NCBI GenBank assembly: GCA_048939995.1
Contig: JBHLOY010000003.1
Location: 320,001-384,000, forward strand
Origin: Promethearchaeota archaeon
GTDB lineage: Archaea > Asgardarchaeota > Lokiarchaeia > Sigyniarchaeales > SOKP01
DNA: 64,000 nucleotides
Reading direction: 5' to 3'
Shown: positions 1 to 64,000 of the stretch, piece by piece
How positions within the stretch are numbered: the stretch's first letter is position 1
How the letters are laid out: each line of letters opens with the position of its first letter
The notes under the pieces: generated by a model
What the model saw: the letters and a program-made list of their open reading frames with translations, nothing else
Databases searched by the model: none
What the model was told of the DNA's origin: nothing
Program-made: the position numbers and the translations under genes

Positions 1-1
1 A

Positions 2-2659
2 TCTGTTCAATTTAACTAATATTAATGCTTTATTATTTTGCAGTGGCTTGTTATTCGGATCCTCAGCAAGAACTTCATCAATAGCATTTAAACCCGAATT
101 ATAATCTTTTATCTTAAAATATATGAATGATTTAAGCAGGTTCATTTTAAGCAAATGTTTTGGGAAATTTTCAATTATCAGATCAATGAGCCTAATTGCT
201 TCATTGTCTCTATTCATTGCAATCATGAAAATAACTTTTGATTTATAATAGTCTATATCCCTATCATTCAGTTTAATTGCCTCATCTATTGCATCTATCG
301 CATCTTGATGTTTTCCAATCTGATTTAATATTATGGCTTTTAATTGGTAGTACATAGCTCTATTAAATTTGAGAGGATCAATTAAAGCTTTATCTATTTC
401 AGTATTGAAATCATCTAAAGTAACTCCTTCTAGATTGCCATTGTAAATAAGAGAATAACCAAACACAAGAGCATTTATTACAAAAGAAATTGGATTATTT
501 GGATAAGTAGCTAAGCATTGATTTGCCACTTTTAATGCATCACCAAACCTGCCACGCCCTATATATGAGTGAGCTAAAAGTAATAAGGCAGAAGTATCAA
601 TAAGCGGATTCGGTTCAAAAGGATTTATTGCAAAATTCAATTCATCTTTAATAATATTTTCTGCATCTTTAAATTTTGAATTAAGACTAAATAGTGCTGC
701 TTTTAAGATTATCAAATCCTTATTCATTGGTTTTAACTTAATAGCTGTCTCAATCAAATTCACGGGTTTTTCAAAGTTTTTTTGGCAGAATTCTACTTGT
801 TTAACCATTGCTGAAAACTTGGTGCGCAATAATAAGACATTATTAGGGTTCTTGGAAATTGCTTTTTCAATGATCTTTTGGCCTTCCTCTTCTTCATCTT
901 TTCTAATGAGAATCTGAGTCTTTTGGGCGATTAAAACAAAATTATATGCATTTTTTATTCCTTGTTCAATTATATCTAATGATTTCTCTAAATCATTCAT
1001 CAAGAAATAAGTAATTGATTGAAATAAGTAACCTAAATAATCTTTAGGTCTTTTTTCGATTAATTTATCAGTAATTTCAATTGACTCTTGAAATCTAAAT
1101 TGTGAGGTATAAATTAAATCTTGAAATATCAATTTTTCAATTTCGTTTAATTTATCTTGTCTATTATTAAATAGAGATAGTACATCACTAAAATCACCTT
1201 TTCTTAAAATTTGTACAAATTCATCTAATAATTCTAAGTTGGATGGAGAAATCTCATCATAACTTTCAATATATTCTATAAAGTCTAACTTATATAAGTA
1301 AAATATATTTAGCGTCTCAAAGAACTCATTATTAAGCACATAACTTACTTCACCTTCCTTTTCTTGGCTCTCAGAAGGTCTAATTGAAAATGCCTCAAAT
1401 TCAGTTGAGATTGCCTGCCAAATTAAACTTTCTAATTTAGATTCATCGGTTACCAATTTTTTCTCGGTTCCAATCTTATATGCTAAATCCTTTATATATT
1501 GTGGTAAAAATCTCAAGAAAGCATCTTTTAAATCCTCATGGAATAAAATTACGCAGCCTTCACTTACTATTTTATTAATTATAGAACTAATATCGATAGA
1601 GGAAGGTTTATCACTTACAAATTCGCTTAATTTGTTCAAATATGTGAATTTCGTTATTTTTTCATCTACTGATGCCCTTAACATTCTTTCAAGTTTTTCA
1701 TTTTCCTGAAAGTAAAGTTCTTTACTGGGAAATACATCTAATTTGAAGAATTTTGTATCATAGAGATCTTGATCTACTATTTTTTGTATGAAAAATTTTA
1801 AGGTGTTTATATCAATATCATATTCGGAAGAAAATTGTTCAATTGATATGTATTTTGGATATTGATCCGGGTGATTCATAGATAAAAACAAGAGAATTTT
1901 GTAAAACTCTTCTTTATCTTCAACCATTGTTTTGACTTTTGCATAATCTAATTTTATTATGTTATTCAAGAACCTGAATTTTACATCATCATCTTTAATT
2001 TGATAAGCCTTAAAGAAATCAATAGTTTCTCTTGTAATTTGCTCAATTCTTTTACTTTCTTCCTCTAAAAGTGATTGGCGATCTAAATCATATGACTTTA
2101 GTATCTTTAGATATTCAGTTTCTCCTAAAGAAGTAATTACGTAATCTTTATTGTTGTTCTTTTGAATATAACCACTTTCTATCAATGAATTTAGACTGTT
2201 AGATAGAGAGGATTGATTGATAGATAGCGGCTCATCCTTGAAATCAGACCATCTACATGAATTATTATTATATAGCATCCATAGAATGCAATGTTCATAG
2301 TTTCTCTTATTTATAATCAACCTTGGTGGATAATTTAGTTTACTTTCTACTTCATCCTTTTTCCTGGATAATTCAAAGAGCCGTTCTTTTCCCTTAGAAG
2401 TAATTTTATAAACATTACAAATTCTTTCATTTTTTTTCTTAGAGACTTTCATAATATAACCTCCATCCATTAAGCGATTTAACCAATTAGAAAGAGTGGA
2501 TTGACTTATATTGACTGGATCATTTGTAAAGTGAGACCATTCCAACTCCTCATTATAATTTAGCATCCAAAGAATAATTTGATCGAATCTTTTTTTACTA
2601 AATGGAGGGGGAGAGATTATTTCATCAGGTGGATAAGATATAATATCTGTTATACCCAT
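2..2659 (-). CDS. Tandem winged-helix (MarR/ArsR-like) + TPR-repeat protein, 3' end runs off the window (>886 aa)
   Basis: Not in the ORF track because it has no stop in the window. Manual translation from ATG 2659 gives MGITDIISYPPDEII...IILWMLNYNEELEWSHF...ISQSTLSNWLNRLMDGGYI...YKITSKG, then a second copy YPPRLI...CILWMLYNN..CRWSDF...INQSSLSNSLNSLIESGYI...YVITSLG. The C-terminal half has helical TPR-like repeats. Confidence 0.8.
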   Translation of the reverse strand, partial: MGITDIISYPPDEIISPPPFSKKRFDQIILWMLNYNEELEWSHFTNDPVNISQSTLSNWLNRLMDGGYIMKVSKKKNERICNVYKITSKGKERLFELSRKKDEVESKLNYPPRLIINKRNYEHCILWMLYNNNSCRWSDFKDEPLSINQSSLSNSLNSLIESGYIQKNNNKDYVITSLGETEYLKILKSYDLDRQSLLEEESKRIEQITRETIDFFKAYQIKDDDVKFRFLNNIIKLDYAKVKTMVEDKEEFYKILLFLSMNHPDQYPKYISIEQFSSEYDIDINTLKFFIQKIVDQDLYDTKFFKLDVFPSKELYFQENEKLERMLRASVDEKITKFTYLNKLSEFVSDKPSSIDISSIINKIVSEGCVILFHEDLKDAFLRFLPQYIKDLAYKIGTEKKLVTDESKLESLIWQAISTEFEAFSIRPSESQEKEGEVSYVLNNEFFETLNIFYLYKLDFIEYIESYDEISPSNLELLDEFVQILRKGDFSDVLSLFNNRQDKLNEIEKLIFQDLIYTSQFRFQESIEITDKLIEKRPKDYLGYLFQSITYFLMNDLEKSLDIIEQGIKNAYNFVLIAQKTQILIRKDEEEEGQKIIEKAISKNPNNVLLLRTKFSAMVKQVEFCQKNFEKPVNLIETAIKLKPMNKDLIILKAALFSLNSKFKDAENIIKDELNFAINPFEPNPLIDTSALLLLAHSYIGRGRFGDALKVANQCLATYPNNPISFVINALVFGYSLIYNGNLEGVTLDDFNTEIDKALIDPLKFNRAMYYQLKAIILNQIGKHQDAIDAIDEAIKLNDRDIDYYKSKVIFMIAMNRDNEAIRLIDLIIENFPKHLLKMNLLKSFIYFKIKDYNSGLNAIDEVLAEDPNNKPLQNNKALILVKLNR

Positions 2660-2710
2660 TTTTTTTAACCTATTTTTTTTTGCTCCTTAGTTATTATATT
2701 AGTATTAGTT

Positions 2711-2800
2711 CAATATAAAGTTTTCAGTTCAGATAATCAATTGGAGTTCGAATGAAGTACTGACTTCAGCATGAAGTATAAAGCACGAACCTATAAATAA
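2711..2800. promoter_or_regulatory. Divergent promoter region: two TATA-like boxes flanking a TGAAGT/ACTTCA triple-box operator
   Basis: TTTATATT on the minus strand (2712-2719) and TATAAATA on the plus strand (2792-2799). Between them lies TGAAGT-ACTG-ACTTCA-GCA-TGAAGT (2753-2777). Confidence 0.5.
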
Positions 2801-2865
2801 AGTCTCACCCTAATTAAAATTAAGAAAAAAAAACAAAACAAGAAAAAAAAAAGAGTGAAAGAAAA

Positions 2866-3081
2866 ATGGTTCAAGTATTAGAAAAGCCCCAGGAAATAGT
2901 TTTAGTTGAAGTTCCTGAGGTTAAAAAGGAAGTAAAAGCCAGTAAGATTCAAGAAATAAAAGCAAAACTTAGTCGAGTAAAAGACTATGCTAAAAAGCAT
3001 GAATATTACTTGAATATAAAAGACGTTAAAACCGAAATGGCTACAAATTCCTATGGCATGAGACTATTTAGGAATTATTAA
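2866..3081 (+). CDS. Small hypothetical protein (71 aa)
   Basis: ATG start after an A-rich leader, TATA-like box upstream, T-tract and hairpin downstream; occupies its own intergenic space. Confidence 0.6.
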   Translation: MVQVLEKPQEIVLVEVPEVKKEVKASKIQEIKAKLSRVKDYAKKHEYYLNIKDVKTEMATNSYGMRLFRNY

Positions 3082-3083
3082 TT

Positions 3084-3138
3084 TCTTTTTAATTTTTTTT
3101 GAAATAAATTTTTGCTTGTTTCCAAGCAAATCTTTTCT
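3084..3138 (+). terminator. Putative terminator (T-tracts plus TTTGCTTG-tttc-CAAGCAAA hairpin)
   Basis: Oligo-T runs after the stop at 3081; 8-bp inverted repeat at 3111-3130 followed by TCTTTTCT. Confidence 0.4.
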
Positions 3139-3342
3139 ATATCTAAATTTTTTAAAATACTTAAGTATGGGATATTATTTCCTCACTTTGCCTTCACTCT
3201 GGATTTATAAATTTAGTTAGTTATTAAAAAAAGATTAATTACACAGAAATCAAAAACAATTAAATATAGCTTATAGCATAATTATTATTATCCAAGACAA
3301 ATATTTATAAAAATTTTAAAAAAAAATTAGATGTGATTTTAT

Positions 3343-3825
3343 ATGCCAATAATGGAAGGTTGGGAGGTCTCTCGCGATAGAGTGGAGAAATTTCAAAAAA
3401 TGTTGGAGACAGATCCTTTGGGGGACCCAATAATTACTTCAAAATGCAGACTTGGAAAAGATAATGGGTTGATTATCGTTAGCAATAACGGATTTGCCTG
3501 GAGAATACAATCAGGGTACGGTACAGCTGTGTGGGAACATGGTAAAAGTAAATGGGTGCGATGGCACGATGTAGATCATATGATGGAAAAGAAGCCTGGT
3601 CTTGTATTTTTATGGGTAAAAGTACGCGATAAGAATGGTGGCTTAAAAATTGATAAAAAAGGCAACCCTAAATTAGCGAAGTGGTTTTTTGTATTAAATA
3701 GAAATAAGGATGAGGATAAACCTCATTTTTACGAGAGGAGAGCTGCTTTCTTTAACATTATATCCCAAATATTTGAACAGAATAGAGGAGATACAGACCC
3801 TCCAACAAGTGATTCAAGAATTTAA
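3343..3825 (+). CDS. Hypothetical protein, possible PH/GRAM-like fold
   Basis: 160-aa ORF; the pattern GLIIVSNNGFAW...WVRWHDVDHM plus a C-terminal helix resembles PH-like domains. Confidence 0.65.
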   Translation: MPIMEGWEVSRDRVEKFQKMLETDPLGDPIITSKCRLGKDNGLIIVSNNGFAWRIQSGYGTAVWEHGKSKWVRWHDVDHMMEKKPGLVFLWVKVRDKNGGLKIDKKGNPKLAKWFFVLNRNKDEDKPHFYERRAAFFNIISQIFEQNRGDTDPPTSDSRI

Positions 3826-3867
3826 ACCATCAAAATTAATCTCTAATTTTTTTTATTTTTCCAGAAA

Positions 3868-5328
3868 TTAATTCTTATTTTTCTTTGTTTGTACAAACTT
3901 TTGAGTAAATGGATCATATTCCTTCGATTCATTTCTGCTTATTCTTTTTTCAATGAATTTTCTAAAGACTTTAAATAGAAAATTTTCAATTCCCACTCCA
4001 AAAAATTCTTTTTTCCATCTAAAGGTTCCTGGGGTTCTGATAAGTTTAAAAATTGGGAAATCTTCTTGTTCAAAAACTTTCTTACCAACTATCGCACTTG
4101 TAATTGAAATCATTTCAAGTAAATTTTTGTGGTTTAAATAGGGTTGAGCATTTTCTCTTCGAATTTTCGCCCAATCGAGTAGATTAGAGGGTGGGATAAA
4201 TCCCAACTTAATCGCTAGATCATAGATTGGAGTATTAGGGTAAGGAAAGAGTAACTTAACTGAAAATTCGCAATTAGGGTTGATCTGTTTAGTCCTTTTA
4301 ATCAACGATAAAGTCCCTCTAATATCCTTTTTAGTTTCACCAGGGATACCAATCATCCAACTATAATCTGCTTTAATGTTTAAATTTCTTGTAATTTGTG
4401 CACTCTTAATTATATCCTTAATTGAAATCTTCTTGTTTAAGATATTTAATATTCTTTGAGACCCTGATTCTGCTCCAAAATACATTTGCCTACAGCCATG
4501 CTCTTTTGCCTCCTTAGCTAATGCATAATTTAGCCGATCAACACGTAATTCTGCTTTCCACGTTATTTCGTGTTCTTTGAAATAATTAAAGAGAGATTTC
4601 ACTCGCTTTAGATCAGCAAAAAAATTATCATCGTAGAAAATTATATTCCTTACCCCAAAATCTAAAACCTTATCGAATTCTTCCATACATTTATCAGATC
4701 CCCATCCCCTCCATACATTATTTAAAAGAGTATTATAACAAAAAGCACATCGGAATGGACAACCTCTACTAGTGATACATATATATGTTCCATTTTTTAC
4801 ATAATGCGTCGGATTTATCAGATTCCAAGGAATACTTAAAGAATTTAACTCAGTACTAGTTAAAAGTTTGGAGTCAGGATTATGATAAATCTTATCATTT
4901 TTTTTAAAAGAAAGCCCATTAATCTGGCTTAAATTTTTCCCGGTTATGAGTTCATAAAAAGATACTTCACCCTCTCCTCGGATAACAAAATCGATAAATT
5001 TGCTTTGAAGGGTTTGGGAAGCAAGGATGGTGGGGTGTATCCCTCCCCAGACTACTTTAATGTCGTTAAATTCTTCCTTGATGATTTTAGAAATATTTAA
5101 GGCATATCGAATCTGTGGGCCTGTCATTACAGAAACACCAACATATTCGGGATTATTATCAGATATATCATCAATTACTTGAGAGATCGAGTCAAATCGT
5201 AAATCATAAATTTTTACATCTATATTTGCTTTTTTTAAATAATCTGCAATAAATAAAATTGAATAGGGTGGAGTAGGAAGCTGAGTTCCTGTAAATTCAA
5301 GTTGTGGATAAATTAATATTGAATTCAT
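3868..5328 (-). CDS. B12-binding domain radical SAM protein (class B-like)
   Basis: N-terminal cobalamin-binding motifs (VGVSVMT, VVWGGIHPT, RGEGE), CxxxCxxC in SRGCPFRCAFC, FYDDNF, GAESGSQRIL. Confidence 0.92.
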   Translation of the reverse strand: MNSILIYPQLEFTGTQLPTPPYSILFIADYLKKANIDVKIYDLRFDSISQVIDDISDNNPEYVGVSVMTGPQIRYALNISKIIKEEFNDIKVVWGGIHPTILASQTLQSKFIDFVIRGEGEVSFYELITGKNLSQINGLSFKKNDKIYHNPDSKLLTSTELNSLSIPWNLINPTHYVKNGTYICITSRGCPFRCAFCYNTLLNNVWRGWGSDKCMEEFDKVLDFGVRNIIFYDDNFFADLKRVKSLFNYFKEHEITWKAELRVDRLNYALAKEAKEHGCRQMYFGAESGSQRILNILNKKISIKDIIKSAQITRNLNIKADYSWMIGIPGETKKDIRGTLSLIKRTKQINPNCEFSVKLLFPYPNTPIYDLAIKLGFIPPSNLLDWAKIRRENAQPYLNHKNLLEMISITSAIVGKKVFEQEDFPIFKLIRTPGTFRWKKEFFGVGIENFLFKVFRKFIEKRISRNESKEYDPFTQKFVQTKKNKN

Positions 5329-5406
5329 TTTAGGAAAAAATATAGAATATAAATTGAAAATACTTATTATTTATTAAAGTTATAAGGAGATTCAAAATCT
5401 AGGAAA

Positions 5407-7371
5407 TTAGGTTATATTCAATTTTCCTATCCAAAATTCAACTTTCTTCTTAGTTTCCTCTATTTCGCCTTTACTAAGTAATTTAGGTACAATTTTGAGG
5501 GAGGATATTGTAATAGTCATCTGTCCTAAGACTGAAGAATATCCTTTTTCTTCCACAATCTTATTCCGGATTAATTCAATATCAGAAGAAATTTCACTAC
5601 CTATTTTTTTATCTAAGTTATTTATAACTTCTGTAAATAATTCTAATATTGATTTTCCTCCTAAATCTGCAGGAGTTGACCTAGGAACTTCAATTAGAGG
5701 TTGAGGCTTCATTTTAGGTGCTTCAACTTCAGGTTTTTGTTTAAGAGGTTCAAATTTTTCGACTTCTTTTGGTTTATATGATGGTTTCATCGCAGGTTCT
5801 AGTTTTAATTTAGTTTCAGGTTTTGGTGTGGTTCTTGGGATTGGAGGTTTAACTTCTGTTTGTGCTGTTTTTTGATAATCTTCTCCTAAAGCGTACTTAA
5901 TTTCTTCATCACTTACTTTCTTAGCCTGCATCCAAACTTCCTCAAGAACGCCAGCGAATAATTTGACATGTTCCTCAAGGATAGAACCCATTCCAGCAAT
6001 TTCAAAATCGCCCAACTCAATTTTAGATACAACACAAACAACGACCTCCTCAAAATCGCGATTAATTGCCCACAAGTTTTCTCTTGGATAATGACGAATG
6101 CTAATATTTGGGTAATTTATAATTTGTGCAAGTTTACCTTTATGATCGGGATTATTCCAATCAAAATTAGTTGAAATTCTCACATTTATATGTTTCTTTA
6201 CATTTGAAATAGCTACAATATCTATATCATCTAAACTTGGCGCAATTATATGAACTCTCATCTTTAAACGGGTTAAGGTTTCATTAATCTGGGCCTTCAT
6301 TCCTTCAATACTTCTCACAAACCAAACATCTCTATATGATAACATCGAAGCTCTTTTTGATCTTTCAAAAAATTCAGTCATTGTGTCTTCTGATAAATCG
6401 AGTTGTTTGATAATACTAAGCATTATATCTTCTTCAAGAGTTTTGTATATTTCTTTTTGGAACATTTGTTTTAATTCTTCAATACCCTTATCAACATCTT
6501 CATAAACGGAAGAAATTCGTTTATCTAAATCTTCTAAAGTTTCTCTCAACCCTCCTTCAATATCAGTAAATGTATCTCCTAAATCAGTGGACATTTCCCC
6601 TGCTGCGTCCGAAATTGTTGCAAGTTGATTAGTTACTTGATCAAGAGTATTTTCAATTGTCTTTACAAATTTTTGTTTAAAATAATCTGTTAAATCTATG
6701 AATTGTTCTGAAATGATACGTGATACTATTTTCTCTGCCATACTCTTTAAAGCACCAATTCGAAACTGTTTTTCAAAAGCATCCGAAATCTCTGCTTTCA
6801 TTTTTTCTAATCGTGATTCGACAATTCCGAATTCTTTAATGATTTCATCAGGGACAATTTCTCGTAAATTTATTATAAAGCTTCTGATTTCTTGAAATTT
6901 TTTTACACTTTCTAACTCTTTTTCTATTCTACTAAACTGAGTTTTTAATTGAGCTGGTAAATTATTTTTCATCATATGAATATAATTACGATATTCATTT
7001 AGCTTTCCAAGTTTAGCTGATTGCTCTTCAATTTTACGGAATTTTAATTCTAAAGTTTGAGGAGTAGATTCCCGAATTTTTTTTACTACGTTTTTAAATT
7101 GTCCGATTTGGTTTAATAAAGCAGTGTAAGGTGGTAAGGCTACATAAAATGGTGTTTTTCCAGGAACCTCCCTTACTAAACCTTTTATGAGCAAATTTTT
7201 AGCTATTTGAGCAGCTCTTTCTTCTGAAGTATTAATCAGAAGAGCAATCTCTCCAACTAAAACTGGGCCTCTCCCAGTGAGATGAAAATATGTATCAACT
7301 TCATCCTGACTTAATCCAATTAATTCTAAAACTTGCTTAGTAGATTTAAATTCATCTTGTTCTGAAGACAT
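5407..7371 (-). CDS. TrmB-like wHTH protein with long helical/coiled-coil insert and TrmB/PLD-like C-terminal domain
   Basis: N-terminus LELIGLSQDEVDTYFHL...LLIKGLVREVPGKTPFYVALPP is TrmB-like; about 250 aa of amphipathic helices; then VHIIAP...LWAINRDFEEVVV and a Pro/Lys/Glu-rich linker. Confidence 0.7.
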   Translation of the reverse strand: MSSEQDEFKSTKQVLELIGLSQDEVDTYFHLTGRGPVLVGEIALLINTSEERAAQIAKNLLIKGLVREVPGKTPFYVALPPYTALLNQIGQFKNVVKKIRESTPQTLELKFRKIEEQSAKLGKLNEYRNYIHMMKNNLPAQLKTQFSRIEKELESVKKFQEIRSFIINLREIVPDEIIKEFGIVESRLEKMKAEISDAFEKQFRIGALKSMAEKIVSRIISEQFIDLTDYFKQKFVKTIENTLDQVTNQLATISDAAGEMSTDLGDTFTDIEGGLRETLEDLDKRISSVYEDVDKGIEELKQMFQKEIYKTLEEDIMLSIIKQLDLSEDTMTEFFERSKRASMLSYRDVWFVRSIEGMKAQINETLTRLKMRVHIIAPSLDDIDIVAISNVKKHINVRISTNFDWNNPDHKGKLAQIINYPNISIRHYPRENLWAINRDFEEVVVCVVSKIELGDFEIAGMGSILEEHVKLFAGVLEEVWMQAKKVSDEEIKYALGEDYQKTAQTEVKPPIPRTTPKPETKLKLEPAMKPSYKPKEVEKFEPLKQKPEVEAPKMKPQPLIEVPRSTPADLGGKSILELFTEVINNLDKKIGSEISSDIELIRNKIVEEKGYSSVLGQMTITISSLKIVPKLLSKGEIEETKKKVEFWIGKLNIT

Positions 7372-7394
7372 GTCCTAAAATTGCACCTTACCTT

Positions 7395-8522
7395 TTATTT
7401 TTTATATACTTGTTCAAGTAATTCTAAGTGTTTAATGGCGGTGTTCTTTTTCAACTTTTTGTTGGCAATATCCCTCCTTATATTTTCAATCATATATTCA
7501 GGATAGAAAGTTAAAGCTACAACATCGGTTAATAGGAAGATCCATTCTAAGCCTTTACTATCCTTTATCATCGTAATTATATTGTCATTTTGTAATGAAT
7601 TTAAAAAGTCTCTTATTTCATCGAATGTCTCTCCAGGACCTTTAGGGATCTTATTAATAGGATACGTTTTTTCTCTAAATAATGTTATAAAATCATATTT
7701 ATCAGGATTTATCATATTGTGAGAAATTTTTAAATTATCTTCGAAGGTGGGTTGGTAAGAACTAAAGAACTTTCTTGCTTGTTCTAAATATATTTGAGCC
7801 AAGTATGGTGTAGGCAAATTCTTTTTTGCATCTTTAATAACTTTCTCAGCTGGTTGCCTCATAATGGTGAAATCTGATAAAAGAAATAAAGTAATATCCT
7901 GGGTTCCTTCAATCCAGTCTTGTTTAATTAAATCGGTTTTAACAAATGGATCTAAAGTAATTTCAAGATTATATATCGATCGCTCTAAAGTTTCTTCGAG
8001 TAATTCTCGAAGTTCTTTTCGAGAATATGCTCTTTCTTGCAAACTTTCTAAAATCTTTCTTCCTTTCACACTAGTATAAATTTGAGCCATTCTTTGTTCC
8101 TTACTAAGATTTTTAAGTCTTTCTAAAAGAAATAATGAATTTTTTATATAATCTCTTAATTCTTCATTAATTTCATAACTTTTAGCAGGATTTTCAACAA
8201 TAGCATTCAGAAATTGCATTATATTATTATTTAGTTCAGAGATTACAGTTTCACCAAATAATTCGGGATCCTCGTCTAGTTCAAGCATAAGATTAATCAT
8301 AAATGGTACTTTCGATTCCATACCTGTAAAATAGCTTGATACATTCGAGCGAACCTTTTCCAATCTTACTAAAACGCTACCTGCCTGAGCAGCACCAGTA
8401 ATATGAGCATAAAAAATTCTCATCATATCATCTAGATTTACTAATAAATCTTCTGGATAACAAAATTCTATTACTAATCCACGATCTTCAGTCCATCTAG
8501 TTATTATAAATCCTTTAGGCAT
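7395..8522 (-). CDS. Longin/uDENN-like domain protein with C-terminal wHTH-like region
   Basis: N-terminus GFIITRWTEDRGLVIEFCYPE matches the uDENN/longin pattern (hhhhxF/W-D-xxG-xxh-xxYP); shares NVxS(Y/F)(F/Y)TG with 15474-16685. Confidence 0.6.
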   Translation of the reverse strand: MPKGFIITRWTEDRGLVIEFCYPEDLLVNLDDMMRIFYAHITGAAQAGSVLVRLEKVRSNVSSYFTGMESKVPFMINLMLELDEDPELFGETVISELNNNIMQFLNAIVENPAKSYEINEELRDYIKNSLFLLERLKNLSKEQRMAQIYTSVKGRKILESLQERAYSRKELRELLEETLERSIYNLEITLDPFVKTDLIKQDWIEGTQDITLFLLSDFTIMRQPAEKVIKDAKKNLPTPYLAQIYLEQARKFFSSYQPTFEDNLKISHNMINPDKYDFITLFREKTYPINKIPKGPGETFDEIRDFLNSLQNDNIITMIKDSKGLEWIFLLTDVVALTFYPEYMIENIRRDIANKKLKKNTAIKHLELLEQVYKK

Positions 8523-8539
8523 CTTATTTCACTTCTATT

Positions 8540-10162
8540 TTATTTTTCGACTACTTCTTTTAATTTATATTCTTCTAAACCTAAATTTTGCTTTTTATTT
8601 TGCAATTGAGTTTTTACTATATCCTCTCTTTTGTTAAAGGAGATTTTCTTTAATTTTTTTCCTTTTCTTATTTTCTTCCTCAATTTTCTTAATTTTCTAA
8701 CCAAAGGAGGATACTTAAAATGAGTTTGATAAATAATAATAATCATGATGGTTCCAATAATAGCAATAGTTAGTGTATAAATTAGCCACGTTAAATCTAC
8801 TCCAGGTTGATCTGGTATTAATATAGTATAAGAGATAACTAATGATACATCATCAATAGAGACAGTGATATTTTCATTTAGTGCAAAATTATCAGCGATA
8901 AAAATTTGTATTGATACATTTACATCATCAGATATTAAAGATGATACATCAAAACCACCTAATTTTGCTTCTTGATAATTAGTTGTAGCAGAAGCTAATT
9001 TAATAGTTTCCGTGTGCTTATTATCATTGATTAAAATTCTAATTTCTGAATTTGGAGATAGGGAGCTATTCCAGGCTTTATCAATTTTATAATTAAAGTT
9101 TAATAGAGCCTGATCTACAATAACACTATAATTGCTTATATCACTTATTCTTTTACAATCTTGGCTTATAGATATGGACGTAGCTATATCGATTCTTTTT
9201 TGATATGTAAAAGTAAGATTACATGATTTTATTAACAAATAATAGAACGTATCACGGTCATATTCACCGTAGTTATCCTCAACATCTATATCAATTCCGA
9301 GAAAAATTGAAAAATTCTGGTGATCCGTTTCTAAAATTTTATTTAAATAAAAAACTAGGACTGTTTTAGGAACGGGAGTCATTAAAGTATCATTAATATA
9401 ATGTCTGACTCCATCAGTGGGTTGGTTTTGCCATGCAGGCAGATCCCCATAACCTAAACTTCTAGGTTCATAACTTGCAATTTGATATCTATCTTTTGCT
9501 TCTAAATCTGATATTTGGACATAAAATTTGACGTGGTCATACTCCGCTGCAGTCGGATTTGTACCTGTTAAAGTATCATTTGGAGTTTCTACATTTGAGT
9601 TAGCACATGCGTTAAATGTTGTTACTAAGTTAGCCGATGTGATAATATAATCCTTCATATCAACCGGCATTTTAATATCTCTCCTCCATAGTACACTAGG
9701 GCGATTTCTGGTCTGATTTCCAAGCACTCCAAATATATTCAATGTTGGTGATTCCCAGTACTCATGAGACGCATTACATCCAAATTCATTGATATTATAA
9801 AGATCTGGAAGAATCGATTCACCAGGTTTTTTGGTGGGGATCCAATCTGTTGCTTTTGGAACACCCGAAATGTTATTAAATATTTGTTCCTTCCCAATAA
9901 CCTTTATATTACTTTGTTCGCTAAAAATAGCCCCTTCAATATCACTTTGATCTCCATCAGTTGTGATATACCAATTATCTTGGGAAGTAAAATTAGGATT
10001 ATTAATCCATTGTTTTGAATCTTTGATCTCAGCCGAAGTACGTAAACTTTTTCTAATTGAATCTGAATAATTCATTAAATATTTAATATGAAATTGATAA
10101 TAGAGTGGAACTAAAAAGATAGATGAAATCAAGAGGAAAATAATCAATTTTTTACTCTTCAT
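8540..10162 (-). CDS. Secreted/surface protein with N-terminal signal/TM and C-terminal TM anchor (paralog A)
   Basis: Hydrophobic N-terminus, beta-rich body with NxS/T sequons, C-terminal TM (LTWLIYTLTIAIIGTIMIIIIY) followed by a basic tail; paralogous to 10152-11849. Confidence 0.8.
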   Translation of the reverse strand: MKSKKLIIFLLISSIFLVPLYYQFHIKYLMNYSDSIRKSLRTSAEIKDSKQWINNPNFTSQDNWYITTDGDQSDIEGAIFSEQSNIKVIGKEQIFNNISGVPKATDWIPTKKPGESILPDLYNINEFGCNASHEYWESPTLNIFGVLGNQTRNRPSVLWRRDIKMPVDMKDYIITSANLVTTFNACANSNVETPNDTLTGTNPTAAEYDHVKFYVQISDLEAKDRYQIASYEPRSLGYGDLPAWQNQPTDGVRHYINDTLMTPVPKTVLVFYLNKILETDHQNFSIFLGIDIDVEDNYGEYDRDTFYYLLIKSCNLTFTYQKRIDIATSISISQDCKRISDISNYSVIVDQALLNFNYKIDKAWNSSLSPNSEIRILINDNKHTETIKLASATTNYQEAKLGGFDVSSLISDDVNVSIQIFIADNFALNENITVSIDDVSLVISYTILIPDQPGVDLTWLIYTLTIAIIGTIMIIIIYQTHFKYPPLVRKLRKLRKKIRKGKKLKKISFNKREDIVKTQLQNKKQNLGLEEYKLKEVVEK

Positions 10163-11849
10163 AATTCACGTCTCCTTCTTTTAATTCTTTTAAATCTAAA
10201 TCTCTATCTTTATAATTTTTAGTTTGCGATTGATTTGATTCAGAAGGCTCAATTTCAAGCATTTTCTTTTTTTCTTGGATATCATTATTAATGATTTCGT
10301 CTCTCTCCCGAAGTAAAACCTTTTTTGTTCTTTTTGATTTATCTATTTTACGTCGCATTTTTTTTATCTTTCTCACAATGGGAGGGTATTTAAAATAACC
10401 TTGATATAATCCGAAAACAATTACAATACCGCCAATAGCTCCAATTAATGTATAAATAAGCCAAGTTAGCTCAATAGGAGGCTCATTTGGTGTGATAATA
10501 AGGTAAGATATCACTAAGGATACATCATCAATAGAAATTGTTATATTTTCATCCGAAACAAAATTATCAGCTATAAAAACTTGAATAGATAAATCTACAT
10601 CATCAGTTATTAAAGAGGTCACATCAAAACCACCTAATTTGGCTTCTTGATAATTAGTTGTAGCAGAAGTTAATTTAATAGTTTCTGAGTGCTTATTGTT
10701 ATTAATTAAAATTCTTATTTCTGAATTTGGAGATAATGAGGTATTCCATGCTTTATCAACTTTATATTTAAAATTTAAGTTTGCATCTTGGACTAACACA
10801 GGATATTCACTCAGATCACTAACCTTATCACAAATTTGATTCCAGGATATCGCTGAGGATCTGTCAATTTTTTTTTCAAAATCAAACGTTAGATTACAAG
10901 ATTTAATATATAAATAATACCAAGTGTCAATTTCCGCTGATGCATAATTATCTTCTGCATAAATATCTATGCCTAATGTTATTCGAAAATTTCGGTAGTT
11001 ATGACTTAAAACTCTACTTAAGTAAAACTTTAACTCATCGTCTTCAACAACTTTCATATAAGTATCATTTAAAACGCTAATAGTCACACTTCTACCGGTT
11101 CTACCATGATAACCTCGTCCTAATTCAACTGTTTGATTATAAGCTAATTCATAAGTTTCTAATTTATTAAGATCTGAAACATATACATAATAACGGGCAT
11201 GGTCATATTCTGCAGCATAGCCTGTTGGTGGTATGGCATCCCAGCCCTCAATTTGTTCAAAAGGAGTCTCTAGGTTAAGATTTGCACTTCCATTAAATAA
11301 TGCAGTTAATTCTGCGTGGGTAATAATATAATCATTCATATCAAATGGCATAGAGACTATTCTATTCCAATGTATTATTGGATTATTTCGAGATTGATTT
11401 CCGGGAACTCCATAAAGATTAAGTCCAGAAGATTCCCAATACTCATGGGCAGCGTAACAACCATAACTATTAATGCCATAAACATCAGGTAGAATAGAGA
11501 TTTCTGACTCTCTTCCCGGGAACCAATCTGTAGCATTTGGTGTTCCTGAAATATTGGAAAAGGTTAACTTTTCCCCTCTAATTATGAAATTTGCTTGATT
11601 TTCATTTAGATTTCCATCAACATCACTCTTATCTCCTTCTGAGGCAATAAACCAATTTTGTTGTGTAGAAAAATTAGCATTGGCGATCCATTCTTGAGTG
11701 CCAGGAATTTCACCCGATAATTTCAAGTTAACTGAATCACTAATATGGACAAATCCGTCTAAATAACTATTATAAATTGGAGTTAAAAATATTAAACTTA
11801 CGCTAGCAATTAATAGAATAAGTTTTAGATTATTTTTTAGAGATTTCAA
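10152..11849 (-). CDS. Secreted/surface protein with C-terminal TM anchor (paralog B)
   Basis: Same architecture and shared motifs (HEYWES, AAEYDH, SPNSEIRILIN, EAKLGGFDV, KYPP); TTG start; overlaps the next gene by 11 nt. Confidence 0.8.
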   Translation of the reverse strand: MKSLKNNLKLILLIASVSLIFLTPIYNSYLDGFVHISDSVNLKLSGEIPGTQEWIANANFSTQQNWFIASEGDKSDVDGNLNENQANFIIRGEKLTFSNISGTPNATDWFPGRESEISILPDVYGINSYGCYAAHEYWESSGLNLYGVPGNQSRNNPIIHWNRIVSMPFDMNDYIITHAELTALFNGSANLNLETPFEQIEGWDAIPPTGYAAEYDHARYYVYVSDLNKLETYELAYNQTVELGRGYHGRTGRSVTISVLNDTYMKVVEDDELKFYLSRVLSHNYRNFRITLGIDIYAEDNYASAEIDTWYYLYIKSCNLTFDFEKKIDRSSAISWNQICDKVSDLSEYPVLVQDANLNFKYKVDKAWNTSLSPNSEIRILINNNKHSETIKLTSATTNYQEAKLGGFDVTSLITDDVDLSIQVFIADNFVSDENITISIDDVSLVISYLIITPNEPPIELTWLIYTLIGAIGGIVIVFGLYQGYFKYPPIVRKIKKMRRKIDKSKRTKKVLLRERDEIINNDIQEKKKMLEIEPSESNQSQTKNYKDRDLDLKELKEGDVNYEE

Positions 11850-12055
11850 TTCTTTTACCTTAAAATTTTGTTTCCATGTTAAATCGAAAATTCCAATTAT
11901 AAATTACAATATAATATATGGATTAATCATATTGCAATAATTCATAAAAATATTTTTTAATCTACAAATATTTTAATAGAACTTGTATTTAAATTTCTGG
12001 AGCTAATTTTCATAAGTTTAAATATTTATTGAAAAAAAATTTTACATATATTTTT

Positions 12056-12859
12056 CTAAAAAATACTTTTGGTGAAACCTCCATCAACTTGAATTACAGT
12101 ACCTGTAATATAACTTGCACGCTCAGAAGCTAAAAATGTCACAAGATTTGCTAACTCTTGTGGTTTTCCAAATCTACCTAACGGAATTTGATCAGTCCAA
12201 GCCTTTATAGCCTGTGTTCTTGGTATTTCAGCATCTATTATTTTTTTTTGTATTAGTTCTTCCATTCTATCTGTTAATGTTGGACCTGGACATACAACGT
12301 TTACCAATATGTTATCTTTTGCATATTCATTAGCAAGAGTTTTGGCATAACCTACTAACCCAAGTCGAGTGGTATTAGATAAGACTAGATTTTCTAAAGG
12401 TTGTTTAACTGATACTGAAGTAATAGCTATAATTCTCGCTTCTTTTTGTTTTTGCATAACCGGTAAAACTAAGTTTGTTGTCCTTATGAAAGATAACAAA
12501 TTTAAATCAATCGAATCTTTCCAGTCATCTTGTGTTATTTTACTTATTGGTCCAGAAGGAGGACCACCAGCATTGTGAATTAGAATATCTATTCTTCCAT
12601 ATTTAGTTAGGGTTTTTTCCACCAGATTTTTTATTTGGTCTTCATATCTAATATCAGCAATGCTATAGTAAACGTTGTTTTCAAAATTTTGCTTTTTATT
12701 TCTCATAAGTCTCTCCTTTGCCATGCTTAAATTATCCTCTGAACGGCTACAAATCATAATATTTGCTCCTTCTTGAAATAAGCCTTCTGCACAAGCAAAA
12801 CCTAAGCCTTTACTTGCTGCCAAAACAAGTGCAACCTTATTCTCTAAACCTAAATCCAT
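12056..12859 (-). CDS. Short-chain dehydrogenase/reductase (FabG-like SDR)
   Basis: ALVLAASKGLG, IDILIHNAGGPP, SNTTR, VNVVCPG, ASYITGTVIQVDGG. Confidence 0.93.
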   Translation of the reverse strand: MDLGLENKVALVLAASKGLGFACAEGLFQEGANIMICSRSEDNLSMAKERLMRNKKQNFENNVYYSIADIRYEDQIKNLVEKTLTKYGRIDILIHNAGGPPSGPISKITQDDWKDSIDLNLLSFIRTTNLVLPVMQKQKEARIIAITSVSVKQPLENLVLSNTTRLGLVGYAKTLANEYAKDNILVNVVCPGPTLTDRMEELIQKKIIDAEIPRTQAIKAWTDQIPLGRFGKPQELANLVTFLASERASYITGTVIQVDGGFTKSIF

Positions 12860-13067
12860 CCTAACTCAACCTTTCTATTGTATATTAAGATTATATTTAT
12901 TCCCAATTTTCTGAGGACAAAAAGGATGATAAAAATATATTAAATAGATAATTTTTTATACCACTCTTTTCATAATATTTTTAAATCAATAAACTGTATG
13001 AAAATATTTATTAAAATAAAATTTAATATTATTATATAAATTATCAAAATTCCTAAAGGTGTGAATA

Positions 13068-13523
13068 ATAAGCTTAGACACTAAAAGTTTTGATAACATC
13101 TTAAGCAAAATTATTAAATCAGAAAGCGGAATTAAAAAAGTCATATTGGTCGATAGAACAGGTTTAACTATCGCAAGCGTATCTAAATTTAGTTATTTTC
13201 CCGCAGATGTTGATGGAATAGGCGCAATTGCGAGTGCTGTTTTTTGCGCTTCGGAAGAACAGGGTAAAAATCTTGAATTAGGAGACTTAGAGATAGTTAC
13301 AAGCGAATTTTCAGGGGGAAAAATATTTGCATCAAGTTGTGGTCCAAAGGGTGTGCTAACTCTCATTTCAGATCCAGATATCAACATTGGGTTAATTAGA
13401 TTAATTCTAAAAAGATCTGGAGATGAATTAAAGGAGATTCTCGATGAGTTCTTGTCTGATATTCCAGATACGCTTGATTCAGGTTTAGATCTAAGCGATT
13501 TAGATGAATTAACTCCAGATTAA
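13068..13523 (+). CDS. Roadblock/LC7 (MglB-like) domain protein; true start probably upstream of the tracked TTG 13146, at a non-canonical ATA
   Basis: IKKVILVDRTGLTIAS...IGAIASAVF...GPKGVLTLISDPDINIGLIRLILK is a roadblock fold. The frame stays open upstream to TGA 13062, and the SD-like AGGTGTGA precedes ATA ATA AGC. Confidence 0.85.
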   Translation: MSLDTKSFDNILSKIIKSESGIKKVILVDRTGLTIASVSKFSYFPADVDGIGAIASAVFCASEEQGKNLELGDLEIVTSEFSGGKIFASSCGPKGVLTLISDPDINIGLIRLILKRSGDELKEILDEFLSDIPDTLDSGLDLSDLDELTPD

Positions 13524-13534
13524 ACCTAACCAAA

Positions 13535-13553
13535 AATAACTTAAGAAGTTATT
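13535..13553 (+). terminator. Inverted repeat downstream of roadblock gene
   Basis: AATAACTT-aag-AAGTTATT perfect 8-bp stem, followed by a second hairpin and T-rich sequence. Confidence 0.35.
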
Positions 13554-13692
13554 AAAATGTGAAAAACCTTGTTTTTACTCTATTTTCTATTTGTATTCGA
13601 AATTTTGCAAGTTTAAATTAAATTTAAGATTGAATAATTTATAAAAAAAACATCTTCATTAAATAAAGAAAGATCACAAGTGGGTTATTATA

Positions 13693-15471
13693 TTGGTTAA
13701 ACGGCTTAGATTTTATTGTATTATAATATTAGTGTTGTTTACTACGAATTTTTTATATCTAAGTATGAATGTAAAATCTTCTGAAAGCATGAGAGAGGTT
13801 CGATCAGGTTGGGATGTATTAACAATATATGAGATTCCCCATCCCCCTGGACCAAAATGCATAGGTGAAAATAATGACCTTTACTATGTTGATAATCTTA
13901 ATCATATGATAATGAAAATGGATGAATCTATGTCACAAAGTGAATATCTTAATATCTCAATGTCTTTAAATGATATTACTTTTCAGCCTAACCATAATCG
14001 ACTTTTAGGAATGAATGATTTCGGATTTTACACTATAAGTTCTAGCGAAATTAAATTTTTGAATAATTATTCCTATACTTTTCCCTTGACAACAATGACG
14101 GTCGATCCTGTAGATGATTCATTCTATTGTGGTTCAATAAAGAATGGAACTGATATTCTAAAGTTTAATTCCGAAGGCAATTACCTCAACACTATCCTTT
14201 CAAATGTCCAAGGTTGTAGCCAGATTGTTTTAAACAATAATCATAGCACTCTTTATTATACTGAGACGTATCTTGGTTCATTTTCTATGATGAATTTAAC
14301 TTCTTTAGATACAACAATTTTAAAAACTGAAATTGGACTTCCTGGAACCGAAGAAGTGATTGGGATTGGTGTAGATGATAATGATGAATTATATTACATG
14401 ACTGCTGATGGTAATAATAGAGGATTTTATAAATATGAAAATAATACTTTTACATTTCTAATGGCTTCAAAAGGAGGAATGAGTACCTTAACATGGTCAA
14501 AAAAGTTACAAATGTTCATCGCAGCAGGGAGTTTTGGAGGGTGTCTAATCGGGTATAATACTAACGATTCGGAAGCTCAATATCTTACGCCTGTTGTAAA
14601 TTCTAATACTATAATAGAAACATACGATGAAAAAATATTTTACTGTATAGAAAATACTATTTACAAAATAAATGAATCTGGTCCGACATATTTTAGTAGA
14701 AACCCCTATAATACGAGTATTTCAAAATTAATAGTGGATACAAACAATAATATTTTTGCATTGCTAGCAAATGATTCGGTGACGATTGTTAAAGTTAATC
14801 ATGATGGCTCTTTCGAAGATTGGTTTAATAAAAATATTAATGAGTGGGCTAAAACAATTCTTTTTGATGTTAAAAATTATGAAATTGTCCTCCTTACGGA
14901 AAATCTACTTAAAAATGAAACCAATCTTTACCGAATACCCATAAATAATCCAAATGATTACTATAAAGTAGTTACGTTTAAAAATTCTACTCGAATCGTT
15001 GGAGTAGCAGATGTATATGGAAATATTTATATATATGAGGCATCTAATAACACACTCTTTAAAATACCAGATGGATCAATTGAAAAAGAAACAATTACTA
15101 CTGATTTTGCTGACTTTTCTGATATTTATGGAGAACATGCGATAATCGAACCACCATTAGGGTATAGTACGATTGAAAATGGTATTTTCATTGGGAGAAA
15201 TGATGACTTACAAATGTGGCTATTAGATGAGAATTTACGAATTACTTTTGCAATTAATAATCGTGGTATTGATAATGCAGCTATATACCAAAATTTTAAA
15301 CAAGAGATTATATGCACTCAATCAACTTTGGTGCTAAAATTTATTTATCATAAGGCACAAAATACAAACATTTCTTCAGGAAGTTATATTATTGCATTAT
15401 TTATTGGTATGATCAGTGTTTTTTATTTCCAGATAAAAAAAATGAATAAAGCTCGGAACAAAAAGGATTAA
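13693..15471 (+). CDS. Secreted beta-propeller (NHL/SMP-30-like) protein with C-terminal TM anchor
   Basis: Signal-like N-terminus, repeated blade motifs (DLYYVD, TLYYTET, IGVDDNDELYY, DVYGNIYIYE), C-terminal TM plus basic tail. Confidence 0.75.
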   Translation: MVKRLRFYCIIILVLFTTNFLYLSMNVKSSESMREVRSGWDVLTIYEIPHPPGPKCIGENNDLYYVDNLNHMIMKMDESMSQSEYLNISMSLNDITFQPNHNRLLGMNDFGFYTISSSEIKFLNNYSYTFPLTTMTVDPVDDSFYCGSIKNGTDILKFNSEGNYLNTILSNVQGCSQIVLNNNHSTLYYTETYLGSFSMMNLTSLDTTILKTEIGLPGTEEVIGIGVDDNDELYYMTADGNNRGFYKYENNTFTFLMASKGGMSTLTWSKKLQMFIAAGSFGGCLIGYNTNDSEAQYLTPVVNSNTIIETYDEKIFYCIENTIYKINESGPTYFSRNPYNTSISKLIVDTNNNIFALLANDSVTIVKVNHDGSFEDWFNKNINEWAKTILFDVKNYEIVLLTENLLKNETNLYRIPINNPNDYYKVVTFKNSTRIVGVADVYGNIYIYEASNNTLFKIPDGSIEKETITTDFADFSDIYGEHAIIEPPLGYSTIENGIFIGRNDDLQMWLLDENLRITFAINNRGIDNAAIYQNFKQEIICTQSTLVLKFIYHKAQNTNISSGSYIIALFIGMISVFYFQIKKMNKARNKKD

Positions 15472-15473
15472 AT

Positions 15474-16685
15474 TCAAAGTAGGTTATTTTCTTTTACGAT
15501 TTTTTGATAATGATCTCGTTCTCTTCTTAAAACTTTAATTTCTTTCTTAAAATCGAACGTTTCACCTTTAATTTTATCTGTTTCTTTTTTCTCAGAGGTT
15601 AATTCATCTTTTAGATTTTTTAACTCAAGCTTTAAATTAGTGATTGAATCGATGTGTATTGTATTTTCGTACTTAGTTTTATCATTCTCTTCTTGTAACT
15701 CTTTTATTTCATTCATAAATTTTTCAATTTCTGTATTTAAATTTAAATTAATGCTTTTCAAATTTTCTATTTCTTGCATTAACTTATAAGTTCCTTTCTC
15801 AGCCTGTTTTGCGGAATCTAACTGTTGGTTTAATTCTTGTATTTTTTTATCCTTAACTTCAATTTCATTATCTTTCAGATCGCTTTTTTCGTTAAGTTCC
15901 TTAATATCTTCCAATAATTTTACATTTTTTTCATTTAAATCAGCCATTTGTTGACTCCACTTCTCTAACTTAATATACTGTTCACTAACTTCTGTTTTTA
16001 AGGATTCAGCTTCCGCAGTAATGGAATTTTTCTCTTCCATTAATTCTGTATATTTGTTAGTTAATTCCCGGATCTTTTTCGCCTTTTCTTCTGAGAGCTC
16101 CTCGAGTTCTTGATTTTTTTCTTTAATTTCCTCGAATTGTTTTAACAATTCCTCATTATCAACGTCTATTGATGAGGCTTCTGTGGATTCATCATTTTGC
16201 ATTTCTTTTTCTATTTTCTTTTCTTCTCTCTCTTTAACTAGTGTGTTATTTGTTTCTCCTTCTACTATTTCCTCCCAGTATGGGCTTAACTCGCCATTTT
16301 TTAACATTTCATAATATTTTCCAAAAATATCATCGAAATTTAGCGCATCTCTTTTTGGGAGTAGTTCGTGGGCTATTCTTCTTATCATACCTTCAAACTC
16401 TTCAGAAATCTTGTCATCGTCAGATAAGAAGATTGTGATCGCATAATTAGGTTTTCCAACATAATGACGGAACGAAAAACCTGTATAAAAACTTGCTACA
16501 TTTAATTTATTTTCAATAATTAATTCGTGATAATTTGGTTCCATTTTATGTTGCATATGCTGTTTTTCTAAATATATAAGAGTGTCCGGTGAAAGTCCAA
16601 GAAATTCATCTAAGTTCGAAGGAAATTGAGTGTCAATAAAAGCTTTATAATCATTATCAAATGCGAGAATCATGATTCCTTTCAA
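15474..16685 (-). CDS. Longin/uDENN-like N-terminal domain + long coiled coil
   Basis: MKGIMILAFDNDYKAFIDTQFP...NVASFYTG...YAITIFL N-terminus; about 230 aa of heptad-rich E/K coiled coil. Confidence 0.65.
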   Translation of the reverse strand: MKGIMILAFDNDYKAFIDTQFPSNLDEFLGLSPDTLIYLEKQHMQHKMEPNYHELIIENKLNVASFYTGFSFRHYVGKPNYAITIFLSDDDKISEEFEGMIRRIAHELLPKRDALNFDDIFGKYYEMLKNGELSPYWEEIVEGETNNTLVKEREEKKIEKEMQNDESTEASSIDVDNEELLKQFEEIKEKNQELEELSEEKAKKIRELTNKYTELMEEKNSITAEAESLKTEVSEQYIKLEKWSQQMADLNEKNVKLLEDIKELNEKSDLKDNEIEVKDKKIQELNQQLDSAKQAEKGTYKLMQEIENLKSINLNLNTEIEKFMNEIKELQEENDKTKYENTIHIDSITNLKLELKNLKDELTSEKKETDKIKGETFDFKKEIKVLRRERDHYQKIVKENNLL

Positions 16686-16894
16686 TTTTTAAACCTCCAA
16701 GGAATTTTTAATGACATCAAATAAATGCTTATTCTCTATTAATTTTACATATTATTCATAGTCTATTTATTTTATCTTTAGATATTTTTAAATCTAACTC
16801 ATTGAATACAAATTTTCAAGGTCTAAATGATTCTTAATATGTTAATTTTTAACTTTTTACAGAGGAATTAATTAAAATGCATAAAAAATAGAAA

Positions 16895-18430
16895 CTAGTT
16901 GAAAATTTGCGAGATACAATTCAATACTTGAGCCTCATCAGTTGCTAAGAAATTATGCTTAAAAGCAGATGCAAAGAATAGACGATCTTTTGGATTAAAA
17001 AACTTATATCCAAACTTATTCCATTCCATGCCTTTATTTAAAGGAGCGATGAGAGATAATTCATCCTTCACTAAATTTGTTAATATTAGAGGAAAATCTT
17101 CTTTTTTACTGAGATTAACAATATTCAATAATATATCATCGTTAAATTTATCCCATGACTCCTTGAATTGTATACAAAATGATTTGATGTCAATTTTATT
17201 ATTTAATATCAACTTTGCTAAAGCTCTAAGTGTCATTTCATAGACATTACGATCTGATGCGCCAGAGATAATAGTACTAGGTAGAGGCTTCCCATCTTTT
17301 TTAACTAGTGGAATATTATACTCCGGTAATATCTTTAATTGATTTAGTCCAAGTATATTTTTCACATCTCTAATTGTTCCTCCAGTATCAAAAAATTGTT
17401 TATTTATAATGTATTTTATTAGCTTCTGAGCATGAACATCACCAAAATATGGATAATCAGATGCATATAAGAGATATTCAGACCAATCTCTGTTATCAAC
17501 AATACATTTATTATTGGATTTAAACCAATGTCGAAAATCTTCGAAAAAGTTACCAGCGCCTTCTCCATGCAACATTGACAAATCTCCATACGTATTGGGT
17601 TGTACAATGGCATTATAGACTTCATGATCTCCAATATTTCCCTGTGCGAAATGAGCAATAATTACCTTAAAATGAGGTAATAGTTCCGGATATTGTTGCG
17701 TTATTACTCCTCTAGTTGATTTTACTAACTCAGCGATATCTAATATTGATCCTCTTCCTCTAGTATCAAAAATTACAGGCATCGAATGACTAGCTGCTTC
17801 AATAAGAACATTAACTGCTTTACCAGACTTTATATCATCAATCCATCGTTCTGACCGAGGATGTAGTTTTAAACCTCTTAATCCCAACACTTCACGAGCA
17901 TAACTGACTTCCTTTACTGCCTTCTCCCCCTCCATTGGGTCTACTCTTCCATAACCGATTAATTTCATTGAAAACGGGAATCGTGTTGTGAATCGTGACA
18001 CATTAACATTGCTTGCCCGGTATAAAGCTTCCGGGTGTTTGTCTCTAAATACATCCTGAAAGGGAAAGACGACACCTTGATCGATAAAGGCATAGAATTT
18101 TGACTTTTCCTTTAAATCTGAATGTCTTTTTCCTAGCTCTTCTAAAACAGTATAAAATTTATCAGTAAATGGATAATGTGTAAATGACCAAGAAATCCGC
18201 GTTGATTTCCCCTCCATTGCTGTTCTAAAGGATTTTTCCCCAGTTTTTTCCCAATCCGTAGTGATACGGCCCTGAACATTGCCCCAAAAATCAAAAGTGC
18301 CAGTTCCAGGGGCTAGAGGATTCATCATAGTTGCGCCATCTACATCTTCTCCTAAATGAGAGTGGGCATCGATTACAAAGATCTGCTCTACTCGTTTCTT
18401 GCCATCTTGTTCAATCGTTGCAGTTAGCAT
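16895..18430 (-). CDS. Amidohydrolase family (Amidohydro_2-like) protein with C-terminal extension
   Basis: IDAHSHLG metal motif, GLKLHP, IIAHF, YASDYPY. Confidence 0.88.
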   Translation of the reverse strand: MLTATIEQDGKKRVEQIFVIDAHSHLGEDVDGATMMNPLAPGTGTFDFWGNVQGRITTDWEKTGEKSFRTAMEGKSTRISWSFTHYPFTDKFYTVLEELGKRHSDLKEKSKFYAFIDQGVVFPFQDVFRDKHPEALYRASNVNVSRFTTRFPFSMKLIGYGRVDPMEGEKAVKEVSYAREVLGLRGLKLHPRSERWIDDIKSGKAVNVLIEAASHSMPVIFDTRGRGSILDIAELVKSTRGVITQQYPELLPHFKVIIAHFAQGNIGDHEVYNAIVQPNTYGDLSMLHGEGAGNFFEDFRHWFKSNNKCIVDNRDWSEYLLYASDYPYFGDVHAQKLIKYIINKQFFDTGGTIRDVKNILGLNQLKILPEYNIPLVKKDGKPLPSTIISGASDRNVYEMTLRALAKLILNNKIDIKSFCIQFKESWDKFNDDILLNIVNLSKKEDFPLILTNLVKDELSLIAPLNKGMEWNKFGYKFFNPKDRLFFASAFKHNFLATDEAQVLNCISQIFN

Positions 18431-18433
18431 TTT

Positions 18434-20110
18434 TTAAACCCTCATTTCTTTAGGAAGTGTCAAAACTCCTGTTAAGGGATTATTTAAAGGATCTTGACAA
18501 TATTGGATTGTAAAATAAATCAAATCATACAAAATACTTGGATTTTCTCCATTTCTTAATTTATAATTATATAAGGATAATTGGTATTCCGCTTCCGTAA
18601 TTGGAGGCTCCGCATAGCTTATACTCCCGAATACGGATTGTAATAAAGGCTTTAGAAACGGTGAGTAAAGGAAACCAAGTTCTTTTAATTCATCTTTAAG
18701 ATAGAAAAACATACGTTGAACTGCCTGCATCATATATCTCACAGGTTGATTTTTTGGTCCCAAATATTGTTCAGCAAACTCAGGATCGTATTGCGCTAGA
18801 TTTTCCCGCGTTAGATTAGGAGCTATTCTAAAAATAGAGATTAAACCACGCTCAATTGCGCCTTGACGATTTAAACATATAGTTTCGCTTCCTACATCTG
18901 GTACCCATATTCTTTTTTGCAGTAGTTTTCTTGCTTTATAACATAATGTTTGAATTATAAGAGCAACTCCAATTCTGCGACAAATAGAAATTTGGGCATC
19001 ACTAATACGGCACTCTATTGTATTCCAATCTGTTAATGGGAATAGATCTTGGAATCTACCATCCTCTAGGCTAGCCTTTTGGACAGTTTGAAGAAAGTAA
19101 TTAATAGCTTGCTCGCTAACATCAGTTAGGTAAGGGATGTAATGCTTTGGATCGTTATTACTGAGCATAGTAGTGTTATATTTCAATCGAAGGCTTCGGG
19201 TGCAATTCGGAGCTGTAATCCTATTATTAACTATCTTCACTACATCAGTAGGCTTATTATTTATAATTGGAGAATTGCAGGTGAGCGCAATAATATGTGG
19301 AATGAAATTGCGCACCATGTCATATGCTTGTACTTTTTCAAGGTCAGAACTAAATGATCCAAGGTGATTGTGGTCACTTTGGGATAATCCTCTCATGTAT
19401 TCTTGTGCTGCTGGATTTATCGCTGAAGCAATTATATGTAAATCTGTGGGTAGTGTAGTTTTCGCTAATAGAAATAATGTACTCGCCCAGAATGCCAGCT
19501 CTTCAGCATATTCACATGGAGGTGTAACGAGCTCTAAGATATATGTAACTGCAGTAACGTTTCCATCTCTGGCAAATGTATCGATGTCTACAGATGCGTT
19601 ATTTCCTAGAGAATACCGGATTTGCATAGCAAAGCCTTTCTCCAAATCCTCCCTTCCCCAAGGTCTAGCTAATACCTTGGAGCGGATGTAATCAGGTACA
19701 GGGTAGAAATCATCTCTCCCTTCATAAAGGATTTGATCCATCATTTTTATGGCATCTTTTACGATTTCTCTCATTCTAAAAACCATTTCATCTCCTGGTG
19801 GATAATTACCTTGATCATCTGCTATGATTAGTTCCATTTCAATACCATGAGTAAATGGTAATGGTGTCCAATGCTCTGTATCCCATAAAATTTCTCCCCA
19901 TGATCTTTCAGGAATAAAAACTTCTCGATAATCAGATCCGAGAAATAACTGATCATTTGATCTATCAATAGGATTTCCTATAGATACTTCTGAAGGGACT
20001 TTTTTAGCTTTTACTTTTCCAGACCCTATAAAGGAACCAGATGAATCTGTTTTTCCTTTACTCTTTCCTTTCTTTTTTTTCTTTTCCTTTTTCTTTTTAT
20101 CTTTAGCCAT
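18434..20110 (-). CDS. Glutamate-cysteine ligase family 2 (GCS2/YbdK-like) carboxylate-amine ligase
   Basis: THGIEMELII, ILELVTPPC, SDHNHLG, IPHIIALTCNSP, TIECRISD; Lys-rich N-terminal tail. Confidence 0.82.
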   Translation of the reverse strand: MAKDKKKKEKKKKKGKSKGKTDSSGSFIGSGKVKAKKVPSEVSIGNPIDRSNDQLFLGSDYREVFIPERSWGEILWDTEHWTPLPFTHGIEMELIIADDQGNYPPGDEMVFRMREIVKDAIKMMDQILYEGRDDFYPVPDYIRSKVLARPWGREDLEKGFAMQIRYSLGNNASVDIDTFARDGNVTAVTYILELVTPPCEYAEELAFWASTLFLLAKTTLPTDLHIIASAINPAAQEYMRGLSQSDHNHLGSFSSDLEKVQAYDMVRNFIPHIIALTCNSPIINNKPTDVVKIVNNRITAPNCTRSLRLKYNTTMLSNNDPKHYIPYLTDVSEQAINYFLQTVQKASLEDGRFQDLFPLTDWNTIECRISDAQISICRRIGVALIIQTLCYKARKLLQKRIWVPDVGSETICLNRQGAIERGLISIFRIAPNLTRENLAQYDPEFAEQYLGPKNQPVRYMMQAVQRMFFYLKDELKELGFLYSPFLKPLLQSVFGSISYAEPPITEAEYQLSLYNYKLRNGENPSILYDLIYFTIQYCQDPLNNPLTGVLTLPKEMRV

Positions 20111-20124
20111 AGAATTCCCTTTTT

Positions 20125-22023
20125 TTAAGAAAATGCTTCAATAAACCCCTTAAATAAATTATAATCATTCAAAAATTCATATGATAATATTAGGTTAACA
20201 ATTTTGAAATAATGGGACATAAATATGCTATTTAAATTGGTGACGGTTTGTCCACCGGAGAATAATGAATTATCAATTAACACCTGTACATTATTGTCCA
20301 GATTTTTCTGAACTTTATCTTTTAAACTGCTTAAATCTTCTGATTCAGATGCGAGAATAATTGTTGGTTTTCCTAAATATGGAATAAAATCTAAATTGAA
20401 TAAAAGTATTTGGTCAGAAACTTTATTCGGTGGTAAAAATAGGCGAAGTGTAGTTTGCATGACTGATAATTCCTCTTCATTATGATGTTTTGTAGATGGG
20501 AAGATATAATACGCAAAGGATTTGTTTGCATTAAATTTTAAATCAGAATAGATTCTATCAATAATTGGGAAGATACTAAAATCATAACTAAATAGGGATA
20601 GAATTGCAAGTTTACAGTTATAATCCTGGGATAAAAGATTACTGCTAATATTACCTCCCATTAAAGCAAACTCTTGAACTTCACTAATAATTTTAGAAGA
20701 AAATATATTTAATAAATAAAGCTGAGAAAAAATAGGGGTTGGTTCTACTTTTTCTCTATATTCTTCAACAAGTATGTATATAACATCAAAAGTATCTTTT
20801 AAAACTCTTTCTCTAACATTTTCCACTTTTATCTTATTAATGATTTCTTCAGCTGCTTTTGGGCTGTTCAACTCCGCCAAAATATAAATAGCATTCTTTA
20901 AATATCCAAATGCTGGATTTTGGAAATCTTGCTCAGCTAAATTTATTTTAGCTGAATTAATAATAATTTGATTAATTTGATTAATAATTTTTAGAACATC
21001 TTCCTTATTTTTACCTTTATTAAGTTCTTTTGCCACGCCAAATAAGACTTTAACTTTTAATAAATCATCTTCAATTAGGTAAGTAAGTTTGAGTGCCAAT
21101 TGAAAATCTTTTTTAATCACATTTCCCATTACTTTAGCAATTGAATCTTCCTTTTTTGAAGGTTCCTCAATTATACTCAATATTTTTATTATCTCATCAT
21201 GGTTAATGTCAACAAAATCTAAAACTAATTTATTTATGATATCAATTTTACTGATTGGATTATCAATGCTTTTAATCATGTGTAAGCATGCGTTTAGATC
21301 AACTGTCCCATAAGCCCTAATTAGATCATAATAAAATTGAATTCTTTCTGTCTCATTATATAATTTTAATGCTGTTTCTAAAGCTTTATAAAATTCATTT
21401 GCTGACAAATACTGCTTAGCTAGCATTTTAAGTTGGGATTCTATATTTTCCGCAGATAATCCTGGCTTAGAGGGGATAAGAGTGGAAATAGCTCTTTCTG
21501 ATTGGGATTGGGTTTGCAGATATACCTCATATTCACTTCTCATGGACTTTATTTCATTTTCTAGACTTTTTATATTATTCTTCTTTTGAGAATTAACAAA
21601 GAAATTTTTTGCTTTGAAATTGTCACCTGAATCAAGAGTTAAAGCTTGCACTCCCTCTAATATCTTCTTAATATTGCTTGAGGGAACTGTATCTCTTAAC
21701 TTATGCACTTTTACGGCATACTTTACAATTTTCATCAAAAAAGCATTAATAATCAGCTTACCATATCCATCACCAGTAGGTTTTAATTTTAAATCAACTG
21801 ATTTAGACTCTCCTGGTTTAAATTCTAGTTCTGCATCGAATTCTTTAGGCTCAAAAATTACTTCTAAATTTTCTCCTTCAAAGCTAAATTTGAAAGTTTC
21901 ATTCTTCTTCGATTGGCTCAGAATTTGGATTGAAACTATATTATCAGCATTAGGGATTAAAAGATTTTGAGGAAACTTAGTAATTGTAAGATTAATCATT
22001 TGAGTATGGTCTGAGGTGGACAT
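20125..22023 (-). CDS. Hypothetical protein: Ig-like N-terminal domain, alpha-solenoid middle, alpha/beta C-terminus
   Basis: 632-aa ORF; beta-sandwich pattern (FKPGESKSVDLKLKP) then helical repeats; 14-nt gap to the GCS2 gene suggests an operon. Confidence 0.7.
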   Translation of the reverse strand: MSTSDHTQMINLTITKFPQNLLIPNADNIVSIQILSQSKKNETFKFSFEGENLEVIFEPKEFDAELEFKPGESKSVDLKLKPTGDGYGKLIINAFLMKIVKYAVKVHKLRDTVPSSNIKKILEGVQALTLDSGDNFKAKNFFVNSQKKNNIKSLENEIKSMRSEYEVYLQTQSQSERAISTLIPSKPGLSAENIESQLKMLAKQYLSANEFYKALETALKLYNETERIQFYYDLIRAYGTVDLNACLHMIKSIDNPISKIDIINKLVLDFVDINHDEIIKILSIIEEPSKKEDSIAKVMGNVIKKDFQLALKLTYLIEDDLLKVKVLFGVAKELNKGKNKEDVLKIINQINQIIINSAKINLAEQDFQNPAFGYLKNAIYILAELNSPKAAEEIINKIKVENVRERVLKDTFDVIYILVEEYREKVEPTPIFSQLYLLNIFSSKIISEVQEFALMGGNISSNLLSQDYNCKLAILSLFSYDFSIFPIIDRIYSDLKFNANKSFAYYIFPSTKHHNEEELSVMQTTLRLFLPPNKVSDQILLFNLDFIPYLGKPTIILASESEDLSSLKDKVQKNLDNNVQVLIDNSLFSGGQTVTNLNSIFMSHYFKIVNLILSYEFLNDYNLFKGFIEAFS

Positions 22024-22207
22024 AGTATAATCTTTGGGTTTATTTTTTTATTTCGTTTAAATTAACCATATTTGATAATTATTTTGTTTAAATTCAAATC
22101 TTTAAAAAAATCTACTTTAATTCTTTATAAAAAAAACATAGAGTACCCATTAAAAAATTTAATTTAATGCCAAAATAGTTTTGAATATGATTTGATAGTA
22201 AAAGAAA

Positions 22208-22933
22208 TTATGCTCCTTTTCGTCTACGTCTATCAATATATTCTTTTAAATCTTCAATTACCATTTCCCTAGTATAACATGGCCAATAGTCATCTCTAAA
22301 TTTGAATTCAGAATAAGAAGCATCCCAAAGAAGAAATCCAGATAGTCTTGCACCATCCTCCATTCCTGTTCTTATTATATAATCTAGTTCTGGAAATCCT
22401 TTAGTATATAAGTAATTCTTAACTAAGGTAAGGTTTATATTTTCAGGTTCAACACCGTCTTTTACAATCTTTCTAATAGCATCGACTATTTCTTCTTGTC
22501 CATCGTACATAATACATACATTTAAGTAAGCCTTATCAAAATCTTGAGTAAAATCAGTTAGTTCCTTCAATTTTAGTTTAACATCCTGAGGAAGTAAATG
22601 TAATCTTCCAATTATATTAATTTTAATTTTTTCATCCCTAATAATTGATTCATTTTTCACAGAATCTACTGCTGCTACAATTATTCTATAGATATTTTTC
22701 AATTCTTCTGGACTTCTTCTTTTAGCATTTTCAAGTGAAAGCGCATAAACAGTTACATATCTAATACCAGCCTCATAAAAATCAAATAATCGATCTTTTA
22801 GATTTTTATATCCCTCTAAGTGACCTAAATTAGGATCTAAATTACAACTTCTAGCCCAACGCCTATTTCCATCCAAAATTAAGCCAATATGTTTAGGTAA
22901 ACTTTCCCTTGGGATATCTTTAAACTCTTCCAA
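22208..22933 (-). CDS. uppS: cis-prenyltransferase (polyprenyl/undecaprenyl diphosphate synthase)
   Basis: PKHIGLILDGNRRWAR, TVYALSLEN, YDGQEEI, LDYIIRTG...RLSGFLLW..SYSE, RRKG. Confidence 0.95.
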   Translation of the reverse strand: MEEFKDIPRESLPKHIGLILDGNRRWARSCNLDPNLGHLEGYKNLKDRLFDFYEAGIRYVTVYALSLENAKRRSPEELKNIYRIIVAAVDSVKNESIIRDEKIKINIIGRLHLLPQDVKLKLKELTDFTQDFDKAYLNVCIMYDGQEEIVDAIRKIVKDGVEPENINLTLVKNYLYTKGFPELDYIIRTGMEDGARLSGFLLWDASYSEFKFRDDYWPCYTREMVIEDLKEYIDRRRRKGA

Positions 22934-23188
22934 ATTTGTTACCTAATTTAGTATCTACTACTAATAATAGTATTATTATTTGTAATATAAGATATAATAA
23001 GATTTCATAAATTTAAAAATAATTGAAGAAACTATAACTTTTTTTGAAGATGACTCTATTTTAACTCCCATTACTTACTTATTTAAAGGGTTAGCAAATT
23101 TTTTTTAAATTTTTTTTTGCAAAAAGTTTTTAATGAGAATTTTTATACAAAATTGGGATAAGAATATTTTTTTAAACAAAATTGAACA

Positions 23189-23464
23189 ATGGAAAATTTA
23201 TTAAAATTACTTAATAAGAAAGGCTTGTATAATACATTTAGAGTCCTTTCTCTATTTGATAATTATAGAGCAGATAAATACGAATTTTACCAAAAACTCA
23301 ATGAATTTAGTTATTATAATTCATTTCATCGAATAAAACATGTTTTAATAGAAAAAAATCTATTAGTTGTAACTAATCATGGTGAGAGACCTTACTATGA
23401 ACTTACCTCCAAAGGAAAACGAATGTTTATTCTATTAAAGGAGTTGAATAAATTGTTACAATAA
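23189..23464 (+). CDS. Small winged-helix DNA-binding protein
   Basis: 91 aa ending in LIEKNLL...YYELTSKGKRM, a typical wHTH wing; lies directly upstream of the giant surface gene. Confidence 0.7.
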   Translation: MENLLKLLNKKGLYNTFRVLSLFDNYRADKYEFYQKLNEFSYYNSFHRIKHVLIEKNLLVVTNHGERPYYELTSKGKRMFILLKELNKLLQ

Positions 23465-23887
23465 CTTCTCTTTTTATCAGTTTCAAAATCTTACTGACAA
23501 AAATCTACTAAACACTATTGGGGTATTTAAAAAATTAAATAACAATTAAGTTTCCTAGAAAAATAACGGAAGTTTGGACTTCAAAAAGTTATATCAAATC
23601 TACTGAAAAGTTGCTTGAGTCGAATATGAAGATGACTTTACATTATTAGTTCTACTTTTTTTTAAAAGAATTATTAAAAAGATTAATAATATTTTAATAT
23701 CAAGATTAATGAGAAAAGAATTTTTTCATTTTTGGAAAAAAAAGATAAAACTTTTTATATTTTGTTATAATTTACAATAAATATTCCAAGTGCATATAAG
23801 CATAGTAAATTTAATTCCAAAACTGAAATTCAAGAAATTCATATAAAAAAAATAGTTTTGGAGTAATTAATTTTGTGAAAGTGCCTT

Positions 23888-26800
23888 ATGTTTGCATTAT
23901 TTGAATCGTTTGTAATATTTATTGGATTTTTCAGTTTAACTTTAATTAAGCGTAAGAAATTCAGAAAAATACTAAGCAATTCGTTTTTAGTTTTATTTGG
24001 TTTTATTCTTTTTATTCATTGTCCTTTCTATATCGAGATCAATAATGATAGGAATACAATTGAACCTCCAATTGAAGGTATTCATTCTTATCCTAAAGAA
24101 TCAGGTTATTGGTTAGTAGATCATATAGAAATTGATCAAAATGATGTTCTAAAAAATTGGGAAGTAATTAATCAAACATACCCATGGTGCAGTGGGAGTG
24201 GAACTATTACTAATCCATATATCATTGAGAATGTATCTATTAATGCTTTTAACTATGAGATAGGTATCTCCATTAGAAATTCTAAAGGGGTTTATTTTGA
24301 AATTAAAAATTGTAACATTTATAATGCAAGTATAGGTATTCAATTGTATACCACTGATAATGGGGCCATTATTAATAACAGTATTTCATACAATAGAAAT
24401 ACGGGAATTTTAATCCATAATTGCAAGAAAAATAAGATAATAGGAAATATCATTCAAAATAATTCTCAGAACGGAGTATTATTAAACGGACCTAATAGTA
24501 AAAATAACGCACTTTATAGAAATCAATTCATTGAAAATGAAAGGCATGCTTTAGACAATAGTGGCTCTAACTTTAATTTATGGTATAACTCTTCGATTGG
24601 GAATTATTGGGATAATTACACAGGTAAAGATGCGAATGATGACAATATTGGAGATATATCGTATGATTATATCTCCGGTGGTGCTAATAGTATAGATCTT
24701 TATCCAATTTGGTGGGATGCCCCATCTCTTAAAATTGATTTTCCTTTAAATTATTCTGTTCATAGCAAATTTGCTGCTAAATTTCAACTTATTATACAAG
24801 AGGGAAAAGGTGATACTTTTTGGTATGAGATAGCAGGTCAAAATTCTTCATTTATGCCATTAACAGGATTAATAGAAGAGGAAATTGTTGATGTTTTTAC
24901 CCAGGATTTGTGGGATTTATTAACTAATGGGACTCAAAAAATCAAGTTTTATGTAAATGATTCAAAAGGATATATTGCAAGTACTGATATTATTATTAAC
25001 TTAATTATACCAGATATTAGTAATTGGTGGAATGTGTCATATGCCTATAGAGCTCCAATTAAACTAGATAATAGGCATACACGATATCTTCCTAAAGGGT
25101 ATTCTGTAAATGTCTCAATAAATACTTTAAATCTAATTTCTATGGGAAAACTTCAAAGTGATGGAAGAGATCTTCGTATTGTATGGTACAACTATAGTAG
25201 TGATACTTGGATTGAACTTGATCGTGTGAATGAAACCAACTTTAATACAAATAGCACCAACATCTGGTTCAAAACTCAAAGATCAATAAATCCTAATACT
25301 TATGATGGAAATTACTATCTATATTACGGGTATAAGGATTGCAACAATCCTCCGATAAATAAAAGCAAAGTTTATCATTTATTTGATGGCTTTACCCAAT
25401 CTGATGGACTCGCAGAAGGTTGGACTGTTATTAATGGAACTTGGCTAGTAGACAATAACAAATATATCGAAACTCTGTTAGAAATAGATGGCAGAAGTTT
25501 ACTAAATTCATTTACAATAGAAAATGCATCAATAGAAGTACGTTTAAACAGTAGTGGTGGAAACTTCGGAGCAGGAATAATGTTTCGGCACCAAAATAAC
25601 CAAAATTTTTATACAGCAGGGATAGGATTTTGGGAATACGAGGTTGCTATAGGCAAATGGAGTGATGATATTCCCTATGTACTTGATAACACATCAACCT
25701 TAGAATCTGTATTAAATGATAACCAATGGTATAATCTGAAAATAGAAATGCTAGGTCCTCAATACCTAGTTTATTTAAATGGAATATTGAAAAACAATAT
25801 AACTGATTCAGATCACTTAATTGCTGGTCAAATTGGATTAATGACATGGACTAATAGTGCTATATCCTGCTTTGATGATTTAAAGGTTAAATTACTAATT
25901 CCTAATGAACCTCTTCTGGTTCTTGGAAGTGAGGAAACATTTAAACCTAGATTTAGTAACTTAATAGAAAGTAGTGATCCCTTAGAACTAGGTGATATAG
26001 AAATAATTTTTGTGAATATTACAGATATTTCAGGCATTAAACAGGCCTTAATTGAATTTGAAGGAATCAACCATTCAATGACATATCTAGCGGGAGATAG
26101 ATGGGTATATGACCAGTGGAAACCACAAAATACTGGTAATTATGAATATATGATATTTAGTGAAAATTTAAATGGTAATTGGAATTCTATTGAAGGTTCT
26201 ATTCAAGTTATTGATACTACCCTTCCAACTTTTCTCAATCTAATTGAAAGTGCAGATCCATTAGAGTTGGGTGACACTGAAGTCATTACGATTAATGCTT
26301 CGGATATATCTGGAATTAATCAACTCCTAATAGAATTTGAAGGGTCAAATCATACAATGCAAAATATCGGCGAAAATAGATGGCAATATGATTCTTGGAT
26401 TCCATTAAATGTAGGTGTTTATCCCTATATGATCTACATTGAGGATAATAATCATAATTGGAATTCAACCGCTGGTGCAATTACGGTTGAAGATACAATT
26501 TCTCCTGTATATTGGGGTTTAGTTGAGAGTGCAGACCCATTAGAGTTGGGTCAAACTGAAGTAATATCTATTAATGTTTCAGATATTGCAGGGATTAATC
26601 AAGTGTTAATTGAATTTGAAGAAGTTAATCATACAATGGAATTTATTGGTGGAGATATATGGCACTATGATTCATGGGTTCCATTGAGTATAGGTGTTTA
26701 TCCTTACATTATATATATCCAAGATGGTAATAATAACTGGAATTCAACTATTGGGGCAATTACGGTTCAAGATACAACCTCTCCTCTATATTGGGGTTTA

Positions 26801-29800
26801 ATTGAGAGTGCGGATCCATTAGAGTTAGGTAATACTGAAATGATTATGATTAATGCTTCAGATGCAGCTGGAATCAATCAGGTGCTAATTGAATTTGAGG
26901 GGTCTAACCATTCGATGACCTATTTTGGCGGTTTTACATGGCAATATAATTCATGGATTCCTTTTAGTATAGGTATTTATCCCTATATCATAAATATTCA
27001 AGATGGTAATGATAACTGGAATTCAACTAGTGGTACAATTACAGTTCAGGATTTAAATTCTCCTATATATTGGGGTTTAGTTGAAAGTGCAGACCCATTA
27101 GAATTAGGTGATACTGAAGTAATATCAATTAATGTTTCAGATATTTCGGGGATTAATCAAGTGTTAATTGAATTTGAAGAAGCAAATCATACAATGGAAA
27201 ACATCGGTGGAAATACCTGGCAATATAATTCATGGGTTCCTTTGGGTATTGGTGTTTATCCTTACATTATATATATCCAAGATGGTAATAATAACTGGAA
27301 TTCAACCAGTGGCATAATCACGGTTGAAGATACAATCTCTCCTGTATATTGGGATTTAATTGAAAGCGCAGATCCATTAGAGTTGGGAGAAACTGAAGTT
27401 ATATCAATAAACGTTTCAGATATTTCAGGAATTAATCAAGTTTTAATTGAATTTGAGGGATCGAACCATTCAATGACCTATTTTGGCGGTTTTATATGGC
27501 GATATAATTCATGGGGACCCTCAAACGTGGGTGTTTATTCTTACATAATCTACATTGAGGATACTTACAATAATTGGAATTTAACCAGTGGCACAATTAC
27601 GGTTGAAGATACAATCTCTCCTGTATATTGGGGTTTAATTGAGAGTGCAGACCCATTAGAGTTGGGTCAAACTGAAGTAATATCTATTAGTGTTTCAGAT
27701 ATTGCAGGGATTAATCAAGTGTTAATTGAATTTGAAGAAGTTAATCATACAATGGAATTTATTGGTGGAGATATATGGCACTATGATTCATGGGTTCCAT
27801 TGAGTATAGGTATTTATCCGTATAAAATCTACATTGAGGATGCTAATCAAAATTGGAATTCAACCAGTGGAATCATTACAGTTGAAGATACAACCTCCCC
27901 TGTATATTGGGGTTTAGTTGAGAGTGCAGATCCATTAGAATTGGGTAATACTGAAGTAATTATGATTAATGCTTCAGATGCAGCTGGAATTATTCAGGTA
28001 CTAATTGAATTTGAGGGGGACAATCATACAATGCAAAGCATCGGCGGAAATACTTGGCGATACAATTCATGGATTCCATTGAGTATAGGTATTTATCCTT
28101 ATATTATATATATTGAAGATAGCAATAATCTCTGGAATTCAACCAGTGGGACCATTACTGTTCAAGATGCAATCTCTCCAGTATATTGGGGTCTAGTTGA
28201 AAGTGCAGATCCATTAGAGTTAGGTAATACTGAGGTAATTTCTATCAATGTTTCAGATATTGCAGGGATTAATCAAGTATTAATTGAATTTGAGGAATCA
28301 AACCATTCAATGACTTATTTTGGCGGGTTTACATGGCAATATAATCTATGGGTTCCTTTGAGTATAGGAGTTTATCCTTATAAAATATTTATCCAAGATG
28401 GTAATAATAACTGGAATTCAACCAGTGGAACTATTACTGTTCAAGATACTACCCCTCCTGTATATTGGGCTTTGAATGAAAGTGCAGACCCATTAGAGTT
28501 GGGTCAAACTGAAGCAATATCAATTAATGTTTCAGATATTTCAGGGATTAATCAAGTGCTAATTGAATTTGAGGGGTTCAATCATACAATGCTAAATATT
28601 GAGGGAAATACTTGGCGATACAATTCGTGGATTCCATTGAGTGTAGGCATTTATCCTTACATTATATATATTGAAGATAGCAATAATCGCTGGAATTCAA
28701 CCAGTGGAACCATTACTGTTCAAGATACTACCCCTCCTGTATATTGGGCCTTGAATGAGAGTGCGGATCCATTAGAGTTGAGCCAAACTGAAGTAATATC
28801 TATTAATGTTTCAGATATTTCAGGGATTAATCAAGTGCTAATTGAATTTGAGGGGGTCAATCATACGATGGAAAATATTGAAGGAAATACTTGGCGATAC
28901 AATTCATGGGTTCCTTTGAGCATAGGTGTTTATCCTTACATTATATATATTGAAGATAGCAATAATCATTGGAATTCAACCAGTGGAACCATTGCTGTTC
29001 AAGATACTACCCCTCCTGTATATTGGGCCTTGAATGAGAGTGCAGATCCATTAGAGTTGGGCCAAACTGAAGTAATATCTATTAATGTGTCAGATGCTGC
29101 GGGAATCAATCAAGTACTGATTGAGTTTGAGGGATCCAACCATTCAATGACTTATTTTGACGGTTTTACATGGCAATATAATTCATGGGTTCCTTTGAGC
29201 ATAGGTGTTTATCCTTATATTATATATATTGAAGATGGCAATAATCACTGGAATTTAACCAGTGGAACCATTACTGTTCAAGATACTACCCCTCCTGTAT
29301 ATTGGGATTTAATTGAGAGTGCGGATCCATTAGAGTTAGGTGATACTGAAGTCATTATGATTAGTGTTTCTGATAGCTCTGGAATCAATCAAATTTTGAT
29401 TGAATTTGAGGGATCAAACCATTCAATGATTAAAATTGATATTAATACTTGGCAATATAATTCATGGGTTCCTTTGAGCATAGGTGTTTTTCCATATATA
29501 ATTTACATGAGGGATAACCATAATAATTGGAATTTAACTATTGGCGCAATTACAGTTCAAGATACAACCCCTCCTGCATTTTGGGCTTTAATTGAGAGTG
29601 CGGACCCATTGGAATTTGGAGATACTGAAGTAATATCAATTAATGTTTCAGATATCGCGGGGATTAATCAAGTGTTAATTGAATTTGAGGGGTCAAACCA
29701 TTCAATGATAAAAATTGATATTAATACTTGGCAATACAATTCATGGACTCCATTAAATACAGGAACATATACCTATACTATTCATATGGAAGATAATAAT

Positions 29801-32800
29801 AATAATTGGGGATTTATAAGCAGAACAATTAAAGTTGAAGATACGATCTCTCCTGTATATTGGGGTTTACTAGAAAGCGCAGATCCATTAGAGTTAGGTC
29901 AAACTGAAGTAATATCTATTAATGTTTCAGATATTTCAGGGATTAATCAAGTACTAATTGAATTTGAGAGTTCTAACCATACAATGATAAATGTTGAAGA
30001 TGATATCTGGCAATATAATTCATGGGTCCCATTAAGTACGGGAACATATAACTATACCATTTACATAGAAGATAACAATAATAACTGGAACTCTATTAGT
30101 GGAACTATAACAGTTACTGATACAATTTCACCTATCTATTGGGGTTTACTAGAAAGCGCAGATCCATTAGAATTGGGGAATATTGAAGTTATTACAATTA
30201 GTATTTCAGATCTCTCTGGAATAAAGCAAGTTCTAATTGAATTTGAAGGAACAAATCATTCAATGTTTAATATGGGAGGTTACGTTTGGCAATATGATTT
30301 ATGGATTCCTTCTGATATCGGTGTTTATGGATATAAAATATTTATGGAAGATAATAATAACAATTGGGAATCAATTAGTGGAACAATTAAGGTTGAAGAT
30401 ACAACACCTCCTGAATTTTGGGATTTAATTGAGAGCGCAGATCCATTAGAGTTGGGTCAAACTGAAGTAATATCAATTAATGTCTCAGATATTTCAGGGA
30501 TTAATCAAGTGTTAATTGAATTTGAAGGATCTAACCATTCAATGACCTATTTTGGCAGCTATACATGGCGATATAATTTATGGGTACCCTCAAACGTTGG
30601 TATTTATTCTTATATAATCTACATCGAGGATACTAATCATAATTGGAATTCTACAAGTGGGATCATTGCAGTTACTGATACAATTTCACCTGTCTATTGG
30701 AGTTTACTTGAAAGCGCAGACCCATTAGAATTGGGAGAAACTGAAGTAATATCAATTAATGTTTCAGATATTTCGGGGATTAATCAGGTACTAATCGAGT
30801 TTGAGGGATCTAACCATTCAATGACTTATTTTGGCAGTGATACATGGAATTATGACAGTTGGGTTCCTTTATTTACAGGAATATATACATATATCATATA
30901 TATCCAAGATGACAATAATAACTGGAATTCAACCAGTGGCACGATTACAGTTCAAGATACGACCTCTCCTGTATTTTGGGGTTTAATTGAGAATGCGGAT
31001 CCATTAGAATTAGGTGGTACTCAAATAATAACAATTAGTGTTTCAGATATTTCTGGAATCAATCAAGTACAGATTGAATTCGACGGGATAAACCATACAA
31101 TGACTCATATTGGTGGTGATACATGGAATTATGGCAATTGGGTTCCTTTAATTATAGGAATATATACATATACCATTTATATTGAAGATAATAATAATAA
31201 TTGGAATTCTACCTTTGATTTGAGTTATTCCGTTATAGATACTGTTGGACCAAGTTTATCAGGATTATTAGAAAGTGCGGATCCTTTAGAACTAGGCATG
31301 TCTGAAACGATTAGAATAAACATAAGCGATTTATCTCCAATTAATACCGTATGGATTCAGATTGAGGATTCTAATCACACTATGAATTATATCAGTGGAA
31401 ATATCTACGAATATGCTGGATGGCTTCCAACCACCATTGGAATAAAGACTTATTTGATTTATGCGAATGATAGCAGTGGAAACGTAAATTTCCTTTTAGA
31501 CACTATTACGGTTATAGATACTACAGGTCCAAATTTATTAGGGTTATTAGAAAGTGCGGATCCCTTAGAGTTGGGAATGTCTGAAACGATTAGAATAAAC
31601 ATAACTGATTTATCTCCAATTAACACTGTGTGGATCGAGACTGAGGAGGCCAATCACACTATGAGTTATATCAGTGGAAATATCTATGAATATGCTGGAT
31701 GGATTCCGATTGTGAGTGGAATAAAAATATATACTATATATGCGAACGATACTAATGGAAATATAAATTTTCTTTCAGATTTTATTACGGTTATAGATAC
31801 CATAGGACCACTTCTATCAGGATTATTTGAAAGTGTGGATCCCTTAGAGTTGGGAATGTCAGAAACGATTAAAATAAATGTAACTGATTTATCTCCAATT
31901 AATACTGTGTGGATCGAGATTGAGGATGTTAATTATACTATGAGCTATACCAGCGGAATTACCTATGAATATGTGGGGTGGTTTCCTGATATCATTGGAA
32001 TAAAAAGTTATAAGATTTATGCGAACGATAGTAGCGGTAATGTCAATTTCCTTTCAGATTTTATTACGGTTATAGATACTTCAGGACCAAGTTTATCGGG
32101 ATTATTAGAAAGTGCGGATCCCTTAGAGTTGGGTATGTCTGAAACAATCCAAATTAATGTGACTGATCTTTCCTCAATAGATAATGTATGGATCGAGATT
32201 GAGGATGTTAATTACACTATGAGTTATCTCAGCGGAAATACATATGAATATGCTGGTTGGATTCCAACTATAACAGGAATAAAGAGTTATACGATTTATG
32301 CGAACGATACTAGCGGAAATGTCAACTTTCTCTCAGATTTTATTACGGTTATAGATACAACAGGTCCACTACTATCAGGATTATTTGAGAGCGCTGATCC
32401 ATTAGAGCTGGGTAGTGAAGAAACTATTCGAATAGATGTTTATGATGAAGATGATGTTAAAAGTGTTTGGATCGAGATTGAGGATGCAAATTATACTATG
32501 AGCTATATCAGTGGAAATACTTATGAATATACTGGTTGGATTCCAACTATAACCGGAATAAAGAGTTATACGATTTATGCGAACGATAGTAGCGGAAATG
32601 TAAATTTTCTATCAGATACCATTACAGTTATAGATACAACTCCTCCTCTATTATCAGGGTTATTAGAAAGTGCGGATCCCATAGAGTTGGGCATGTCTGA
32701 AATAATTCAAGTTAATGTGACTGATCTCTCCTCAATAGATGATGTATGGATTCAAATTGATGGTATTAATTACCTAATGAGTTATGTCAGTGGAAATACT

Positions 32801-35800
32801 TATGAATATACTGGCTGGACTCCAACTATAACTGGAATAAGAAGTTATACGATTTATGCGAACGATAGTAGCGGAAATGTAAATTTTCTATCAGATACCA
32901 TTACAGTTATAGATACAACTCCTCCTCTATTATCAGGGTTATTAGAAAGTGCGGATCCCATAGAGTTGGGCATGTCTGAAATAATTCAAGTTAATGTGAC
33001 TGATCTCTCCTCAATAGATGATGTATGGATTCAAATTGATGGTATTAATTACCTAATGAGTTATGTCAGTGGAAATACTTATGAATATACTGGCTGGACT
33101 CCAACTATAACTGGAATAAGAAGTTATACGATTTATGCGAACGATAGTAGCGGAAATGTAAATTTTCTATCAGATACCATTACAGTTATAGATACAACTC
33201 CTCCTCTATTATCAGGGTTATTAGAAAGTGCGGATCCCTTAGAGTTGGGTATGGATGATATAATTAGAATAAACGTAACTGATTTGTCTCCAATTAATAC
33301 TGTGTGGATCGAGATTGAGGATATTAATTACACTATGAGCTATATTAGCGGAAATACCTATGAGTATGCGGGATGGCTTCCAACTACTATTGGAGTAAAG
33401 ATTTATACGATTTATGCAAATGATAGCAGTGGAAATGCGAATTTCCTTTCAGATACTATTACGGTTATTGACACTACAAGCCCAAGTTTATCGGGATTAT
33501 TTGAAAGTGGGGATCCTTTAGAATTGGGCATGTCTGAAACGATTAGAATAAATGTAACTGATATATCTTCGATTAATACTGTCTGGATCAAGATTGAGGC
33601 TGCTAATTACACTATGAGCCACGTCAACGAAAATACTTATGAATATGCTGGTTGGCTTCCTGATACTATTGGAATAAAAAGTTACACTATTTATGCGAAT
33701 GATTCTAGTGGAAATGTACAATTTCTTTCAGATGCTATCACAGTTGTAGATACTACGGGCCCAACTTTATCAGATTTATTTGAAAGTGCAGATCCTTTAG
33801 AATTGGGCATGTCTGAAGTGATTATAATAAATGTAACTGACTTATCTCCAATTCATACTGTATGGATCGAGATTGAGGATATTAATTACACTATGAGCTA
33901 TGTTAGCGAAAATACCTATGAATATATTGGATGGACTCCAATCACCATTGGAGTAAAGAGTTATACCATGTATGCGAATGATTCTAGCAGAAATATAAAT
34001 TTCCTTTCAGATGCTATTACGGTTATAGATACCACAGGTCCAAGTTTATCGGGATTATTCGAAAGTGCTGATCCTTTAGAATTAGGTATGCCTGAAACGA
34101 TTCGAATTGAAGCGACGGATTTAGGAGGAATCTATAATGTTTGGATTCAAATTGAGGGTATTAATTATCCAATGAGTTATATCAGTGGCAACACCTATGA
34201 ATACGCTGGATGGACTCCAAATGCAATCGGAATAAATAATTATACAATATATGCGAATGATTCTAGCGGAAATGCAAATTTCCTTTCAGATTATATTACG
34301 GTCATAGATACTACAGGACCAAATTTATCGGGATTATTCGAAAGTGCGGATCCTTTAGAGTTGGGAACGTCTGAAACGATTCAGATTGAAGCTTATGATG
34401 AAGACGGAGTTGATACTATCTGGATCGAAATTGAGGGTGTTGATTATCTAATGAGTTATGTTAGCGGAAATACCTATGAATTTGTTGGATGGCTTCCGCC
34501 TACTATTGGAGTAAAGGTTTATACAATATATACGAATGATACTAATGGAAATATGAATTTTCTTTCAGATACTATCACTGTTGTAGATACCACTCCACCA
34601 AGTTTGTTGGGATTATTCGAAAGTGCAGATCCTCTAGAATTGGGTTTATCCGAAACAATTCAAATAAATGTGACTGATTTATCTCCTATTAATACTGTGT
34701 GGATCGAGATTGAAGATATTAACTATTCAATGAGTTATACTAGTGGCAACACTTATGAATATACTGGTTGGACTCCAACCACCATCGGAGTAAAGAGTTA
34801 TGCGATTTATGCGAATGATACCAGTGGAAATATCAATTTTCTTGTAGACTTTATTACAATTATAGATACAACTCCTCCTCAATTATCAGGATTATTTGAA
34901 AGTGCAGATCCCTTAGAATTGGGCATGTCTGAAACGATTAGAATAAATATAACCGATTTATCTCCTATTAATACTGTGTGGATCGAGATTGAGGATATCA
35001 ATTACACTCTGAACTATATCAACGGAAATACCTATGAATATACTGGGTGGCTTCCTGATACCATTGGAATAAAAAGTTATATGATTTACGCGAACGATAC
35101 TAGTGGAAATGTAAATTTTCTTTCAGATACCATTACAATTATAGATACTATAGGACCAATTTTATCAGAATTATTTGAAAGCGCAGATCCCTTAGAATTG
35201 GGCATGTCTGAAACGATTCAAATAAATGTGACTGATTACTCTCCAATTGATTCAGTATGGATTCAGATTGACGGTATCAATTATCTAATGAGTTACTTCA
35301 GTGGCAACACCTATGAATATATTGGATGGACTCCAATCACCATTGGAGTAAAGAGTTATACACTTTATGCAAATGATAGTAGTGGGAATATGAATTTTCT
35401 TTCAGATTCTATTACGGTTATAGATACCATAGGACCAAGTTTATCGGGATTATTAGAAAGTGCGGATCCCTTAGAGTTGGGTATGTCTGAAACAATCCAA
35501 ATTAATGTGACTGATCTTTCCTCAATAGATAATGTATGGATCGAGATTGAGGATGTTAATTACACTATGAGTTATCTCAGCGGAAATACATATGAATATG
35601 CTGGTTGGATTCCAACTATAACAGGAATAAAGAGTTATACGATTTATGCGAACGATACTAGCGGAAATGTCAACTTTCTCTCAGATTTTATTACGGTTAT
35701 AGATACAACAGGTCCACTACTATCAGGATTATTTGAGAGCGCTGATCCTTTAGAATTGGGCATGTCTGAAACGATTCAAATAAATGTGACAGATTTCTCT

Positions 35801-38800
35801 CCAATTGATTCAGTATGGATTCAGATTGACGGTATCGATTATCTAATGAATTACTTCATTGGCAACACCTATGGATATATTGGATGGACTCCAACCACCA
35901 TTGGAGTAAAGACTTATATAATATATACGAATGATACTAATGGAAATATTAATTTCCTTTCAGATTCTATTACGGTTATAGATACCACAGGCCCAAGTTT
36001 ATCGGGATTATTCGAAAGTGCGGATCCTTTAGAATTAGGCATGCCTGAAACGATTCGAATTGAAGCGACGGATTTAGGAGGAATCTATAATGTTTGGATT
36101 CAAATTGAGGGTATTGATTATCCAATGAGTTTAATCAGTGGCAACACTTATGAATATGTTGGGTGGACTCCTACTACTATCGGAATAAATAATTATACAA
36201 TATATGCGAACGATACTAGCGGAAATGCAAATTTCCTCTCAGATTATATTACGGTCATAGATACTACAGGACCAAATTTATCGGGATTATTCGAGAGTGC
36301 GGATCCTTTAGAATTGGGCATGTCCGAAACGATTCAGATTGAAGCTTATGATGAAGACGGAGTTGATACTATCTGGATCGAAATTGAGGGCATTGATTAT
36401 CTAATGAGTTATATCAGCGGAAATACCTATGAATTTGCTGGATGGCTTCCGACTACTATTGGAGTAAAGGTTTATACAATATATACGAATGATACTAATG
36501 GAAATATGAATTTTCTTTCAGATACTATCACTGTTGTAGATACCACATCACCAAGTTTGTTGGGATTAGTCGAAAGTGCAGATCCATTAGAGTTAGGTAT
36601 GCCTGAAACGATTAAAATAAACGTAACCGATTTATCTCCTATTAATGCTGTGTGGATTCAGATTGAAGACATTAACTATTCTATGAGTTATGTCAGTGGT
36701 AACACCTATGAATATACTGGTTGGACTCCAACCATCATTGGAGTCAAGATTTATGCGATTTATGCGAATGATAGCAGCGGAAATATAAATTTTCTTTCAG
36801 ATGTTATCACTGTTGTAGATACTACAAGTCCTTCATTATTCGGATTGTCAGAAAGTGCAGATCCATTAGAATTAGGCATATCTGAAACGATTAGAATAAA
36901 TATAACTGATTTATCTCCTATTAATACTGTATGGATTCAGATTGAGAGTATTAATTATGCAATGAGTCATATCAGTGGAAATGCTTATGAATATGCTGGC
37001 TGGCTTCCCGATACCGTTGGAATAAAAAGTTATACGATTTATGTGAACGATACTAGCGGAAATGTAAATTTCCTTTCAGATACTATTACGGTCATAGATA
37101 CTACAGAACCAAGTTTATTGGGATTATTAGAAAGTGCGGATCCTTTAGAATTAGGCATGTCTGAGACAATTCAAATAAACGTAACCGATTTATCTCCTAT
37201 TAATACTGTGTGGATTCAGATTGAAGATATTAACTATTCAATGAGTTATATTAGTGGCAACACTTATGAATATGCTGGCTGGCTTCCTGATACCATTGGA
37301 ATAAAAAGTTATACGATTTATGTGAATGACACTAGCGGAAATGTAAATTTCCTTTCAGATACTATTACGGTTATAGATACTTCAGGACCAAGTTTATCGG
37401 GATTATTAGAAAGTGCAGATCCTTTAGAATTGGGCATGTCTGAAACGATTAGAGTAAATATAACCGATTTATCTCCTATTAATACTGTCTGGATCGAAAT
37501 TGAGGGTATTGATTATCTAATGAGTTACTTTAGTGGCAATACCTATGAATATACTGGTTGGACTCCAACCACCATTGGAATAAAGAATTATGCGATTTAT
37601 GCGAATGACAGCAGCGGAAATGTAAATTTCCTTTCAGAGTCTATTACGGTTATAGATACCACAGGACCAAATCTATCGGGATTATTCGAAAGTGCAGATC
37701 CTTTAGAGTTGGGCATAACTGAAACAATTCGAATAAATGTGACAGATTTCTCTTCAATTGATTCAGTATGGATCGAGATTGAAGATGCTAATTACATTAT
37801 GAGCTATCTCAGCAGAAATGCTTATGAATATGCTGGGGGGCTTCCAAACACTATTGGAGTAAAGAATTATATAATTTATGCGAATGATACGAGTGGTAAT
37901 ATTAATTTCCTTTCAGATTCTATTACAGTTATTGATACCACAGGACCAAGTTTATCAGGATTATTCGAAAGTGCGGATCCTTTAGAACTGGGCATGTCTG
38001 AAACAATTCAAATAGAAGCATCGGATTTAGGGGGAATCTATAATGTTTGGATTCAAATTGACGGTATTAATTATTCAATGAGTTATGTCAGTGGAAATAC
38101 TTATGAATACACTGAATGGACTCCAATTACTGTCGGAATAAATAATTATACAATTTATGCGAATGATACAAGCGGAAATACGGATTTTCTTTCAGATTCT
38201 ATTACGGTCATAGATACCACAGGACCAAGTCTATCGGGATTATTCGAAAGTGCAGATCCTTTAGAGTTGGGCATCTCTGAAACGATTCAGATTGAAGCTT
38301 ATGATGAAGATGGAGTTGATACTGTCTGGATCGAAATTGAGAGTATCGATTATTTAATGAGTTATATTAGTGGAAATACCTATGAATATGCTGGATGGAC
38401 TCCAAATACTATTGGAGTAAAGAGTTATATAATATATACGAATGATACTAATGGAAATATAAATTTTCTTTCAGATACTATTACTGTTGTAGATACCACA
38501 CCGCCAAGTTTATCAGGATTATTCGAGAGTACGGATCCTTTAGAGTTAGGCATGTCTGAAACAATTCAAATAAATGTGACCGATCTCTCTTCAATTGATG
38601 CTGTTTGGATTGAGATTGAGGCTCTTAACTACATGATGAGTTATATAGGCGGAAATACTTATGAATATACTGTTTGGACTCCAACCACCATTGGAATAAA
38701 AAGTTATACGATTTATGCCAATGATACTAATGGAAATATGAATTTTCTTTCAGATACAATCACTGTTGTAGATACCACACCACCAAGTTTGTTGGGATTA

Positions 38801-41800
38801 GTCGAAAGTGCAGATCCTTTAGAATTGGGCATGTCTGAAACGATTCTGATTGATGTAACTGATTTATCTCCAATTGATTCAGTATGGATTGATATTAATG
38901 GAAATGATTATCCAATGATTTTTGTCAGTGGAAACAGTTATGAATATGCTGGATGGACTCCAACTGTGAGTGGAATAAATAATTATACAATATATGCGAA
39001 TGATACTAGTGGAAATATAAATTTTCTATCAGACTTTATTACGGTTATAGATACCACGGGTCCAAGTTTATCGGGATTATTAGAAAGTGCAGATCCTTTA
39101 GAGCTAGGCATGTCTGAAACGATTCAGATAGACGCTTACGATGAAGATGGTGTTGATACTGTCTGGATCGAAATCGAGAGTATTTATTATCCTATGAGTT
39201 ATATCAGTGGAAATGCTTATGAATACGCTGGATGGACTCCAATTGCTATTGGTGTAAAGACTTATACAATATATGCGAATGATACTAGTGGAAATATAAA
39301 TTTTCTTTCAGATTCTATTATTGTTGTAGATACTACAGAACCAAGTTTATCAGGATTATTCGAAAGTGCAGATCCTTTAGAATTGGGCATGTCTGAAACG
39401 ATTCAAGTAGAAGCTACAGATTTAGGGGGAATCTATAATGTTTGGATTCAAATTGACGGCATTAATTATACAATGAGTTATGTCAGTGGAAATGCCTATG
39501 AGTATGTCGGATGGACTCCAACCACCATTGGAGTAAAGACTTATGCTATTTATGCGAATGATACTAGTGGAAATATAGATTTTCTTTCAGATTCTATTAT
39601 TGTTGTAGATACTACAAGTCCTTCATTATTTGGATTATTTGAAAGTGCGGATCCCTTAGAGTTAGGAATGTCTGAAACGATTAGAGTAAACGTAACCGAT
39701 TTATCTCCTATTAATACTGTGTGGATTCAGATTGAAGATATTAATTATTCAATGAGCTATGTTAGTAGCAACGTCTATGAATATACTGGGTGGACGCCAA
39801 GCGCCATTGGAATAGCGAGTTATACCATTTATGCGAATGATACTAATGGAAATAAAAGATTCCTTTCAGAAGCTATCATTGTTGTAGATACTACAAGTCC
39901 TTCATTATTTGGATTATTTGAAAGTGCAGATCCATTAGAATTAGGCATATCTGAAACGATTAAAATAAACGTAACTGATTTATCTCCTATTAATACTGTG
40001 TGGATTCAGATTGAGAATATTAACTATTCAATGAGCTACATAAGTGCTAACACCTATGAGTATGCCGGATGGACGCCAAGCGCCATTGGAATAGCGAGTT
40101 ATACCATTTATGCAAATGATACTAGTGGAAATATAAATTCTTTATCAGATACCATTACAGTCATAGATACATCTCCTCCGCTATTATCAGGATTATCTGA
40201 AAGTGCGGATCCATTAGAGCTGGGTATTCCTGAAACAATTCAAATAAATGCTTATGATGCGAATGGCATTAATACTATTTGGATTGAAATTGAAGGTGTT
40301 AACTATCTTATGAGCTATATCAGTGGGAATACTTATGAATTTGCAGAGTGGATTCCTACCATGGTGGGAATTAAGAGTTACACCATCTATGCAAATGATA
40401 GCAGCGGAAATGTCAATTTTCTATCAGATGCTATTACAGTGATAGATACCACACCTCCTCTATTATCAGGCTTATTAGAAAGTGCGGATCCTTTAGAGTT
40501 GGGCATGTCTGAAACAATTAAAGTAAATGTAGCTGATTTAACTCCAATTAATACTGTGTGGATTGAGATTGAGGGTGTTAATTATACAATGAGCTATATC
40601 AGTGGAAATACCTATGAGTATGCCGGATGGACGCCAAGCGCTATTGAAATAGCGAGTTATACCATTTATGCGAATGATAGTAGCGGAAATATAAATTTTC
40701 TGTCAGATACCATTACAGTCATAGATACAACACCTCCTCTATTATCAGGTTTATTAGAAAGTGCGGATCCTTTAGAGTTGGGCATGTCTGAAACGATTAA
40801 AATAAATGTAACTGATTTAGCTCTAATTAATACTGTGTGGATTGAGATTGAGGGTGTCAATTTTACTATGAGTTATATTAGTGGAAATACCTATGAATAT
40901 GTTGGTTGGCTTCCTAACACTATTGGGATAAAAATTTATACCATTTATGCGAATGATAGTAGCGGAAATGTGAATTTTCTTTTAGATTTTATTACGGTTA
41001 TAGATACTACGGGACCAAATTTATCAGGATTATTCGAAAGTGCAGATCCTTTAGAGTTGGGAATATATGAAATGATTCAGATTGAAGCTTATGATGAAGA
41101 TGGCGTTGATACTGTTTGGATCGAAATTGAGGGCATTGATTATCTAATGAGTTATGTTGGTGGAAATATCTATGAATATACTGGATGGATTCCAACCACC
41201 ATTGGAGTAAAGATCTATACTATTTATGCGAATGATACTAACGGAAATATAGATTTTCTTTCAGATTTTATTACGGTTATAGATACTACGGGACCAAGTT
41301 TATCGGGATTATTCGAAAGTGCCGATCCATTGGAATTGGGAAATTCTGAGACTATAATGATTAATATATCTGATCATTCCCCAATTGATAATGTCTGGAT
41401 TGAGATTGAAGGCATCGAAATTCTTATGAATTATGTTAGTGGGTTTACTTATGAATATTCCGGATGGAATCCAACTGCTATTGGAGTAAAGAGTTATACG
41501 ATTTACGCGAATGATACTAACGGAAATATAAATTTTCTTCCAGATTCTATTATGGTTATAGATACCACAGGCCCAATTTTATCGGGATTATTAGAAAGTG
41601 CAGATCCCTTAGAGTTAGGCATGTCTGAAACAATTCAAATTGATCTGGTTGATCTCTCTCCAATTGACACCGTGTGGATCGAGATTGAGAGTATCGAAAT
41701 TCTTATGAGTTTTATCAGTGGCAACACTTATGAGTATGCTGGATGGACTCCAATCACCATTGGTGTTAAGAATTATATGATCTATGCTAATGATACTAGC

Positions 41801-44800
41801 GGAAATGTCAATTTCCTATCAGATGCTATCACTGTTGTAGACACCACAGGACCCTCATTATTCGGATTATCAGAAAGTGCAGATCCCTTAGAGTTGGGCA
41901 TGTCTGAGACAATTCAGATTAATGTGACTGATCTCACTTCTATTGATTCAGTATGGATTGAGATTGAGAGTATCGAAATTCTTATGAGTTTTATCAGTGG
42001 CAACACTTATGAGTATGCTGGATGGACTCCAATCACCATTGGTGTTAAGAATTATATGATCTATGCTAATGATACTAGTGGAAATGTAAATTTTCTATTA
42101 GAAGCTATTATAGTCATAGATACCACTCCTCCTCTGTTATCGGGGTTATTTGAAAGTGTGGATCCCTTAGAGTTAGGGTTTTCAGAGACAATCCAGATTG
42201 ATGTGTTTGATCTTTCTCCAATCGACACCGTATGGATCGAGATTGAGGGTGTCAATTTTATTATGAACTTTTTCAGTGGGAATACTTATGGACATTCAAA
42301 CTGGATTCCTAACATGATTGGGTTAAATAATTATACCATTTATACGAATGATACAAGTGGAAATATAAACTTTCTATCAGAGGCTATTACAGTCATAGAT
42401 ACAACTGAACCGTTATTATCTGGATTATTTGAGAGTTCAGATCCCTTAGAGTTAGGGAATTCAGAGAAAATCCAAATTGATGCGTTTGATCTTTCTCCAA
42501 TCGACACCGTATGGATCGAGATTGAGGGTGTCAATTTTACTATGAACCATATCAGTGGGAATACTTATGAACATTCAGACTGGACTCCTAACATGGTTGG
42601 AGTAAAGAACTACATAATTTATGCCAATGATACCAGTGGGAACTTAAATCTTTTTTCCGATACAATTACAGTAATAGACACTACTCCACCACAAATTATA
42701 ATACGTGAACCCAATCCATATGACCAATATGGTATAATAGCTCCCGAAGTAGATATTGAATTTCTTGATTATGATCTAGATAATACATGGTATCAGATTA
42801 TCGGTACAATTACAACAGCTAACTATACATGGACTGGGGCAATTGCCCAAAGTCTATGGGATCAAATGGGAAATGGGCTTGTTGTTATTCAATTTTATGC
42901 AAATGATTCATCAGGTAATTTTAACTCCAATTATGTAATAGTTAAAAAGGATAGTAGTGCTCCAGATGTTACTATTAATAGTCCAGAAAATGATCAACTC
43001 TATGGATATCTCCCACCAGTAATTGATGTAGATTTTGGATCAGATGCAATTTATGAGTGGTTCCAATTAATTGGTACAGTAACAACTTCAAATTACACTT
43101 GGACAGGAACAATATCACAAGAAATATGGGATGAGGTTGGTAATGGTACAGTAATTATCTATATTTATGCAAATGATTCATTAGGTAATTTAGGATATGA
43201 TTCAGTTAGAATTAATAAGGATATTATTGAACCTAATATAATAATAAATGAACCAGCTCCTTATAGTTTATTTGGAAAAATTGCCCCAGTATTTGATTTA
43301 GATATAGATGAAGGAAATCTCAATCAAACTTGGTATCAGATAATTGGAACAACTACTACAAATAACTATACTTGGACTGGAATAATAGCACAAAATCTAT
43401 GGAATCAGATGGATAACGGAACAGTAACTATAGTCTTCTATGCTAATGATACAATTGGTAATTTCGGTTCTGAATTAATAGTAATTAGGAAAGATATTAT
43501 CGCTCCACAAATAATAATCAGCCAGCCTGATTCGAATGACCTTTTTGGAAAGTCAACCCCAGAAGTTAATGTAGAATTTTTAGATCCCAACTTAGGTTCT
43601 ACTTGGTATCAGTTAAGTAATGGTTCTATTTCGACTAACAATTACACTTGGTTAGGGTCCATAAATCAGATTGTTTGGGATCAAATAGGTAATGGCTCAG
43701 TTAATATAATATTCTATGCTATTGATACTATTGACAATCTGAATTCTACTATGGTCATTGTTCGAAAAGACATTAAAAAACCATCTATTTCTATAATTCA
43801 GCCACATATATATGAATTATTTGGGGAAACTTCACCTATTGTAAATATTAATATTAATGATCGCCATTTAAAAGCAGTATGGTATCAATTAAGCAATGAA
43901 TTAATAAGAACTGCTAATTACTCATGGATGGGATTAATTGATCAAACTGTATGGGATCAAATTGGAAACGGTACAGTTAATATAATATTCTATGCGAACG
44001 ATTCTGTTCGTAATTTCGCATCTGAAAATGTTATTGTAAGAAAAGATGTTATTTCACCACAAATTACGATAATAGAGCCCTCTAATTATGATTTGTTTGG
44101 AAATACACCTCCTAATGTTAATCTTGAAGTAATAGAACCAAACTTAAATGAAATATGGTGTCAATTAACAGACGGAACTATTTCTACTAATTATACTTGG
44201 AACGGAAATATTACTCAAAGTGCTTGGAATATGTTTGGAACTGGCCTGGTTACAATCAAAATATATGCTAATGATTCAGTGGGTAATTTAGGATCTAAAT
44301 CAGTAGTAATTAGGAAAGATGTAACCGCGCCAGATATTGTAATTTATGAACCTAATCCGTTTGATTTGTTTGGACTAAGTGCTCCTATTGTTGATGTAGA
44401 TGTATCTGATCCAAATTTGGATACAATCTCTTATAAATTATATAATAACACTAAATCAAGTTTAATATATTTATGGTTAGGTTCTATTGAACAGCTTGTA
44501 TGGGATGAATTTAGGTCAAGCGTTATCACCATTAGAATTTATGCTAATGATACAATGGGAAACACAAGATTCTCTGATGTAACAATAATAAAAGATATTA
44601 CCAAGCCAACAATTGACATTAATTTTCCTAATCCTTATGATTTATTTGGCATAGACCCTCCAAATCTAATTATTAATATATATGATCAAAATTTGGATAG
44701 AGTTTGGTATCAATTGACAAATGGTATTGAAACAACATTAAATTATACCTGGAGTGGAAATATTCCCCTAAATATATGGAATGAAATGGGAAATGGAACT

Positions 44801-47800
44801 GTTACTATTATAATCTATGCAAATGATACCGTTTCTAATTTTAGATCCCAATTTATAACTATTAGAAAAGATATAATTGCTCCAATAATAAATATCGATT
44901 CTCCCGGAAATTTCTCTCTATACGGAAGAACACCACCTGAAGTGTTTATAACTGTTTATGAACCCAATTTAGATAATATAAGGTATCAATTGAAAATTGG
45001 AGAAATTTCAACTCAAAACTATTCTTGGACGGGAATCCTGGAACAAAATGTATGGGATGAGGTTGGAAATGGCACTATCTCCATTATTTTTTATATAAAG
45101 GATGCTGTTGGAAACTTTGCTTCTGTTGTTTTAATAGTAAGGAAAGATATTATTGCACCCCAAATATTAATACAAGAGCCAATACCTTCTGATTTATTTG
45201 GAACGTTACCTCCAAATGTTAGTGTGGATATCGAAGATCCAAATTTATCCAGTGTGTGGTATCAATTAAGGAATGGGACTATAAATACTATGAATTATAC
45301 TTGGACAGGATTAATAGAACAAACTACATGGAATCAGGTTGGAAATGGATCTGTATACCTCACTTTTTATGCTAATGATTCATTGGGGAATCTTGGTTCT
45401 AAATCTGTTCTAATCCAAAAAGATATAATTGGTCCAAAATTAATTATTAATTATCCAAATCCTTATGACGTTTTTGGCATAACGGCTCCAAATATAAATA
45501 TTGAAATTGAGGATAAGAACCTATTTACTTCTTGGTATTGCCTAAAAAATGAAACAACCACAACTTTGAATTACACTTGGATAGGAATATTGGAGCAAAG
45601 TATATGGGATCAGTTTGTTAATGGATTAGTGACCATATTCTTTTATGCAAATGATTCGATGAGCAACTTTAACTATATAAACCTTTCTTTAGTGAAAGAT
45701 CTTAATGCTCCAATAATTAATATTATAGAACCTGAAAATTTTGCTGTTATTGGGCAAATAGCTCCTGATTTTGAAGTATATATTAGCGGTATTGATATTC
45801 ATCAATCTTGGTATGTGTTTGCAGGTGAATTAGTTAAATATTTCTTTATAAATACTGATGGAACAACCATTGTTACACTAAATCAAACTAAATGGGATGA
45901 ATTTGGAAATGGAACAGTTACGATTGAATTCTACGTAAATGATTCAGTAGGTAATATTGGTTTTGATATTGTTGAATTGAGAAAAGATGTTTATGCTCCA
46001 GAAATATTAATAAATCTTCCAATATATGAAGGTTATTGGAGTAAACCACCTATACTAAACATTTCTTATTTTGATCCAAATTTTGATACTCTATGGTATA
46101 AAATTGGAATCTTCTCTGGTATATTGATAAATAATACTGAAGACTGTATAGATCCTTTAATATGGGATAGCTTAGAGCAAGGTAAGCATCAACTCTTTAT
46201 CTATGCTAATGATACTGCTGGTAATGTTAACGATAGTTATGTATTTACTATTTATAAAGATACATTGGCTCCAATAATAACTATTCATTCTCCTGTAAAT
46301 GAGTCTTATTCAGATTCTCCCCCTATTTTTAATATTAGTTTCTACGATCCAAATTATGACTCATTATGGTATGGAAATGGTTTTATTAACATAACTTTAG
46401 TAAATAATACCAATCAATTTCTTGATTGGAATATTTGGAATGATCAACCAGAAGGCATCTATCAGATTGTCATTTACGCAAACGATACTTTCGGTCATCT
46501 TAATGATAAATATATAATAACCTTGTATAAAGATACCAAAGCGCCTATAATAACAATTAATTCACCTAATAATAATACATATTACAATAGTCCACCTACT
46601 TTGAATATAGTAGCATCAGATCCAAATTTTGATAGCTTATGGTATAAAGTTAGAAATGAAATTATAAAAATAACACAACCCTTTCAAGATTTTGATGCAT
46701 TTATTTGGGATATCTTGGATCAAGGTGAGTTTCAAGTTGAAATTTTTGCAAATGATACCTTTGGGCATATTAATTCAGATTATTACCTAATATTGTTTAA
46801 AGATACATTAGCACCAAAAATTATAATCAACTCTCCTTTGAATCAGACTTATTGGAATACTAGACCCATCTTAAATATAACAGCATTAGATCCTAACTTG
46901 ATAAGCCTTTATTATAAAGTCAATACCTACTTGGTCTGGTTAACCAATAATACTGCAATCCTTCTCTCAAGTCCCATATGGCAAGGCTTAGCAGAAGGAG
47001 AATTTAAAGTCCAAATTTTTGCTATCGATGATTTTGGCTATATTAATGACTCTTATACCTTAACATTATTCAAAGATACCATTAAACCAAACATTACCGT
47101 CGACTATCCGAATACAAATTCTCTTTATGGTGCAAATCCTCCTGAGTTTAGTATTTCTGCTAGTAAATTTAATTTAGATTCTGTTTGGTATGAATTATTA
47201 GGTTATCCTAAAAATTTTATTCTCTTCGAATTTACAGGAATGATCAATCAAGAAGCCTGGGATAGTTTTGGAAATGGAACAGTTACCATTAGATTCTATG
47301 CAAATGATACTACCGGAAATTTTGGAATTAAAGACATTATTGTTAGGAAAGATGTAAGTGTACCAATTATTAAAGTCTACAAACCATTTGAATATACAAT
47401 TTGGGATGTACCACCTATAATTAATGTTTCGGTTTCTGATAATAACTTAGATAGTATATGGTATAGAATAGGAACGATGAGTTCAATTCTATATAGCGAC
47501 ATAGAACAACAATTAGATAATTTAATCTGGCAAAGTATACCTGAAGGAGAATTTCATATCTATATTTATGCGAATGATACTTTTGGAAATATAAATGATT
47601 CGTTTTATATAATTTTATATAAAGATACCTTAGCACCTGATATTACAATAAATTTGCCTACTCTATACCAAGAAATTGGAAATATCGCTCCTAATTTTAA
47701 TATTAGTATAGTTGAAGACAATTTGCAGAATTGTTGGTATACGATAGATGAAGGTTTAATAAATTTCACGTTTAACACTAATATTGGACAGATTGATCAA

Positions 47801-48121
47801 CAGATTTGGGATGAAAAATGGGAAGCTAGTTATCACGGTGATCTAGTAACAATTACTTTTTATGCTAATGATACCTTAGGTCACCTTGGATATCAAGATA
47901 TCATAGTTAAAATAAGAAAACCAGGATTATTTGATTTAAAAAATCCTAATTTATTTCTAACTACTGGAATAGCTGAAAGTGTTCTCTTTGTAAGTCTAAT
48001 TAGTCTTAAAAAGAATAAGAGATATAAAAGAATGGATAAACGCCAAAAAAAGAGACTAAATAGTATATTATATCTTTCTTTGTTATTAACAGGATTATTC
48101 TTATTAACTTCTTTTATTTAA
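23888..48121 (+). CDS. Giant 8077-aa cell-surface glycoprotein: NosD/CASH beta-helix, DUF2341-like, concanavalin/LamG-like domain, about 60 x 93-aa and about 17 x 100-aa Ig-like repeats, TM helices at both ends
   Basis: Uninterrupted 24.2-kb ORF. GSGTITNPYIIEN/GNYWDNY beta-helix motifs; WWN..YAYRAPI...DGRDLRIV...IWFK (DUF2341-like); ESADPLELG repeats; very dense NxS/T sequons; paired hydrophobic helices at both termini. Confidence 0.9.
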   Translation: MFALFESFVIFIGFFSLTLIKRKKFRKILSNSFLVLFGFILFIHCPFYIEINNDRNTIEPPIEGIHSYPKESGYWLVDHIEIDQNDVLKNWEVINQTYPWCSGSGTITNPYIIENVSINAFNYEIGISIRNSKGVYFEIKNCNIYNASIGIQLYTTDNGAIINNSISYNRNTGILIHNCKKNKIIGNIIQNNSQNGVLLNGPNSKNNALYRNQFIENERHALDNSGSNFNLWYNSSIGNYWDNYTGKDANDDNIGDISYDYISGGANSIDLYPIWWDAPSLKIDFPLNYSVHSKFAAKFQLIIQEGKGDTFWYEIAGQNSSFMPLTGLIEEEIVDVFTQDLWDLLTNGTQKIKFYVNDSKGYIASTDIIINLIIPDISNWWNVSYAYRAPIKLDNRHTRYLPKGYSVNVSINTLNLISMGKLQSDGRDLRIVWYNYSSDTWIELDRVNETNFNTNSTNIWFKTQRSINPNTYDGNYYLYYGYKDCNNPPINKSKVYHLFDGFTQSDGLAEGWTVINGTWLVDNNKYIETLLEIDGRSLLNSFTIENASIEVRLNSSGGNFGAGIMFRHQNNQNFYTAGIGFWEYEVAIGKWSDDIPYVLDNTSTLESVLNDNQWYNLKIEMLGPQYLVYLNGILKNNITDSDHLIAGQIGLMTWTNSAISCFDDLKVKLLIPNEPLLVLGSEETFKPRFSNLIESSDPLELGDIEIIFVNITDISGIKQALIEFEGINHSMTYLAGDRWVYDQWKPQNTGNYEYMIFSENLNGNWNSIEGSIQVIDTTLPTFLNLIESADPLELGDTEVITINASDISGINQLLIEFEGSNHTMQNIGENRWQYDSWIPLNVGVYPYMIYIEDNNHNWNSTAGAITVEDTISPVYWGLVESADPLELGQTEVISINVSDIAGINQVLIEFEEVNHTMEFIGGDIWHYDSWVPLSIGVYPYIIYIQDGNNNWNSTIGAITVQDTTSPLYWGLIESADPLELGNTEMIMINASDAAGINQVLIEFEGSNHSMTYFGGFTWQYNSWIPFSIGIYPYIINIQDGNDNWNSTSGTITVQDLNSPIYWGLVESADPLELGDTEVISINVSDISGINQVLIEFEEANHTMENIGGNTWQYNSWVPLGIGVYPYIIYIQDGNNNWNSTSGIITVEDTISPVYWDLIESADPLELGETEVISINVSDISGINQVLIEFEGSNHSMTYFGGFIWRYNSWGPSNVGVYSYIIYIEDTYNNWNLTSGTITVEDTISPVYWGLIESADPLELGQTEVISISVSDIAGINQVLIEFEEVNHTMEFIGGDIWHYDSWVPLSIGIYPYKIYIEDANQNWNSTSGIITVEDTTSPVYWGLVESADPLELGNTEVIMINASDAAGIIQVLIEFEGDNHTMQSIGGNTWRYNSWIPLSIGIYPYIIYIEDSNNLWNSTSGTITVQDAISPVYWGLVESADPLELGNTEVISINVSDIAGINQVLIEFEESNHSMTYFGGFTWQYNLWVPLSIGVYPYKIFIQDGNNNWNSTSGTITVQDTTPPVYWALNESADPLELGQTEAISINVSDISGINQVLIEFEGFNHTMLNIEGNTWRYNSWIPLSVGIYPYIIYIEDSNNRWNSTSGTITVQDTTPPVYWALNESADPLELSQTEVISINVSDISGINQVLIEFEGVNHTMENIEGNTWRYNSWVPLSIGVYPYIIYIEDSNNHWNSTSGTIAVQDTTPPVYWALNESADPLELGQTEVISINVSDAAGINQVLIEFEGSNHSMTYFDGFTWQYNSWVPLSIGVYPYIIYIEDGNNHWNLTSGTITVQDTTPPVYWDLIESADPLELGDTEVIMISVSDSSGINQILIEFEGSNHSMIKIDINTWQYNSWVPLSIGVFPYIIYMRDNHNNWNLTIGAITVQDTTPPAFWALIESADPLEFGDTEVISINVSDIAGINQVLIEFEGSNHSMIKIDINTWQYNSWTPLNTGTYTYTIHMEDNNNNWGFISRTIKVEDTISPVYWGLLESADPLELGQTEVISINVSDISGINQVLIEFESSNHTMINVEDDIWQYNSWVPLSTGTYNYTIYIEDNNNNWNSISGTITVTDTISPIYWGLLESADPLELGNIEVITISISDLSGIKQVLIEFEGTNHSMFNMGGYVWQYDLWIPSDIGVYGYKIFMEDNNNNWESISGTIKVEDTTPPEFWDLIESADPLELGQTEVISINVSDISGINQVLIEFEGSNHSMTYFGSYTWRYNLWVPSNVGIYSYIIYIEDTNHNWNSTSGIIAVTDTISPVYWSLLESADPLELGETEVISINVSDISGINQVLIEFEGSNHSMTYFGSDTWNYDSWVPLFTGIYTYIIYIQDDNNNWNSTSGTITVQDTTSPVFWGLIENADPLELGGTQIITISVSDISGINQVQIEFDGINHTMTHIGGDTWNYGNWVPLIIGIYTYTIYIEDNNNNWNSTFDLSYSVIDTVGPSLSGLLESADPLELGMSETIRINISDLSPINTVWIQIEDSNHTMNYISGNIYEYAGWLPTTIGIKTYLIYANDSSGNVNFLLDTITVIDTTGPNLLGLLESADPLELGMSETIRINITDLSPINTVWIETEEANHTMSYISGNIYEYAGWIPIVSGIKIYTIYANDTNGNINFLSDFITVIDTIGPLLSGLFESVDPLELGMSETIKINVTDLSPINTVWIEIEDVNYTMSYTSGITYEYVGWFPDIIGIKSYKIYANDSSGNVNFLSDFITVIDTSGPSLSGLLESADPLELGMSETIQINVTDLSSIDNVWIEIEDVNYTMSYLSGNTYEYAGWIPTITGIKSYTIYANDTSGNVNFLSDFITVIDTTGPLLSGLFESADPLELGSEETIRIDVYDEDDVKSVWIEIEDANYTMSYISGNTYEYTGWIPTITGIKSYTIYANDSSGNVNFLSDTITVIDTTPPLLSGLLESADPIELGMSEIIQVNVTDLSSIDDVWIQIDGINYLMSYVSGNTYEYTGWTPTITGIRSYTIYANDSSGNVNFLSDTITVIDTTPPLLSGLLESADPIELGMSEIIQVNVTDLSSIDDVWIQIDGINYLMSYVSGNTYEYTGWTPTITGIRSYTIYANDSSGNVNFLSDTITVIDTTPPLLSGLLESADPLELGMDDIIRINVTDLSPINTVWIEIEDINYTMSYISGNTYEYAGWLPTTIGVKIYTIYANDSSGNANFLSDTITVIDTTSPSLSGLFESGDPLELGMSETIRINVTDISSINTVWIKIEAANYTMSHVNENTYEYAGWLPDTIGIKSYTIYANDSSGNVQFLSDAITVVDTTGPTLSDLFESADPLELGMSEVIIINVTDLSPIHTVWIEIEDINYTMSYVSENTYEYIGWTPITIGVKSYTMYANDSSRNINFLSDAITVIDTTGPSLSGLFESADPLELGMPETIRIEATDLGGIYNVWIQIEGINYPMSYISGNTYEYAGWTPNAIGINNYTIYANDSSGNANFLSDYITVIDTTGPNLSGLFESADPLELGTSETIQIEAYDEDGVDTIWIEIEGVDYLMSYVSGNTYEFVGWLPPTIGVKVYTIYTNDTNGNMNFLSDTITVVDTTPPSLLGLFESADPLELGLSETIQINVTDLSPINTVWIEIEDINYSMSYTSGNTYEYTGWTPTTIGVKSYAIYANDTSGNINFLVDFITIIDTTPPQLSGLFESADPLELGMSETIRINITDLSPINTVWIEIEDINYTLNYINGNTYEYTGWLPDTIGIKSYMIYANDTSGNVNFLSDTITIIDTIGPILSELFESADPLELGMSETIQINVTDYSPIDSVWIQIDGINYLMSYFSGNTYEYIGWTPITIGVKSYTLYANDSSGNMNFLSDSITVIDTIGPSLSGLLESADPLELGMSETIQINVTDLSSIDNVWIEIEDVNYTMSYLSGNTYEYAGWIPTITGIKSYTIYANDTSGNVNFLSDFITVIDTTGPLLSGLFESADPLELGMSETIQINVTDFSPIDSVWIQIDGIDYLMNYFIGNTYGYIGWTPTTIGVKTYIIYTNDTNGNINFLSDSITVIDTTGPSLSGLFESADPLELGMPETIRIEATDLGGIYNVWIQIEGIDYPMSLISGNTYEYVGWTPTTIGINNYTIYANDTSGNANFLSDYITVIDTTGPNLSGLFESADPLELGMSETIQIEAYDEDGVDTIWIEIEGIDYLMSYISGNTYEFAGWLPTTIGVKVYTIYTNDTNGNMNFLSDTITVVDTTSPSLLGLVESADPLELGMPETIKINVTDLSPINAVWIQIEDINYSMSYVSGNTYEYTGWTPTIIGVKIYAIYANDSSGNINFLSDVITVVDTTSPSLFGLSESADPLELGISETIRINITDLSPINTVWIQIESINYAMSHISGNAYEYAGWLPDTVGIKSYTIYVNDTSGNVNFLSDTITVIDTTEPSLLGLLESADPLELGMSETIQINVTDLSPINTVWIQIEDINYSMSYISGNTYEYAGWLPDTIGIKSYTIYVNDTSGNVNFLSDTITVIDTSGPSLSGLLESADPLELGMSETIRVNITDLSPINTVWIEIEGIDYLMSYFSGNTYEYTGWTPTTIGIKNYAIYANDSSGNVNFLSESITVIDTTGPNLSGLFESADPLELGITETIRINVTDFSSIDSVWIEIEDANYIMSYLSRNAYEYAGGLPNTIGVKNYIIYANDTSGNINFLSDSITVIDTTGPSLSGLFESADPLELGMSETIQIEASDLGGIYNVWIQIDGINYSMSYVSGNTYEYTEWTPITVGINNYTIYANDTSGNTDFLSDSITVIDTTGPSLSGLFESADPLELGISETIQIEAYDEDGVDTVWIEIESIDYLMSYISGNTYEYAGWTPNTIGVKSYIIYTNDTNGNINFLSDTITVVDTTPPSLSGLFESTDPLELGMSETIQINVTDLSSIDAVWIEIEALNYMMSYIGGNTYEYTVWTPTTIGIKSYTIYANDTNGNMNFLSDTITVVDTTPPSLLGLVESADPLELGMSETILIDVTDLSPIDSVWIDINGNDYPMIFVSGNSYEYAGWTPTVSGINNYTIYANDTSGNINFLSDFITVIDTTGPSLSGLLESADPLELGMSETIQIDAYDEDGVDTVWIEIESIYYPMSYISGNAYEYAGWTPIAIGVKTYTIYANDTSGNINFLSDSIIVVDTTEPSLSGLFESADPLELGMSETIQVEATDLGGIYNVWIQIDGINYTMSYVSGNAYEYVGWTPTTIGVKTYAIYANDTSGNIDFLSDSIIVVDTTSPSLFGLFESADPLELGMSETIRVNVTDLSPINTVWIQIEDINYSMSYVSSNVYEYTGWTPSAIGIASYTIYANDTNGNKRFLSEAIIVVDTTSPSLFGLFESADPLELGISETIKINVTDLSPINTVWIQIENINYSMSYISANTYEYAGWTPSAIGIASYTIYANDTSGNINSLSDTITVIDTSPPLLSGLSESADPLELGIPETIQINAYDANGINTIWIEIEGVNYLMSYISGNTYEFAEWIPTMVGIKSYTIYANDSSGNVNFLSDAITVIDTTPPLLSGLLESADPLELGMSETIKVNVADLTPINTVWIEIEGVNYTMSYISGNTYEYAGWTPSAIEIASYTIYANDSSGNINFLSDTITVIDTTPPLLSGLLESADPLELGMSETIKINVTDLALINTVWIEIEGVNFTMSYISGNTYEYVGWLPNTIGIKIYTIYANDSSGNVNFLLDFITVIDTTGPNLSGLFESADPLELGIYEMIQIEAYDEDGVDTVWIEIEGIDYLMSYVGGNIYEYTGWIPTTIGVKIYTIYANDTNGNIDFLSDFITVIDTTGPSLSGLFESADPLELGNSETIMINISDHSPIDNVWIEIEGIEILMNYVSGFTYEYSGWNPTAIGVKSYTIYANDTNGNINFLPDSIMVIDTTGPILSGLLESADPLELGMSETIQIDLVDLSPIDTVWIEIESIEILMSFISGNTYEYAGWTPITIGVKNYMIYANDTSGNVNFLSDAITVVDTTGPSLFGLSESADPLELGMSETIQINVTDLTSIDSVWIEIESIEILMSFISGNTYEYAGWTPITIGVKNYMIYANDTSGNVNFLLEAIIVIDTTPPLLSGLFESVDPLELGFSETIQIDVFDLSPIDTVWIEIEGVNFIMNFFSGNTYGHSNWIPNMIGLNNYTIYTNDTSGNINFLSEAITVIDTTEPLLSGLFESSDPLELGNSEKIQIDAFDLSPIDTVWIEIEGVNFTMNHISGNTYEHSDWTPNMVGVKNYIIYANDTSGNLNLFSDTITVIDTTPPQIIIREPNPYDQYGIIAPEVDIEFLDYDLDNTWYQIIGTITTANYTWTGAIAQSLWDQMGNGLVVIQFYANDSSGNFNSNYVIVKKDSSAPDVTINSPENDQLYGYLPPVIDVDFGSDAIYEWFQLIGTVTTSNYTWTGTISQEIWDEVGNGTVIIYIYANDSLGNLGYDSVRINKDIIEPNIIINEPAPYSLFGKIAPVFDLDIDEGNLNQTWYQIIGTTTTNNYTWTGIIAQNLWNQMDNGTVTIVFYANDTIGNFGSELIVIRKDIIAPQIIISQPDSNDLFGKSTPEVNVEFLDPNLGSTWYQLSNGSISTNNYTWLGSINQIVWDQIGNGSVNIIFYAIDTIDNLNSTMVIVRKDIKKPSISIIQPHIYELFGETSPIVNININDRHLKAVWYQLSNELIRTANYSWMGLIDQTVWDQIGNGTVNIIFYANDSVRNFASENVIVRKDVISPQITIIEPSNYDLFGNTPPNVNLEVIEPNLNEIWCQLTDGTISTNYTWNGNITQSAWNMFGTGLVTIKIYANDSVGNLGSKSVVIRKDVTAPDIVIYEPNPFDLFGLSAPIVDVDVSDPNLDTISYKLYNNTKSSLIYLWLGSIEQLVWDEFRSSVITIRIYANDTMGNTRFSDVTIIKDITKPTIDINFPNPYDLFGIDPPNLIINIYDQNLDRVWYQLTNGIETTLNYTWSGNIPLNIWNEMGNGTVTIIIYANDTVSNFRSQFITIRKDIIAPIINIDSPGNFSLYGRTPPEVFITVYEPNLDNIRYQLKIGEISTQNYSWTGILEQNVWDEVGNGTISIIFYIKDAVGNFASVVLIVRKDIIAPQILIQEPIPSDLFGTLPPNVSVDIEDPNLSSVWYQLRNGTINTMNYTWTGLIEQTTWNQVGNGSVYLTFYANDSLGNLGSKSVLIQKDIIGPKLIINYPNPYDVFGITAPNINIEIEDKNLFTSWYCLKNETTTTLNYTWIGILEQSIWDQFVNGLVTIFFYANDSMSNFNYINLSLVKDLNAPIINIIEPENFAVIGQIAPDFEVYISGIDIHQSWYVFAGELVKYFFINTDGTTIVTLNQTKWDEFGNGTVTIEFYVNDSVGNIGFDIVELRKDVYAPEILINLPIYEGYWSKPPILNISYFDPNFDTLWYKIGIFSGILINNTEDCIDPLIWDSLEQGKHQLFIYANDTAGNVNDSYVFTIYKDTLAPIITIHSPVNESYSDSPPIFNISFYDPNYDSLWYGNGFINITLVNNTNQFLDWNIWNDQPEGIYQIVIYANDTFGHLNDKYIITLYKDTKAPIITINSPNNNTYYNSPPTLNIVASDPNFDSLWYKVRNEIIKITQPFQDFDAFIWDILDQGEFQVEIFANDTFGHINSDYYLILFKDTLAPKIIINSPLNQTYWNTRPILNITALDPNLISLYYKVNTYLVWLTNNTAILLSSPIWQGLAEGEFKVQIFAIDDFGYINDSYTLTLFKDTIKPNITVDYPNTNSLYGANPPEFSISASKFNLDSVWYELLGYPKNFILFEFTGMINQEAWDSFGNGTVTIRFYANDTTGNFGIKDIIVRKDVSVPIIKVYKPFEYTIWDVPPIINVSVSDNNLDSIWYRIGTMSSILYSDIEQQLDNLIWQSIPEGEFHIYIYANDTFGNINDSFYIILYKDTLAPDITINLPTLYQEIGNIAPNFNISIVEDNLQNCWYTIDEGLINFTFNTNIGQIDQQIWDEKWEASYHGDLVTITFYANDTLGHLGYQDIIVKIRKPGLFDLKNPNLFLTTGIAESVLFVSLISLKKNKRYKRMDKRQKKRLNSILYLSLLLTGLFLLTSFI
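25960..42690 (+). repeat. Coding tandem array of about 60 x 279-bp (93-aa) Ig-like repeats (type A about 19 units to ~31230; type B about 41 units)
   Basis: ESADPLELG recurs at a 279-nt period; type A consensus SDISGINQVLIEFEG.NHSM, type B consensus TDLSPINTVWIEIE..NYTM...YANDSSGN. Counts are estimated from length/period. Confidence 0.9.
32564..33238 (+). repeat. Nucleotide-identical 279-bp tandem duplication (about 2.4 copies)
   Basis: AGTTATACGATTTATGCGAACGATAGTAGCGG starts at 32564, 32843 and 33122; the protein repeats are identical. Confidence 0.88.
42690..47930 (+). repeat. About 17 diverged ~100-aa Ig-like repeats (KD..AP.I.I..P...DPNL...WY...WD..GNGTVTI.FYANDS.GN)
   Basis: Recurring motif in the translation; one similar unit also occurs near aa 277-375. 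Confidence 0.85.
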
Positions 48122-48310
48122 ACCTTTTTAATGTTCTAAATATTTAAAGATAATCGTTTCAATTACTTATCTTTATAAACTAAATAAAAAAAAAAAAGGA
48201 GGTGATATCTAGACCGTTGATCGAGGTTAATCATCTGAAGATCAAGGTCGATCAAGCAGCAATCTTAAGAGAATATTCAAAGATTATTGCCAACAACTGG
48301 CGATGTTTTT

Positions 48311-49066
48311 TTAATCGGGAATTGGGGATTTTGGGACATGATTTTCATGAGCCAATATATAATCGAATTCACACGCTTTCCAGTGGGTGTCGTAGTGAAT
48401 TTTGACATATTTACATGGTTGTAGTTGAGGTGGATCGGTTAATTTATAACTACTTTCTAGTATAATCCAATTATCACAAGCATAAGGATCAAACGTGAAA
48501 TTATAATATGTCCAGGTGTTACATGGTTCACATACAGTCCAAGAATCTTCAAAGACTAAGAACCATCCAACAGACATTCCAGGAACACAATCATTATAGA
48601 TAGTATTGCCATATTTATCTGTTATGGTCATCAAACCAGGGAATTCACCATATTGCCACCAAGTTTTATTGTATGGCAAGTAGCCGCCTTTTACTCTGAA
48701 AACTACCCATTTGTCTTCACCCCATTCAGGCGTGATGCAAATTGGTAGATCAGATTCAATATTATCTTCAACAAACTCTATGGCACCCGGTTCGACTGTA
48801 TAGTCTTCTGGATCGTCAATTCTGTGATCTATTGGCACATTATCATTTCCCGCTTTAATCCTTCTTATTGGGAATCCTTTCGGATCGTTATTTTCCAATA
48901 TATTTGCAGATGGCATTTCCATATTAGCAGGAATAAAACCATCACGTTTTAAAATATCGAAAAATCCAATTCCGCTTATGAACACCATGAAAATCGTTAT
49001 TATGATAAAGATCAAAATCCCAGCAGTAATAAATGAAGATCTCCTATTGCTGTGATCTAGTTTCAT
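48311..49066 (-). CDS. Membrane-anchored/secreted Cys- and Trp-rich hypothetical protein
   Basis: 251 aa, N-terminal TM (FITAGILIFIIITIFMVFISGIGFF), several Cys in the extracellular part. Confidence 0.75.
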   Translation of the reverse strand: MKLDHSNRRSSFITAGILIFIIITIFMVFISGIGFFDILKRDGFIPANMEMPSANILENNDPKGFPIRRIKAGNDNVPIDHRIDDPEDYTVEPGAIEFVEDNIESDLPICITPEWGEDKWVVFRVKGGYLPYNKTWWQYGEFPGLMTITDKYGNTIYNDCVPGMSVGWFLVFEDSWTVCEPCNTWTYYNFTFDPYACDNWIILESSYKLTDPPQLQPCKYVKIHYDTHWKACEFDYILAHENHVPKSPIPD

Positions 49067-49108
49067 TGGTCTTCAATTTCTATTTTTTCAACATCACCTT
49101 TGAATTTC

Positions 49109-49140
49109 ATATTATTTGACCTTATGGTCAAAAATAATAT
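49109..49140. promoter_or_regulatory. Palindromic operator-like site TTTGACC-ttat-GGTCAAA
   Basis: Perfect 7-bp inverted repeat (49115-49132) with AT-rich extensions; the half-site TTTGACCTTA recurs at 49208-49217. Confidence 0.5.
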
Positions 49141-49507
49141 ATGTTAAAAGATAATATAAATGTTTTGTTCTTTAAGAAGTCCTCCTAGAAAACTTTTTAG
49201 AAATACTTTTGACCTTAATTAACCATCAAATTATGCAGAAAAATGAATTTAATTTAACACAGATTTAAAAAGAACCTTGAATTGAAGTGAAAGATCAACT
49301 GATTTGAGGTAAAAAATTCTTTAAAATAAAAAATTTGTTTTAATAAATAAAATATTTTGTAGAAATTACAATTTTAACGTGCTTACAAATTTTGAAAATT
49401 AAATTTTTATTAATATATGCAAAATTATATTTTGATGGCTTAATATTTAAGGTATATACCAATAATTTAATCATATTTTAAGAGCATTTGTAATAAACCA
49501 ATTAACA

Positions 49508-50884
49508 ATGGAGCATCTTAGTAATACTAAATCTAATAAGAAGAAGTCTTCAAAAAAGAGTCTTAAAAAGCAAAAACAAAAAGAGGGATTAGAAATTGGT
49601 TATATTACCGATATTTTTCCCGAAGAACTTATACAAAGAATAAGATTTCTTCATTTTAAGATTAAAAATTTGGAGGATGATCTTAAAAAACAAGAAGAAA
49701 TAACATCCCATTTCGATTTAGACCTGATAACAGAATATATTAACATTTTAAATATTAATTATAAATCAAAAAATCAAAATTTGATTATAAAAGAATTAGC
49801 TATAACTGCTTCATATTATGATCCAAGTGATAATAAGGAGATCGATATCTATGATATCATGTTTGAATGTGCTCGTGTGTCCTGGATATTAGCAAGATTA
49901 TATAATCAACTCTCCAAAAATTTTGAAAAGGTGGAAGATTGGGAAAACGCTATAATAGCGATGATTAAGTGCAGTAAGATGTACAAGACAGCAACGTACT
50001 TTAGCGCAGCTGCGGTTAATCAAAATAATATAAGTACAAGTCTAGAACCAAAAAATTTAGAATTTGAATCTGAACAAAGTAGAATTTTTGCACAGAGTCT
50101 TGCTGCTCTTAAGGAAGAAAGACAGAATAATTTGATTTTTGCCTCAAAACTTTATTCTGGGCTAAGTTTATTATCAAGGAGATTACTTTATTTAGGCCTC
50201 GATGATGAAATAATAAAAAGCAAATTAAATGCTCAAGCGGACTTTGATATGGGTAAATCATGCTATTTGAAAGCCCAAGCTCTTCAAAAAGGGGTGAGTG
50301 CTGAAACATCCGATAAGCAGAGTAGAACTAGATTGATTGAAGATCTATTAAAGAAATCGGTTTTTTATTTTTCCAAAGCAGAGAAAGCCTGGGAGGAAAT
50401 ATTAAAAAACTATAAAGATTTAACAGATCAAGAGAAAGGAATTATTCTATATAATTTATCAGTGGTTAATGACAATATTATGGAAATTGATGCTGAAATA
50501 TTTCCCTCTGAAATGCTTGAGGATATAAAAAATCCAGAACCTGTTATTATTATACCAGAAAATTTAGCAGAAATATTACCTAAAACAACCTTATATTTAT
50601 CAGATATAAAACCTATGGACGTGAATGTTGATCTGCATAGAAAATATAAAAAGGAGAAATTAGATATACCAAATCCTATAAAAAGAAAAGAAGAGCTATT
50701 AAGTAAAAAGACAGCTTTAGGAAGAACAATCAAACAACTGAAAAGTTTATATGATGATAATGATATCGATATCACTAAATATGCAGAATTATTTGAAAAA
50801 TACACACACAAATTAAATTTAATTGAGTTTGAAATTAGTAAATTAGAAGGAGTAACAAATCAAAAAAGTAAAAATCAACAATGA
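49508..50884 (+). CDS. BRO1-like alpha-helical domain protein with C-terminal Vps28/steadiness-box-like hairpin
   Basis: ITASYYDP...IMFECARVSWILARLYNQLS, RIFAQSLAALK...ASKLY, KSCYLKA, DNIMEIDAEIFP parallel BRO1 consensus blocks in order (pattern recognition only). Confidence 0.55.
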   Translation: MEHLSNTKSNKKKSSKKSLKKQKQKEGLEIGYITDIFPEELIQRIRFLHFKIKNLEDDLKKQEEITSHFDLDLITEYINILNINYKSKNQNLIIKELAITASYYDPSDNKEIDIYDIMFECARVSWILARLYNQLSKNFEKVEDWENAIIAMIKCSKMYKTATYFSAAAVNQNNISTSLEPKNLEFESEQSRIFAQSLAALKEERQNNLIFASKLYSGLSLLSRRLLYLGLDDEIIKSKLNAQADFDMGKSCYLKAQALQKGVSAETSDKQSRTRLIEDLLKKSVFYFSKAEKAWEEILKNYKDLTDQEKGIILYNLSVVNDNIMEIDAEIFPSEMLEDIKNPEPVIIIPENLAEILPKTTLYLSDIKPMDVNVDLHRKYKKEKLDIPNPIKRKEELLSKKTALGRTIKQLKSLYDDNDIDITKYAELFEKYTHKLNLIEFEISKLEGVTNQKSKNQQ

Positions 50885-51357
50885 AAAGAAATTCTGTTTT
50901 ATGGATAATTTTAATAATATCTATAGTGGTAATTTTTTTTATTAGCAATATCTTAGCAATCTGGCTTACTATCATATTTTTAATTATTGCAATATTTTCT
51001 TATATTATTTCTCTTACATTTAAAAGAAAACTTATAAGAACTATGCAAAAATATAAGAGAATAAATGACACAGATGTTGCTAAAGAGTTAAATTCCCCTA
51101 TTGAAAAAGTCCGTGAGAAATTGTCTAGTCTTTACAAGCATCAAAAAAAAAAGATTGGATTGACTGTTTTCTTAAATAACAGATATATCTTTTATAATCA
51201 AGAATCTCTAAATGAATTTAAGCGAGTTTATGCCAATTATGCTAAAGAAAAAGAAATCTTAGAGAAACTACAGCCAACTATTGGCCTTAAAACAAGAGCA
51301 GAAGTGAAGGTTATCAAGGATACACTAATAAATCATAAAATCGTCGAAAAAGTTTAG
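50881..51357 (+). CDS. Two-TM membrane protein with cytoplasmic wHTH-like domain(s)
   Basis: Two hydrophobic helices then INDTDVAKELNSPIEKVREKL; ATGA overlap with the upstream gene. Confidence 0.7.
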   Translation: MKRNSVLWIILIISIVVIFFISNILAIWLTIIFLIIAIFSYIISLTFKRKLIRTMQKYKRINDTDVAKELNSPIEKVREKLSSLYKHQKKKIGLTVFLNNRYIFYNQESLNEFKRVYANYAKEKEILEKLQPTIGLKTRAEVKVIKDTLINHKIVEKV

Positions 51358-51412
51358 TCTCATCGATATTAAGGATCAAATAGATTAGGGTATAATTTAT
51401 TAAGTATAAAAA

Positions 51413-60822: not shown

Positions 60823-62724
60823 TTGAGTTTGACTGAAAGTAACAAGCTTTATTTGTTAAAACTGGGAGGAAGTTTACTAACTGATAAAAATTATCCATTT
60901 TCACTAAGGGAAGATGTAATTGATAGTACAATTGAACAAATTATAAAAAGCCATCAAAATCTAATTCTTATTCATGGTGGAGGATCATTTGGTCATCCAT
61001 TAGCGAAAGAGTTTCAAATTTCTAAAGGTTTCAACCCATTAATTAAGGATCAATTAATTGGTTTGTCAAAAACCCATGAAGCTATGAATAGACTTAATTC
61101 TCTCATTATCAATAAATTTATTGCAAAAAATTATCCCGCAATTTCAATTCAACCATCAACCATATTTATTCAAGATGAGAATACCATCTCTTTCGAATCT
61201 TTTAACTCTATCGACATCATGTTGAATCTAGGCATTCTACCCGTACTATATGGTGATATTTTATTTACTAAAGATGGATCTTTTTCCATACTTTCAGGTG
61301 ATCAAATTATTTTTGAGCTGTGTAAGAAGTATCAGAAATCAATTAAGAAGGTAATCTTTGCTATTGAGGAGGATGGTATATTTATAAAAGATACCGATCA
61401 TAAACAATTAGTCCTAGAAATTGCCTCTAGTGAATTAAATGATATTAAATTAGCAAAATTTGATGAAAAGATAGATGTTACCGGGGGGATTAAAGGAAAG
61501 CTAAAAATAATAAAAAGAATTGCTGAATTGAATATTCCGGTTCAATTGATCAATGGATTGAAAGATGACTATATTTTAAAGGCATTAGGAGATCAAAAAT
61601 TAACTTGTACATATATTAGACCAGATCTAAAGACTCATTTCCATAAAGAAATTCATTCTCGAAAATTGGAGCATCTAAAAATACCTCTAAAACATAATGT
61701 TCAACATTCAAGAAATTATTTTGAAGATATACGATTAATCCATCATCCTCTCCCTGAAATGGATTTTAATGATATAGATCTTTCGACTGACTTCTTTAAT
61801 AAACATATTTCTGCACCTATCTGTATCGCTGCTATAACTGGAGGCCATCCTATTTCTAAAGCAATAAATAGAATTCTAGCCTTAGCTGCTGAATCAGAAA
61901 ATATTATTATGAGCGTTGGGAGTCAAAGAATAGCATTAGAGGATCAATCTACTATAGATTCATTCAAGGTTGTCCGAGATGTAGCTCCTAATATTCCAAT
62001 TATTGGAAATATTGGTATTGGTCAAATAAGTAATCAAGATTTTGATCAAAATCAATTTGAAGAATGTGTAAAAATCATTAATGCTGACGCAATGGCAATT
62101 CATTTTAATGCGTTGCATGAACTAGTACAACGAAATGGAGATCGTTCATACCAAAATTTTCAAGACAATTTTATAAAATTAAAAAAAGGTGCAAAAATTC
62201 CATTAATCGCAAAGGAAGTTGGAACTGGCTTTGATAAAGATTTAGCAATAAAGCTAGATCATTTAGGATTTAATGGATTCGATGTGGGAGGGGCAGGTGG
62301 TACCAGTTTTGCAGCAATTGAGGCAATCCGAGATGACTCCGATTATGAAGTATTTTCAAGAAAAATTGCTAATACATTTAGAGAATGGGGCATTCCAACA
62401 CCAATAAGCATTTTAAATGTGAGAGAGGTTTCAAATAAGTTATTGATAGCTACTGGGGGTTTGAAGACAGGGTTAGATATAGCAAAAAGCATTATATTAG
62501 GAGCAGATATTGGAGGTTTTGCCTATAAATTCCTTCTCTCTGCATGGAAAGATTACAATAGCAATACTACAATCAATACGATTAAAGAAATAAGAACATT
62601 AAAACATGAATTAAAATCTACAATGTGGCTGTTAAATATAAATAATATAGAAAGCCTAAAACAAAGTAAGGATAAATTAATTCTATTAGGGGAATTATAC
62701 CAATGGGTACATCAAAAACCTTGA
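60823..62724 (+). CDS. fni: Fused isopentenyl phosphate kinase + type 2 IPP isomerase (IPK-IDI2/Fni)
   Basis: IPK: KLGGSLLTDK, HGGGSFGH, PVLYGD, SGD, DVTGGI. IDI2: RKLEHL, ITGG, VGSQR, AKEVGTG, GAGGTSF, WGIPT, ATGG. Confidence 0.93.
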   Translation: MSLTESNKLYLLKLGGSLLTDKNYPFSLREDVIDSTIEQIIKSHQNLILIHGGGSFGHPLAKEFQISKGFNPLIKDQLIGLSKTHEAMNRLNSLIINKFIAKNYPAISIQPSTIFIQDENTISFESFNSIDIMLNLGILPVLYGDILFTKDGSFSILSGDQIIFELCKKYQKSIKKVIFAIEEDGIFIKDTDHKQLVLEIASSELNDIKLAKFDEKIDVTGGIKGKLKIIKRIAELNIPVQLINGLKDDYILKALGDQKLTCTYIRPDLKTHFHKEIHSRKLEHLKIPLKHNVQHSRNYFEDIRLIHHPLPEMDFNDIDLSTDFFNKHISAPICIAAITGGHPISKAINRILALAAESENIIMSVGSQRIALEDQSTIDSFKVVRDVAPNIPIIGNIGIGQISNQDFDQNQFEECVKIINADAMAIHFNALHELVQRNGDRSYQNFQDNFIKLKKGAKIPLIAKEVGTGFDKDLAIKLDHLGFNGFDVGGAGGTSFAAIEAIRDDSDYEVFSRKIANTFREWGIPTPISILNVREVSNKLLIATGGLKTGLDIAKSIILGADIGGFAYKFLLSAWKDYNSNTTINTIKEIRTLKHELKSTMWLLNINNIESLKQSKDKLILLGELYQWVHQKP

Positions 62725-62740
62725 ACCATCTGATAAGATA

Positions 62741-63811
62741 TTAGTATACTCTATTCATAACAAAACTTAACAGATCATCAAATAATTCAAATTCTTGTGG
62801 ATTTATATGATCTTTTAAATTATTCAAAGCTGATTTAGCCTTTTGATAATAATTATCAGCCAATTTTTTGCTTGAGTTGATTACATCAGCTTCAATAAAT
62901 AAATTCTTTACCTTTTCAATGTCAAGATTATTAATTTCATCTTTATTTAGAATTCTTCTTAATTTTTTCTGTTTATTCGAATCTAAATTATTTAAGGCTG
63001 TAATTAATAAGCAAGTTTTCTTTCCTTCTCTAATGTCTCCATCAGTAGGTTTTCCCGTAATCTTTTCATCTCCAAACGTCCCCAAAATATCATCAATAAT
63101 TTGGAATACAATGCCAAGATTTATACCGTAAATTGACAAATTTTTTTCATGAATTTTATCAACCTGGGAATAATTTGCTCCAATTAGTAATGCTTTTTCA
63201 ATTAAAGCACTAGTTTTCAAGGAAATCATTTCTATATAATCTTTGATTTCAATCTTTTCTTTATTAACCATATCGATTTCAATTAAGACACCATTAGCTA
63301 TATCGATAAAGGCTTGCTCATAAAGGCTAATAGCTCTGTTATTAAGCTCTTTTCCGAAATCATTAAATAAATAAGCTTCTAGACCCAGAAAGAAAGCTGT
63401 ATCACCACCTATAATTCCTATAGAATTACCAAAATCTATATCATTAGTTTTCTTGAAATTATACCCTTTATGATAATTTTTAAATCTAAAATGAAATGCT
63501 GGATTACCTCTCCGATAATCATCTTTATCAATAATATCATCATGAATTAGTGATGCGTTGTGAAGAAATTCGATACCAACACTTACAGGAACTATTTTAT
63601 CATCTTGCTGTTCTTTGAAGGCATTATATGATGTAATACAGAGTAATGGACGAATTCGTTTGCCTCCAACCAAAAAGTAATCCTTTAATTCATTATAATA
63701 ATCTTTAAGAAATGAATTTTTTAATCTCTGTATTTTATTTTCAAAGATTTGCTTTATAGCTGTATTGATATTCTGTTTATAAATTTTTAAGTATTCTGCG
63801 AACTTCATCAA
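62741..63811 (-). CDS. trans-Polyprenyl diphosphate synthase (GGPP synthase family)
   Basis: GGKRIRP, FARM HNASLIHDDIIDKDDYRRG, KTS, SARM FQIIDDILG, DIREGKKT. Confidence 0.93.
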   Translation of the reverse strand: MMKFAEYLKIYKQNINTAIKQIFENKIQRLKNSFLKDYYNELKDYFLVGGKRIRPLLCITSYNAFKEQQDDKIVPVSVGIEFLHNASLIHDDIIDKDDYRRGNPAFHFRFKNYHKGYNFKKTNDIDFGNSIGIIGGDTAFFLGLEAYLFNDFGKELNNRAISLYEQAFIDIANGVLIEIDMVNKEKIEIKDYIEMISLKTSALIEKALLIGANYSQVDKIHEKNLSIYGINLGIVFQIIDDILGTFGDEKITGKPTDGDIREGKKTCLLITALNNLDSNKQKKLRRILNKDEINNLDIEKVKNLFIEADVINSSKKLADNYYQKAKSALNNLKDHINPQEFELFDDLLSFVMNRVY

Positions 63812-64000
63812 AATTACCTTGATAAAAATTATACCTTAATATGGATAACTAAGAAATGAATTTAAGCTTCGCCAAATTTACAATATTCTTATTCATTTCA
63901 AACTTTCAAGAATATTAATAATTAGTTTGCTTATTTTTCACTATTTAAGTTTAATATTCTAATGGTTGCAATAACATGTGCCTGTAATTCTATCAAGAGC

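Follow-up and report, generated by a model that had tools for sequence, protein, structure and literature searches.

Bro1/ALIX, which docks on the membrane-cutting ESCRT-III machinery by its BRO1 domain, is one of the two conserved eukaryotic ways of bringing ESCRT-III to membranes. A survey of ESCRT systems in 2024 (PMC10936438) stated that no orthologue of Bro1/ALIX was identifiable in the Asgard archaea. The locus analyzed here, for which a preliminary description had proposed an ALIX-like ESCRT adaptor module, lies in a 64,000-nt stretch of Lokiarchaeial DNA (the window) and raises the question of whether these archaea encode a divergent BRO1 protein and, if so, to which partners and which membrane it might be connected.

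A tightly coupled gene pair

The ORF list and the translations place two overlapping reading frames on the + strand, P0001 (458 aa) and P0002 (158 aa), with a divergent gene upstream:

49508–50884, + strand: coding sequence of P0001, a BRO1-fold and steadiness-box-like protein of 458 aa (ORF, translation)
50881–51357, + strand: coding sequence of the partner P0002, 158 aa (ORF)
50881–50884, + strand: ATGA start/stop overlap of P0001 and P0002 (sequence)
48311–49066, − strand: divergent upstream gene m251, 251 aa, membrane-anchored at its N-terminus and bearing a Cys/Trp-rich domain, a possible third member of the neighborhood

The start codon of P0002 is contained within the stop codon of P0001 (...CAA CAATGAAA...), in agreement with the ATGA overlap given in the preliminary description, and all sequence blocks quoted there (ITEYINIL, ITASYYDP, MFECARVSWILARLYNQLS, KMYKTATYF, FAQSLAALK..ASKLY, KSCYLKA, NDNIMEIDAEIFP and the C-terminal LGRTIKQLKSLYDDNDIDITKYAELFEKY) are present in the P0001 translation. 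Spacing between P0001-type and P0002-type genes is kept tight in the orthologous clade, ranging from −4 to a few nt. An independent metagenome contig from another study (run X5) covers positions 48200–51215 with seven differences, all of which fall outside the 458-aa ORF; the gene structure therefore does not stem from faulty assembly.

Two regions can be distinguished in P0002:

50887–51015, + strand: transmembrane helical hairpin, residues ~3–45 (AlphaFold2 helices 3–21 and 23–57; sequence)
51052–51354, + strand: tandem winged-helix region, predicted cytoplasmic, residues ~58–158 (AlphaFold2: strand-helix-helix-strand-strand, then three helices)

Both termini are predicted to be cytoplasmic because basic residues are found on both flanks of the hairpin (positive-inside rule). 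The winged helices were matched by VIA to SelB WH3-4 (1lva_A, Z 9.1 over 106 aa; 2pjp_A, Z 8.5) and by Foldseek to UFL1/DDRGK1 (8b9x, E 6.7e-3, TM 0.52), in line, as is the AlphaFold2 model, with the earlier reading of the partner as two transmembrane segments plus wHTH-like domains. ESCRT-II chains were absent from the best 50 structural matches of P0002, and its comparison with Pfam gave no match at E below 0.01. All 33 homologues of P0002 are of Promethearchaeota type, and a P0002-type gene lies downstream of 28 of the 32 long P0001 paralogues and of none of the 13 short (core-only) ones. P0001 and P0002 are the products of two tightly coupled genes, the latter protein combining a two-helix membrane hairpin with cytoplasmic tandem winged helices.

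The pair is situated between a gene for a giant surface protein and a mevalonate cluster, with no ESCRT genes in the neighborhood, as expected from the previous placement of the module outside the main ESCRT locus. Homologues of m251, whose Cys/Trp-rich domain is probably extracellular, were found immediately upstream of a BRO1-like gene in 10 other loci belonging to several paralogue clades; for m251 itself there was no Pfam family, no usable Atlas match and no recognizable fold. Two of the three paralogue loci in this genome adjoin genes for giant surface proteins of the NosD/beta-helix type. We considered such a protein as a conserved neighbor and rejected the idea, the linkage being confined to these two loci.

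BRO1-fold domain and C-terminal hairpin of P0001

The model of P0001 resolves into the following elements downstream of a short N-terminal tail:

49607–50587, + strand: BRO1-fold domain, residues ~34–360, consisting of helices a1-3, a beta hairpin, three TPR-like hairpins, a further helix and an extended loop (AlphaFold2, VIA, Foldseek)
49811–49846, + strand: two-stranded beta hairpin, residues 102–113 (...SYYDPSDNKEIDIY...), linking the a1-3 bundle to the TPR-like core (DSSP E102-105, E110-113)
49856–50410, + strand: six-helix TPR-like solenoid core, residues 117–301 (helices 117–141, 145–168, 181–205, 209–229, 234–260 and 270–301)
50540–50584, + strand: P..I.PEN.....PK, an invariant motif of the extended segment that follows the solenoid, residues 345–359 (alignment A3)
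50675–50845, + strand: C-terminal antiparallel helical hairpin, steadiness-box-like, residues 390–446 (helices 390–416 and 422–446, pLDDT ~91)

When the AlphaFold2 model (pLDDT 82, pTM 0.72) was compared by VIA with 48,161 chains, the five BRO1 representatives (3rau_A, Z 22.1 over 285 aa at 4.4 Å; 2xs1_A, 22.1; 2oew_A, 22.0; 1zb1_B, 21.8; 3um3_A, 20.9) ranked about 10 Z units above all other folds, the next of which scored 11.8. The alignments paired model residues 27–360 with BRO1 residues ~20–348, 275–296 residues being aligned at an identity of 10–15% to the BRO1 structures. The best 21 Foldseek matches were likewise all BRO1 (E 8e-7 to 7e-4), with the following ones at E 0.047 or worse, rather than the generic TPR proteins that the preliminary description had named as the outcome contrary to its proposal. 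According to the published architecture of BROX and ALIX, the domain begins with the three-helix bundle a1-3, followed by a two-stranded beta hairpin, three TPR-like hairpins in a right-handed solenoid and, across the concave face, an extended loop (PMC3230590); the order of secondary structure elements in the P0001 model is the same.

At the sequence level, comparison of P0001 with Pfam (E<=10), NCBIfam and the PDB yielded nothing usable, and PDB profile searches with alignments A2 and A3 returned HhH proteins or a designed TPR protein only, with no BRO1 chain among them. The connection is provided by distant members of the family. One of these, P0152, which itself had no match in the PDB, matches P0001 at E 9e-18 and the Pfam BRO1 family PF03097 at E 3.2e-8 (33.3 bits, below the gathering threshold of 35.1; HMM positions 33–208), and a homologue from a second Asgard family matches PF03097 at E 0.0018 (HMM positions 189–287). 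A language-model search for look-alikes returned an archaeal cluster at 0.97, automatically named ‘putative BRO1 domain-containing protein’, and eukaryotic PF03097 clusters at 0.85. Judged from the model and these searches, the core of P0001 is homologous to eukaryotic BRO1 in fold and, through distant members, probably also in sequence; the relationship is very divergent but real, and the BRO1 assignment of the preliminary description stands.

Conservation within the family is concentrated in the same elements. Alignments A2 and A3 place the most conserved blocks in the solenoid core (D.MFECAR, SK..KTA.YFS, LE..SE..R..AQS.AA..EE and SKLY.GLS.LS.R..YL.), the beta-hairpin columns D105, P106, I112 and I114 are invariant or nearly so in the family alignments, and P345, P350, E351, N352, P358 and K359 of the motif after the solenoid are invariant in A3, the distant subfamily included. 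Altogether, 19 columns are invariant over the 33 aligned family sequences. Surface 1 of BRO1 domains is an exposed hydrophobic patch on the concave face that accommodates the C-terminal helix of CHMP4/Snf7 (ALIX I212; BROX L212 and K141/K144). By eye, AQAQE/IIAKL of BRO1 may be aligned with AQSLAA/ASKL of P0001; this stays a lead, because the family HMMs place the ALIX peptide 190–227 (confirmed in the PDB) at inconsistent positions, with 1.2 bits.

For the C-terminal hairpin, the earlier assignment to the Vps28-N/steadiness-box type is supported by structure and profile comparisons, the closest solved hairpin being that of Vps23 rather than Vps28-N. VIA matched it to the Vps23 steadiness box at Z 9.7 (2f66_A, rmsd 2.2 Å, 65 aa) and Z 9.4 (2caz_D, rmsd 1.6 Å), with rmsd values between 1.6 and 2.6 Å overall, and unrelated hairpins tie with the Vps23 steadiness box structurally (Z 8.5–9.3). 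The profile comparison is more specific: hhalign aligned the hairpin with the steadiness box of the Asgard protein Znr_CC_PH_SB over 62 gapless columns (Prob 84.3%, P 7.2e-6, score 33.8), about 9 SD above column-shuffled controls (60 shuffles: mean 10.3, SD 2.6, maximum 16.1), while the reversed controls scored 13.5 and 15.6; circular-shift runs recover the same alignment and were not counted as controls. The A3 profile moreover matches the PF09454-positive hairpin of a UEV-Vps23 protein (E 6.7e-4 per genome), the gene of which adjoins VPS28 and EAP30 genes in an ESCRT-I/II operon. A PF09454 scan of this genome (E<=1) did not reach the hairpins of the BRO1-like proteins. P0001 carries at its C-terminus a hairpin of the steadiness-box type, a relative of the Asgard Vps23 and Znr_CC_PH_SB hairpins.

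Family history and possible functions

The protein search with P0001 retrieved 484 homologues. In profile searches of the phylum the family was found in 127–133 of the 134 genomes of the host's Lokiarchaeial family, usually with about 3–4 copies per genome (three paralogues in the present one), and a second Asgard family has a form that lacks the hairpin. The family was not found in the majority of the Asgard families sampled, nor in 14 genomes belonging to the same order. The distribution was taken from an HhH-free profile; weak phylum-wide matches of a profile containing the HhH domain were set aside uninspected as probable HhH matches. The family is Asgard-specific, and we found no paper describing it. 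The short proteins of Hod-, Njord- and Thorarchaeia that Eme et al. 2023 list as Asgard Bro1, tabulated under PF18097, were considered as members and rejected on account of their length, lineages and Pfam entry.

More than half of the aligned members (18 of 33) carry an N-terminal (HhH)2 domain (PF14520) of the NusA-CTD/RadA-N/RNAP alpha-CTD type. P0001 lacks this domain, and no remnant was found in the 440-nt upstream spacer or in the window as a whole. Its N-terminus is a tail that aligns to the linker following the HhH domain of its relatives (alignment A1):

49508–49606, + strand: Lys-rich N-terminal tail, predicted to be disordered, residues 1–33 (pLDDT 33–42 over residues 1–30; alignment A1)

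As P0001 falls inside the HhH-bearing clade of the tree, the absence represents a secondary loss: the protein descends from HhH-bearing ancestors and has lost the domain, also relative to its closest relatives. P0002-type partners co-occur only with this clade, and the basal, most widespread paralogue has neither HhH domain nor partner and keeps BRO1 and hairpin. The presence of an HhH domain in most relatives suggests a nucleic-acid or other non-ESCRT link.

On balance, we lean towards the view that the pair is a membrane-attached ESCRT adaptor which joins the ESCRT-I and the ALIX/Bro1 routes in one polypeptide and would presumably bind ESCRT-III. In this genome there are genes for two ESCRT-III proteins that have amphipathic helices at their C-termini, and also for Vps28 and steadiness-box proteins. 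P0002 would hold P0001 at the cytoplasmic face of the membrane, the two forming a membrane-attached adaptor pair; the steadiness-box hairpin would pack with the hairpins of Vps23-like proteins, Vps28 and Znr_CC_PH_SB, as in the ESCRT-I headpiece; and the concave BRO1 face might bind a C-terminal helix from one of these ESCRT-III proteins, thereby nucleating or stabilizing ESCRT-III at the membrane site. A single chain would in this way unite two routes to ESCRT-III, that of ESCRT-I and that of ALIX/Bro1.

A rather unlikely alternative is that P0001 is a BRO1-fold scaffold outside ESCRT that tethers a ligand (DNA, another nucleic acid or a protein) to the membrane, for instance in chromosome or plasmid positioning or in DNA uptake. 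Here, the HhH head and basic linker of the relatives, or the basic tail alone in P0001, would contact the ligand, P0002 would serve as the anchor, and the hairpin would mediate self-association only. The frequency of the (HhH)2 domain and the restriction of the membrane partner to the HhH-bearing clade are in line with such a role, as are the nucleic-acid-binding type of the P0002 fold, with SelB WH3-4 as the example, and a neighborhood devoid of ESCRT genes; helical hairpins, moreover, commonly dimerize, in keeping with the structural ties noted above. Against this scenario stand the specific similarity of the hairpin profile to ESCRT-I-type steadiness boxes, the retention of BRO1 and hairpin in the basal paralogue that has neither HhH domain nor partner, and the loss of the HhH domain from P0001 with all else kept. 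In addition, every characterized BRO1 domain named in PMC3230590 binds CHMP4-type ESCRT-III.

It is improbable that m251, the BRO1-hairpin protein and P0002 together act as a cargo or surface-structure adaptor that would sort a surface protein or protrusion or mark its site in the membrane, with ESCRT involved indirectly or not at all. The recurrence of m251 homologues directly upstream of BRO1-like genes across paralogue clades and the giant surface-protein genes beside two of the three paralogue loci in this genome are what points in this direction. Against it, the giant-protein linkage is limited to these two loci, m251 has no recognizable fold or family, and a shared neighborhood alone does not demonstrate interaction. 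Finally, convergence of a generic TPR-like solenoid and a coiled-coil hairpin with no shared ancestry, AlphaFold2 having been drawn to a known fold, would account for the low identity and the missing direct sequence match of P0001 and for structural scores inflated by helical repeats, but is very hard to reconcile with the Z gap of ~10 to other helical repeats, the coverage of the whole 330-residue domain including the non-repeat a1-3 bundle, beta hairpin and extended loop, the co-linear Pfam BRO1 matches of two independent members, the BRO1 clusters returned by the sequence-only language-model search, and the far lower scores of the shuffled and reversed hairpin controls.

The occurrence of a genuine BRO1 fold across a large family of Lokiarchaeia would place the origin of the domain before eukaryogenesis, and the family constitutes a concrete candidate for ESCRT-III targeting in Asgard archaea. 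It stands out in being fused to a steadiness box, paired with a membrane anchor and expanded to 3–4 paralogues per genome. The combined BRO1 and steadiness-box architecture has no eukaryotic counterpart and suggests a former physical unity of the ESCRT-I and ALIX routes. Tentatively, and with more doubt than certainty, the Bro1/ALIX route itself may predate eukaryotes, the archaeal BRO1 protein being wired through its own steadiness box into an ESCRT-I-type headpiece, attached to the membrane by a tandem winged-helix anchor and coupled to DNA through HhH in most paralogues, with eukaryotes later splitting this adaptor into ESCRT-I and ALIX branches.

Comparison with known systems

With the eukaryotic BRO1 proteins ALIX/PDCD6IP (2OEW, 3C3O, 2XS1), Bro1p (1ZB1), HD-PTP/PTPN23 (3RAU, 5MK2) and BROX (3UM3), P0001 has in common the whole fold over ~330 residues and the presence of a single BRO1 domain on the N-terminal side. 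Unlike them, it has no V domain, Pro-rich region, phosphatase domain or CAAX box, so that of the label ‘ALIX-like’ used previously the BRO1 domain remains and the V domain and Pro-rich region do not. Further differences are the steadiness-box hairpin that P0001 has in the same chain, its co-translation with a membrane winged-helix protein and the N-terminal HhH domain added in its relatives. ALIX, for its part, connects to ESCRT-I by binding TSG101.

The C-terminal antiparallel hairpin of ~60 residues is shared with the ESCRT-I steadiness boxes of Vps23/TSG101, Vps28-N and Vps37 (2F66, 2P22, 2CAZ, 6VME; PF09454). Unlike in ESCRT-I and Znr_CC_PH_SB proteins, the steadiness box of P0001 is joined to a BRO1 domain on its N-terminal side. 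Many Asgard-only proteins pair a steadiness box with other domains (Makarova et al. 2024, PMC10936438); a description of its combination with BRO1 was not found in the literature.

In the archaeal Sulfolobales, ESCRT-III is recruited to the membrane by CdvA, a role which for P0001 is proposed, and the CdvA hairpin (PDB 9S9G) is among the structural matches of the P0001 hairpin (Z 9.1). CdvA has a PRC-barrel and no BRO1 domain, and recruits CdvB through the winged helix of CdvB. The P0001 system is different in that its winged helices reside on a separate membrane protein, P0002. CdvA has also been linked to the steadiness box by HHpred, and the ESCRT-II subunits Vps22/25/36 are built from consecutive winged helices (PMC10936438). 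The cytoplasmic part of P0002 likewise has two consecutive winged-helix units, with SelB WH3-4 (1LVA, 2PJP) and UFL1/DDRGK1 (8B9X) as its best matches; P0002 is set apart from all of these by its two-helix membrane hairpin.

The P0001/P0002 locus

The sequence blocks quoted in the preliminary description for a BRO1-like protein are all found in the translation of P0001, and the described overlap with the partner gene P0002 is seen in the sequence as ATGA, with the P0002 start at 50881 sitting within the P0001 stop codon.

Features of the locus
23888-48121, +, 8077-aa surface protein, its end lying beyond m251 on the upstream side
48311-49066, -, m251, gene of a 251-aa membrane-anchored protein, divergent, beyond the spacer
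49067-49507, AT-rich spacer of 440 nt upstream of P0001
49508-50884, +, P0001 coding sequence, 458 aa (ORF and translation)
50881-51357, +, P0002 coding sequence, 158 aa (ORF)

GC content of the window is low (~30%), and close protein matches are all named Promethearchaeota or Lokiarchaeota. Positions 48200-51215 are also covered by a contig of another, independent metagenome study (run X5), with seven differences to the window, six in the spacer (49105-49373), one in P0002 and none in the 1377-nt P0001 gene, and we therefore regard the gene structure as real. On the 3' side, the pair is followed by a geranylgeranyl reductase gene and a mevalonate-pathway cluster; with these genes and the surface protein as neighbours, and no ESCRT genes near the locus in the window, its placement outside the main ESCRT locus holds.

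In 10 other loci, spread over several paralogue clades, the gene immediately upstream of the BRO1-like one encodes an m251 homologue, which makes m251 a possible third member of the BRO1-like/P0002 module. The protein, which matched no Pfam family, is anchored in the membrane at its N-terminus and has a probably extracellular domain rich in Cys and Trp. The 8077-aa surface protein carries a NosD/right-handed beta-helix head (PF05048, E 6e-13), and a second, divergent NosD-type gene (L003:3-1067, -; E 3e-18) adjoins the P0001 paralogue on contig C11 of the host genome; such a surface gene beside a BRO1-like gene was not seen in the loci of other genomes.

BRO1 fold of P0001

P0001 matched nothing among Pfam, NCBIfam or PDB sequences, even at E<=10. 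Its family is narrow but well-populated: there were 484 matches among 5.8 billion clusters, while a set of 1.8 billion proteins yielded no more than 52 representatives at 50% identity. An AlphaFold2 model was built from 33 diverse family members (pLDDT 82, pTM 0.72).

Elements of the P0001 AlphaFold2 model (residues)
39-96, three helices
102-113, two-stranded hairpin
117-301, six helices forming three TPR-like pairs
307-327, one further helix
328-389, long extended segment
390-446, two-helix hairpin

This order of elements reproduces the published BRO1 architecture, in which the a1-3 bundle is followed by the b1-b2 hairpin, helices a4-9 as three TPR-like hairpins, and a loop that lies extended on the concave face (PMC3230590). 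In a Foldseek search of the PDB, the first 21 matches were all BRO1 domains (Bro1p, HD-PTP, ALIX, BROX; E 8e-7 to 7e-4), with designed repeats next, after a jump to E values of 0.047 and above. A second structural aligner, independent of Foldseek, compared the model with 48,161 representative chains and gave Z 20.9-22.1 for five BRO1 representatives versus 11.8 for the next fold (NatC), the BRO1 superpositions covering 275-296 residues at an rmsd of 3.9-4.4 Å (model 27-360 versus chain ~20-348). At the sequence level, the distant homologue P0152 (25% identical to P0001, E 9e-18) matches Pfam BRO1 (PF03097) at E 3.2e-8, with 33.3 bits versus a cut-off of 35.1 (HMM positions 33-208), and the precomputed annotation of its collection gives the same family. 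A language-model look-alike search returned an archaeal cluster auto-named 'putative BRO1 domain-containing protein' (0.97), with eukaryotic PF03097 clusters next (0.85). The BRO1 fold of P0001 and its common ancestry with BRO1 are well supported and, in our estimate, very probable; the earlier BRO1 assignment is borne out by both structural searches.

Together with P0147 and P0149, P0152 forms a subfamily that is rare and richer in GC; its proteins, of 399-405 aa and with 23-25% identity to P0001, retain the PEN..PK loop and the hairpin besides BRO1. Within the P0001 family, reach to the Pfam BRO1 model is limited to this subfamily, apart from a weak match (E 0.0018, HMM positions 189-287) of a homologue of 510 aa in a second Asgard family (genome G307).

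C-terminal hairpin and family history

For P0001 residues 386-451, the best structural matches in the 48,161-chain search were Vps23 steadiness-box hairpins, namely 2f66_A (Z 9.7, rmsd 2.2 Å, 65 aa), 2p22_A (Z 9.7), 2caz_D (Z 9.4, rmsd 1.6 Å) and 6vme_C (Z 8.9). Unrelated hairpins score at most 1 Z unit lower, so that structure alone does not discriminate here, and a scan of the whole host genome with PF09454 (Vps23_core) did not reach the P0001 hairpin, its best match being a 708-aa Znr_CC_PH_SB protein whose gene adjoins an ESCRT-III gene. We therefore compared two profiles, one of 30 orthologues of the Znr_CC_PH_SB C-terminus and one of 165 distinct hairpins from BRO1-like proteins. With hhalign they aligned without gaps over 62 columns (Prob 84.3%, P 7.2e-6, score 33.8); controls scored 13.5 and 15.6 with either alignment reversed, and 10.3 on average over 60 column shuffles (SD 2.6, maximum 16.1). 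When genomes of another Asgard family were searched with A3, the HhH-free profile of the BRO1-like family, its hairpin part alone matched two kinds of protein. One is a UEV-Vps23 protein of 245 aa with a bona fide steadiness box (Pfam UQ_con/UEV plus Vps23_core), encoded beside VPS28 and EAP30 in an operon of ESCRT-I/II genes; the other is a CDC48_N-hairpin-Zn-ribbon protein. Structural matches, profile comparison and A3 matches taken together, the P0001 hairpin is probably steadiness-box-like in fold and profile, as the preliminary description had proposed (Vps28-N/steadiness box), with Vps23 as the closest solved structure. At L089:949-1782 (+) in genome G304, CDC48_N and CDC48_2 are joined to a steadiness-box/SHOCT-like hairpin (A3 hairpin part, E 3e-4) and a zinc ribbon.

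The host genome encodes three paralogues including P0001, the others being a core-only form of 417 aa (contig C37) and an HhH-bearing form of 508 aa (C11) that, like P0001, has a P0002 homologue after it. Of 45 loci compared, 32 have a long (HhH-clade) gene, and in 28 of these a gene of the P0002 family comes next downstream; one of the four loci without it is truncated. None of the 13 core-only genes has such a neighbour. When the tree is rooted with the distant subfamily, core-only forms are basal and the forms with HhH and partner make up one derived clade (support 99). P0001 groups with ten other proteins (11 members, support 100), all of them 539-607 aa long and with an HhH domain. Since P0001 is nested among HhH-bearing proteins yet has neither the domain nor a remnant of it in the spacer or window, it is a secondarily HhH-less derivative that has retained basic linker, BRO1, hairpin and partner. 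Tandem HhH-BRO1-hairpin gene pairs, on one strand and 0.5-1.7 kb apart, occur in several genomes of the host's family (G237:C26 5094-10500; G247:C15 5271-9897; G239:C29 1856-6705; G266:C60 11731-16719; G212:C32 9766-13581).

With A3, a P0001-family protein was found in 127 of 134 genomes from the GTDB family of the host (E about 1e-200); the genomes of P0147, P0149 and P0152 do not belong to the 400 sampled. All five genomes of one other Asgard family gave matches: four have a form that matches A3 in its BRO1 core alone (E 1e-17 to 1e-22), whereas in G305 the match was confined to the hairpin part and fell in other proteins. Elsewhere matches were marginal, the best in the sister family of the same order (1/14). 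The 510-aa protein of G307 (L085:1336-2868, +) matches only the BRO1 core (profile positions 6-310), followed by an acidic linker and an unrelated ~90-aa domain replacing the steadiness-box hairpin.

Membrane partner and putative function

The partner had been described as having two TM segments and wHTH-like domains, and its predicted model (pLDDT 86) agrees: a two-helix membrane hairpin (residues 3-57) precedes a winged helix (strand-helix-helix-strand-strand) and a three-helix unit. Basic residues border the membrane helices at both their N- and C-terminal ends, which would place the winged helices in the cytoplasm. Among structural matches, tandem winged helices rank first, with Z 9.1, 8.5 and 8.4 over ~106 residues for SelB WH3-4, and UFL1/DDRGK1 was found by Foldseek (E 6.7e-3, TM 0.52); no ESCRT-II chains are among the structural matches listed. 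The kinship with ESCRT-II hinted at in the preliminary description is neither backed nor contradicted by these matches. At L016:3580-4950 (+), a P0002-type match lies inside an open frame that spans 457 aa or more and runs off the locus, which may be a fusion of the partner with the next gene.

Domain composition, tight gene coupling and strong conservation are established for the pair, and an ESCRT-adaptor function is plausible. P0002 would hold P0001 at the membrane, the hairpin may pack with other steadiness-box proteins, and the concave BRO1 face could bind an ESCRT-III C-terminal helix. The host genome has two candidate ESCRT-III ligands, ending in ...KIKELEEELNKLKSRD and ...KLEDEIEKLRKELEGG; the verified ALIX 190-227 peptide could not be placed on the P0001 family by the family HMM. 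The chief alternative would be a tether between membrane and DNA that works outside the ESCRT pathway and has the BRO1 fold as its scaffold. The HhH domains of P0001 relatives and the SelB-like winged helices of P0002 speak for this reading; the steadiness-box resemblance of the hairpin and a basal paralogue that lacks HhH speak against it.

The initial observation is confirmed, and the domains were assigned correctly. Makarova et al. 2024 (PMC10936438) state that they were unable to identify Bro1/ALIX orthologues in Asgard archaea. What Eme et al. 2023 list as 'Bro1' are short proteins of other lineages tabulated under PF18097; a 2025 preprint on MK-D1 ESCRT proteins, searched for both names, has ALIX solely as a human protein and does not mention Bro1, and in the library searched no other paper with both 'Bro1' and 'Lokiarchae' deals with the P0001 family. 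P0001 represents a putative BRO1-domain adaptor in an architecture unknown among eukaryotes.
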